In this document: piece by piece, positions 1-64,000 of the stretch
Layout: the number at the start of each line of letters is the position of its first letter
Position numbering within the stretch: position 1 is the first letter of the stretch
Assembly: GCA_048013815.1 (NCBI GenBank)
Contig: CM106585.1
Span: forward strand, 14,694,001 to 14,758,000
Direction: 5' to 3'
Length of the DNA stretch: 64,000 bases
Source: Setoptus koraiensis
Taxonomy: Eukaryota; Animalia; Arthropoda
The notes under the pieces: generated by a model
The model's database searches: none
What the model saw: the letters and a program-made list of their open reading frames with translations, nothing else
What the model was told of the DNA's origin: nothing
Translations under genes and position numbers: made by a program

Positions 1-160
1 AGCTAGTTTTTATGATTCACTAGCACTTGATTTATGTTGCGCGGAGCGCAGTTCAACTCGCTTGCATGCTCAATGGATAAATAAACATTAGATGAAACAT
101 TGTAGATTTCGTTATGTAATTTAATGCGCTCTGCACGCCTGTGGCGGAGAATCCACTGTA

Positions 161-197
161 TATAAATAGAATCAGACATTCGATAGTTAGTTCATTC
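161..197 (+). promoter_or_regulatory. Candidate TATA + Inr core promoter of the SDR gene
   Basis: TATAAA at 161-166. Arthropod Inr-like TTAGTT (187-192) and TCATTC (192-197) lie about 28-33 nt downstream, roughly 115 nt before the ATG at 309. Confidence 0.4.
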
Positions 198-308
198 CAG
201 TAATCAACCTGATCGCGCGTCGTCTCGCAAGCAACAACACTTACACTGTTAGAGTTCATAAATCCAAATTCAAAACATCAACACACAATCTCTTCGAAAA
301 CAATCATC

Positions 309-1061
309 ATGGCAGACCGCAAAGTAGCCCTCGTGACAGGATCTAGTTCGGGTATCGGCGAGGCCATAGCTTATGAGTACGCCAAGTTAGATTATCATGT
401 AGTTATAACAGGTAGAAACCAGGACAGACTGAACAAGGTGGCGGCCAAAGTTACCGAACTCAGTCCGTCCAAACTTGCCCCATTGATCGTTAAAGCGGAC
501 TTCCTGGACATGGCACAAGTCGAAAATTTGTTCAACAAGACCATCGAGAAATTTCAACGTCTAGATATCCTCATCAACAACGCCGGCTACGCAGGAGCTA
601 GCAAAACTCTGGATAAGGGCGACGATTTTATGGTTGACTTCAACAACATTCTTCATGTCAATTTATTTTCATCCGTGCGATTGAGTCAGTTGGCCTTGCC
701 CTACCTGAAGAAAACCAAAGGTTCCATTGTCAATGTATCTTCGATCGCATCAAGAATTGCCGTTCCGTCCGTGTCTTACAGCGTTTCGAAAGCGGGCGTC
801 ACCATGCTGACCAAATGTCTTGCAAACGTTGCAGGATCATCTGGAGTACGAGTCAACACTGTCTCACCTGGACCGATCGCAACAAATTTACTTTCCGATC
901 ATAACAAATACGCCAGTATGACAATTATCAACCGAGTTGGTCAGGCGCAAGAGATCGCCGATTTGGTTGTCTTTGTCACCTCTGACAAAGCGAAGTTTAT
1001 TCATGGGGCCGAGTTGGATATCGACGGTGGAACATGGGTCAAATTTCCATTTCAGCAATGA
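309..1061 (+). CDS. Classical short-chain dehydrogenase/reductase (FabG/3-oxoacyl-ACP reductase-like), intronless, 250 aa
   Basis: Rossmann motif VTGSSSGIG, NNAG, catalytic Ser in NVSS, YSVSK (YxxxK), VRVNTVSPGPIAT and C-terminal GAELDIDGG. Confidence 0.93.
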   Translation: MADRKVALVTGSSSGIGEAIAYEYAKLDYHVVITGRNQDRLNKVAAKVTELSPSKLAPLIVKADFLDMAQVENLFNKTIEKFQRLDILINNAGYAGASKTLDKGDDFMVDFNNILHVNLFSSVRLSQLALPYLKKTKGSIVNVSSIASRIAVPSVSYSVSKAGVTMLTKCLANVAGSSGVRVNTVSPGPIATNLLSDHNKYASMTIINRVGQAQEIADLVVFVTSDKAKFIHGAELDIDGGTWVKFPFQQ

Positions 1062-1085
1062 AGTGATCAGCATTGTCAGGTAATC

Positions 1086-1091
1086 AATAAA
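1086..1091 (+). terminator. Polyadenylation signal of the SDR gene
   Basis: AATAAA 25 nt after the stop codon, followed by U-rich sequence. Confidence 0.5.
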
Positions 1092-2248
1092 CATTTTTCA
1101 AGACAAAAATTTGCCCTTCATAATTGTTAATTTTTCAATGTCCTGCTATTGATCACTAGCATCTTTCGATTGGGTGAATATTTGAGTTATGTCAGCTCCT
1201 TGCGAACACGGCCGATCGCTACTTCGTGGTTGCTTCAAATCTCTCATTCTTTGTAGTCGAGCAGAACAGGATTAAAGAACGCGCCACAAGAGCGTTATTT
1301 TTCATCCAAGTTATCGTTTCAAGCATCGGAAAAAAAAAGTTCAAATTTTCTCCGAGTAAGAGTGCACCATTTCTACGCGGTCGCGAATATATGAAATTCG
1401 AACATAAATCGTCTAGCACATTATTTCAGGAGCTCTCAATTGTCTCTAATGTAGATATATCTAAACATAAGTCGGAATACAGTGGCGGAAACAACCTGCC
1501 GATTGGAGGTTTACTTTGTATTCTCATCACAATCTCTACACCAAAAGGCATCTGACTATCTCAGACTACAGTGAGACAAAAGCTTCAGATGGGTGTTATG
1601 GGGCCAAAATGAACTATTCTCTGAACTCAACTTGGGGTGGCCAAGTTCGACTCAGACCTTGCGTAGCACTGGACGTCACTTTGGCCACTAGTTCAATTTG
1701 CGATAGCTCCCAGTAGTTGAGGTGTCTCCGGTAGATATTTACTCTGCCGGGGCCAGACGGCCATCTTGTTGCGTGGCAGGTGGCCTTTCCATTCTCATGT
1801 CAGTCTAGATTTTCTCATTTCGATGTTTATCGCAAATGTATTTCTAAACTTTCGCCAATTTTCACTCTCAATTAGAATGTCCTGAATGAAATATTCGAAG
1901 CGTTCCCTAAAAGTTGGCTCGCATCATTCGCATAGCTGCTTCCAGGACCCCAATGATCACTGTGAGGCGTTCTTCTTTCATCCACTTAGCGCACATTGGT
2001 CTCAATTCATTGCTCATATCTCACCTGCGACTATCGTTGCTATGCCTGTAATACACTGATCTGATTACTGATGTGGTCACACAATTCATGGACAAATTCA
2101 CCTGCAAACGTTTGTATGGTTTTCCATGGCGTCTACATGCCGAGAGATCAAATTCGATGAATGAGATAGCTGAGTCGAAAAGTATCGAGAGTTTCTACGG
2201 CAGAAAGAACATTAAATTTTATCGTGAAATGTTCACGAACGATCATTT

Positions 2249-2878
2249 TTACTGGTCTGCAAGAGAATCAAGCACTTCCATCAATATCCCGAGGCAACCA
2301 CCGGATTCAGAGGATGAGTAGCTAGAATCATCTGAACGCTCCCAAAATGGAAAACATTTGTTTTCTCCCCCCTCATATTCTTGTTGCTCGTCATATTCTC
2401 CTCCCATTTCTCCTTGTTCTTCATCTTCCTCTCCTTCCTTATTCTTTCCTAATTTCTTTGCTACTTTTTTCAAAATTTTGGCCATAAATTTTTTGTCTTT
2501 CAATTTTTTCATCACTTTGTCCATGACTTTTTTATCCTTCAATTTTTTTGCAAGTTTTTTCTCTTGTTTCTCGTCATTTCCATCCTTAGATTCATGGTTC
2601 TTGGGCTGCTCGTCATCATCTCCATGTTTCATTGATAGTTCTTTCACCTTACTGATCAGTTTCTCCTGCAATGCATGATACTTCAAAGTTTCTTTGCCTT
2701 CAGTGGAGTGATCGTGATTTCCAACGCCTGTATCAGTCGATTCGGGCTGCTCTGCCGGTTCGAGAGTTTTCGGAGCTTTAAAACATCGGGGGCATATTTC
2801 ACTCAATCTAGAAGCTGTCACAAACGAAATGGCCATGCAGACCATGGACAAGAGTAGAATTGAAACAAACACCTTCAT
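2249..2878 (-). CDS. Orphan secreted protein (209 aa): signal peptide, acidic spacers and a Lys-rich amphipathic repeat core
   Basis: Uninterrupted ORF with aacaATG context, hydrophobic N-terminus MKVFVSILLLSMVCMAISFVTA, a CPRC motif, strong K/E/D coding bias and an internal 12-aa repeat KKLKDKK(V/F)M(D/A)K. I recognise no family. Confidence 0.72.
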   Translation of the reverse strand: MKVFVSILLLSMVCMAISFVTASRLSEICPRCFKAPKTLEPAEQPESTDTGVGNHDHSTEGKETLKYHALQEKLISKVKELSMKHGDDDEQPKNHESKDGNDEKQEKKLAKKLKDKKVMDKVMKKLKDKKFMAKILKKVAKKLGKNKEGEEDEEQGEMGGEYDEQQEYEGGENKCFPFWERSDDSSYSSSESGGCLGILMEVLDSLADQ

Positions 2879-5190
2879 TGTTACTCTTGATACGATTGAA
2901 GATTGGATAGAATATTGACATCTGGTTCACACTAATCTGATGAACAAGATTCTGAACAATTTTTTTGCTTTATCCACGTCAGAATAGTTATCAGTCAACC
3001 AGAAATCTGATAACAAGGCTTCAGTGTTGTTAGCTTTTATTATTTAGAACTCATGCTCATTCCTGCCTGGTATTTGTATGCCAAGGATGTATAGAGCTAT
3101 TTTTGATCGCATTGCCGTCATAATCTCATGTCGCAACTCGATAAAAATGTTCATACCTATGGCCAAGGTGAAATACCTTTGCGTTTCATGGATATGATTT
3201 ATATTTATATTTAGAGATGAGCATGAATATTCACAATGTTTTGCGCGTGATTCACACTATACATAGTTTCTTTTAGATCTATGAATATCCGATATCCACG
3301 CAGCGAACATTCAAAGGTTGTTAGAGTGCCAAATTAGACTTCCGTCGCATAAGTTGGACCGAAGAACATTCACTATTTGTCCGTTGCCAATGGACGAAAA
3401 TAGAAATTACTCATGAACTTTCTTTTTTCTTATTGCAATCGCTGTCGCTAAGTGGCGACAAATATCGATAGACAGTTGTCGGATGTATTTTCAGATCATC
3501 ACCATTCCATATATATTTGGCTTCTGAACAGCAATAATTAATGCTTTGGTGAGTATTCGGTCTAGATATGAATAGTGACATCCCTAGTTGCTTACCGCCT
3601 GATGATTGCGACTTTTGTCGGAATGACCCACCATTAACTAAGTGGCATGACGTAAAGCGACTCGGACCTGTGTTCGTGTTAGAAGTAATACTTACTAATA
3701 GTAAGTTATTATTGTGGATGCGAATCGAGCCGAAAATCATATGCATCGAATACCAACTTTTTTTGTCAAAGCTATTCTGACCCTGGCATGTTATCCGCCA
3801 TACTGATTGAAGCGATGGGCGAGAGCGATACTGAAACTTGTCAGACTGTAATTTGGTTGCCAAGACTTCAGCTAAAACAAGCAAAAATAGACAGCTATGT
3901 TGACATGAGTGCGAAACTGATGAGACAATCAGCTCAGCTAAATTATTATTGATTATATCGCGCTCACGTACACAATGATTTGTTGTTGTCGCTATTACAT
4001 TCAATCAACTATTATTAATAATTTATTCATATCATCATATTATTTACATATACATTGGTAATTATGAGTCCACCAATACTCACCTAACGGACACCGTATA
4101 TGCGCTCACTAATACTAGGCGGTCATTTTATTTTATTTATCAGACCTCTCATTCAGAAATGTTTTCATAGTCGTTTATAGCTGAGTTATACATATATACC
4201 TATATACAATGGAGTACCTATACATATAATTACAATTATATATGTAATTGCAATCGCACTCAAAACGTGCCAACATTACCTAATGCGGCGTACCGTTGCG
4301 ATCAGTCTCATATCATGGCAGTATCTTTATCTTTATACGATTTCGTTGATTTCAGTCAGTTATGTGATGTGTATGTCTATTACATAATACATGTAATGGG
4401 CATGCATTTTACGCCTAAGCTCGTGTGTTAACCAACAGCTTCGTGAATATCCAGCAACTATTAATGATGTTGATCTTGGTGTGCCAATAGTGATAATGAT
4501 ATATATATATCCATCTATAAATACATATATATGTACACATGCACAAGGATCAGTTGTGTAATAGGTGCAATAATAAGTGATTACGATGATAATAATATTA
4601 CATAGAATTGATGGTTGTAGTTGTTTGCGCCGATAATGATGATATCAATGTATAATAACGCTAATCATAGTGATAATAGTAATAGTGGTAATAGACGTAA
4701 TAATCGGATCGATGGAAGCAACATTCATTCGTGTATATATATTTATATGTATATAACTAAGTTGATAACTTCTCGATAAGTGGGATAACAACAGTAGGAA
4801 AGATATAAATAATAATGAGCTTAGACTTTTATATTTGCAATTTGTTGTTGCTGTCGTTTTGATGGTTGGTTGAAGTTTGTTGCTACTTATTAGAGATGCC
4901 ATGTATGATTGTTTGTGCTGATATTTGTCTACCAACACTAGGGATATTTATTGAAATTAGGGACCTCTCTCGGTAATAATCCCAGCTTCCAGGGGGAACA
5001 GCCAAACTGGTTTGAATGGGAGACCAGATCACACAATTTATCATTTACCGTAGATTTATAGCTTCATACACGACAGCAACAACAGCAACAACAGCGGCAG
5101 CGTATAGTCAACGGTGATGCAAATAATTTGAATTGTAACATGAGTACAACGAACTATAAAACTGCAATTGTGGTAGATAATTCAAAGTCA

Positions 5191-5490
5191 CTAAACCAAG
5201 CTGTTCTCATCCTCTCTAAATAGATAGGTGGTCCAGTAGACGAGATTAAATAGGGCAAATTTCAGAGGGAAGAATATGCGCGAAATTACATCGATTCGCT
5301 TGGATCTAGATGGGAATTTGTTGAGCCAAGTGCGACAAAAGTTACTTTTCTTTGCCGGCTTAACGTGGATTACGCAAGCCATTTTGTTCTTGTTCAACAT
5401 TTGCGTATTGTTTGGACCATTGTGGCTTCCATCACTCCAAGTCCTTCCGTAATGATCCATCTGATTGTTCATCCTGGCCGAATTGAATTT
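5191..5490 (-). CDS. GluCl: Glutamate-gated chloride channel, last exon (end of M3-M4 loop, M4, stop)
   Basis: Acceptor tgttatatag|AAA (phase 0). Encodes SKRIDVISRIFFPLKFALFNLVYWTTYLFRED*, the GluCl M4 signature. Confidence 0.93.
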   Translation of the reverse strand, partial: KFNSARMNNQMDHYGRTWSDGSHNGPNNTQMLNKNKMACVIHVKPAKKSNFCRTWLNKFPSRSKRIDVISRIFFPLKFALFNLVYWTTYLFREDENSLV

Positions 5491-5508
5491 CTATATAACA
5501 TAGGGATA

Positions 5509-5512
<4 letters not shown>

Positions 5513-5548
<36 letters not shown>
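5513..5548. repeat. (GA)18 microsatellite just upstream of the last GluCl acceptor (reads as a pyrimidine tract on the - strand)
   Basis: Direct reading of the sequence. Confidence 0.95.
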
Positions 5549-5552
<4 letters not shown>

Positions 5553-7808
5553 GAAAAATTGGTTTTTACATTCTGAAAAAACTATCTAGTTGATTTTTTG
5601 CTGCAAGAAAACCGATTTTTCATGAAAAAATCATGTCTGGCACAGAGGTGATTATCGCCCAGACAACGAGACCGCAGCAAAACGAAAAAGCTGATTCTCG
5701 TGAGATGATGTGATACCATTTCATGAACCAATTTCGGTATGATTGAGCACTTTTTTTTTCGGGCCCCTTACGTGCTTTACATTGTATGTGGCTGACGTAC
5801 TCAAGCCAGAGCGAAGGGAAAGTTTCAGAAACTGACGCGAAGACGGCGCAGGTTATAGAGTTGCAACAAAGCTGCTAAGCAGCGGTTTCACTGGATTAAC
5901 AGACTTGACAGCAAGCAGTTGAGGCCCGATAATAACGCAAACAGCTCAAAGTATTTTATTCTCGTATTTCATTTCCTCCGTTACTTTCTGCTCTCTCAAT
6001 AGTGATTTCATTTGAAATGTGAGTGTCAACAGAGCGACGATTCTCACATTTCGTCCAGCTGAATTGTGCTTGGTAGTTGAGTGGTCATTTGTCATGATCG
6101 ATTTGCCGGCCATTAGTTGTGTCGGTTGCCAGAACATGTCATGAGAAGTAGAGACTGGTAGCCGTGGCAGCAACTCTGGCTGTTTTATGTTGCTATTCAG
6201 GGGAGATAACGATGGTCAAAAGTAGCAAATGTGCTTATATAATCAAGCGCAAATGGCACAAGTATGCAAATCAAATGCAATAGAAGCAACAATGGCAACA
6301 ACAGCGCGCCATATATCATCATTTGAGAACAATCGTGGCACTTGTTTCGCGTCGCGAGCAGGCTTTGCCAACCAGCAAATGCTGCTGGCGGCAATAGTGA
6401 CGCAACCGGACAACAAAGTATAAAATCATTAGCTTTGGAGCTGACGATTTCCGATCCTTTCCTGGCACACAGTCAGCTTTTTTCAGCAGCCTACTACTCT
6501 CTGGCCACTGCAAGGCAAAACTTTTTGCACTTAATGCTTTTACCGAGGCCCGCTCAGTTTAGTCGCAGTCTATTTGGCCCCATTCAATTTCTGTCTCATT
6601 TGAATCTATTTTGCTGTTTGACTGGCTGCTGCTCCTCGCCGTGCCTCGCTATTTGGGAAAAAGAGAGAGAGAGAGAGAGCAAAAAAAAAGAGAGTGCCAA
6701 CAGCACTACGTGCCCGTCATCTCTATGTACGGTGGCTGTTATTGCTTCCGTTTTGGACAGGAGCCAGCGCCCGGACCAAGTTGCTTTGTTTCTTTAGTTT
6801 CGCGAGTCTGATTCAATCGAGCGCGACAAGCCCCAACCATGGCAACAGCATATGTTATCTGGCGCTTGCCATATATGTGCCATGTGTATAGAGCAGAGAG
6901 GGCCCCCTCTCTGCCCATTAGAAAACCGCCAGCACCTAGCTCGAGAGACCTAGACCGAGCAAAAGAGAGCCAGAGACATAGAGCAAAAGAAAGGGAGCGA
7001 GCTTGCCACGAATTATTCGCTCTCTGGCTGCACACACACACACACATATAAATGGGCCCATACAAACATGGACAGATGCAGGTCGGTCACACTACGACCA
7101 GACATTAGTCATAGCGAACAAAATCTGTCCATTTCTTCACTTCTTTCTGGCTGTCACCTCGGCTTTTCTTCTCGCCTCACTTGCCTATTTGTGCCCGTTT
7201 TGCTCCCCACTGTGAATTTCACTCGAGAATCATTCGATTCAATCTCGCTGCCCATCTATCGCGCTGTCTGTTCGCCTCTGAGCGGGCCCTCATCTGGGGC
7301 CCGTTGACCATCGCACGTTCACTGCGCCCATTGGATGCTGCTTCTGCTTTTCCTATTCGATTCTTTTTTCGGCTGAAAAGAGTCAAAAAAAGAATCGCGC
7401 AAGTGCAACTCCCAGATCGAACCAATTCAACGCGCAATAACAAAACAAACAAATAAGACGTGCTGACGTGATATGTCGGTTGGCCGGCCTCCATGCATCA
7501 ACAGAAAAATACTTTCTCCGAGCCTCTGTATGGTCGCCCCCGCGAAATTTTCATCGTCGTCATCACGGTTGCCGCTGCTGTTGCTGCTGCTATTTTGGGC
7601 TGCCCATTTAGAACGAAAAACAAGCGTGCCATTTCATGTTTGTCTATGTGCATTTTAAAATTATCTATCGGTCCATCTAGGTTGCTCGATCCCATTAGTT
7701 GTGTGCTCCCACGCAACAGACTCAACAAACGCGAGCGAGCAAAAAAAACGACTAGACAGTTAGTGCTAGCACGAGCAAATATAATAATAATAAAATAAAA
7801 ATACCTAC

Positions 7809-7953
7809 CATTGGGTAGCCTGTGCCATCGTCCATTTGGCTGGTGTCCATCATACTGGGGCTCTTTGGTCCGTTCATGACGGGCGCGTGATTGCCCTGTG
7901 TCACGCCTCTGTGATGACCGGCGCCCCAATGATTATTTGCTTGTTGTTGGTGC

Positions 7954-7988
<35 letters not shown>

Positions 7989-8410
7989 TTGTTGCTGCTG
8001 CTGTTGTTGTTGATGTTGTTGTTGTTGTTGCTTGAGGGCTTCCTCTTCTTGTTGCCGTTGTAACAGATTCAATCTGGCGTGCTCGTGCGCGTCACTACGC
8101 GAGGCATAATTAACAAGGGCAAACTCTAATAAAGCACCAAATACAAATGTCAGACAAACACCGGTCCAAACATCTATGGCCTTGGTATAACTAACGGGCG
8201 GCAATGAGGCATTTATGCCTGATATTTGGGTGGCCATTGTAAGGAGGGTAGTGACACCTAACGACACGCGGGCAGGTATTGCGTTAGGGTCTAGCCAAAA
8301 TGATACCCACGATACAATGACTAACATGCAACAAGGTATATATATCTGGATGAGGTAGTAGCTGAATTCACGCTTAAATATCAGGTCCACCCTCAGGCAA
8401 CTGTAGGCTC
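7809..8410 (-). CDS. GluCl: GluCl exon 5 (loop C end, M1-M3, polyQ-containing intracellular loop)
   Basis: Acceptor ccccacag|GA (phase 1), donor ATG|GTAGGT (phase 0). Encodes [53 protein letters not shown]; PAR motif indicates anion selectivity. Confidence 0.95.
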
Positions 8411-8538
8411 CTGTGGGGCAAACAAACACAACAAAATGTATACATTTTTTAGTTGATCAACATAATTGATATTGTAATTTCTGGTTGCTATTACGCAACC
8501 AGAAAACAAGTTATTGCCTTATATGCATAGAAACTCAC

Positions 8539-8992
8539 CTGTAGTGGTGCGGCTTGTGCAGTAGGCCGTGTTTGAGGTCTCTAGGGTGAAACGGGGCAAT
8601 GTTAATGGGCGATTAATTTGTACGGGGTTTTTCTCTTTCCACATAAACTTGAGATCGTCGTCTAGATAGCCGTAGGAGGCCATTTCAATTGTACAATTTT
8701 GTTTATCTAGCGGATAGTATTTTAAATCCATTGGACAAGCTAGAACTAACGATATTCTAATGGAATATAATATAGAGCCATCACCATTGATACGTATTAA
8801 AACATTTGGCATTATAATCTTGTGAAAGTGGCCCTCTTTTTCGTTACGAAAAAATAGATCTGGTTTCCACAATCTCTCTTGTTCGGTCAATGTAATAGAA
8901 GTGATATTGTAATTCCTATATGAGCTCATCTTGTTGAAGGCCAATCGTTCGTCTACCCACTCTTGGCGCAACGACAATTGCACCGAGTATTC
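8539..8992 (-). CDS. GluCl: GluCl exon 4 (ligand-binding domain with Cys-loop)
   Basis: Acceptor atcgatag|GAA, donor ACAG|GTGAGT. Encodes EYSVQLSLRQEWVDERL, LWKPDLFFRNEKEG, Cys-loop CPMDLKYYPLDKQNC, ASYGY and YCTSRTTT. Confidence 0.95.
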
Positions 8993-9282
8993 CTATCGAT
9001 TTAATTTAATGTATTCCATTGATTTATTTCATTATTTATTCAATTGTTTGGCAGCACAGCGCGCATTATAATTGACAATAATTAAATTACATATAAGATA
9101 AAGTGATCGGGGGCAGTTTCGAATAAACAGACAGTGAATTTGATTAATGATGGCCACTGATGGTTGTTAGCGCAAACCTAATTATCATGTTATGCGCTAA
9201 CTTAATTGTCGTCTAAAGACAGGCCACATCTCGCTCTGTTTGCCAGTAGTTCGAAATAATAAAGAATAAGGCCATTACTCAC

Positions 9283-9350
9283 CATGGTGACGTCATCAAT
9301 CTTTGATATACTCCTAATGAGCGTGTTCACCTTCACTATGGAAGTTCCGT
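9283..9350 (-). CDS. GluCl: GluCl exon 3 (68 nt; missed by the ORF track)
   Basis: Acceptor ctatctag|AC, donor ATG|GTGAGT. Encodes (D)GTSIVKVNTLIRSISKIDDVTM, matching the arthropod GluCl exon 3 peptide; phases fit both neighbours. Confidence 0.92.
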
Positions 9351-9687
9351 CTAGATAGCGGGGTCATTAAGGCATCGTCAGATAATGATGTTAAATTCAT
9401 AGGTTAGTTTAATGCCTGCTTACACCAGCCTCTTTTTTCAATGCGAGCTAGCATCGGAAAAAAAGACTTCCTGCCAAAAAGAGTTCCTATGTGCCTCACA
9501 TTCAGATTTTTCGCATCTCCGCTCGGCAGCGTCTTGCCGACCAACCGTGGATCGAAATTTTCAACTCAAGAAGATCTCGCGCTCACTCGAGTCATGACCG
9601 AGCGAAGCAGCCTGGTTATGGCCTCAAGCCAAATAATACAAATAGTATAAAGAGTTTGCCCATGAGCGGAAATGCTAAGCCACTTAC

Positions 9688-9809
9688 CGTTGCTTCCTGT
9701 GCGATTGTTTTTACCACTTGGACGAATCCTTTTATCGTACCCTTCACCCAAAATTTTATCTACAATTTGTTTCTCTAATTCCCTATTAAATCCCGGTAAT
9801 TTGGCCATA
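9688..9809 (-). CDS. GluCl: GluCl exon 2
   Basis: Acceptor ccaaacag|T (phase 2), donor AACG|GTAAGT. Encodes MAKLPGFNRELEKQIVDKILGEGYDKRIRPSG (conserved YDxRIRP). Confidence 0.9.
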
Positions 9810-10186
9810 CTGTTTGGCGCGTGCGCATGATCGGAGACGAAAAATTTTCCATTGCAGCAGAGATGATTTAACAGACAGACAGAGACAGAGAGAAAGAGGT
9901 GAGTTTCACAAAAAGAATTTAATGAAAAAGAGATAGAGAGAAGCCATAATAAAAAGAGAAAAATTGCATGAGTCAGCCATAGAATAAATTATGAGCTAGC
10001 CGAGTACGTAGCGAATTCATTTCGTCGTCATTTCATTTATTTTCGTCGTCTCATTTCTGCTAGTTTCATTTTTAGTCCGTTTAATTTCATTTCCACTATT
10101 CTAATTTCATTTCGTTCCATCTTATTCCGTCCATTTCATTTCGTTTCGTTACGCAACGTTTAGTTTTGTGTAGTTGGCGTATGTAG

Positions 10187-10242
10187 CTTATTGTGCGTAT
10201 TAAAACAGCGACCGGTAGCAGTATATAGAGTAGGTAATTCAT
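10187..10242 (-). other. GluCl: Proximal signal-peptide-like GluCl exon lacking a canonical donor (AG|CT)
   Basis: Acceptor ctatcgcag at 10261-10262, ATG at 10242, MNYLLYILLPVAVLIRTI followed by AG in the phase needed for exon 2. The next bases are CTACAT rather than GT. Confidence 0.4.
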
Positions 10243-11190
10243 CGTGTATAATCTCTTGATCTGCGATAGATCACAATGACTTTTTCTTTTCAACAAAGAA
10301 TGTGCGCCTTGTCGATTCGAATGCGCGCATCCATCATTTGTGAAAATTCTGATGATGGGCGCAGTTTTTGTTGTCACTGGGGCCAACATCACGTGATGCC
10401 GACCAGACAGAAAAGAAAAAAAGTTGAAAATGTTTGTCAATTTGAAACTGCTCGTCGTGGGTGGCTGTTTCGTATGATGACTCGAGAGTTTAGTTAGTTT
10501 GCATTCGCTGTGCATATCTCCGAATGTTACGTTTGAGTTTCGCCACGGGACTCTGGCGTAACGTTTCAAACATAACTTCGAGAGAGATGATGACTCGCAT
10601 CGACGAGCCATATTGGCAAATGTCACCGATCAGAATATATGTTTACTAACCGTTATTGTGAGCTGTCTGCATCTCATTTAATATGCAACTACATGTATGT
10701 GGCCCAACACACACAATATGCCACATAGCGACCTATTGGCGACGGCTCAAAATTTTACATGCTCTGATTTATTTTCGCGCTAGCTTGCCACTGGGGCACT
10801 CTCTGAGAGAGAGAGCCTCTCTCTCGCTGGGAACACCATCGAACGGTCGCTTTCGCTGCTAGGCTCTCTCTTGGAAGAGAGAAAGAAGTGCATTTAGAAA
10901 TAATGGCAGCGGATAGGACAAGTGGCAGCAAGGCAACATTGATAGTAGATGATGCTATTAATTTCGGCCATTAATATTCATTGGGGCGCCCGACAGCGCT
11001 AGCGAGAGCTACTCGAGAACACTAGAAACTGTTTTAGTTGCTAGACAATTCATTCATTGTGAGAGTAAGTTATCATTGTCGAGACTAACTAAGAGCGCCT
11101 CATTGACTGGCCTGTGTGCGGGGGCGACCGACACAGTGTCTCGTCAGTGGCCGTCGGCGGGCCAGCCCAGAAATGAGAATCGGCTCGCTT

Positions 11191-11250
11191 GCCAGCCAGC
11201 CAACAAGCCAGCCAACAAGCCAGCCAACAAGCCAGCCAACAAGCCAGCCA
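11191..11250. repeat. Tandem 12-mer (GCCAGCCAACAA)n, about 4-5 copies
   Basis: Direct reading of the sequence. Confidence 0.9.
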
Positions 11251-11807
11251 TTAAGCCGGCTATGGCGAGGGGCCGGGGGCATTATTTGTGCGGGTTCTAG
11301 GCGGGCGAGCTGTTTCTGGCCATTTATGATGTATGGAACTGGATCCAGTCACAGTGCCAGTGCGAATGAAAATCACGACTAGTCTCTCGTCGGAGCGACG
11401 GGCCAATTCGTGGAAAGATTCGCGCCCGGCCCCAATATACAAGTGGCTTGTAAGTTGGCTGCGACAGAGTGGCTTGTTTTGAGTGGCTCTCGATTCGATC
11501 ACAATTCTAATCAATCACGCGGCGCGTTAGTTTCGTTTCGTTTAGTCGTTTTCTTCGTTCCGCCAGTGGGTCCATTGGGGGCCCCGTTCATTTCGGCGCA
11601 CTGGCGCAGTGCGTCTATCGAATCTGTCGCCCTGCTTGCGGTGGCTGCATGTTTGCCGCTTGTTGACTGGCGGATAACTGCATAGCCGAATTATCCGCCA
11701 GCCAGTCAGCCAGCCAGTTCGGCAAGCCAGCCAGCGAGCCCCACAGAGGCGTTCAACTGGATCGGCGAGTCATTTTCCGTTTTGTTTTCGCTGTTGGTTG
11801 TCTCGGT

Positions 11808-11918
11808 CCTATTCGGCTGGTTTCGGTCCTATTCGGCTGATTTTGGCTTTGTTCGACTGATTTCGGCTGATTTCGGCTGATTTCGACCGATTTCGGCTGA
11901 TTTCGACCGATTTCGGCT
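11808..11918. repeat. Tandem 10-mer array (GATTTCGGCT / GATTTCGACC / TATTCGGCTG variants)
   Basis: Direct reading; about 10 degenerate units. Confidence 0.88.
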
Positions 11919-14900
11919 CGCTTCCAGGCGGCAACTAGGTCCAAATTCAGGCGCGTGCAAGACGGCCAATTGTTCGGCGCCCCAGTTGAGTGAGCCGCTT
12001 GTCGCTGGCTGCAGTATTTGTGGCCGGCGTCGTTTTGAAATTCGGGCGAAATCAAGGCCAATCATGAAAGTACCGGCCTATATGCTGGCGTGCCAGTTCC
12101 AGTGCTCACATCGCGGCCACCTCACACGATCGTTTACAATTGTGCTGCGATTTTTCCATCGCTGGCTGGCGGGCTGACTGGCTGGCGATCTGGCGGGCTG
12201 GCGGGCTGGCGATCTGGCGAGCCAGAGATTAGAGCGGAACCCGCTGAAATGAGAATAGAGCGCTCAGCGGAATGGCCAGCCGAGGGATAAACTCTAATCT
12301 GGCCGGCCTAATCATTGGCGCCGGTGCGCGGTGATATTGTTCGCCTTTCTTTGTTGTCATCGTGGTAGGTTCATAATACAAAATTTAAACTTTGTGTTGA
12401 ATCGGGCTCCGAATCGAGCTTTGAATCGAGCGACAACAATATCTTCATTGTCTCTTCGCCTCCAATTGTGTATTGTGTGTGAATCTGTGCGGAGCAAATA
12501 AATTATTTTAAAGCCGCACAAAGGTTTCAGCGGGCCTGCCTCGATGGACCTCATTAGGCGAGATATAATCCCGCAGCGAGGGCCACATGCCCTCGTGCCC
12601 TCTGTGCCGGCTATATAAACGGATATTGTATATAACTAATACATCGTCACACATTGTAATTGCTGTTGTTGTTTTGCGACAAACACAATCCACTGGCGCC
12701 ACTATCATTAGCGAGCGAAAATGGGGCGCAAGCATTAAAGCGCCATTAGCCATTGTGGCGCGGTATCATCGATGCCAGGGGCCTCAATTGGTCGAATCGA
12801 CAACGAATCGGCCCACTAACTGACCTATTAGCCCGTCTAGTTGGCAGCCCCGTCCCCGTATACACGGTTCGTGTGTACAAATGGTGTGTGCAGTTGGTGT
12901 ATAAAATGTCCAGTTGCAATGAATTCCTGGCTGCTTATTTCGGCTGTTCGCCGCCGGGCTGCATTAGCCGACGGAACGGATCGGGGAATATGCTTGGCTG
13001 AACTGATTCACCGACAAACTGGCCAGCGAGTGGCGTTTTTTTGGGGTCACTTTTGTGTGTCTATGCGTGTTGTGTGTGTGTGTCAGCAATTTTAGATTGC
13101 TCGCTCGGCCAGTTCTTTTGAGCCTGTCACAGTGGTCACACAACTAACAAAAAGCAGCCCAAACACGCCAATAGAGACGGGCTTGCGCTGGTAAGACAGG
13201 GCACACACGCTGAAACAGCGCGTTGCGGTATTTCAGCAACTTCCGTTTTGTGGCGGAAACAAGGGTGGAGAGTTACGTATTCTGCTTGGTGGAGTCGCTG
13301 AAGCGCGCACAGCCGAACGCGTGCCAGACACCAACTAGCAGCAACGAGAAACAACAGTCACCATTAGTAGTCATAGGGCAAGCTTAAATGGCGACATTAG
13401 CGGTTGCGTTTAGCAAACCAATTGATTGATTGTAAATATTTGAATTGAATCCGTTGGAACGGGCCCCAATGCAAACAGTTTCCTCTGTCGTCGAACAGCC
13501 AAGCGATATATATTGCACATATGAACACTGCACAGACGGCCGAACCAAACCGGGCCTAACCGTCTTGGAATTGGTTTCAATCCGGTTTTGGTTAGATGCG
13601 AAAGTCGACGGTTATTTTAAGGTTACGTTTATTGGGTTTGCGTTGAGCGCAGTGCTCACACCAGGAAAACCCTTTCAGCATGACACCCATTCTTACGTCA
13701 CTGTAGCCTTTTCAAACTCTTCTCTTGCCCCGGAAGATGAGATAAAAAATACCCAAGATAAACGGTCTTGCTGCAGCTAATGAAAAGCTAGCCACGACAG
13801 TCAGTTTTTTATTATAAAGTTTTTTTATCTCCGGTGCGCAAATTGGCTGAGCTTTAAAACTTGATTCGGAGCTCGATTGAAATTGCGCTATTCGTAAATT
13901 TTCGTAAACTTTTGTGTAACTGTTCCTCGTAGTCGCTCAAAATTGTTGACACCTACTCGATAATTGAAAAATTCAATTTGAAACCGTATACTGTACGGCG
14001 TATAGTGCAGCGCAGAGGTGAATTTTTCAGCTTCACAAGTCACTTGTCAGTCGCTGACATGAGTATGAGCACGCGGTTTCAGCTCGGTTTCTAGCGAGAA
14101 AAAATAGAAAAATATATCCGGTTCGGTTTGCCGAAATGGTCAACCATTGGCGTCTCCATATACATAAATGGGGCAACTTTAAATTGGACGCCTGTGGCGC
14201 TCGCTATAACGTGCGTTAGGGCGTTAGATAACGAGACGCTATTGTTGTGCCGATTGTTGATTAATCGCCCCGAGACAGTGACGATATTGACTTGTCTTGT
14301 TAGCGTCAATATTTGATCGACTCATTTGTGTCTGGCGGCAGGCGGGGGGTCGTAGCTAAATCGAAGCTGGGGCCCCAATAGTTAGTATAGTTGTGTGAGT
14401 GAGAATAGTTGTCGTGCCAGAAACTAATTAAGAGAGCTGTTAGCTCAATTCGTCGTCACCACTATAGCCGAACAGTGTCGACAGTCGCAACTTGTAGTGC
14501 TTGATCTATCTCGTCTCACTGCTTCTCTGAGTGTCTGTCGTGTGTACTGATAGTCATTCAGAGAAGCAGTAGATATCTGCCAGTACAGTGATATGTCTAT
14601 ATGTCGATATCACTATACGCGGGGTATAGTTGGCAACGATGATGAACGACGGCCCACGGGCGAGAGAATGAGCGAAGAAATTGGCAAGAAATTCCCGAGA
14701 AATCTGCTGGTCAGCTCGCCGGCGAAATGGCATAGATGGCAAGTTGCCATAGGCATGCCAGCAGCTAGCCACCTAATTGATTTGCAATTGCGCTATTGCG
14801 CGCCCACGGCGCCCGCTAACAAGGCCGTCGCTGCATTGTTGCCGTTGTTACGTAAGTGCCATCTTTTGCTGCCACAATCACGGCGGCTCCATCTATCTTG

Positions 14901-17207
14901 ACCATGCCATTTGCCTATCATTACTGCTTGCCGGCAGTGGCTGTTGTTGTCGCCGGCGCTGTCAATTGTCTGGCTAGTTACCACTTCATCATCAAGTGCA
15001 TCAGACAGATACGGGCACAGGCACCTAGCTCCCTCTGTCTCGCGCTCTCCGGCGCTCTCCGGCGCTCTCCATCGATCTCTATTGATCACGGAGATAGCCT
15101 CGTTTGCTTCGACAGGTTTGGCTTCTTTTCGCTCGGCTGGCTCGCCAAATCGCACATATATCACACACACGCACGCACGCACGCATATCGCACAATGGGG
15201 CTCCGCCAATATCGGCGGCTCGCTTCTGGGGCCCAATTCTTTTCATGGTGCTCGTCTAAACTGTCGCCATTGTGTGTATGGTCTCGTCATCGTCCTACCG
15301 TCGTCGCATTGTTTACTATCATTGTCTTGCCAGCGGCCAAGACACGGAAGCACCTGTGCGGCACATAAGCACAGAACATGCAATGTGCGTTCTCGCTGTG
15401 CCGGTGCAAAGGGTGTGATGAGTGCTGCCGCAGGCGCACTGTCCAATTGTGTACAATCTGTGCCGTGTGCACCGTAGAAACTTCGTCGCTTTATCCTTCC
15501 ACCCTATAGGATATTCACAAAGGAAACCTTAAACTGTCGACACCATCAGCCAGAAAAACACCTATCCGTTTGAAGAATCAATAGGACTTAATATGAACAA
15601 TTGCGTGAATAATTGGGAAAAAATAATGCCCGACACTGGGGCGCAGCTATGGTCTTTCAGAGTTTGGCGCTCAAGGCGTCGGCATCATTTTTTTTTCTCA
15701 ATATCCAAATACTCAATCATACGAGTGCTTGATTCCACTGTGCGAGATTTCTGTGAAAAAATTCATCCAAAGTCGCCTGTGCCAACATCAAATGAAAGAC
15801 CCTATGATGTCAGAGGCCCGATAGCAAGCCGAAGGCAGAATCTGAGGTGGAATCAACGGTTGAACCAAATGTAGAAGCCAAGCCGGAGAGTTGGAGAAAA
15901 TGAGTGCATACAACAAATAAAAAAAGAAGAGACTTCGCGAACGTGAAGAGCTCAAACACGGGAACTGAGAAAAGAGGAAGAGGAACTTGGGCAAAGAAAA
16001 AGGATGCTTGATGGAAGTATGCGTCAAGTTTCGACACCTACGACCCCCGGGCGCCAGGGCAAGTGCGCCGAACGGAAACATACATGATGCTGAACATACA
16101 GAGAATCGATTTTCGAAGGTCGAAGAAAATCAAGCGAATCATTTTCCAACAGACAGTGGCGCCATTTTCTGCTTACCACTCACAGCGACACAACGATGAC
16201 ATTTTAGGGGGCAAATTTACGACTCGGAAGTGAAATTATTTCTAGCTGTAAGATATCTGGCAATGTCTTGTTGCTGCGGTAAGTTGCTCGAACGCGAACA
16301 TTTGTGAGCGAGAAGCAGCAACTACAATGTAGAGATGAAGTGTTACTGCATTCAACCACTTTGTGTCATTGTGTTAAATTGAATTCAGTTTGTTAGAGTT
16401 TGCTCAAGGGAGCTGGCCGCTGTCAGCCGACGAAATCAAGGTGTCATGATGGCGTCGAGCTAGTTGCTGGCAATAAAAAGCAATACGAATCGACAGAGCG
16501 CCGAACAATCAGACGACGACGACGACGACATAATGTATATCGGATATATGACGAGACGGACAGGGTTTGATTTTGATCAGCAGCAATTGAGCGCGGTTCA
16601 ATTTATGATGCACGTCCCGCAATGGGGGCCCCGGATTGGCGCTGGAAATGGCAAAATAGTGGCGCGCGCCAATTGCCCCTGGGTGCCCAGGTGAAAGGTG
16701 CTGACAGTGCCGCAAGAGAGTGAGATTTTTATTCTTTTATTGAGTTTGGCTCGCTTCGGGTTAGCTCGCTGGCTGCTATGTTTTATAGTGCACCACCAGT
16801 ATTTTTGGTGGCCACAGTTAAATCCACTATGGGGCGCACTGGCGCTTGCTGGCGGGGTATTATATTGCAGCCATTACTGGCATTTAAAAAGAGTGGGGCC
16901 ATCCGATTCGATTCGATTCGAATAGAATAGAATCGAATCGGATGGCGCCACTCGAAGCGGTTCGCTTCGATTTGATTTTGTTTGGCTGTCGGGTGGCGTT
17001 GGCAGCGCTGCGCCCGTTCGATTCCATTGAATTTGGCGGGCCAAGGGGGCCCATTAGGCCACTTTGGCTGGTCGCCTTTGTCGTCGTCAACATCATCATC
17101 ACTCTAAAGTTACCCTTTTTGACCGCCCATTTACCTTGCGCTAGCTTGGCCGTTTCCATTTGGAATTGTGCAAGGATGCCACCTTGTTGCCGGTGTCGCG
17201 GTTGCCG

Positions 17208-17208
<1 letters not shown>

Positions 17209-17241
<33 letters not shown>

Positions 17242-17402
17242 CGTTGTTGTTGTTGTTGTCGTTGCTGTTGTTGTTGATGTGGGGCCATTGTCGTGCGCAA
17301 CAACAACCAATGATGAATCAACGTCACCCGGGCAGAATAGGTGGCGCCATATATACATGGGCACACACATATATATATATATATACGCTGTATATATATA
17401 TA
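17209..17402. repeat. (TTG)n tract (about 17209-17276) and (AT)n tract (about 17368-17402)
   Basis: Direct reading; these explain the poly-Q/T/V/L ORF artefacts here. Confidence 0.9.
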
Positions 17403-19001
17403 TGCGCTGTATATATGCGCCGCATATATGTGTGTGGGGCCCGACGGCAGCCAGCCAGAGACTATCCGCTTCGATTGGGCTCACCTATTCAAAGCGGCGC
17501 GCTGGTAAGTGACTAAAGATAAAGTTGCCGCTCGGCGCCTAATCTAACTTTCTCGCTGGCTCGCTCGCTTTAGTATATTCGCTTTAGTATGTTCGCCTTG
17601 TATATTCGCCTTATATGTTCGCCTTATATGCCGTGTGTGTACGTACTAAGCAAATAATGGAAACAGACTTGCCGTTCTTATCGGAATCGCCTCCGACAAA
17701 ACACCAGCAACAACGGGGCCTCAATCTGACTCACTGTGATGGCACGAGCGCACAAATAGCGGATAAAAGCAAATATAAGATGATAGTTATAATGACAAGG
17801 CGGCGCAGGACGAGGCGCCCCCTCATGCACTTGTGCTAAGTAGACAGACACTTGAGCGAGATGGAAATGAAGCAACGCGCCCCAAACAGCACCGGCACCG
17901 CCTGAGAAACGTGACGGGCGCTCGCTGCAAACAAACCGTCGGGCGAGCGCCCCCGAAATTGCGCCGCGCGCCACAGTTGCCATAGTGGCGCCAGTCGGAA
18001 TTTTGCACACAATCAAATGGCTACTACGGTATCGCTGATGTTATTTAATATGAACCGGAGCCGGTCGCTGGCTCGTTACATCGCGTTGCTGTTGTTTGTT
18101 TTCAATCGTCTATTCTCTGCCGATTCTTTGCATTATTCATCATAATGTGCCCGTGTTTTCTAGCTGCGCATCCCTGTCTTGGGGCCCCGATCTCGGCACA
18201 CTCTGGTCGGCCGATCTCGGCACACTCTGGCACACGCTGGCACAGTTGGCGCACGCTGGCACTGCCAATGGCGTCCGCCGAGACGCCCAATGATCCGGCC
18301 GGCGCTGGCTTGAACTGGCCCGCTTGGCCGGGGGGTCGCCCAGCAAACTAGCTAACTAACGGCTAGATAAATGGACAAAAGATTTGCTACATGCACGAGC
18401 AGTCGAGACCTATATGCTCGTGCGCAACAACCGCGCGGGCGCTCATTTCGGCGAGCTGTGGGCTCGCCACAATCAGCGCGCAACAACAACCGAGCCGCAA
18501 CACGGCCCGACAAACTGAGGGGGCGAGCCAGGGATTTTATTTATTGGATTGGGCCCTCTGTGGTGGGCCCCTCGGCCCGCGCTCGTCCGCTGTCCCACTG
18601 GCCTGTTGTGCGGCAGTGTTGCGGCCGTTGTTGTTGCGCGCTGATTGTGCATTGTGGTCGCCAGTGGTGGGCCCGCCAGTTTGTTTGAAATGCAATTCCC
18701 TCTCGCTTGTATCACACAAGTTGAATGTCGCGTCGCAAGCTCGCCAGACACACTCTGTGAGCACACCAACAAACAACACAAATCATTGGTGATGGCCGGC
18801 CAACAGCAAACGGCGCCCAACAGCAATAGGCGGCCAACGGCCCCCACAAGCGCCTGCGACCGCGGATATGGGGCCGGCCCGCCGAGCCGGGCCCCAAATC
18901 GAAGCCGCAGTGACATGGATGCTTGCTCGAGCATGAATGGCCATTCGCGTTGCTCGCTGGCTCTTGGTTTATCATTGCATTTCAAAACAACGCTGTGCAA
19001 C

Positions 19002-19068
19002 TGTAATGGGGCCCCACTGTCTCCTTGTAATGGGGCCCCACCGTCTCCTTGTAATGGGGCCCCACCGT
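19002..19068. repeat. 24-bp minisatellite TGTAATGGGGCCCCAC(T/C)GTCTCCT, about 2.8 copies
   Basis: Units start at 19002, 19026 and 19050. Confidence 0.9.
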
Positions 19069-22000
19069 GTCCGCGTATGTGGGCACAGCCCACGGCTGGC
19101 ACAGAGCGCCCGGTCGGCACAGAGCTGGCGTGTTTACAGTGTTGCGCAAACTGTAAACACACACACCAAATACATGACACAGGCCCAGTGGCACGGGCAT
19201 AGGTCCGAGAGGCATTTGCATAAGTGGGCCCGGCTGACCCAAGTCCAATCCGACGACGCACTTATCCACTGTGCCAGCGAGTGCCAGCGAGTGCGTTATA
19301 TATACAAATATCGCGCATATCGCTGGCTCGCGTGTATCGCCCTTCGCGACGTTACGCACACATATCGCAAACGAGCCCCATTTGAGCCAGTGGCCAGAGA
19401 GTGTCGGCTATCATCTTGGGGCCCACGAAGCTGTGGCGACTTTCGAGGCCCCGCCAGTTACTGTTGCTGCCGCTGCGGTCGTTGTTGTCGTCGGTGTTGG
19501 CGCTGTTGTCGTTGGCGTTGTTGCTGTTGGTTCTGTTGTTGTTGCAACGCAAATGGGCAGCGCTCGCGTGGGTGCCATTACAAAAAACTTACACGTACTT
19601 TCCACTTGTCGTGTCCGTGTCCTTTTATCAATCGCGCGCACTGCAGATATTAAATCTTTTTCTACAAATGGCCAGCGCGCGCACTTGAGCCCCCCGAAAT
19701 CTGACAGCGCCCTCTGTGACCGAGGGCGGCTTTGTTATATTGTTAGGTTTGGCATTGTTGAGCGGGCTGCACGGCGCCGGCTGAAACTGGGCCAGCACCC
19801 AGCCACAACAACCACGGCAACGACACTCGTCGGCCATGACACTTGCACAGTTGCCGTTGCCGGCCGATAGGGCGCAGTTGCCATGTAGCCGTGGGATTCT
19901 TTGTTTGTGCCAAGCTCGTCTCCGTTGGGCGCCCTCTGTTGACCCGGCCCCGTTGTGAGAGCCAAACGGGCAACACAACACACACTCTTCCGAACCGCCG
20001 AGCAGCCCACCAGCGGAACAGCCGAGCGGCCCGCCAGCGACACAGCCGAGCGGCCCGCCAGCGGCACAGCCAGCCAGCCAGCGGCGACCGGGGGCGACAG
20101 GGGGCGCCAAAACGGGCGCAAAAGTCGACAATAACAATTGAAAATCAATGATATTCACGGGTGTGTGTGTGCCAACGAATCGACAACAGCATCATTAGAG
20201 GAACAGTTGGCAAGCTCGTTCGCGCACGACCAGCTCGGCGGTTGGCAGTGTCGTCGTCGGCGTTTCTGGCGCTGCGACGGCGGCGGCGGCGGCTCGTTAG
20301 CCAGCGGCCCTATGCGCCCCGTTTGCGCGCTATGGGCCCGTTCGCGTGCTCGCGCACTGATGTGTCGCGAGCTTTAAATATTCTGCTTCATTTCATCCGC
20401 TGCTGGCGCTCTTATCCGACTGAGTGGAGGCATCATTATGGTCGTCGCCATTGTCGCGCTCACAACCCGACCACTCCGCCTGTCCGCCCGTTTGCATGTC
20501 TGGCTGTCAGTCGCTGTCGGCTCGCTCGCGGGCCCCACTGGCTAGTCTGACACTGAGATCTAATCACACGATGTCATTATGATCGGACGGCTCCATCAGC
20601 GACCCGACGAGCGGCTCGAGTGTTGCTGCCAACTGCGCCGCAAACTGTCCATGCGATTTCGCCGCAACAGCAAGCATCGCACAGCGCCGACATTGGGCCC
20701 CATTGTCGCTTTCTGGCGCCATCGATTGATGCGGTGGCGGCGGCGGCGGCCCACGCACACCACACCGAGCTGTTTTGTCGCCGATTGTTTTGACGATATC
20801 GGCTCGCGCTCGCCTATTCCGCTGTCGGTTGGCGTTTTTCCGACGACCCCACAGCGACTTTCACAACGAGCCCTGACTCGGCCACTTGTGCAATCTCGGC
20901 GCGCCGGGCTCGCAACTTGCCAGTCGCAAGTGAGGCCCGAGGTGCCCAGTTTGCGCACTGGCGAGCACATGATGATATCGTGAGGATCGTGTGCCAAAGC
21001 TCAAAAATATTGTCCATCGTCGTCGGGCATGTCGAAGCGGCGTCTTTTTCGGGCCTGACTCAGCTGTGAGCCTTATGCGACAGATACGTGCGCACGAACA
21101 GCGCACGCCAACACGACCGCCGACTGCAACTCGATGGGGCCCCTTCCAATTTCAAATGGCCCCAATCGAAGCCGTTCGAGGCGAGCCCACGCAGATCAGA
21201 GATAAATCTGTCTGCGCACAACGAACGGCTTGTATGCACACGTTGCCGTTGCGTTCATTATGTGGGCGGTATGCGGCCAGAGCGTGGGTGCCAGGCGGCG
21301 GGGGCAGGCTGATGCGTGGGGCCGCATCTCAAGGCCGCGCACGGATTAACTCTGTGGCGCGTTATCTCGCACTGTCACCTGTTTCAGAGAAGTATTGCCA
21401 GTTTCGAGCAGAGCCAGGCTGCGTCGGCGGCAAGTTCGAGGCTCGGCCAAGAACGTGGCCGAACGTACGCAAACGGGCCCCATGAATGGCTGCGACAAAC
21501 GCTTCGAACGAGGCCCCGAATAAATTCAAATTCATCTCGGCGAAATTCGTCGCAGCGAAATTCATCTCAACGGTCGAGTCAGCGGGCGACACTTTGGATA
21601 TTTTTGATATTTTCGGAGTGCGCTCTCGTCAATATCGTGCGCGAGGGGCCCGCTCGATGCCACTTGCATCGCTACAATTGGCGCCGTGCCCATGATACGC
21701 AATGCCATGTATGGTATCGTTTGACAGCCAGCAATATTATTAATAATATCGCTGGTCGCTGCAAGTTAAAATACAAAGAGGCCAAAAAGTGTGAGCACGC
21801 CGTAGTAACATTATGACACACATGCCCGTCTTATCTCATTTCATTTCGTCTCATTTCGATCCCGTCCCTTGCCGTCCCGTCTCTTGCCGTCCCGTACCGT
21901 CCCATCCCTCACCCCAATCCCATCCCGGGTCCCGCACCGTCGTCTAACGGCGCGTCGTTGTCTGTTATTTATGCCCTTCTCCGATTCCGTTCGCCTCCTG

Positions 22001-22760
22001 TCGTCGGCCGGCGGCCGGGGCCAACAAACAGCGCCAAACAAACGGCGCCCAACAAACGGATCGCGCGCGGAGACAAATCGGCCAGCATCGAGCGGCCGGG
22101 CTTCGGCAGCCGGCGGCAGCAAACAAAAGTTGAAACACTCTGTCTCTATCGAGCTCTATTAGGCCTCATGGAGAGCCCACGGAGAACTGGCGCCGAGCTC
22201 ATGCAAGTGCGCCAGTGAACCAGTGTATTTCGGAAACTGGCGGTGCGGGAGCTTTTTATTGTAATTGTCGTTGTCGTTGTTGTTGGCGCTGTTGTTGTCG
22301 CTGTTGTTGGCGCTGTTGTTGGCGCTGTTGTTGGCGCTGTTGTTGCCGCTGTTGTTGCTGTTGTTGTCGTTGCTCTGGTTGTTGTTTCTCTCTTGTGTGA
22401 TTGCGACAATCATTGCGATTGTTTGTTGCGCAACCAGCGACAGCCAGCCACTGAGAGCCACTTCTCCTCCATTTCTCTTTATTTCCCATTTGGAGCACCA
22501 GCGCTACTCGTGTGCGCGTTCGCTAGACGTTACACGACTAGTTATATGGGGCCCGTTATGTGGGGCCCGCCGCATGCCGTTACACCAAGACGCATACAAC
22601 AATTGACAAGTTGCTCGCTGGCTGGCTGCTATGTTTAGCTGGATCTGGATCATAGTTCGGGGGCCGTTAGTTGTGTTTGTTAACGTCTGACAGCGTTTTC
22701 CAGGCTGGCGATGGCTTGTTAACTGGCTCACTGGATAGCTGCCAGGCTGCCAGGCTGCCA

Positions 22761-22803
<43 letters not shown>

Positions 22804-24492
22804 TGGCAAGATCGACAAGACGAGATAAGATCGCGCAGCGGAGATACAATCCGCCGCTACTCGATAATTCCCCGCTACCACCAACTAGATGGAATAGCGA
22901 GTCAAGAGGGCCCGGCAAGGCGCCACGCAGCCCGCCGCCAAACACTGCGGCGAAGGGGGCCCCCAGAATGGTCGCAAACAAAAGTAACAGTCTAATGATG
23001 GCACGACTTACTTAGCTGGCTGCGGGGCCGGCCAGCCTCCTCTGCTGCTCGTAATCCATTTATGACATTCATGAATTTCACAAGCTTGCACATACTTTCA
23101 TCGTCGTGATTCACACAGTGATTCGAGCCAGCGCAAATATCCAACTGAATGCATCGCGAGCAGCCCACATTGAGGATGCAAATACCATGTCGATACACGC
23201 GCACATATTGTCGCGTCTTGTGTTTGTTTATATAGATACAATTCGCGGGCCCCTCCACCAGTGACACACACGACAAGATGCTCTCTTGTTGTGCAAAATC
23301 TTCCGATTCACTTCACTCTGTTATATAACGACAACAGCAGCGGCTCTCCAACAGGGGCTCTCATATAACGCTGTGCTGAGCCGAATCAGTGGCCGAGAGC
23401 GGCAAATAAACGGAAACTGCCATTATTATTGCATGCAAACAGTGAATTATTGTCATGTGAAGCTGGGATTGGCTAGGCTCGGCCCTTGAAATTGCAACCA
23501 ATTCCGACGGCTTACACACTGTGCAGGTCAACCACACGACTTGGCAGTTTGCGCTACTTGCGACTCAACATCCGGCGCCCCAAGACACCCAACTCACCCC
23601 TGACATGGCCTGTAACTTGTGAGCTCCATCACAGAATAAACGCGCTAACTGTATAACAAATAATAATATTTGATGGATCTCTGTTGACAGTGATATTAGC
23701 GTAATTGGATCATTGAATTTACATGATCGCCATTTTACACGTCTGTCTGATCAGTTCGCTCAGTCTGCTGTGCCCGTTTCACAGTGGCCCGTCGGCCCCA
23801 GGGTCCCACTGGAACTAGAACTTCGATCGCCTGGTTGATCTGGGCATGAAGAGGCCTATAACAAACGCAACTGCGTTCCACTTTGCGAAATAATTTCTCT
23901 TGATGATTCAAAGAATCTCTTCCAAAAATCTCGAGAGGATTACGAAGAGTTTTCACAAATTCATGCGCGCCTTGCAAGTTGCATATCGCCAGGTCGCAAG
24001 GGAAAGTCTCGTGAGAAAACTCAAAATTCTCGCGCAATACTGCTCGCGTGAATCATCCAATCATTTCAGGAATAACAAAAACTTTGGATAGAACCAGCAG
24101 TTATACAAAAAAAAACAGAATCAGAATCCATAGTTTCGCCCTAAGCGAATTGGGCAGCTCGATTTTCTCGGCAATTTTCTCTCGGATTATCCGAGTCGGA
24201 TATGAGTCGGATCCGAGTTTGACCCGCCCCGGAGAGCGGGCATGTTACGGCTCACGACTGGCGCGGCACTTTCGATGACGGTTCTTCAAAGATGATTGGA
24301 GGTCGCAGATCATCGCAGATAATTGTTTGCGCGACATACTGCGGATCACGGTGCAGACTTGCTTAGACTGCTCAACTCCGGTGTGACAATTGCGGTTTCT
24401 CTCGGGCTCCAGCAGAGTCGTCTCAAAATGCGACTAGCGACCCCTGTTTCGAGCAAAAGATTCAAATGTATTTTTTGAATTAAGTTACTCAC

Positions 24493-24566
24493 CTGGTGGT
24501 TGATAGAAAGCCGCTGTAAATAGTCCATATTATTAGCACCGTCGTCCAATGATACAATGTGACCAT
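24493..24566 (-). CDS. GluCl: Most plausible GluCl exon 1 (signal peptide); exon probably starts at 24734
   Basis: ATG at 24566 encodes MVTLYHWTTVLIIWTIYSGFLSTT, then AG|GTGAGT, a strong phase-2 donor matching the exon 2 acceptor. Upstream acceptor gtctgcacag| at 24735-24736. The joined CDS is 1620 nt (539 aa). Splicing to the nearest acceptor (49-nt intron) gives an immediate stop. Confidence 0.62.
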
Positions 24567-25193
24567 GTTGAGATTTACATTGATGGCGCCCTTTCTGCGT
24601 CTTCGCATGTCTTTGCCGAATATTGGCCGCTGCTTTAGACCGTGGATTTGTGTTGATGTGATTTGATCTGTTTGAGATTTATTCTCGTCACTGATATTAG
24701 TTTTCTCTCTGTATTTGTTTCTAAGCCGATAATTCTGTGCAGACAACACAAATTACACAAATTGTGTGCACCACACAGTAGCTAACTAACAAAATGCTGC
24801 TTCCGCCGACGCCGTCACAACAGCAACAACAAAATGGCCAAGCTAGCGCGATTTATGTGACCCGTCGATGTTGTTCATGGTTGTTGTTGGGATAAAACTG
24901 CAACTTGCAAAAATGACTAGACATACAATGTGATGTGTGTGCAGGCTACTCTGGGCTGGCCGACTTAATGCGCGACTTGAATGTTGTCATGTTGTCACTG
25001 ACTGACTGAGTTGGGGCCCACTAATTTACTAATTGCGCAACAACTAACTGATGATTGAACGCACAAGCGCGCTCGCGTCATGCCAACGACGATGATTTTC
25101 CTATAATATTAATTATGTGTATATTGATTGAGCTATATTGATCATTGGGGCCCAGGGTGTTAGTTGGCTTCGTTGGCGAGTCGAGCTTGGCAA

Positions 25194-25194
<1 letters not shown>

Positions 25195-25252
<58 letters not shown>
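25195..25252. repeat. (CA)29 microsatellite
   Basis: Direct reading of the sequence. Confidence 0.95.
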
Positions 25253-25254
<2 letters not shown>

Positions 25255-28200
25255 CGATGGATTGAGATGTTGCTGCGATACAGACACACACACACAATTT
25301 TGACTAGATTGACTAGGCAAAAACTTATAAACATTGCCTAGCTACCACTGCTGGCCAGATTAGATTAGCAAGGCAAGCGAGCAAAGCGAAAGCAAGTGAG
25401 AGCAACAACGACAATTTGATATACATTATACGCACACTCATGGGCATGGGGCGAGCACGTACGCACACGCGCAGAGCCCCCAAAACAAGAATTGTGATTG
25501 TTGACGCTGGCCCCACCAAATCAGATAACCAGTCCAGTCTAGTCCGGTCACATTTACATTTAGAGCGCAGGGCGCACGCCCGACGCCCGCAAACTGCTAG
25601 CCACGCTAGCAGCCCCAGCCGTCATAGTTTGCGCCATCAAGCGAAGATGAGCTAGAAATGGGGCCCAGGGGCCCGTGGGCACGACGCCCGCGCGCGAGTC
25701 CCATGCGTGTCTCCCCGTGGCACCCGTGGTTCGAAAGTGGCGCCAGCCGCGTCGATGTCATGCAGCGCGCATGCTGCTGCTGGGCACACTTTGTCAAACT
25801 TTGTACTCGGGTACTCGTTTGGGTAATGGTGTACACACACACACACACACACAGGTTGGTCCAATTGCAACCAACGCCACCTACAACTCCCGCGAGCTAA
25901 TCGATTTTCACACCTGACGCCTCATCTAACAGCTCCAATCTGACAGCAGATTTCGGCCGGCGCTCGGGGGCCCGCGAGGGGATGTCGGTGTCGTCGTTGC
26001 TCGTGCGACCATGTATATATATAAATAGCTAGTCGGCATTTATATACATTTGTGTGGCGACTCAAACACAACATGGCGGCTCAAACATCCATCCTGTTCA
26101 GTCCATTCAGTGCGCATTTTGTTCTCAGCCGATTAGAGTCGGCCGTGCCGCTGTCGAGGGAGCTGTCCGCTGGATTCCAGCGGCTGGAACTATGCGGCGG
26201 GGCCCCTCCGAACACACCGACAGCAGGATGTGGCAGCGTGGCATCGCTCAATGCCCGTGAGTTACGTTGCGCTAATGCAGTATAGGCACAATGTAACGCA
26301 ATGTCACGGTACCCCCATGTTACGCAATGTGTGTGTGTGTGTGTGTGTGTGGGTGTGCGTGCGGCCTAAGTAGCTGTTACAAAAATATGATGCGATTTCA
26401 TTTGCTGTTTGAGAGAGCGAGAGAAAAAGAAATTATCCGAGGCACGCGAGTCTCTTTGGAGCACTTTTCAAAATGGCAAACTCGTGGCAACGCACGCCAC
26501 GAGCTGCCAGTTATCACTGGCGGCAACTCATCTCAATACTGGCGCCAGTTACCTGTACAATTGCGTAACAGCACACACACTGCAGGTAACTGGCCATACT
26601 ATGTTGCCAAACTATTGCCAACTGTGTGAAACTGCGTAGTGTTCCGCTATTTCGCTGCGATCATCGCAGTCTGATCGCAGCTTGGCGTTACGTCCCGCAT
26701 TCATGCGGTGTTGCCGCTGCCGGAACAAATCGCGGACGGCGGCGCGTGCCGTTCGTTGACCATCTCTCCACCAACTGGCGACTTTACACAGGGTCTGGAA
26801 TTGCGGGCGCAATGAGCGACATCACCCCCGTTCGCCTCGGGCCGGTCGACGCCAACGTAACGCAAGGCGACGGGCCAACAGCGCAGCAACGGATTATGTG
26901 TGTCTCGCAGGCAATATCGTCGCAGGGCCGGTGGTTGCCGCACCGATGGCTGGCCGGCTATAATTAACTCGACCCTCTTGGCTGTCAGTTGTCTGATTGA
27001 GCTGCTGGCATGGCAACTTAGCAGCCTGTGTGTGTGTGTGTGTGTGTGTTTGTGTGTGTCGACCCTGTCGAAGCGAACGGGCGAACAAACAAACAAACGC
27101 CAGCGAACGGATAAACGCCGAGGAACGGACAAACAAACCGAGAAACGACGTACCTTGGCTCGGCCGGAATGGGAACGATCGAGCGGCGGCTGTCATGTAT
27201 CGTATATAACATTGTTTGTACCACGTAATTAATTAATTACGCAATCAATACTTTACATGAAACCAGTTAGGTTTAATTTTAAAGGGAGAAGTGTCGCGTA
27301 TCAACCGCGAATTACAAACAATCTTAGCATACCTACCCCTACCCAGAAAATACTTTAACTGATCGAGTTACACTCAACACTGATTCCAAGTTACCAACAC
27401 GTGTAACAATGGAATACGCATCGTTGAATTGAACCATGTGCTCAATATCGCACTCAATGAGTGTAATTTCCGGTATCGACGCCTATAAATACGCGTGTAT
27501 AACAACTGAATCGTTGTAATTAAGTATTTTCAATAAAAGTGGTGCTACCATATAAAAGTATGACGATTTACATTGAATCAAACTTGAACATTTCAAATAT
27601 TCCGCACTTAATGCGACAGCGGCACAGAAACGCCGCTCGCCCGCTGAACGGAGCCGATCGGCGCCAATTGGAGCGGGCAGCAGGGCTCGCTAATTAAATC
27701 AGTCAATCACTGTTGTTTCTTTTTGCCAATTAGATGCGACGCAACCTCGCTCCATCCAACAGGCGAGCGAGAGAGAGAGAGAGAGAGAGTGGCCTACATC
27801 CAGTCGGACTCTCGCTGGCCACTGCCCATCGACGGTGCGATTGTGCCGGCCGACACTTGCGCAGCACGCCGGCATCGCTGAGCATCGGCCAGTTGGCGAG
27901 CTTGTGTTGGCAAGCTTGCTGGCAAGCGAGTCGAGATGAGATTGACTGGACAGGTAATAACAGGTAGTCGGTGTTATCGCAGAGTCAAATGGCAGCGGAG
28001 TGGCAATAACAAGTTTTGTTAGTGATGGTCGGGCGCATACTACTGCCCTATTGCGTTTGCGGCGCCAAATTGCACTAACAAGCTGTTAACGGTTGTTGTT
28101 TGTTGTTGGTTGTTTGCTGCTGATGTTACTGTTGTTGTTGCTGTTAGTTGCGCGCTGCTTTTGTTTGTTGTGCGGCGTGTGCGCGACGCAATTTGCACAC

Positions 28201-28352
28201 GGCGCCTATCGTGTGCCGCGTGTGCGTGCATTTCACTTGCAACCGCCAGTGTTTGTATTGCGCCAGCGTTAGCGAGCGCAATAGTGTGTTGTGCGTGCTT
28301 GTGAAACAACAGCGACTGTGTGTTGTGTTTGTGCGCGCACATGCACAGATAT

Positions 28353-28363
28353 CACACACACAC

Positions 28364-28416
<53 letters not shown>
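28353..28416. repeat. Interrupted (CA)n microsatellite, followed by a (TAT)n-rich tract at about 28497-28590
   Basis: Direct reading of the sequence. Confidence 0.93.
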
Positions 28417-28417
<1 letters not shown>

Positions 28418-28682
28418 CAAAATACACAACAAAAGATATGCTGATGCCAGTGTGTGCATTGCTCTTCAGGTGGCCTCCGTATCACACAATTGCCGATATA
28501 TATATATATATTTTTTATTATTATTATTATTACTTTTATTATTATTATCATCATTATTATTATTATATCTCATCATCATCATCATTATTATCTTTATCTT
28601 TGTTCTATAGCCATCTTAGTATTCTAATCGCCCCATTCGTCGTATTCAAACATATATACTGATTGATATTCACACTCACACA

Positions 28683-31600
28683 ATGGACGAGCAACAGCAG
28701 CAGGGCCAGATCTCAGTCAGGGTGGCCATCAGGATTCGGCCCCAGATAAGCAGAGAAAAGATCGATATGTGCCAAATATGCACCAGTGTTACACCCGACG
28801 AGCCACAGGTTTGGCTCGGCAAGGATAAGGCTTTCACATTTGATTATGTTTTTGATACAAACTCACAACAACAAGCAATCTATGACACCTGTGTTAGAGA
28901 ACTAGTGGAGGGCTGCTTCAACGGCTTCAATGCCACGGTGCTCGCCTACGGTCAAACGGGCTCTGGCAAGACCTACACCATGGGCACAGGCTTTGAACTA
29001 AACACAACAACGGCCAACAACAACGAAGCAACAACCGAACTCAACTCAACGCATAATAGTAATAATCATCATCATAATAATAGTCACGGCATAATTCCAC
29101 GCGCTGTTCAACAGTTATTCGATGGCATTCAAACGAGACGCGCCGGTCCCACCACTCCAGAATTTAAAGTGACTGCACAATTCATTGAATTGTACAATGA
29201 AGAAATCATTGATCTCCTTGCCGATGGCAAAAAATCAACACAAATACGAATACAAGAAGATAATGGAGGTATTTATATAGCAGGCGTTGCATCCCGTCCA
29301 GTTGCGTCAGCCGACGAGGCCTTTGATTGTTTGAGAGCGGGAGCGTTGGCTAGAACAACTGCATCTACACAAATGAATACACAATCATCTAGGTCGCATG
29401 CTATTTTCACATTGCTCATCAAACAGAATCGTATATCAGAGGATCCAGATTGTCAGGAGTTAGAGATGTTGAGCGCCAAATTTCATTTTGTTGATCTGGC
29501 CGGCAGCGAAAGACTCAAAAGAACAGGAGCCACAGGAGACAGGGCCAAGGAGGGCATCTCAATCAACTCGGGCCTCCTATGCCTGGGCAATGTCATATCA
29601 GCTTTGGGCGACAAATCAAAACGAGCCACACACATTCCATATAGAGACTCCAAATTGACTAGGTTGCTACAAGATTCATTGGGAGGCAATAGTCAAACAT
29701 TGATGATTGCATGCATATCACCCTCGGACAGAGATTTTATGGAGACATTGAGCACACTGAGATACGCTAATAGAGCCAAAAATATCAAGAATAGAGTGAC
29801 AGCTAATCATGACACTGCCAGTCATACCATAGCCGTTCTTAGGAAGGAAATTCAAAATCTTAAATTGGAATTGCTTGAACTAAGACAAAGCAAAAGTATG
29901 TGTGTTTGCAACGCTGAGCGAAACAACGATGACATGTCAATGGAAGACACTTGTTCGGAGCTCAGGAAGCAAGTTCAACGTAATAGTCTATTAGCTGCAA
30001 GACTTTCAATAGACAGCAACGGAATCCACGAAGATTTAGCAGAGGTGTCCTCGGACAAGGTTATCGAAGAGGCTAAACGAGAGGTGAAGAAGCTCAAGGC
30101 CTACACAAAACTAATATCAGAAAACAATGTCTCCATGGACGTTGCTACCAATGGTCCACCACCACCGCCTTTAGATTTGCCTAATAATTTGGAGGAGAGT
30201 GGTGGTAGCAACGAGACTGACGACGAAGAAGCCATCCTTGATAGTAGCGAGGAAGTATCAGAAGATAATGGCAATGAAAGTATAGAGGCGGCGAAAATTG
30301 AGTTGGCTAATTTGAATGATAATATATCTGTAAAAGAGAAACTTATCGCCGAGCTAGAAAAGAGCCAAAGAAAAATGGAATCTCTTAAGCATCACTACGA
30401 ATCTAAATTGATTCAGTTGCAAAATCAAATAAATGAAATAGAACGCGAGAGAGATCAGGTTATGGCTAAACTCAATCAAAGCGGACCGACTGAGAAAACT
30501 CGAAAACTCAATGAAGACTATGACAAAAAGATCAAAGCACTACAAAACGATGTCAAGAAATTGCAAGAGGCCAAGAAAGAGCATGCCAGCGCAATGAGAA
30601 GTCAAGCACGTTATGAACAACAAATCAAAAAATATCGAGTTGAAGTAGAAGATATGAAACGTCAAAAAGTGAATGTGATGAACAAAATGAAAGAAGAAGC
30701 CCAGCGTCATCGTGAAAGTGAACTTCGAAACACAAAGAAGATTGCGCAACTTACAAAGCAAGACCGACTGAAAGACGTCAAGATTAGGAATTTAGAAGTT
30801 GAAAACAACAGAGTGAAACAATTCCTCAAGAGACGAGATGCTGAGGTGAAAGCCTTAAAAACTAAAGGTAAGCCCATGAGTGAGCGAGTAGCTGGGCGTA
30901 CCAAGGAATTCAATAAAGCACCTATGAATCATCAGAGGAGAGGTAAGCCCTCGCCCAAAGCTGCCAAACATAAATGGAATAGATTAGAGCACGAGATCAA
31001 TCAACTTATAGTGACCAAGCAAACAATATGGAACTACGACCAACAAATGAATCGTGACATAGCCCAGCGTGAAGAATTAAGTCAGCAACTTGAAGAGGCC
31101 ACTAGTAGATTGAAAAGTGCTAAAATGAGCAATAACAAAGAACAACTCCAGAGTCTCAATGAGGATATAGATGCCATCCGATCTAACATTAACTATATCG
31201 ATCAAAACGTCAGAGAGTATCAATCAACCATATTGCAACTTGAGGATGATCTCAAAGATGATGCCGATGTGCCTAATCTAGAACATATAATAACCACGTC
31301 CGACAATATGGAAATTAAATATCTCTTCCAGAAACTGTTATCAATGCTAATTAGTCAAACCCAGCAAGTTGATTCATTGTCAGAGGAATGTCGCCAATGG
31401 CAGTGCAAATACAAGCAAGTTGCAGATACTAGTCGAATAAAAGAAGAGCTTTTAGATCATCTGATGGCGTTGAAAACGTCAGAAGAGAATGGGTCCACCG
31501 AGACATTTATTGTACCTGACCCAGTGGAACTGCCGATACCTAGAACTCAAGTTCAACCCCAAACCCTCCATTCAATGGCACCACCACCCCCTATTAACAG

Positions 31601-31807
31601 CGACAACTCAACCTGGTTCTTCCCTCCGAGGCCGTCCTCTGAGAAGGCAAGACGGCTTACATGGACCCCCCAAGAGCTCCTCTTTGAACGATCTCGATCA
31701 AATCTCGATACTATAGATGACGAAGAGCGAAACTTGCCGACGCAAATGGAGTCGGTGAGCCGTGATGCTAGTCCGGGCGAAAGGAGGAGTCCGCTCGCTG
31801 CGTTCAA
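28683..31807 (+). CDS. KIF21: Kinesin-4 family KIF21/Klp31E-like, exon 1 (motor domain and coiled-coil stalk)
   Basis: VRVAIRIRPQ, P-loop GQTGSGKT, switch I NTQSSRSHA, switch [29 protein letters not shown] and KIF21 stalk motif MNRDIAQREEL. Donor TTCAA|GTAAGG at 31808; the ORF-track stop lies inside the intron. Confidence 0.93.
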
Positions 31808-32039
31808 GTAAGGATCTATTTTAATAGCTGCAGAGGATTTCTTGTTATTTTGGCCCATTCTCTACTACTATTTATAGTTTGGTTAATTGGTCTTGATAAC
31901 TCGAGATACTCCGCACCCTTGCATGTCACTTTATCTCTCACTGAGAATGCCCAAAACCTTAATAAATTCACACTTTTTATTATTATTATACCTTACTCCT
32001 ACTATTTTCAACTTATTTCAACTATCATCATTATTATAG

Positions 32040-33046
32040 AGAGACTACTATGATGGTTGTGAACAACAATAATCACCCATCGCCACCAGCATCGCCTTTG
32101 GCTAGCCGGCGCAATAAGAACGATGAGAATGTTTTCTCTCGGCTAACAAGTAGCAACGTCAACGGTTTCAGTAGTAGCCAAGATAGGATAGGAGCTATTG
32201 AGCCCACAATAGCGAGAAATTACACTAATGAATGTTATCTAATTAGAACGCACGTAGCCACCGGACATACCAGGCCTGTGCTGACTATTGCGGCAACCAA
32301 TGATGTTTTGTTTAGCGGATCTAAGGATTTCAGTTGTAAGATTTGGGATCTTCACACATGTCGCGAAATACAAACCATTGCCGATCATCCTGATGCCGTT
32401 CAAGTAGTCCGTTACAACGAATACGATCGTCTATTGTTTTGTGTCTCTAAATCTTACATATTCGTTTATGACCCCAGACAATCTCCTGCCAATTGCGTAA
32501 AGGTTCTGCTGTCATCAGGAATAGTATCTAGTAGCAATGTGCAAAGTTCTTCATTGCATCGCGGCGACCTTCAACAGGGCGAGGCTCGCGTCTTGGACAT
32601 TCAGCTGGCCTCATACGGGACAGTATTATTTTCAACTTGTTCAAACATTGTTAGAGTTTGGGATCTGAGAAAATTTCATTGTGTTGGCAAATTGAACACT
32701 GGCCATCAGGCGCCCATTATTTGTATGGCTGTTGGTGAATTTGACCAAGCACAACCAGTGGCAACTGGATCAAAAGATCATTACATCAAACTGTTCGATA
32801 TCAAGGACGGTCCAAGCGGATTTCACAATGCCACGACAACGCTAAAGCCGCCCCATTATGATGGTATCGAGAGTCTGAAGATCCAGGGCGAATATCTCTT
32901 TTCGGCATCGCGAGATTCGTGTATCAAAAAGTGGCATTTGCCCGAGCAACGTTTATGTCATTCAATCAATCAGGCCCACAAAGATTGGATTCAAGCTCTG
33001 ACGATATTACCCACAAGCAATCACCTCATCAGTGGTTGTAGGAGCG
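32040..33046 (+). CDS. KIF21: KIF21 exon 2 (WD40 repeats)
   Basis: Acceptor ttattatag|A (phase 2, in frame; 232-nt intron). WD40 motifs GHTRPVLTI..LFSGSKDFSCKIWD, TGSKDHYIKLFD and PPHYDGIESL. Donor AGCG|GTAAGT at 33047. Confidence 0.92.
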
Positions 33047-33176
33047 GTAAGTGCCGATGCTTTGTGCACCGAATTTCAACTCATTCTCATTCACCAGATA
33101 CTTGAATATGGCATAATTTATACTAACCAATCATTCTATATCATTCTATCAATCTATACAATCACTGATTGAACAG

Positions 33177-33373
33177 GTTATTTGCGATTGTGGTCGAAAG
33201 ACGATTGTACTTTATTAGACGACATTAAGGCTCACAATAGCGCTATACACGCCATTGAGACCAATAATAGAATGGTCTTTACTGCCTCTAGTGATCATAC
33301 AGTTGGTCTATGGCAACAATCTAATCCCGCTAAACATACAATGACGATACAACCAAGCATGATGACGACGTAA
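33177..33373 (+). CDS. KIF21: KIF21 exon 3 (last WD40 repeat, stop); full CDS 4329 nt, 1442 aa
   Basis: Branch point TACTAAC at 33121-33127, acceptor gaacag|GT. Encodes GYLRLWS..AHNSAIHAI..FTASSDHTVGLW. Confidence 0.9.
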
Positions 33374-33706
33374 TCATCTATGATGAAGAGGAAAGAAACA
33401 ACAAGCTTATGCAAGGCTTGCATGGCCATATAATATGGCTTTTTATATTAGACAATTGTTGTGATCTCTTTGATTAACATATCTGAGGCAATCATTATTA
33501 ACGTATCCATCCAAATTTGCAGCACTCATCCATTCCCTCCAACAATTTGACGGATTGCATAGATTAGACAAATAGTAACAATATTTTTATTAATATTAAT
33601 ATCAATCTAATAATTTAACTTTGAGACAAGTGTTTTGAATGATAGTAGATTCATCAGAATCATCTCCCATAGCATATCATAAGTTGACCAATTGATTGGC
33701 ACATCG

Positions 33707-33803
33707 AATAAATAATCAGTTCATAAGTGATAATTTTACTGTATTTACAAAAAATTTAAAACAAAAGTATATAACAACTACCTATATACTCTATGAAAAT
33801 AAA
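33707..33803 (+). terminator. Candidate KIF21 polyadenylation signals
   Basis: AATAAA at 33707-33712 and 33798-33803 in an AT-rich 3' UTR. Confidence 0.45.
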
Positions 33804-33847
33804 ACTTAAATCTTACTTATGATATCAACACTTCTACGTTCAGAACG

Positions 33848-35511
33848 TTTTATTGGACTAGTATCTGCAGTTTGCTTTTATTTGCATTGCTATTGGCAAC
33901 ACTCTGACAATGAATCAACTTGCTGGGTTTGACTGATTAGCATTGATAACAATTTCTGGAATAGATAATTTAAGTTACATATTGTGGAACGTGGTTATTA
34001 TATGTTCTAGATTAGGCACATCGGCATCATCTTTGAGATCATCCTCAAGTTGCAATATGGTTGATTGATACTCTCTGACGTTTTGATCGATATAGTTAAT
34101 GTTAGATCGGGTGGCATCTATATCCTCATTGAGACTCTGGAGTTGTTCTTTGTTATTGCTCATTTTAGCACTTTTCAATCTACTAGTGGCCTCTTCAAGT
34201 TGCTGACTTAATTCTTCACGCTGGGCTATGTCACGATTCATTTGTTGGTCGTAGTTCCATATTGTTTGCTTGGTCACTCTAAGTTGATTGATCTCGTGCT
34301 AAAATTAATATTACTATTCCATTTATGTTGGGCAGCTTTGGGCAAGGGCTTACCTCTTCTCTGATGATTCTTAGGTGCTCTATTGAATTCCTTGGTACGT
34401 CCAGATGCTCGCTCACTCATGGGTTTACCTTTAGTTTTTAAGGCTTTCATCTCAGCATCTCGCCTCTTGAGGAATTGTTTCACTCTGTTGTTTTCAACTT
34501 CTAAATTTCTAATCTCAACTTGTTTCAGTCGGCCTTGCTCAGCAAGTTCCGCAATTTTCTTTGTATTTTTGAGCTCACTTTCACGATGACTCTGGGCTTC
34601 TTCTTTCATTTTGTCAATCACATTAACTCTTCTTCGGTCTATATTCTCGACTTCAACACGCAATTTTTTGATTTTTCGTTCATAACGTGCTCGACTTCTC
34701 ATGGCGCTGGCATGCTCTTTCTTGGCCTTTCGCAATTTTTTGACATTGTTTTTCAATGCTTTGATTGTGGTGTCATAGTCTTCGTTGATATTTTGAGTTT
34801 TCTCGGTGGGTCCGCTTTGATCGGCTTCTTGTTGTATCTGGCGTTCTATCGCATCTATTCTCATTTCAAACTTAAACAATTCAGATTCATAGTCATAGTC
34901 ATCTTTGGAAGAATACATTCTTCTTTGGCTCTTTTCTAGCTCCGCGATAAGTTTTTCTTTTACAGATATATTATCATTCAAATTAGCCAACTCAATTTTC
35001 GCCGCCTCTATACTTTCATTGCCATTATCTTCTGATACTTCTTCGCCACTATCAAGGATGGCTTCCTCGTCATCAGTCTCGCTGCTACCGCCACTCTCGT
35101 CCAAATTAGGCAGATTTAAAGGCGGTAATTTCAAACAAGTGTCAATTCGTGTCCGAGGGTGATATGCATGCAATCATCAATGTTTGACTATTGCCTCCCA
35201 ATGAATCCTGTAGCAATCTTGTCAATTTGGAGTCTCTATATGGAATGTGTGTAGCTCGTTTTGATTTGTTGCCCAAAGCTGATATGACATTGCCCAGGCA
35301 TAGGAGGCCCGAGTTGATTGAGATGCCCTCCTTGGCCCTGTCTCCTGTGGCTCCTGTTCTTTTGAGTCTTTCGCTGCCGGCCAGATCAACAAAATGAAAT
35401 TTGGCGCTCAACATCTCTAACTCCTGACAATCTGGATCCTCTGATATACGATTCTGTTTGATGAGCAATGTGAAAATAGCATGCGACCTAGATGATTGTG
35501 CATTCATTTGT
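33848..35511 (-). pseudogene. Inverted, internally deleted partial duplicate of KIF21 (pseudogene or young derived gene)
   Basis: 35511-35150 matches 29369-29730; a 10-nt island matches 29946-29955; 35126-33848 matches 30164-31442. Frames are broken at the block junction, by a net +8 nt change near 34300 and by stops from 33977 downward. No P-loop and no WD40 tail. Confidence 0.88.
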
Positions 35512-37488
35512 CATTGGATCTTGAATCGATTTTAAATAGATTTTAGATTGATTTCAGTTGGTCAAAAAAAGAGAAAAATGACCCACTCAATCGAAGCGCT
35601 TTAAGTGGCAAGTTAGTGGGTGAGGGCCAAAGTCGCTCTCGCTCGGGAGCGACCCGGGCGAGAGGCTAGTCGCAACTCTATAGGCACACAAGGACCTAAA
35701 TGATCCGTGAATACCAGTGAAACTCATCGACATTTGGGACTCCCAATTCGGGGTGCAATCATACCGAGACTGGGCGTGAAACGTAAACCGCGATCCCGCG
35801 CCGCCCAAGAGAGAGAGAGAGAGAGAACGAGGCACGAGTGAAAGTTTCAATTGATGAGAGTTTATTAGATTGTGTGTTCGCAATGATAATAATATGTTAT
35901 GTGTTTGTTTCTAATAATTTAATAGTAATCTTTGCATGAGCGTATAGATAAGTGTCATCAATGATGTGTTTGGGTTCTAATAATATTATGATGGCCAGGG
36001 CAAGGGAGCGACCGTAATGGTGATTAAGTTTGTGTGCCCTTGTGCCTCTTCAATTAGAATATATCTACTAAATTTAGAATGTGTGTATCTTACAATGATG
36101 TTCTTTTGCTTGACAAGCTCGCACTACATATAAGTGTTTGTTGGCCACAAACAAACAAACATTACAACAAATAATCAACTTGAATAGGTATATTCATCAG
36201 TGGTAATTGGTCTTGATTGTGTTTTGATATTGTGTTGTCGATAATCGTTGTGTTTGTGTGATTGTGTCAATTTGTCCTATCATCATCATCATCATCATCA
36301 TTTATGACGGGACTAATTATAGTGTACAACTAAAATTTGTTTCTTTGTCTTTGTTTCCACTTGTTGTAACCGTATGTACAATGATAATAATTGTTTCTTC
36401 TTTATACACCTGTATGCAAACCAACCGAGTACACGTTTATAACACTTGTAACTAGCAAACAGTTGATGTGTCAAGCCTTTTTTCGTAAGAGAAACAGAAA
36501 GAAAGCAGCAAAATTGGATACACTTTACATTATATACAAATTGTCATGAGTGCTAGTTGTAAATATATGTTATAATATTCACAGTACTATCTGTACAGTC
36601 GACACATTTATAGTATCATTAGTTAACTTGATCTTAGAAAAAACAATCTATGTGTAGTAATCATTAATTGACGATCATTATTATTATTACTATTATTCAA
36701 ACATACTAAAACTAGCTAGGCCCGCGCTAAGATGATATTGTGGTTGCGTTGCATTGTTGTTGTTGTTGTTGTTGTTATATTGTGGTTGTCGTGTGTCTAT
36801 TGTTTGTCAGCAGCAACACCAACAGCGGGTAACGATGACAACAGCACGAACACAACAACGACGACGACGACGACAACAGCACAGGTTAATTATTGATAAT
36901 TAATCATTTATTGTTTTCAACCATTCACTATCCACTTTGCCCAATCAATTATTGTGAGTGAAGTGGCAGTGTCAGTGTTGTCAACCAGTCACAATCAGTC
37001 TGGCACAAACTCGCTCTCGCATGTTTGCATATCATTGATATAATAATCAGACTGTCGGGCTGTCGGGCTGTCGGGCTGTCGGGCTGTGTGGTTGCGTGAG
37101 ATTCCTTTCAATAGACTCCTTGTTATTTATTGATCAATCCAGCGTGTAAAAGGCTTCTTTGGCTATCGCTTTCGTGATTGTGATCGTCGTGCGCTTGAGG
37201 CTTGTCGTCAGGTGAGGTGGGTCTTGGATTGATAGTGTAACGATATACGATATTAACGCATGCCATGTTACGGCATGCCAGAGATGAAATGCTGTGTGAG
37301 TCTCACTGGCGCCCAATGCACTTGTTTGTTGTTGTTTATGACGATCATTAGTGTGTTCTCGACAACAACAATTGTAGATGGGGCGCTCAATCAATCATCA
37401 GAGAGATACTAAGAGATAATGAAGGTCACCACCGAGCGACCAACATTGCCGGCCAGAACAAATCAAATAGATATGCAGCAGGAACAGA

Positions 37489-38825
37489 TTATCTCTTGAT
37501 TCGTTTGGCCTCTCGGCGTTCGTTCTTCAACGATTGCAACTTATCTATATTGGATCTATCACTGAGCCACAATTGCATCCTAATGAACGGCTCGCGACCC
37601 TTTATAGACAGCATATGCCAGGGCTTTGGCTTGGACAGTAGCTCGCTCACGGATCCCTGAGACAGTCCCAGCACCACCTCGCCAAATATCTTTTGGCCTA
37701 TGTTGTGTGCCAACAGTGTTTCCTTTATGCGAGTCGTAATAGTTGGCGTGTCCATATCGGGCGTTAATGCGGCCATTTCATAAACGGAACTAGGCTGAGC
37801 AAACACCGACGACGGACTACTAATGGCCGACAGCATGTGAGATGGCGACGACGAATTGAGATTCATGTGTGAATTATTTGATGAGGACGATATAGATGAT
37901 GAGCTAGAGGCAGGCGACATTATAGAATGATATCCACTACTAGCCAATCCTGTGCCGCCGCCTGTGCCTGTGCCGCCGCCTGTGCCAGAATTGGTTAATG
38001 GGGCCCCACTTCCGGTGCCCGCAGTGTTCAACTGTTTGGATTGTTGTTGGCTACTGTTGTTGTTTAAATTGGCATTACTATTAGAGGAACTGAGTGTTGA
38101 TGACTTGTTGTTGTTGTCCACCGACTGCTGCTGGTCGCTGTTGTTCATTAACGGTAGTGCTGGCGTGTGGGCCGATCTAGACGACGACAGGGGAGATCCG
38201 GGATTTGAGTTGTTGTTGTTGTTTAAATTGTTTGATGACTTACTGTTGTTGTTGTTGGTTAGATAATTGTTTAGGTGATTTGAGGATGATGAGTTGTTGT
38301 TGTTTGCCGACAACGCGCTAGTTATATTCAATTGTTGATTGTGAATATGGTGCAACTTGTGATGATGATTGTGATGATGATTCAACAGTCCGTTCAATGT
38401 TGCATTGACATCCCGCGAGCTCCTTGTGTCCACCAGTGCGCCCACGGACAAATCGGGCTCAGAATCAGAATACTGACCACCGATTAGGCTACCGTTTGGC
38501 GATTGAGCAGCGAGCCTGTTGTTTTGGTTGTTGTTGTTGGCATTGTTGTTGTGTTGCTGGCCCGACATTGACATTGAATCATTATTGCCGCTACCGTTGT
38601 TCTGGCTATTGATTAGCCTGTCCAAATTTGAGGCACTCTGTTGCAGGCCCAAATGAAGGGGTAAGTGTGACGAGGAGCCAGTTTGTTGTTGTTGTTGTTG
38701 CTGTTGTTGCTGTTGGGCCAGGGTGGCCGCGGCCACGGCCAAATTATACTGGCCCAAATGCTCGAGATGCAAATTCAACTGTTGCAGGTACAGCTCTTGC
38801 GCGCTCGCCTTGCCCAGCTGACCGG
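37489..38825 (-). CDS. cut: cut/CUX, final visible coding exon (CUT repeat 3, then stop)
   Basis: Acceptor tcgagcag|CC (phase 1). CUT3: [77 protein letters not shown] follows KNERREAKRIKR. Confidence 0.9.
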
Positions 38826-39021
38826 CTGCTCGACGAAACGAACCAATAATGAAACGGATAAAATCACAGAGAAAAAGAGAGTTAGTTATAGTTACATAAA
38901 ATAGTAGAGTTAATCGTAATTGATGATGTATTATCACTGATATTTGCATAATCTCCGATAATTTATCAGGATAATTTACCAGAGATTACGCAAATGTCGC
39001 AATGTGGGACTGGTTGCTCAC

Positions 39022-40437
39022 CTGAGGCTGAGGCTGCGGCCGCCGCCAAGCTCGACTGCAGGTTCTTGAGGCTGGCAGCGCTGCTTGCGGCTCCAAAGGA
39101 GCTCTGATGTTGCTGTTGTTGTTGCTGTTGCTGCTGTTGTTGGGCCACCAAGCTCGCCAACAGACTCGGTATGCTGGCTGCGGCGGCCGCTTGGTGCATT
39201 TGCTGATGAGGTGACGAATGTGAATGGGAACCGGGAAGACCCGCCAGGGCGCTTGCAAATGGATTGTGACTAATGGGGTGGGAGTGCGGGCCGGCGGCCA
39301 GTGCGGCCGCGGCCATCGCTGGACTCAAGTGACCGTGCATTGAGGGATGATACGAGTTGGCGCCGGTGAGATGGCCCAGCCCGGCGGAATGAGCTCCGCC
39401 GCCAGCGCCGCCTGCACCACGACCACCGCCCAGCGCACCGCCCGACGAGCCGGGCGGGCCCGCTGGCCCGCTTGGTCCGCCACTTCCGGTTGCTGCTGCA
39501 GCTGCCGCTGCGGCGGCCGCAGCGGACGCGTGCACGCCGCTTATAAAACCGCCCGTGCGCATCAGTTTCTCTGGGGCAATCTTGTATTGGCTGGCCACTA
39601 GCTTGTGTACGGCGTTTTCGTCCTCTAAAAACATTTTCATCCGGATAAATGGCTCGCGACCCTTCTGTGTCAGCATGTGCCACGGCTTCGGCCTGGCCAG
39701 CAAATCCGACACGGAGCCCTGCGACAGGCCTAACACTGACTCGCCAAATAACCGCTGACTAATGGAGTATTGGCTCAGTTGATCTTTCACCTTTTTAACA
39801 ATTTCCTCCGTGTGCATATTGCTGTACTGATCAAACTGTTGTTGCGTTATAGGTGGCAGCACCGCCTTGGCGGGCCGCTGCGGCTGAGAGGGCGGCGGCG
39901 GTAACGTCGACTGGGTCAACAGGTTGTTCGTAATGGATTGCATTCGTTGCAGGGGCGACGACAGATCCTCTGCGCCCAGGCCCATGCCTGCCAGACCCGC
40001 CAGCGGTCCGCCCGGTTGCTGGGCACTCTGCTGGCCGGTCGCTGGCTGGTTGGAGGAGCCCACTGGTGTGCCCGCGTGACCGCCGACATTCTGACCGCCT
40101 ACGACGCTTTGTGAGGCTGCTGCGGCAGCGGCCGCGGCCGCCACGGCACCGCTCGAGACTAGGGGCGCCAGCGGATTATTGACAACGTCCAGTGCGCTTA
40201 AAATGGGCCCGACACTGTCGGGTAAGTCGCCGGGCAAGCTGAGTTGCGTCGAGTGACCGGCGACGCTATTTGGTACGGGGGTGTTGCTGTTGCTGCTGCT
40301 GCTGTTGCCGTTGCTGCTGAGGTGGCTCGATTGGGCATGATAGGGGTATATGTCGGACTCGAGGTTGCTGTCGTTGTCGGACAGGTCGTCTACGGAGGAC
40401 GAGTTCAGTTGTTGTTGCTGCTGATGATGTTGTTGCT

Positions 40438-40472
<35 letters not shown>

Positions 40473-41941
40473 TGTTGCTGATTGAATATGGGCGATTTTT
40501 GCAGTTCGTTCAATATAGACGCAAACTGTTCGGTGTCCATGGCACCGGAAGCGAGTGCTGGAAAGCACGATTGCAGCAATTGTTGCACAATGGCCGCTTG
40601 AGTGGCGTCTATAGGCATCTGTTGTTGTTGTTGTTGTTGTTGTTGTTTTTGGGTCGACATTTGCAGCTGATCGAGTTGCTGTTGTTGTTGTTGTTGTTGG
40701 TGGTGGTGCTTTTGCTGTTGTTGCTGCTGATGGTGATGATTGCTTGCGGACAGCAACTGCTGCTGCTTGTGATGGTGCCCGTTAAAGGCACTTATGGGGT
40801 ACGGTGAGGGTGGGTAGTTTGTTGTTGTTGAGTTGTTGTTTTGTTGTTGAGGAGATTGTTGTTGCTGTTGTTGAGCCACTGTTGTCGTTTGGTTGTTGTT
40901 GTTGTTGTTGCCGTTATTATTATCAGTAGAGGGCGCGTTGGGCGCGAACGCGGAACCACCCTTGCGGAGTGCGGTCGATTTGAGTACCTGAACGCATGTC
41001 TCGTCTTCGGCCCAAGCGTGCATTTTTCTGTAGGAATCGCGACCCTTCTCAGTGAGCTTGTCCCAGGGCTTGGGCTTGCTCAACAGCTCGCTCACCGTTC
41101 CCTGCGACAGACCCAATACGTATTTTGCAAACAATCTCTGGCCTATATTGTGGGCAGACAATAGCTCGCGAACAATACGCGATATGTTTGAGGTATTTAA
41201 ATTCTCTGTCATATGTTTCTCTACATTAGAGCGGAGATATTCTTGAAGTTTGTCAAAGGACGCGGCGCGCAAATGATTATTATGATGTTGTTGCTGCTGC
41301 TGCTGTCCTATGGCTGCTGTCAAACTGCTGTCAGTTGTTTGATGTGACAGTTGTTGTTGTTGTTGTTGTTGTGATGCAACATGAGATCGCGTCACAGCAC
41401 CTGTCAGATTGTGTGCCTGCTGTTGTATTGGCTGCGGTGATTGCCTATTTATGGCCGATGATTGTTGCTGTGATTTGTTGTTGTTGTTGTTGCTGCTGTT
41501 TGTTTGTGTTTGCTGCTGCTGCTGTTGTTGTAATTGTTGTTGCAACGGCTGGCCTAATTGTGATGCAACCGAGGCTGACAACATTGACGATATGACAGAT
41601 AATTGTTGCTTGTTGGCACCGGCACCCGCTGCTGCTGCCGCTTGCTGCAATTGGTTCTCGATCGATGCGCCAACTAAACTGCTGGCCGACAGGTGCCGCT
41701 GCTCTGGCTGCTGCTGCTGACCAATGGAATTGGCCAAGGTCGAATTTATCAAATTGGCAAATTCGCTTCTCAACAGGCTCACCTCGTGCTTCAGTTCGTC
41801 GTAGTCCTGCTGCTTGATTAGCTTTGTCTTCAAATCGTTAATTAGTGAGTTCTTTTCGTTGATGATGTTGCGCAACTCGTGCAAATCGTGCAACTGCGAA
41901 TAGTCAAGCGATGAGTCGCTGTCTTGCGTTTCCTCTTGTTT
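39022..41941 (-). CDS. cut: cut/CUX large internal exon (CASP-type coiled-coil end, CUT repeats 1 and 2); 5' boundary 41941 or 41893
   Basis: [18 protein letters not shown] coiled coil, CUT1 [38 protein letters not shown]2 [34 protein letters not shown]. Donor TCAG|GTGAGC at 39021. Two in-frame phase-0 CAG acceptors (before 41941 and before 41893). Confidence 0.92.
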
Positions 41942-42347
41942 CTGTTGATGATGACGTTGATAATTGTCATGTAATGACGGTGTCGCAATCACAATGTTGC
42001 AATCACCAAGTTGTAACGTGCAAATGGAAAATGACGAAATGAATGGTTAGATTGGAATCAAATCAAATTGGTTGTTTCGCTATCGACAGGCCGCGTCCAA
42101 GTGATCGGCTGCGGCCCCCCGTTCGATCGACATTTGCATTCGGCTCACATGCACTGTGTTGCTGTTTTGTAGATGGTGCGCGCGCACACAATTTTGACTT
42201 GTTCTCAAACTTGTTCGCGAACGCTGACTGTGTGAGAACGAGTCGCGCAAAGGGGGAAACAAACGCACTTCTCACACTCACAATCTCAGTGTTCTCGCTG
42301 CCCCCTCGTTTTTACTCTCGCTGGCAGGGCGAGCGCGAGTCGCTAAT

Positions 42348-42499
42348 CGCCGATTCGTCGAATCGCCGAATCGCCGAATCGTCGGATCGCCGAATCGCCG
42401 AATCGTCGGATCGTCGGATCGTCGAATCGTCGAATCGTCGAATCGTCGAATCGCCGAATCGCCGAATCGCCGAATCGCCGAATCGCCGAATCGTCGAAT
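42348..42499. repeat. Tandem 8-mer array CG(C/T)CG(A/G)AT, 19 units
   Basis: Direct reading; lies about 400-550 nt upstream of the cut exon acceptor. Confidence 0.95.
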
Positions 42500-44081
42500 C
42501 GGGTTCGGCGTTCGACGGAATCGGCGGGCCGAAGCCAGCCAGCCAGCAGAACCCATTCGATGCCACTGGTGAGCCCTCTCTGGGTGGAACTGGGCACTAA
42601 AATTGTAGTCTAAAAAGCGGCCGGAGCCGCTCGCATCGGGCCATCAAAATTGACCATAATTAAGTGTATGTTGTATGTCATCATATGTCATCTGTAAGAG
42701 ACGATACAACTGTGTCGAGTGTGTGTCATAATGGCATCATGACATGGGACAAAATGGGCGCCTATCAGCAGCAGCTGATGGGCAACAAAAGAAGTCGAGC
42801 AAATCTTGGCCGCTTGGCCGATTGCAATTCTAATTGGATCTGGATTGTGAAAACTGGATTCACTTTGCAACATTCGAGGCTCGAACCGATCTGACTGCGC
42901 ACTTCATTCAATTGCGTTTGCCGTCGTTGTTGTGGTTGTTGTTGTTGTCCATTATCCATCATGATGCGCCATCATCGGGCAATAGTCGATACTGGTGTGC
43001 CGGCACCGGCTAGGGGCGCAACAACAACAGCAACAACACTAGCAACAACACCAGCAACAACACCAGCAACAACAGCACCAGCAACAGCGACAACAGCAGC
43101 AACAGCAGCGACAACGGCAACAACAATGGACACGAGGGCGCAAGACGGAGCCTATCAATCACTGTTGTTTTGTCGGCGCGTCATCGAACGGATCACACAA
43201 TCAAAATGTTGATCCACTTTTGATGATTCTTTGTTTCCATTGTGTGTCCAGCTCGCACACCAGATTGGCTGCATAATAGTCTAGCAGCCAACTGGCGGCC
43301 AGACTATTATGCAGCCAATCTATTATGAGATGGGCTGATAACAATAATTGTTGTTATTGTTGATTTGTTTGTTGACTCGCCATCTGACGGATAGATGGCC
43401 GAGCGGAGGCCAAGTGTTTGCGTATGTTTTAAACACACACACTTACACACATTTCATTGAGATTATTTCAACGGTCAAATTCAACTGTCTCGCTACATTT
43501 CAGTCAGTTTATAGTGAGTTTTACGTTGATGTAATGTCACACAATGTCGACAGTATTGTCATTTCATTGTTTGCTGTGTGTGTGCCATCATTATCATGAC
43601 AATTGATTGCATGACGATGACAATTGCGCTCATCATATATCACAGCCAGCAGCTCGACTTATCAGCGGTTTTGTTGCTTGTATCGGCCAGTAATGATGGC
43701 CGACACACATTGAAACATTTCAGCCGGGGCGTTGCTCGCTCTTGCAACTCGCTCTGCATAGCAATCTGTGAATCTCTGCCAATCTCTGTCTATAAATATA
43801 CGTATGTATGAATATATACCCGTTTGCATGAATATGTATGAATAGCAACAATGTCAACAACATGACAATATCACACAATCGTCAATTGTTGCACTGACCA
43901 AATGACCTGGCGACAAATGGCCACAATTTGGCGACTGAGCTGCCACATGACGCAATGGCCATTTGGCGCATCCTGTGGCGGCAGCCTCGCGAATCACAAA
44001 TTGCCAGTCGTGAGTGCTCGATGGGCCGATATGACCGGTCCGGCCGACAACATTGCCCGGCGACACCTGTTGCACGATGCT

Positions 44082-44168
44082 GCCGTCCCGTGATGTCGCC
44101 GTCCCGTGATGTCGCCGTCCCGTGATGTCGCCGTCCCGTGATGTCGCTGTCCCGTGATGTCGCTGTCC
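44082..44168. repeat. 16-bp minisatellite GCCGTCCCGTGATGTC, about 5.4 copies
   Basis: Units at 44082, 44098, 44114, 44130 and 44146. Confidence 0.95.
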
Positions 44169-47100
44169 AGTCGATCGATTAAATCAGCGCGTCGGTTGCC
44201 GTCGCTAGTTGGTTAGTTGGACGCTGGCGAGTTTTATCGCAGGCTGCTGCTGTGACAATTGTCGCTGAAAGATTTATATCAACACCTATCGCTGTCGCTC
44301 ATCTGCGCTCCTCACCTGTCCGCGGCGCAGTTGCCCGTGCAGTTGGCTGTGCGCGTCGAAGCTGGCCGAAGCTGGTCGAACCGGTCGAACTTCGAACCGG
44401 TCGAACTTGGAAGCTGGTCGAACCAGTGCCTGGTAACGGGCGGCTGCTGACCGGTCACTGGTGAGCGGACAGTGGCAACGAGCTCGTCAGCTGGCGCTGC
44501 TCAGGTGCGATGGTGCGCCCGATCGAATCGCTGGAGCGTCACACTGATTGGTTGTTCCTGTTGTGTGTTTAGCTTTTGTTGTTGTTGTCGTTGTCAGTTT
44601 ATTTATTTGTTTGTTGTCTGTCCCGTGATTATCTAATGCATGATTGGCCCGCGTTGCACAACACAGTTCGTTGGGCGTCGCAACGCAAACGGCAGCTCGA
44701 AATTGATTGCCGCTAATGGCAGCCTAATAACTCGCAACGACAACAGCTCCCTCTTCCAACTTCAGCCCCCATCGAGTTGCCAAAATTTATCTGCTGGCGC
44801 GACTCGCACTTTTCGACTCGCACTTTTCGACTTGCGCTTTTCGACGCAACTACGACCAGATAATGACGTGTGCATAGATTATTAATTATTGTTTCGCCAC
44901 TGCCCGCAACTAACTCTGCCGCTAAAACTGCCGCTAAAACTGCCCCTAAAACTGCCACCGGCACCAGCGCCGACAACCAATAGCAAAACAACTATTATAC
45001 AATTGTGCGCAGCGGTGAAGTAACCATTTTCAATGGTGGGTGTGGCCCCGTGGCCGGCGAGCGGAAATGGAGTGTTGACAGTTGCAGTTTTGCGACAATC
45101 GCACGTCGCAATGGCTACTGTGCACACTCTGTGCCCTATATACAATCGCTTTTCGAAGCGCAGCCTTGCGTTCGAAAGCGAGTTCGAAAGTTGCGTTCGA
45201 GAGGCGAGTTCGAGAGCGCGTTCGAGGGCGAGCGTTCGCTGACAGTCGCAAGTTGGCCAAGTCAACTGATTAACGCGCCGCGTTCGATTGTGGCGTCATT
45301 GTCTGCTGTTGTCACATTGGCCAGTGGGCGAGCCGACGGACAGATGACGATAATCATTATTATCTATGGACAGCGATCTCATCTCGCGTCACCATCTATT
45401 TGTTTGGCCTGCTCAGTTCTCATGGCCATGAAAGCGGCTTGCGGCAACAAGCGACCAGTGGCCAACGAACGAGCACGAACGACAGATTGAAATTACGAAA
45501 TTATCACATCCTCGATTCTTTTTGTCTTTCTCTCTCTCTCTCTCTCTTATCTGTGTGTGTGTGTGTGTGTTGCAATCTTCATTACGCGCCTCGCAACATT
45601 AGTCGTTTCCTTTTCATTTTGATTCATTTCGCCCATTACCATGCCCATTACGGCCGCACAACCGATGCTTGCCGGCCGACCAACCGCTCAAACTTGCTTG
45701 CCCCCGCGCCCGCGCCGCGATGACCAACGATGATGCAAACAATAATTAATTGCCCCGAAATTCAGTTGGCCGAGCGATGAGCGCAAAACGGCGAGCGGAT
45801 ATTGGATTCGTGACTCCTCCTCCCGCTTGCGTCTGGCCGCTTCGGTTCCCACTCAGCGAAGCGTCCACTCGGCCTTTCACGTGCCCGATACGTTGCTGCT
45901 CGCAGCCGATCGTGAAAGTGCACGTGCTTTCGCGATCGGCCTAGGCCCGATATCCGGCCCGTCCGATCGCTTTTGCCGGCCACGTCCGATCGTTTTTTGC
46001 CGGCCACGCCGGTCGCACCGGATTGTGTCTGTGCGGCGCTCGGGCGGCCGGTGCGCGCGGCCGGGCGTCGGGCCGGCCCGCGGCGAGCGCTCAGCGGCAG
46101 CTGGCACCAAGTCGAAATGTCAACTGACAAATTGTTGCCAGCCGAAGCTCTCTAACAAAGTAGAGGCTCGTCCAGCGATTGCGCCGGCGACGATCGCAGT
46201 TAAATTGGCTCGACGAGTTTTATTCTCGTTGCGATTTAAGTGTCGATAATGTGAGCGTTTTCCTTGCTGAGTGCACCTAATTTGCCTGCGCTCTCAACAA
46301 AATACGTTGAGCAAAAAACTCATTTGAAACGAGCGCAAGATTGCAATTAATCTGCGCCAAACCGACAAAACTTTGCACAAACTTATCTTGCGCAAAGTTG
46401 CGCCTTATCTCATGGAACAGTTGCGCCTAGTCTCATGGCAAAGCTTGCCTCGGCCCCCGTTGTCTACTTGTTGCTCGCTTGATCGTCAGCCACTTGTGTG
46501 CCACTTGGCGCGATTGTTGCTCGCGAGCGATTGTTGCTCGCGAGCGATTGTTGTTCACGAGGCGACGAGCCGTCGGCGACAACTCGCGACAATTTTTTGA
46601 CAATTTGCACTGTTCAATGTTGGCCGGTTGGCCAGTGGTCGCGTTTTGGCGGCCAGTCGGGCCAGTCGGTCCAGTCGGGCCGGCTCGCCCGAAGGCGACA
46701 TGCACAATGCGCGGACAACATATGCAAATGTGCCCATATATCGCGCTCGATCACGCTTCAATGATCGCCACACACACCAGCGGCCATTACGATTGTTTGT
46801 GGCGCTCGTTTGCGACCTGTGCAATGGCTGGGCACTGGCGCAATCTGTGCGCCGATCTGCCCTTGTCCAATCGAGCGACCTGTCACAGTCACAACATACA
46901 CAGATCACCAATTATCCGATTTCCAATTATCCGATCGCCAGCGCGCCAATCGCAATTAACGCCGCCGCGGCACTGCGACACTGGGCCAAATGACACAACA
47001 GGTGCGTGTCGCGGCGCACAGGTAATGCGCACTCTCACCTGTGCGCGGCGATTGAGATGTGAGGCGCCCGTGTGAGTCACTCACAGTGAGTCACTCACAG

Positions 47101-50100
47101 CGAGTAAACACTCACTGCCGAGGTGGCCAAATAAAGGCGACGCGTAACGCCGATTTGCATATCGGCGCACTGTCGGCGCATGTTTAGCCAGCGCTAATTG
47201 AGCCGACAAGTGCACAACAAGTGTTGCTCGCTTCACGGCGCCCGCTCGCGCTCCATTGCGCAACATGCGCCGGCGCGCTGGCTCACCTGTCGTTTGGCGT
47301 TGCCAATGCTACTCAAACATCGCTTGTAATATCGGTTTATGCGAGCACATGTTTGTGCTCGTAATACACGCTCAACAAACACGACACATGCTGTCGCATA
47401 AACGGATATTATTATCTCATTGGTTATTATCGCGGCCCCCTGGCGGCGGCTCGCTGTTGTTTGCGAGCGCACTTGTCGCAAGTTTCTCACAACACTTAAA
47501 TTGAGCCACTCTGGCAACTCCATTTGTAACTCACAACAACTGTGACAACCAGCCGAAACTGTGCCGGCCAGCCGAAACTGTGCCGGCCAGCACCAACCGC
47601 CAGATTGTTGGCACCGACAGCCGGCCAATTAGCGCCATTAATTGCATCACCGTCGCAAACAATCGCACCAGTATCGCACCACCTGTCGCCGCCCGGTGAA
47701 TTTGAAATTGCAGTTCAGCACTGATAAATTGCAATTACTGATCTGAATTTATCTGCAGACTTGAATTTATGCTGCTGCTGCTGTTGGTGTCGCAGCGATA
47801 AGCGATGCGTAATTGCTGTTAATTGGGCAGATCAGATCGGTATCGATGCATCATACACGGCGTCATATGATTTGTGTAATATTCAGATGATGCTGGCCGC
47901 CGATGAGGGCCGCGCGCACCATCGCATCGATCGCGAATCACATCCTGTTGCAAATGGCCGGGTTGGCGATCCCGCACACATAGATTAGGTGCGGGTAGTT
48001 ACCTAATTGACGATTAGCATTTGTGCTCAATTGTGATACATAAATTGTATTTCGAGGCGTTATATCGTTTGCAAGCGTGTTTGCTGTGCCTTGCGCGCGT
48101 TGCACGGGCGCAAACTGCGCCGGATTCGCCGCCAACTGCGCCAGATTTTAATAATAAAGATTAAGGCGAAAATCTGGCCAAACCGTAGCGATTATCCGGC
48201 CAATTCGAGCAACTGTGCCATCGGCCAATTGGTCGGCATACGACGAAAGTGCAGCGGGCAGCGAACAGCGCACGGCACACAGAAACAAAGAAGCGGATAT
48301 TGCGTGGCGATTCGGGCGCAGATGCTCGCCGAGCGCCAGTGACATCTATTCTTGCTGGCTCTTTTATCTTCTCGTTTCTGCTTCTTCTTCTTCTTCGATT
48401 ATCGCTGCGAAGAAGCGCCGCGAACGCAGCCAGCCTTCTCATCAGTCTAATTACGCCGCGCTTTGTTGCAAGTTATAATTTATAAAATGGCCCGATCATC
48501 ATTAGATTATAACTACCACTCTTCTGGTGTTTCAATCAATTATAGGTCAATCAGCGGCAGCACGTGTGCCGTCGCTGCGGCTTCGTGCGCAGCTCGTGCG
48601 CAGATTAGCTCGACTAGATTGATCGTTGGCGTTGTCGTCGCTGGCGCTCGGTTGTTGCCGCTCGGTTGTTGTGTCAAGCCGCGGCCGCCCGAAGCGCCGG
48701 ACAAGCCAGCCGAACAATCGGCGGTCGGTTTGGTCGCCGAGATGCACAGACGGCTGCACAGGTGAGACGCGGTGTGCACTGTGCCGACGCCCAGCGGCCC
48801 AGTGCGGACCAGAGCGAGAGCGCCACAGACCAACCAATAATAAAATATCGATTACCACGCCCATTCAATTAGCGCCAGCGTCCGAGTGATGAATTCGGCC
48901 GTTCGTTTGTCTCCCCAAGATGCAAATAGCGCTTGTGTCCAGCGCTTGTGTCCAGCGGGCCGGTGTCGATTTCGGCTGTTGGTCCGTCGCGAAATCGAAC
49001 CCGATTCTGGCGTTCGAAGGTTCGAGCGCTCAAAGAATCGAAGGCTCGCAGATTCGAACGTTCGAACGTTCGAAGGCTCGAGGATCGAGGGATGGCCGAA
49101 GCGGGCGCGCAATCGAGAGCGGCCGTCGTTGCAGTGGGCAGAGATTTGTTAGTGGCGCTGGTGTTGTTGTTGGCGTTGTTGCCGGCGCTGTTGTGCATGT
49201 GGCAAAGCCGCAATTAAAACCTAATGATCTCGTCTATCTATACTCCGGCTGGTGCAGTTGATGGCGCGTAGTGCGCAGTAATTGTTGTTACAATAATCGA
49301 CTACATTAATCGACTGCTGCATTAATGCCAGATAAACAATCACACTCACTTACAAGTTATATTTCATCATTTTATCATTTTATCATGCGATCGTTTCGTC
49401 TTTTAGAGGACTGCTATTGTGCGCGTATAGTGCGCGCAGTATTATTATATATTGTGCATTTTGTCCCTAATTCTTACACTTGATACATACAGACTGTATA
49501 ATAATACCCGATAATATACAGTGTCCCGTGTTAGAGACGCGCCCGAGTGGTCAGCTGTTGCCGGTGGCGGCCCGAGGCGATGCGCACGGGCCGCACGGGC
49601 GAGTTTTCGGTCACTCATTTTGGTCACTTTGGCCATTTGGCCATTTCGGCCATTTCACTGGCGGTCACTGGGAGCGCTGTTAGCTAACATTTGCATGCGT
49701 GCCTGGCTGGCACGTTACGAGCAAGGACGCGCACACTTTATCCCATTGCAATTGCCTACAAATTTAGCCGTAAATTTTGCCCGCGAATGCTCAATGTTCA
49801 CCTGTGCACCGGGTTGTGCAACAGGTTGCGCCACAGACATTACATGTAGACATTACTTATAGACATTAGTGTGGTGTTAGTGATGGCAACAAACGCACAC
49901 CAACAAACGAGCGCACTGGACGAGCGATAACTGACCACTGGGCCCGATTCGCAGGAAATGCAAATGAGCGTGAGCGGGCAACCTGTGCCCATATCACCGG
50001 CTCACCGGCTCTGACCGTCACCGTCTGACGACACACAAATCAATCACGTCAGCTGGCAGCTGATTGGTTGTCGAGTTCGGGCCGGTTGTCGCATGAGCCG

Positions 50101-53100
50101 GTTGCCACGACAACGGCACGTCGCAATACGCACTGCGCCGCGAATAGAATTTAATTTTAAATTTCAAACTTTAAACTGGCGCGTTTGTGTGCGTGCTCAG
50201 CGATAATCATTGTGCTCGTTCTCATGGGTTGCCCATCGTCGGTTGCCTCATGTTCACACACACACACACCTCGAGATGCTAATCAACTTGCAACGGCCAG
50301 CTCACACACACGCACACACACACTGACCACTGGCCAGTTCATTCACCTGGACCACGGACAATCGGTGCGCCAGTTCAATTGACGGGCCGGTTGCATCACC
50401 CGAGCGAGCCATTAGCGCGACAGGTTGCGAGCCCTCGCAATCGATCGCGAGCCCTGGGAGTGGAACGCGAGCGCTTGCAATGGGCGAGCGGCCGGCTCGA
50501 ACTTGGAGGGCTTCGTCGGCGGCGTCTCGAGTGGAAGCGTTCGAACGGGCACAGCGGACGAGCGAGCACGATTTGATTAATTTGCGCCGGTTGCGCCGGT
50601 TGCGTCGGTTGCGTCAGTTGCGCAGTCCGTGCGCGGCCCGCCGAGCGGCGTGCAATCGGTGAACGTGCCAGTGGCTGCCGATACTGGCCCTAATCGGCTG
50701 CGAGCGATCGGCCGTGGACAGCGGATCGGCCGCGAGCCGAGATGAGAGATTGCAAATTAAACTAATAAATAAAGCGATAGATAGATTGCGCCGAGTCGTG
50801 CCGTCCGGCCGCGCCGCCCGATCGATTCCAACCTATCCCAACGTGTGCCCGTCCGCCCCGATGTGTGCCCGTCCGCCCCGATGTGTGCCCGTCTGGCCCA
50901 ACGCTGCGGAATCGGCCCGAGCGGCACTCATCGGGCCGCAGCGCAAACTTTTGTGCCGCGGACAGTGCAGTCGAACGGCGTGTTTGAGTGTATCGACATG
51001 GTCACTCCAAATGGTAAATCGCTCTAAATGGCAAACGGTCAGCGGTGCGCACATGCCAGCGCTAGCGACAGATAGATCGAGATATTATCGACAGCACGAC
51101 ACAACAACAGTTGGCCGGTTGGTCAACCGAGTTCCGCTCGCCGGCCTCGTGCCTTCAATTTGGCTCAAATTGGCCGAATTCAACACTGATGGCACATAAA
51201 ATAAATTGCTTGCCAATCTCTCATGTCCAGTGCTGGTTGCGGCAGCGTCCAGCACTGGATCAGTCAATAAAAATAACGGACATCGATAAGATATGATTGG
51301 GCCGACAGGCAACATTGCGGCGCACACTGAGATATTGCTCGCTAACATCGTTCCATTAATTAAGTGCCCGTGCGCTGGCACACTGGCCATTATTCACATC
51401 CACATGTGAATAATCGTGATCAACAGCCGACCGGCGGCCGGCGGTCAGTTGCTAGTTGAGCGCTAGTTGCTAGTTTAGCGCTCGACAGCTCGACCCAAGT
51501 GAAGTGGAGTGAAATGGATGCGTGATCGGTGCAAATCGCCAATTGCCAATCAACCGCTGTCTATAATTATCTAATGTGAATATCGATTTTGGCAGCCAAT
51601 TAATCGAGCCTCCGCGCACCGTTTGGCCGCCGATCCGGTGCGCGCCTGTGCCGGCTTGAGTCGTGCCGCACCGAGCTGTGCCGAAATCAGAGCGGTCAGC
51701 CGAGTGACCGCTGGCGCGCGGCTTGACCGGACGCGCACGTGATCGCCGGCCGATCACGAGCCACCTCTGCAGCCGATACAGTGTTTGAGCGGATTGTTGT
51801 GCAAACACTTGCACAGTTTTTGCTTTCATAAATTTCGAGCGGGCACTTTGCACTTTGCGCCTTGCGCCGGCCGCTGCACGACGCTGCCGTTGGACGGACT
51901 GGCACCGGAAGTGCCCGCGGCCTGCGCACGATGTGCGACGTGGCGACGCGCGTGTGAGCGCGTTCAATCATGTTCGATTATTGTCAGAGGACTCTTGCCG
52001 AGAATTTCGTGTCCACTTTCATGTGTTGCTCATCGGGCTCGTCGGGCTCGTCGGACTCGTTGGGCGGGTAGCGGGACAATGGCGGGCCCGCGGCGCTCAC
52101 ACAGTTAACAGAGTGTCAATCCGTTGAGCACACACAGCTAGAGCGTTGGACGGGCACCGGCTGGAAGAGGGCGCGCCAGTGCCCATCCATTACATTGGCG
52201 GCCGCGAGTAACTAATCACTGGCGGACACTTTAATGTGTCACACAAAGCAAACTTTTTGCGATTGTTTGCGTGCACTTGTGTGTGGATTTTTGTTGTGTC
52301 GGCGGCCAGTGATTAACTGGAGCCGATACAACCAGAGCGGCCGAGTGGGCAGTGTCCGATCGGGCCGCTCGCACCGATCAAACAAACAAAGCCCCTTGAT
52401 TGATTGTTGTTTTTGCACTGGCGGCGCGGCTGGCGGCGCGGCTTGCGACGGCCCGACCAGCGCCGGCCCACGACAGCCGACGACCGACAACCAACCACCG
52501 ACAACCAACGACAACCAACGACAAGCACGGCAAACAAACAACGAGCGGCACTAAAGTATTGGCTATAATTAGTTATTACGATTAGCACAGACCATTAATT
52601 AATTAAATATTGGCCGGGCCATCTACTCACTCATTATCAATGGCCGATGCCATTGACGACGGCCGGCGCTCACTCGAACAACGCCAGCTAGAGGCGCCTT
52701 TGTCGCTTCTGACGAGCCGTGCCAACAATGGGCTCCGCGCGACGCCTACCCTCGGCGGTGCTCGCACAGTCAGTGCCGGACCGACTGATACCGCCGCTCG
52801 GCACCGTCGGGTCGACAGCGGCGCCTCGCACCGCCGCATGGTCGCAATCGGCGAGCGACCGTCGCTGGCGGTTGTTGCTCGCGGTTGTCGCTGGCCACGG
52901 TCACAGTGTGACGGCTCAACTAACAGTTTGCGGCACAACTGAGTGCGCCCGTCAACCCATTATTGATCGTTTGGCGCCAACTGCGGCGCTTCGGGTAGCT
53001 CGGGCAGCGCGAGTAGCTCGGGCTGTTCGGGCGGCGCGGCGCTGCGGGCAGTGCGGGCAGTTGACAGCGGTACTGATCGCCAGAAGCGATTGGCGAGTTC

Positions 53101-53970
53101 TCATGGCGTTGAATAGTGGGCTCCAACTGCTCAACTATCAACAATTATTCGATTGATCGGGCCGGCGCGGGGGCCGGCGCAGCGAGCCAAGAGCGGACAG
53201 CGGTGATTGGCGGACGGCGAAATCGGCAGGCACTTGGAAATGAGCCGGCATGAGTTGATGGCATGAGCGCAGCGGAGACCATTAAATGAAGCGTAACTCG
53301 CTTTGACACGATCCCCGGCGTCTCGATCGCGGTGCGATATGGGCCTGTCGTGATGAGCGCAGCATTATGTTATGGCATTTGTGCGGAGCCGGCCCGAATG
53401 GCGGCCGCGCATTTGCATTTTGCCAGCCTCCTCCTAAGAGCTTTGAACTTTGAGCTTTGTCGATACGCTCGCCGCCAAATTGACAACAAAACCGATCCGC
53501 TGGCCGGATCAGTTCGGCCGACAACGGCACCAACGAGAGCGGCACATAATCAACTTGCAGCCACCACTAATAACTAGTAGCTAATAACTAATAATAACCA
53601 ATAAAGCACCAAAGTATCTCCGCTTCCATTTGCGGGCTTCCATTCGCGGGCTTCCATTCGCGGGCTTCCACTCGCCGGCTCGCACTCGCCGGCTTGCATC
53701 TGCTGACAGCGCCAGCAGCGGCAATAAAGCGATCAAGTTGGCCGCCGAGCGTTGTCAATTTTCAGTTTCAGCAGATAAAATTGACAATTTTCCCATAGAG
53801 TTCACGCAAACACGGCCAGCTTCGATTCATTGACAGCCAACAGACAACGACGGCGGCTCTCCTTTCGCTCGTTCGTTTCATCTTGCTCGGCTCGCTCAAT
53901 CGCGATCGCTTCGTTGGTCGTCGGCTCGACGGGCAACTAATGAGCAGCTTCCATCTATATGCTGCAGCTA

Positions 53971-54048
53971 GCGAAAATGTTTTGCTGCGAAATGTTTTGC
54001 TGCGAAATGTTTTGCTGTAAAATGTTTTGTTGTAGAATATTTTGCTGA
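53971..54048. repeat. 15-bp tandem GCGAAATGTTTTGCT, about 5 degenerate copies
   Basis: Direct reading of the sequence. Confidence 0.88.
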
Positions 54049-54894
54049 AAACTAGTGCATTTCGTAGATGTGGAATATCGCGCGCCAGTGGCGCCATCTG
54101 CTCGTCCTTGACCGGCCTCCCTCTGGCGGCGGGCAGCTTCGCTGGCGGCGGCCAGCAAGTGCAGCGCGCCGCTAGAGGGAGCCCTTCGCCAAGGCGGCCG
54201 CGGCAGCTTACGCAACCACAACTTTGCCACCTAACTAACTGCCGCCAGTGCCAGTTGGCCAGCCAAGCAACCACCTGTTGCGCCGCGCTCGCTGCGGCCA
54301 GGTTGCGGGTGCCTCCGTTTATTGCTGTTGTTGTTGTTGTTGTTGTGAGCAACGTATAAAATATACATATAAAACTGGCCAACTGCTCGGCTATTTGGCC
54401 GAAATGAGGCCTAAGTGAGTGCGTGTGTGTGAACCCGTCGTGAGCTTGTTCGCGGCCGATTTGGCCGCGATTTGGCCGCGATTTGCCAAACTGCCGATCC
54501 GAGAGGGAGGCCTATCGAGCCAGTAGGCGATATAGGTGCGACTGGTGGCAGCGCAACAATCGCACCAGCGACACTCCGGCGACGACAGTCCGACGACGAC
54601 GGGCTCCAAGTGGCGCGAATCGACAACAATCGCCGCTCGGTCGGCCGCTTTCCGGTTCACTGGCGGCCGGTCACATAATCGGCGGCGCAATAACTCGCCC
54701 GCCGCCGCACGAACGCAACTGAAAACACAAGACGACTAATGACTAATCTAATTTGATCGGCGCTCGGCCATTTCGAGGCATCAGCACTCAATCGAATCGC
54801 GAGCCAGGCCGCGATTCGCGAGTCCGCGCCGCGCAATCTATGCGCTTTTTATCACATATCCACGTTACGTGGACCACGTACTCGGTCCGCGTGT

Positions 54895-55075
54895 CCACAC
54901 ATGCCGTATCCACATACCCGCGCGTCCTCATATCCCCGCATCCACATACCCGCGCATCCACATGTCCGCGTATTCGCGTATCCACATGTCCGCGTATTCG
55001 CGTATCCACATGTGAACATGTCCGCGTATTCGCGTATCCACATGTGAACATGTCCGCATATTCGCGTATCCACGC
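54895..55075. repeat. Compound 24/32-bp tandem CCACATGT(GAACATGT)CCGCGTATTCGCGTAT
   Basis: Direct reading; two 24-bp and two 32-bp units plus degenerate flanks. Confidence 0.85.
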
Positions 55076-56769
55076 ATCGCACTCGCGACGGCACGAGAGA
55101 TTTGGCTGGCCGGTTTTATTTATGTATTTTATCGCTCGCCTTTTATTGTTGTTCATTCCGAGCGGAGCGCGCATTCGCATTGGAACGGCCAATCCATTCG
55201 AGGGCTCGCTTCGCCATACATTCGCGGGCTCGACGCGCCGATCGGGCAGCAATCTTTTTCTCAGTCACTGTTGCGCAGCGAGAAAGAACGGCTCAGAAAT
55301 TGCTGGCCGAATGGCAGCCAGTGGGACACCAAGCGGACAGTTGAGCGCCGATGTGGCCGCTTTAATGGGCCGGGTCCGCGGCTCGCTAATTCACTTGACC
55401 GACGGCATCATCTGGGGGCATAAATCAGTGATTTAAATGGAGTGCATGTGGCCAGATTATTGATTAAGCCATTGCGAGCCATTTATTTGTTTATATCGGC
55501 CACTTGATCGCCACTCGCTCAACTGATTCAGCCAGCCATTCGTGTGTGTGAGTCACAAATTGCTTATAGACGATATTATCTCGGCTGCGAGCTACGGGCT
55601 GCGGGCTGCGAGCGGCCGCCGAGGGCACCATATTGCACGCCGTCGTCATAAAGCGCGCATTGCGTTTAAGCTGCCCGCTCAGCTGATCGGCGATCAATAA
55701 TCAGATCATGGTGGCAATAACTATTATAAATAGCTAATTCCGTGGCCCGCAATAAAAAGCCGCGCCGGCCAGATCGATGGCGCCCGTCGAGCGGTGGCCG
55801 CGCGGTCGCGGTTTACAACCGCTGGTGCGACGTGCTGAGACGCATAAAGCAAGGTAATTGCTTTTGCAAATAGTTGGCATTCCACTCTATTTATATCTAA
55901 ACCGATCATCGGCGGCCGGCCAATGTGCAACATGGCAAATGCGCAACATGACAAATGCGCAACATGACAATATGTGCAACATGTCACTCGATCGAGCGCG
56001 AGACGATATCCAATTGCAATTATTCATTTCGTCATCTCGTATCGTTTGCTCTGGACAGAATCGCTATCATTGCTACAATATCAATATACTAATAATATAA
56101 TAGAATTGCTGTGATAGAATGGCGCGAATCGCCGCTTGGGGCTGCTAATTGAGGCCAACCACTCCGCGCCAATGTCAGCTCACCTGTCCTGTCGAGCGTC
56201 CACTCTTGACTGTCGACTGTCGATTGTCGCTGGCTGATTGATGGCCGACCGACTGGCTGGCTGGCGACTGGCGACTGGTGGTAGGCACATAAACTCGACA
56301 GCCAGCGATGACGACATCTGATCTAATTCAATTAACTCGACAACCAATTCGTATACGTTCGTATGCGATAATTTCATGCGATTTCGGGCGATTGCATTCA
56401 CGCCGAAATATATTCTTTTCCATTTCTGTGGGCTGGCCGGCCGGCCTGCTCACAGAAATGCAATTGGCTCAGTAGCCAATTATTGCCATTAAACCATTAG
56501 CCGTCACCTAATCGCCGGCCCTCTGGCTATGCTACGCATCGGTTGCGGTTGTTGTGGTTGTTGTCGTTGTCGTTGTCGTAGGTATCATCATTAATTAGCT
56601 GGCTGGCTGGCTGCAGTGGTGTATGCCCATTTGGCATTCGTCTCACTGCGTCGTTACGATCGCTGCTGATGTCGCTGTCGCTGTTAATGTACGACTATTT
56701 TCGCTGTCGACGCTGAGAGCCGGCAGCCGACAGCCGACAGCCGAGACGAGTAGCTGGGAAAAAACTTGA

Positions 56770-56895
56770 TTTAATCTGATTTGATCCGATCCGATCCAAT
56801 CCGAACCGATCCAATCCCAACAGAGCCGAACAGAGCCGAACAGAGCCGAACAGAGCCGAACAGAGCCGAACCGAACTGATCCAATCCGATCTGAT
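56770..56895. repeat. (GATCC)-like pentamer runs flanking (CAGAGCCGAA)5 at 56821-56870
   Basis: Direct reading of the sequence. Confidence 0.9.
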
Positions 56896-58850
56896 TCAAT
56901 TCATTGCGCATTCCCTATCGGCGGCTCCCATTACTAGCGCAGGTGAGACAGGTGAGCTAGCTGCAAAGGTCATCATTGGTTCGTTTGACAGCTCACTGAT
57001 CAACGACTCTTCGCTCATTGCATGTTACGTCGTTACCTGTCGTGTACAAACAAGTCGTCTCCTGATGATTGATAAACAATCATTTCTGATTATGTAGCCA
57101 AATACTTGATTGGGGAGTCCCACACACACACACACACACACACACTTACCTGTTAGACTTACCTGTGTGTGTATATATAGATATAGACAGGTAAATCCGG
57201 TTAGATGACAGTGTGAAAAGCAGCACGATGACAGCTGTGAACCAATCAATCGACTAGATTGACTTTTGTCACAAAAAACTGCACTGCCTGCGCTTGTCGA
57301 CACAAACTGTGCCGAAACTGTGCCGGCGCGAGCACAGTCGGCGCATAAGTGGGCTCAAAAGTGGGCGCACAGTCGCACACAAAATTAGCCCTCGTTAGTG
57401 TCAGTTGAAAGGGTTACCTGTTGCCTTTGTCATGTTACCTGTCTGAATGTCGTCTGACACATTATTACACATTGGCGCCTGTAACGAGTGGCTGCAACAA
57501 GTGGCTGCGCCACAGCAGCCGCAACAACAGCCAACGATCAATTATGTATATTATTATATATTTTGTTGTGTCGCTGGCGAATAGACGGCGCCGTATTAGT
57601 CACACGGTGCCGTCTGATTCCAAGGTTGCCAAATACGACAACGACAACGACAGCGACAACGACGACGACGAGATTTTGTACGATTGCATGATCGATTCGT
57701 CCTGTGCGATCACGCCAGTTAATGAGATCCGATCACGATATTTAATCTCTTTTCAATTTGCCAGCGACAACAGCGACACACTGACTCTGGCTTGTGAGAC
57801 ACTTGACTTTGTTCGGCTCGCTGACTCACGTCGAGCGGCGCGCCGATCGCCCAAAATATCGCCAAAAAGTAAGTAACGTCTGGCTGACATCACACGATAC
57901 TAATATCGGCTTGACATGAGACAGCTATCAGACCATTAGCGTCTCGGCGGCTCGAGTGGACGAGATCGGAATGCTGACAATCGGCGGCTTGCGCAACGAT
58001 CGAAATGGGAACAAATTCTTTCGTTCACATGGCCGAATCGGCCACTGCAGCGACCAATGGCGCTACCAATGAATTCCAATCCGACAACACACATTACATA
58101 AGCATGCGCATTATTATTTATTTATCGTCTCATTTATAAATAAGATGATGATTTATACAACAACGAAAGCCACTCACTCACGTATAATCCACGCTCGCCG
58201 GCCGGCCGCCTGGCAAGCTAGTTGCCGGCGTTGTCGCTGCTCCATTGAGCCATTGACTCGAGCATTTTGCCTTCGTTGAACGGCCTTTGAATGGCCGTTC
58301 AACGACGGATTCATGGACGGGATTCATTGGCAAAAAAATGGCCGAAAATCGATGTGTGCGCTCCATCTAGATCTATAGATACGCATGTCTATAGATGCAC
58401 AGAAACTTGTTTTCGTTGCGCTCGCTCGACATTATAACTACTAATAGAGACATTAGTGCGCATTACATCGCATTGTGGCCGCACTGACCACTGGCCATCG
58501 TTGGCTGGCCATCGTTGGCTGGCCATCGTTGGGCTGGCCAGCGCCAATCAAACGATAATCTTTGGCTCGAATCTGAGCCAGAGCATGCGATCGACGCTTG
58601 TATCGGCGCTCATTCAATTGGCTCGATAGAATGCGCCGGCCAGCGAGCCAACAGAGTCGAGAGAGAGAGCAACATTACAAATTCAATTGGTACGTCGGAT
58701 GATTCATGGCTTGAGAACGTGCTTGCACAACAAGCGCTCGCTGTGAGTCTCAGTATCTATCGCATTTTCAATCAACAAACAACAAATATCAACAACAGAA
58801 AAATCACAAATTTGTCGTGATGCACACTCGCTCCGAATCGCCGATCACTA

Positions 58851-58904
58851 TTACCTGTAGCCTGTTACCTGTTACCTGTTACCTGTTACCTGCGCTGCTA
58901 CCTG
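58851..58904. repeat. (TTACCTG)n heptamer array; (CAGGTAA)n on the cut sense strand
   Basis: Four perfect tandem units at 58865-58892, one more at 58851-58857, plus variants. Confidence 0.92.
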
Positions 58905-59231
58905 TGCTGCCATCGCCGGCCAGAGCTAACGAGAACCAACGAGATTCAACTGGCGAGATGCTGGACGCCGATACCGGCCACAGCGACCTTCTTTTGATGG
59001 CTTCTTTAGATACTTTGTTTACTCTTGCGCTATCGAGACTCCACTGACAACTGGCCACTGGCGGCTAAACGGGCCGGCCGCAAGCCCGAGTCTCGGCTCG
59101 CCAGACCGGCCGACAATATCTGATAGCGACTAGCCACCTAATTGCAACTAATCGATCAGCAGTCAATCGGACAAGATCAAGAGGAACACTAATTACTTGC
59201 GCGCTCTCTCTCTCTCTCTCTCTCTGGCTCG

Positions 59232-59277
59232 GATATTATTATGGCTGCCATAGTAATATCGCAGCCATAATAATATC
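59232..59277. repeat. Perfect 17-bp inverted repeat with a 12-nt loop; the right arm is tandemly duplicated to about 59292
   Basis: GATATTATTATGGCTGC (59232-59248) and GCAGCCATAATAATATC (59261-59277). Confidence 0.92.
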
Positions 59278-60490
59278 GCAGCCATAATAATCATAATAAC
59301 ACACAATGTGAGCCAGTGGTAATATCTCTATCAACTATTACATAAGTGGCTGCTCGGTGGCTGCACTGGCAAAACGTGACCCACGTCACTGGGCCGCTTG
59401 TTACATAATTCATCTTTGTTGTTATTATTAGTTACTAACGACGCTGGCTGTTTTTTGTGAAAAACACAGCACCGAGAGCAAGAGAGATTGATTGGCTTCT
59501 CTCCGTTCGTCCGCCTGTTACTTTGTGCCTCTCGTCGACCAGTCTGCCAGCGACTCGAAGCTGCATCAATCTAATCTCACTCATCGACGCTTCGTTCGAT
59601 TGGCCGGCCGACAGCGGCACCACCACCAACAACAGCACCACCAACAACAACAGCACCACCACCAACAACAGCAACAACAGCAGCAACAACAGCAGCGACA
59701 GCAACAACAACAACAAGTGTGCTCCAGGTAACATCTTCACTTGGAGTTATTGGCTTTTGGCACGACTTTTTGATTTGAGACAACAATGCGAGCCGATTAA
59801 CTGGATTAATCAAACATAATCGTGATATAGCAACAAGTGCCTCCGAGAGCTGCAGCGATGCTAGTGATATCGAGCTCATATACTCTCAATCAATATCTCT
59901 CCTCGTTGCACCATTGCACCACTGCACCACTGCATCATGATGCGATGGCACCGTGGCATCATGGCACCATCGCATCATTGAATCATTGCATCATTGCATC
60001 ATCGCACCATTGAATCGTTGCATCGAATTGGTCGATTGGCCGATTGCAAACGATTGTTTGGTCAGTTAATTGGTGTACGTCATGTAATCTCTGTGCAACA
60101 AACAAACAAATGCACTGATAGAGCGAGGGGGCCCGACAGCGGCAAGAGGGTAGGGCCGGCCTACCCTTGCCCGTGCCCGTCTCACAGCATCAGTCTGATA
60201 CAGTTTGTAGTTGGTTGCGTCATGAGAGTTGCGCATAGGTACGCATCGAGCGCACAGTAAATCAAGTGCCAGTCGGGCTAATAATGCTCTCGGTTCGCCA
60301 CTACAGTTAGTGGCAGTTAAATAAATAAATAAAATGAGCGAATCAAATAAAAAAGCCAAAATCAAAGCCGAGAAATCAAGAATTGCGATTTGTGCATTGG
60401 GAATAATTGCACAATATTCATTGTGTGTATCAATAACTTTTATTATTATGTACACACACACACACACAACAAAAACAAATTGTTCCCTCC

Positions 60491-60575
60491 GAACCTTCGA
60501 AGTTGGAACCTTCGAAGCTGGAACCTTCGAAGTTGGAACCGTCCAAGTTGGAACGGCGGATCTCGGAACCTTCGA
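60491..60575. repeat. 15-bp tandem GAACCTTCGAAG(T/C)TG
   Basis: Units at 60491, 60506, 60521 and 60536, then degenerate. Confidence 0.9.
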
Positions 60576-61612
60576 AACTCGGCACGGCGGACCTTGGACG
60601 GGCGAGCGTTCGCATGCTCGAGCGTTGGCATGTTCGAACATTGAATGTTGCGTCGTTGTGTGCCCAACGAACGACTGACTGGGCCAAAAAGAAGCGATGT
60701 GTGGCTTGGGTCGCGATTCGCGAATTGAAGCGCACGATGGCCGCCGCTGTTAACTGCTTCTCTCATGTTGATTATGTCTGCTTGTTATGACGACTTTTGT
60801 CGATGATTCTTTTCGGTCTCGTACTGGTCTTGTGCTCGCATTATAAATAGTCCAGCGAGTGTGAGAAGGTGATGAGAACGAGAAAAAAGATGATCATCGT
60901 CTGCGCGCAACTTTGTATCGATATTCTATGCAAATTGCCTATCGCCATTATTATTGCCATTGAATTGTATTGAATTGCCAGTCGGACATGAAACTATTAA
61001 CGCCATTAGCGGCCTGATAGACTGCCTCTCACATTGTCAGACTGTATCTGTATCAGGCCAATGTTGGCCTGATATTAGGCCGATATTTGGCTGATATTAT
61101 GTATGCTAGTATGACGCAATAAGTTGATAAGTTGATGTTATTATGACGAGCATGATGATGCAACTGGCACCTAGACAATCAAAAGCAAAAGGCATCATGA
61201 TTGGCAAAGCTGACACGCACAGCCAAACAAGCAATTGCTTGGCATGGCTTGCAATGATAGCTACGATAGATACAAATAAACACTTGCAAATGCAAGCTGA
61301 TAATTTGTTTGATTGTTATTGCTGGCTTTTATTTGATGATGATACCATTTGATTTGTATCGTCATCGGGCGCGTACGAGTCGTCATGCGCTCAGCGATGG
61401 CCCCATGCCAGTGGCAGCTTTTGCCAGTTGCAATGGTTAGGAAGCATGAGAACGAATTAGAAAGAATGGCCATTTAGCCCGCCGAAGCCCGACGCAGCCT
61501 GACGAAGCCCGACGCAGCCCGTCGAAGCCCAACGCAGCCAAAAGAAGCGAGAAGAAGCGAGAAGAAGCCAGAGGAGCCAAAAGAAAAAACGAAAGAAAGA
61601 ATGGAAACGAAC

Positions 61613-61657
61613 GCAACAATTCTCTCCTTTGCTGCGGCTAATTCCTGCTCTCGTTGC
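61613..61657 (-). CDS. Candidate 45-nt upstream microexon of cut (coiled-coil-like QREQELAAAKERIVA)
   Basis: Acceptor ccattcgactcgtag|G, donor GC|GTTCGT, symmetric phase 2-2. The peptide loosely resembles CASP/CUX N-terminal coiled-coil sequence such as ELAAKERE. Not verified. Confidence 0.3.
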
Positions 61658-62510
61658 CTACGAGTCGAATGGGCGAACACACACAATTTGAATTGGCGAC
61701 TCGCTGCAAAGCTGACACGCCAATCATGACGCTTTATTAGCTCATCGGCACACACACTCTCGCGAATTGCGATCCAGTTCTCGTCTGAGTTGGCAATCGG
61801 CGCTGAATTGCGTCGATTGCGATTCGCCCAATCTCATTCTGATTCGATTAGAACGCTGCCTATATCCGCGCATGCAGCCGCCGGTGTCCGGCCGTCTGTG
61901 TCCGATAACAGTCCGGCCGGTCGGGTTTTGTCTAGTTTGGCCGGTGGAAATTGATAAAATAAAATTGAGCAGCTCGCGAGCAGCGACAGATACAATTCAA
62001 ATATTAAATATAAATGCCAGCACAAATGAATGGGCAAATCGAAGGTGCGGCGCTGATTGGCAATTAGACGGCGCTCACTCAGCACCTTTCATTTTGGCTC
62101 ATCTTTGTTTGTTTGCCAGCTCGAAGCCAGCCAGAGCGGGCTTTGTTGATGGGCTGGCCGATTTCGGCTCGACAGTGTGCATGTCCAATGGCAATTAGCA
62201 CGCAACCCAGAGGGCCGGCAATTTCCGACAATTGCCGACAAATCGAGCCACTTCGAGCCAGTTCGAGCCGACCGAGCGCAAACTGCAGCAACGCCGGCCA
62301 GCCCGTCATGTGTGGCCCTGGCTCGCCGGTCGCCTCCATTTCAATTTGTGTCTATGGGCTTCGGTGGGCTCGTTGCTATCGGCCGGGGGCCGCTCACACT
62401 TGCGCCTGATCGGGCCTCGCCGCGAACAAAACTGTTCTCTCGGCTCCAGTCCGACAGCTCGATCGAGGCTCGGCCAGCGAACGCGCCCCTTCTCACGCGT
62501 CATTGCGTCC

Positions 62511-62586
62511 TCGAAATTGCGGCTTCGAAATTGCGGCTTCGAAATTGCGGCTTCGAAATTGCGGCTTCGAAATTGCGGCTTCGAAA
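62511..62586. repeat. 14-bp tandem TCGAAATTGCGGCT, 5 copies
   Basis: Units at 62511, 62525, 62539, 62553 and 62567. Confidence 0.95.
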
Positions 62587-63515
62587 GTCAAGGCTTCGAA
62601 CGGCGAGCGGCGCAGGGCCAGTTTCGCACAGTCGAAGCCACATCGAGCTGGACGCGCCAATCTATACCGCGGCCAACCTATAGCAACCGGTGCCGCCTCG
62701 AAGCGCTGCTCGCTCGCTCTTTGGCTCGGCCCAATGCACAGCTCATCGAGCGGCCCCTCGCCGCTCGATTGGCGGCCCGTGCCGAGATCGGTCCGTTTGG
62801 CTCGGTGATTTCGCGCTCATCATCGGCGGCTGATGCGGCTGCGAACGCGAACGGCGCCCGAAATTGTTGCAATAGCGCCATTTATAATTGTTTATAATAG
62901 CGCCATTATGGCCGTTGCGTAAATTATTAGTGCGCAGGGGTCACAAACTAGTCGCTGACCAGTGGACGGCTCGCCGCACGCAGCTAACAAGGCGAATTGG
63001 CTGGCCAGTGGACGCGGCGGCGGCGGCGGCCCGACATCGGACGAGCGGACGAGCGGCCGGTAGGCCGATGTCGGGCTCTCGCGGTGGCCGAAACTGCGCC
63101 GACCGGCAACAATTCACACTGCGCTGGGCCAACTGCGGCCGCTTGCGTTGCGCAATATTATCTAATGCACACATTAGCCAGTGTCCGACAGCCAGTTGTT
63201 GTTGGCTAATGTTTTCATGCTGCGATAACGAGCGCATCAATTGATTTATTTGCAAATGTCAAGTCGCTGCAACCTTCGAGAGCTGCCAGCGCCAATTTAA
63301 ATGTGAGCGCCTATTATCCGCTGTTGGCCAATTGAGTTTCACTGTTGCCACGACGCCGCGCTCCTCGCACGGAGATGCCAAAACGAAGCTTCCACCAAAA
63401 AGAAGCGAGAGAATCGCCGTTCCCTCGTTCGACAGCAACCACTTGACAACGCATTCTCGCTGGCAGCGCATTCTCTCGCTTGGCACGATACCATTTATAC
63501 CACTGGTCAGTTTAT

Positions 63516-63657
63516 ATTGATACCACTGGTCAGTTCACATTGATACCACTGGCCGGTTTATATTGACGCTGTTGGCCAATTCGCATTGATACCATTGGCC
63601 AGTTCGCACTGATACCATTGGCCAGTTCGCACTGATACCATTGGCCAGTTGGCATTG
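63516..63657. repeat. About 23-bp degenerate minisatellite (TGATACCA(C/T)TGG(C/T)CAGTTCGCA(C/T)), about 6 copies
   Basis: Direct reading of the sequence. Confidence 0.85.
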
Positions 63658-64000
63658 GCCGCGGACGCAATTGGCGATGGACAGCACAAAATAAGCGAGA
63701 TGCTGCGTATGTATCGCAGCATTCAATTGGTCGTGTCATGATAAACATAAACAACGTAAATCAGCGCCAACTTTAGCGAGATTGGCATCGATTATTAATT
63801 ATTGGCTATTAATCATTAGATTATTTATTGATTTCATTAGTTTAATTTATTTGCCCGGCGCAGCCACCGAATCAACAGGTTGCCCCAGCGGCCCGAGACA
63901 CGATGCATTAACGAGAAACAAACAACGCGCTGCCCGCCCAATGAATGGAGCCAATCTAAAAATAGCCAATACTCAGCCAAGACTCAATCGGCGAGATTTG

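Follow-up and report, generated by a model that had tools for sequence, protein, structure and literature searches.

The cut gene on the minus strand of a 64-kb stretch of Setoptus koraiensis DNA, referred to here as the window, was found to encode three CUT domains (Pfam) and then to terminate at a TAA codon. The stop is genuine, ancient and common to several mite lineages, no homeodomain lies in its vicinity and all three CUT domains remain intact. Cut/CUX is among the textbook homeobox genes, and the mite cut gene is a homeobox-class gene that has lost its homeobox, a condition for which PAX1/PAX9 and CERS1 are precedents. We consider it highly probable that the window gene is the cut/CUX orthologue of an eriophyoid-type mite clade and that it is secondarily devoid of everything past CUT3. 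An original prediction, made from the letters of the sequence, had proposed that this lineage uses a naturally homeodomain-less Cut, and the proposal was supported by the presence of the same stop in relatives and by purifying selection. The features of the gene and of the adjoining DNA were as follows.

39022 to 41992, minus strand: large exon with a coiled-coil-like N-terminal part, CUT1 and CUT2 (ORF of 1008 aa; two Pfam CUT matches).
40958 to 41260, minus strand: CUT1 domain, approximate limits (tblastn with the CUT1 regions of mite Cut proteins, 70-79% identity).
39596 to 39826, minus strand: CUT2 domain (best Pfam stretch, residues 723-799; 92-98% identity to arthropod CUT2).
38829 to 39021, minus strand: intron of 193 nt, GTGAGC...AG, between the CUT2 and CUT3 exons (read from the sequence; frame restored).
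37492 to 38828, minus strand: last coding exon, with a low-complexity linker, CUT3 and a basic tail (ORF; acceptor AG at 38830-38829, phase 1).
37540 to 37758, minus strand: CUT3 domain (Pfam PF02376, E 5e-27, ORF residues 398-470).
37489 to 37491, minus strand: TAA stop of Cut, directly after ...KNERREAKRIKR (unchanged in the X1 and X3 contigs described below).
36907 to 37131, minus strand: probable end of the 3' UTR, with two AATAAA motifs (motif scan; 357 and 576 nt past the stop).
33902 to 35511, minus strand: recent partial inverted duplicate of the adjoining KIF21 gene (inverted repeats to 29369-31385, 87-98%).

The PF02376 matches were located in two minus-strand open reading frames, with CUT3 (E 5e-27) in ORF 37489..38949 (486 aa) and CUT1 plus CUT2 (E 3e-54) in ORF 38966..41992 (1008 aa); these are joined across the phase 1 intron, which runs from a donor at 39021 to an acceptor AG at 38830-38829. 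Each CUT domain of the window was closest to its counterpart in arthropod Cut (tblastn), and the core LGLSQG(S/T)VS-(E/D)LL-x-(K/R)PKPW was retained in each, indicative of intact domains. The last coding exon exhibited 78-83% identity to the CUT3 of arthropod Cut proteins (tblastn), and the closest solved structure to CUT3 was 1WH8, a human CUX2 CUT domain (E 5e-36), while ONECUT structures matched the window gene at only E 3e-10. We take ONECUT proteins to consist of one CUT domain and a homeodomain, SATB proteins of a CMP, two CUT domains and a homeodomain, and COMPASS proteins of a CMP and two homeodomains. With its three CUT domains and with best matches that were all to Cut/CUX, the window gene falls into none of these classes.

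As for the N-terminal coiled coil that CUX-class proteins have in common with CASP, positions 41756-41971, towards the 5' end of the large exon, exhibited weak but consistent homology (E 1e-5 to 8e-7) to the pre-CUT1 region of Cut from mites, ticks and horseshoe crabs. No in-frame ATG was present near the 5' end of this exon, and nothing significant was detected in a search for N-terminal exon(s) upstream of 41992. A tandem repeat at 42300-42600, just upstream of the exon, was open in three minus-strand frames and one plus-strand frame and gave peptide repeats such as SAIRRFGD and NRRIAESS. At the other end of the gene, the frame holding CUT3 was confirmed to end in ...SLKNERREAKRIKR followed by the TAA at 37491-37489. 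The conserved KNERRE-basic tail was present after CUT3, homology to other Cut proteins extended through ...LQSLKNERREAKRIKR and ended at the TAA (tblastn), and the protein terminated 4 residues into the basic, KR-rich stretch downstream of CUT3.

Comparison with the cut orthologues of related mites, one of the checks proposed with the original prediction, demonstrated that the stop position was common to four other genomic lineages and to a protein of Aceria tosichella. The C-terminal end ...KNERREAKRIKR was shared by the window, by five further loci (L001 to L005) and by A. tosichella A0A6G1S7J5. These loci are labelled eriophyoid-type on the basis of their similarity to A. tosichella. L003, L004 and L005 were added by a scan of JGI metagenome contigs, in which L003 lay on a contig of 43.7 kb and L004 on one of 95 kb; the L005 sequence was identical to that of L004. 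Two proteins recovered by an exhaustive protein search, P0152 and P0154, also ended exactly at ...KNERREAKRIKR, and in their contigs this end was followed by TGA (L001) or TAA (L002) and then by DNA alignable neither between the two contigs nor with the window. The stop codon was TAA in the window, L002 and L003 and TGA in L001 and L004/L005, and the 3' flanks past the stop could not be aligned between lineages.

The UniRef entry A0A6G1S7J5 of A. tosichella, an eriophyoid, is named 'Homeobox protein cut', but CUT was the only kind of domain in it, and it terminated in the same C-terminus. This entry is presumably derived from the published A. tosichella transcriptome assembly and would, if so, be the sole expression evidence. 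No contig was returned by an exact-protein look-up of A0A6G1S7J5 among contigs, and with the whole A. tosichella protein as query no eriophyoid orthologue beyond P0152 and P0154 was present among the matches listed. The complete cut genes of L003 (L003:2329-6876) and L004 (L004:4658-10315) each consisted of one uninterrupted ORF, of 1516 and 1886 aa, with three CUT domains and no Homeobox (Pfam). The 193-nt intron of the window was absent from both, and hence intron presence varies within this intron-poor clade. The first 10 kb downstream of cut in L003 and L004 contained no homeodomain, and neither did the 930 nt that separate cut from the following gene in L001.

Outside this clade, most Cut proteins retained the homeodomain. 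Among the matches listed, 180 of the 189 Cut proteins with the CUT3 tail motif had WF.N.R after the tail, and the only ones ending 12 or fewer residues past the tail were three eriophyoid-type proteins. Only these three, among the 189 matches listed, had AKRIKR instead of the usual ANKRRR; an AKRIKR-then-stop C-terminus may be a simple sequence marker for the eriophyoid-type clade. A homeodomain was also retained by other acariform mites (Dermatophagoides, Oppia, Leptotrombidium and Dinothrombium), and in other mites CUT3 and the homeodomain are present in one reading frame.

The age of the truncation was apparent from the coding sequence preceding the stop. Across the final 100 codons, the five genomic lineages exhibited an amino-acid identity of 91-100% and a third-codon-position identity of 0.41-0.63, and over the last 112 codons (Nei-Gojobori) pN was 0.08-0.10 versus a pS of 0.62-0.84, the latter being saturated for comparisons of the window with the others. 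High amino-acid identity combined with near-saturated third positions is therefore indicative of purifying selection on the C-terminal part of Cut. The truncation predates divergences with saturated synonymous sites. As in PAX1/9, the window gene combines retention of another domain and absence of a homeobox with purifying selection.

The phylogenetic position was examined with a quick maximum-likelihood search, in which several rows had an unusual amino-acid make-up and the stem branch was long. The window, L003 and L004 formed one clade (SH-aLRT 100), which was nested in a 7-row group of acariform-mite Cut only (SH-aLRT 100), a placement consistent with descent from the arthropod cut orthologue. 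Three CUT domains, as in the CUX class, were present in all three of these genes. The simplest reading is that there was a single loss in the clade ancestor, probably from an exon holding CUT3 and the homeodomain together, an arrangement that persists in the majority of other arthropod loci. The branch at the base of the homeodomain-less clade had 1.97 changes per column versus a median of 0.53 for end branches; this long stem reflects either faster evolution after the loss or generally fast eriophyoid evolution. Outside the CUT domains, the eriophyoid-type Cut proteins were almost unalignable between lineages.

All eriophyoid-type sequences found in the protein searches (among the matches listed) and in the metagenome scan lacked a homeodomain, and the homeodomain-bearing loci carried insect, oribatid, dust-mite or crustacean signatures, with none being eriophyoid-like. 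These data make it unlikely that a full-length, homeodomain-bearing cut exists elsewhere in the genome and that the window locus is a truncated paralogue, specialised as an extra, CUT-only copy. The genome was visible only as a 64-kb window, and the matches listed were the best 120-150 of thousands of Cut proteins, so that a divergent eriophyoid copy with a homeodomain could hide. Against such a copy, however, the homeodomain-less clade was located inside acariform-mite Cut in the quick tree, as expected for an orthologue, and the genes of L003 and L004 were complete, with three CUT domains, rather than fragments. A search of sequencing runs for this stretch found DNA-like contig sets and no RNA run, and contigs of four public runs were compared with window positions 35000-39400. 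The CUT3 depth was a single contig in both X1 and X3 at a likeness threshold of 85%, and there was therefore no second close copy in the X1 or X3 assembly at this level of likeness.

The secondary loss of the homeodomain from the orthologue itself was consistent with searches of the window. A CUX-type homeodomain has the pattern KK.R.LFSEEQKEAL...TITNWFHNHRMRLKQ-like, with His50, and in other arthropods its NWF motif occurs only 81-126 residues downstream of KNERRE. As had been claimed, no homeodomain was present in any frame: W[FY].N.[RK] was absent from all six frames of the 64-kb window. A tblastn search of the window with 12 full-length arthropod Cut proteins detected nothing beyond the CUT repeats and no homeodomain match. 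An HMM built from 119 Cut homeodomains was run against the 2,768 six-frame ORF pieces of at least 12 aa in the window, and the best E-value was 0.22, for a piece upstream of the gene. The same HMM, as a positive control, recovered the homeodomain in 42 of the 45 Cut loci of other animals in the metagenome contigs, where it follows CUT3, mostly in the same ORF, and so the negative result for the window is meaningful. The Cut-type homeodomain that lies C-terminal to CUT3 in the CUX class was thus not found in the 64-kb window.

A second part of the same claim was that there is no strong splice donor between CUT3 and the stop, and this also held. From 70 nt before the end of the coding sequence to 80 nt beyond it, the only GTs were GTTGCA, GTTGAA, GTTCCT, GTTCTG, GTTGGT, GTCGCT, GTGGTG, GTGACC and GTATCT, none of which resembled the actual donor of the gene (GTGAGC at 39021), and no conserved GT donor was present ahead of the stop among the window and its relatives (five lineages). 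Read-through of the stop was considered separately and rejected, as the in-frame extensions were wholly different between lineages and the alignment collapsed exactly at the stop.

It is very improbable, given the absence of a usable or conserved donor between CUT3 and the stop in five lineages, that a homeodomain is supplied by an exon lying over 37 kb downstream or on a different chromosome, through unusual splicing or an alternative isoform without the CUT3 exon. Joining of the donor at 39021 to another acceptor is conceivable, but the cut genes of L003 and L004 were single intronless ORFs extending to the same stop, with other genes next on the same strand, and in L001 the next gene started 930 nt past the stop. 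No homeodomain fragment was present in the window even among 12-aa ORF pieces. Furthermore, CUT3 and the homeodomain share one exon in most other arthropod loci, and the ancestral arrangement therefore needed no splice.

Read support for the TAA, a further check proposed with the original prediction, was obtained from contigs of two independent runs, X1 and X3, which were identical to the window at 37489-37491. The X1 contig (2,647 bp) covered 35471-38125 and had its own substitutions and indels, none of which was at the stop. The X3 contig (921 bp) covered 37058-37978 with a single difference, at 37194. The downstream DNA was also the same in these independent contigs. The occurrence of the same TAA and flank in independent contigs is therefore not due to a sequencing or assembly error. 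A recent inverted duplication is 2 kb away from the stop, and microsatellites and indel polymorphism occur in the region, but the alternative of artefact or decay (faulty sequencing or assembly, a nonsense allele restricted to one strain or an incipient pseudogene arising after the KIF21 rearrangement) has a negligible likelihood and is refuted, as far as DNA evidence can do so, by the TAA being identical in two independent runs with a contig carrying its own variants bridging 35471-38125, by three CUT domains all scoring far above the Pfam thresholds, and by purifying selection and a stop position common to lineages that have saturated synonymous sites and CUT domains of 91-100% identity.

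The DNA past the stop had been described as 1.9 kb of AT-rich 3' UTR leading to a KIF21 duplicate. The base composition (GC 0.41 for 36001-38000) and the position of the duplicate, which starts at 35511, 1,978 nt after the stop, agreed with this description, but the 3' UTR of cut is probably much shorter than 1.9 kb, since AATAAA motifs are located 357 and 576 nt past the stop. Triplet or short-unit repeats were present at 36747-36900, 37040-37100 and 38380-38680 (a GTT/GTC run, a (CAGCCCGA)n run and the CAA/AAC-rich coding linker) and exhibited a very high summed contig depth with many false joints. The (CAGCCCGA)n run differed by a 16-nt indel between sequencing runs, and indel polymorphism was observed near the 3' end of cut at 37052, 37361 and 38292.

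The KIF21-like kinesin duplicate consisted of five collinear blocks with 87-98% identity to the parent and lacked the parent segment 29731-30184, and this level of identity indicates that the duplicate is recent. The X1 and X5 contigs broke or continued differently at 35511, and this boundary may be polymorphic or may have been confused with the parent copy. A suggested link between the loss of the homeodomain and this neighbouring inversion/duplication was unsupported: the duplicate, unlike the truncation, is of recent origin, and different genes adjoin cut in the relatives. Downstream of cut and on the same strand, L003 had an MFS transporter followed by a PDZ-RhoGEF (L003:8311-15555), and L004 had a PDZ-RhoGEF followed by PP1 (L004:13153-18735). 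In L001 an MFS gene (L001:1929-2558) began 930 nt after the cut stop. No MFS transporter, PDZ-RhoGEF or PP1 was found in the 64-kb window. As the gene order 3' of cut differs between lineages, this region has been rearranged repeatedly. The sequence comparisons thus indicate that the KIF21 rearrangement is real but apparently unrelated to the loss of the homeodomain, being far younger than the truncation.

Reviews define Cux genes by three CUT domains upstream of a homeodomain (PMC10515288; PMC4901127). The mite protein resembles the CUX-class proteins (Drosophila Cut, human CUX1/CUX2 and C. elegans CEH-44) in having three CUT repeats in the same order and a KNERRE-basic tail after CUT3, and possibly also in its N-terminal coiled-coil-like part, but differs in having neither the homeodomain nor the C-terminal region. 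With its CUT repeats and no homeodomain, it is similar to the engineered C1C2 and C1C2-NLS forms of CUX1 and to the CR1CR2 binding mode of full-length CUX1; in mammals, a protein made up of CUT repeats alone associates with DNA and leaves it rapidly (PMC8231510). Unlike these laboratory constructs, to which an NLS had to be added because the homeodomain was absent, the mite arrangement is natural, is conserved throughout a clade and has both CUT3 and the N-terminal part. PAX1/PAX9 and CERS1 are, similarly, members of homeobox families that remained functional after secondary loss of the homeobox (PMC2211742; PMC4901127), and in PAX1/PAX9 the other DNA-binding domain of the family is retained. 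The Pax loss, however, defines old paralogue families that exist beside homeodomain-bearing paralogues, whereas the mite loss appears to have occurred in the only cut orthologue.

Two other products lacking the homeodomain were compared with the mite protein. CASP, an alternatively spliced product of CUX1, is derived from a CUX locus and has no homeodomain (PMC10515288), but it also lacks all of the CUT repeats and is a Golgi membrane protein, whereas the mite Cut retains three CUT repeats. A Cut mRNA from a marine metatranscriptome (L021; proteins P0162, P0195 and P0209) has CUT3 and no homeodomain. In contrast to the mite Cut, which is cut off after CUT3, this type misses only the homeodomain segment and keeps the RRKPAAPQW tail. 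The L021 sequence (L021:602-3727 of JGI contig Ga0307382_10001041) was mRNA-like, with an AATAAA and an A run at its end and an ORF of 1042 aa, and P0162 represents 22 member sequences. It looks like a crustacean-type Cut whose homeodomain segment is missing through exon skipping, a different deletion or the existence of a separate homeodomain-less gene.

Under the preferred reading of a secondary loss in the orthologue, the part lost would have comprised the linker, the Cut-type homeodomain and the C-terminal tail with the RRKPAAPQW motif conserved in other arthropods, and the retained product would be a coiled coil with three CUT repeats, probably maintained by purifying selection. The likely mode of DNA binding was deduced by analogy with the biochemistry of mammalian CUX1 (PMC8231510). 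In CUX1, a single CUT domain does not bind DNA, and combinations containing the homeodomain bind more slowly and more stably (PMC8231510). C1C2-NLS accelerated the repair of oxidative damage and stimulated OGG1 without transcriptional activation (PMC8231510). On the basis of this CUX1 literature, transient DNA occupancy and CUT protein contacts are expected of the mite Cut. Pairs of CUT repeats could still bring a homeodomain-less Cut into contact with DNA in the fast-on/fast-off CR1CR2 mode, resulting in a competitive, 'CCAAT-displacement'-like occupancy, while the slow, stable CR3-homeodomain complex would not be possible. Protein contacts made by the CUT domains, such as those involved in the stimulation of base-excision-repair enzymes, could persist. 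The mite Cut would also be without the carboxy-terminal domain that in CUX1 holds transcriptional repression domains, and its retained basic tail, KRIKR, may act as a nuclear localisation signal.

A natural CUX orthologue devoid of a homeodomain was not mentioned in the literature consulted. [quoted passage not shown] The cut gene is not discussed in that paper, and its supplements contain neither CUT nor PF02376. Homeobox genes are unmentioned in the A. tosichella genome preprint; a transcriptome assembly of this species (Gupta et al. 2019) is cited in PMC7738191. We think it probable that the whole eriophyoid-type lineage is without any CUX-type homeodomain and runs the role of Cut with a protein containing only CUT repeats. 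If true, this would be the first natural CUX orthologue without a homeobox, and the loss in cut would add a developmental regulator to the known losses of transcription-factor domains in eriophyoids (Hairy Orange, PMC7738191). The CUT repeats were constrained long after the loss of the homeodomain and C-terminal region and therefore have a selectable function of their own. Until now, the case for an independent function of these repeats has been based mainly on engineered C1C2 proteins in mammalian cells, and these mites would, if this reading is true, provide a ready-made test of the functions of Cut that need the CUT repeats alone, such as transient CR1CR2-type occupancy and an accessory role in DNA repair.
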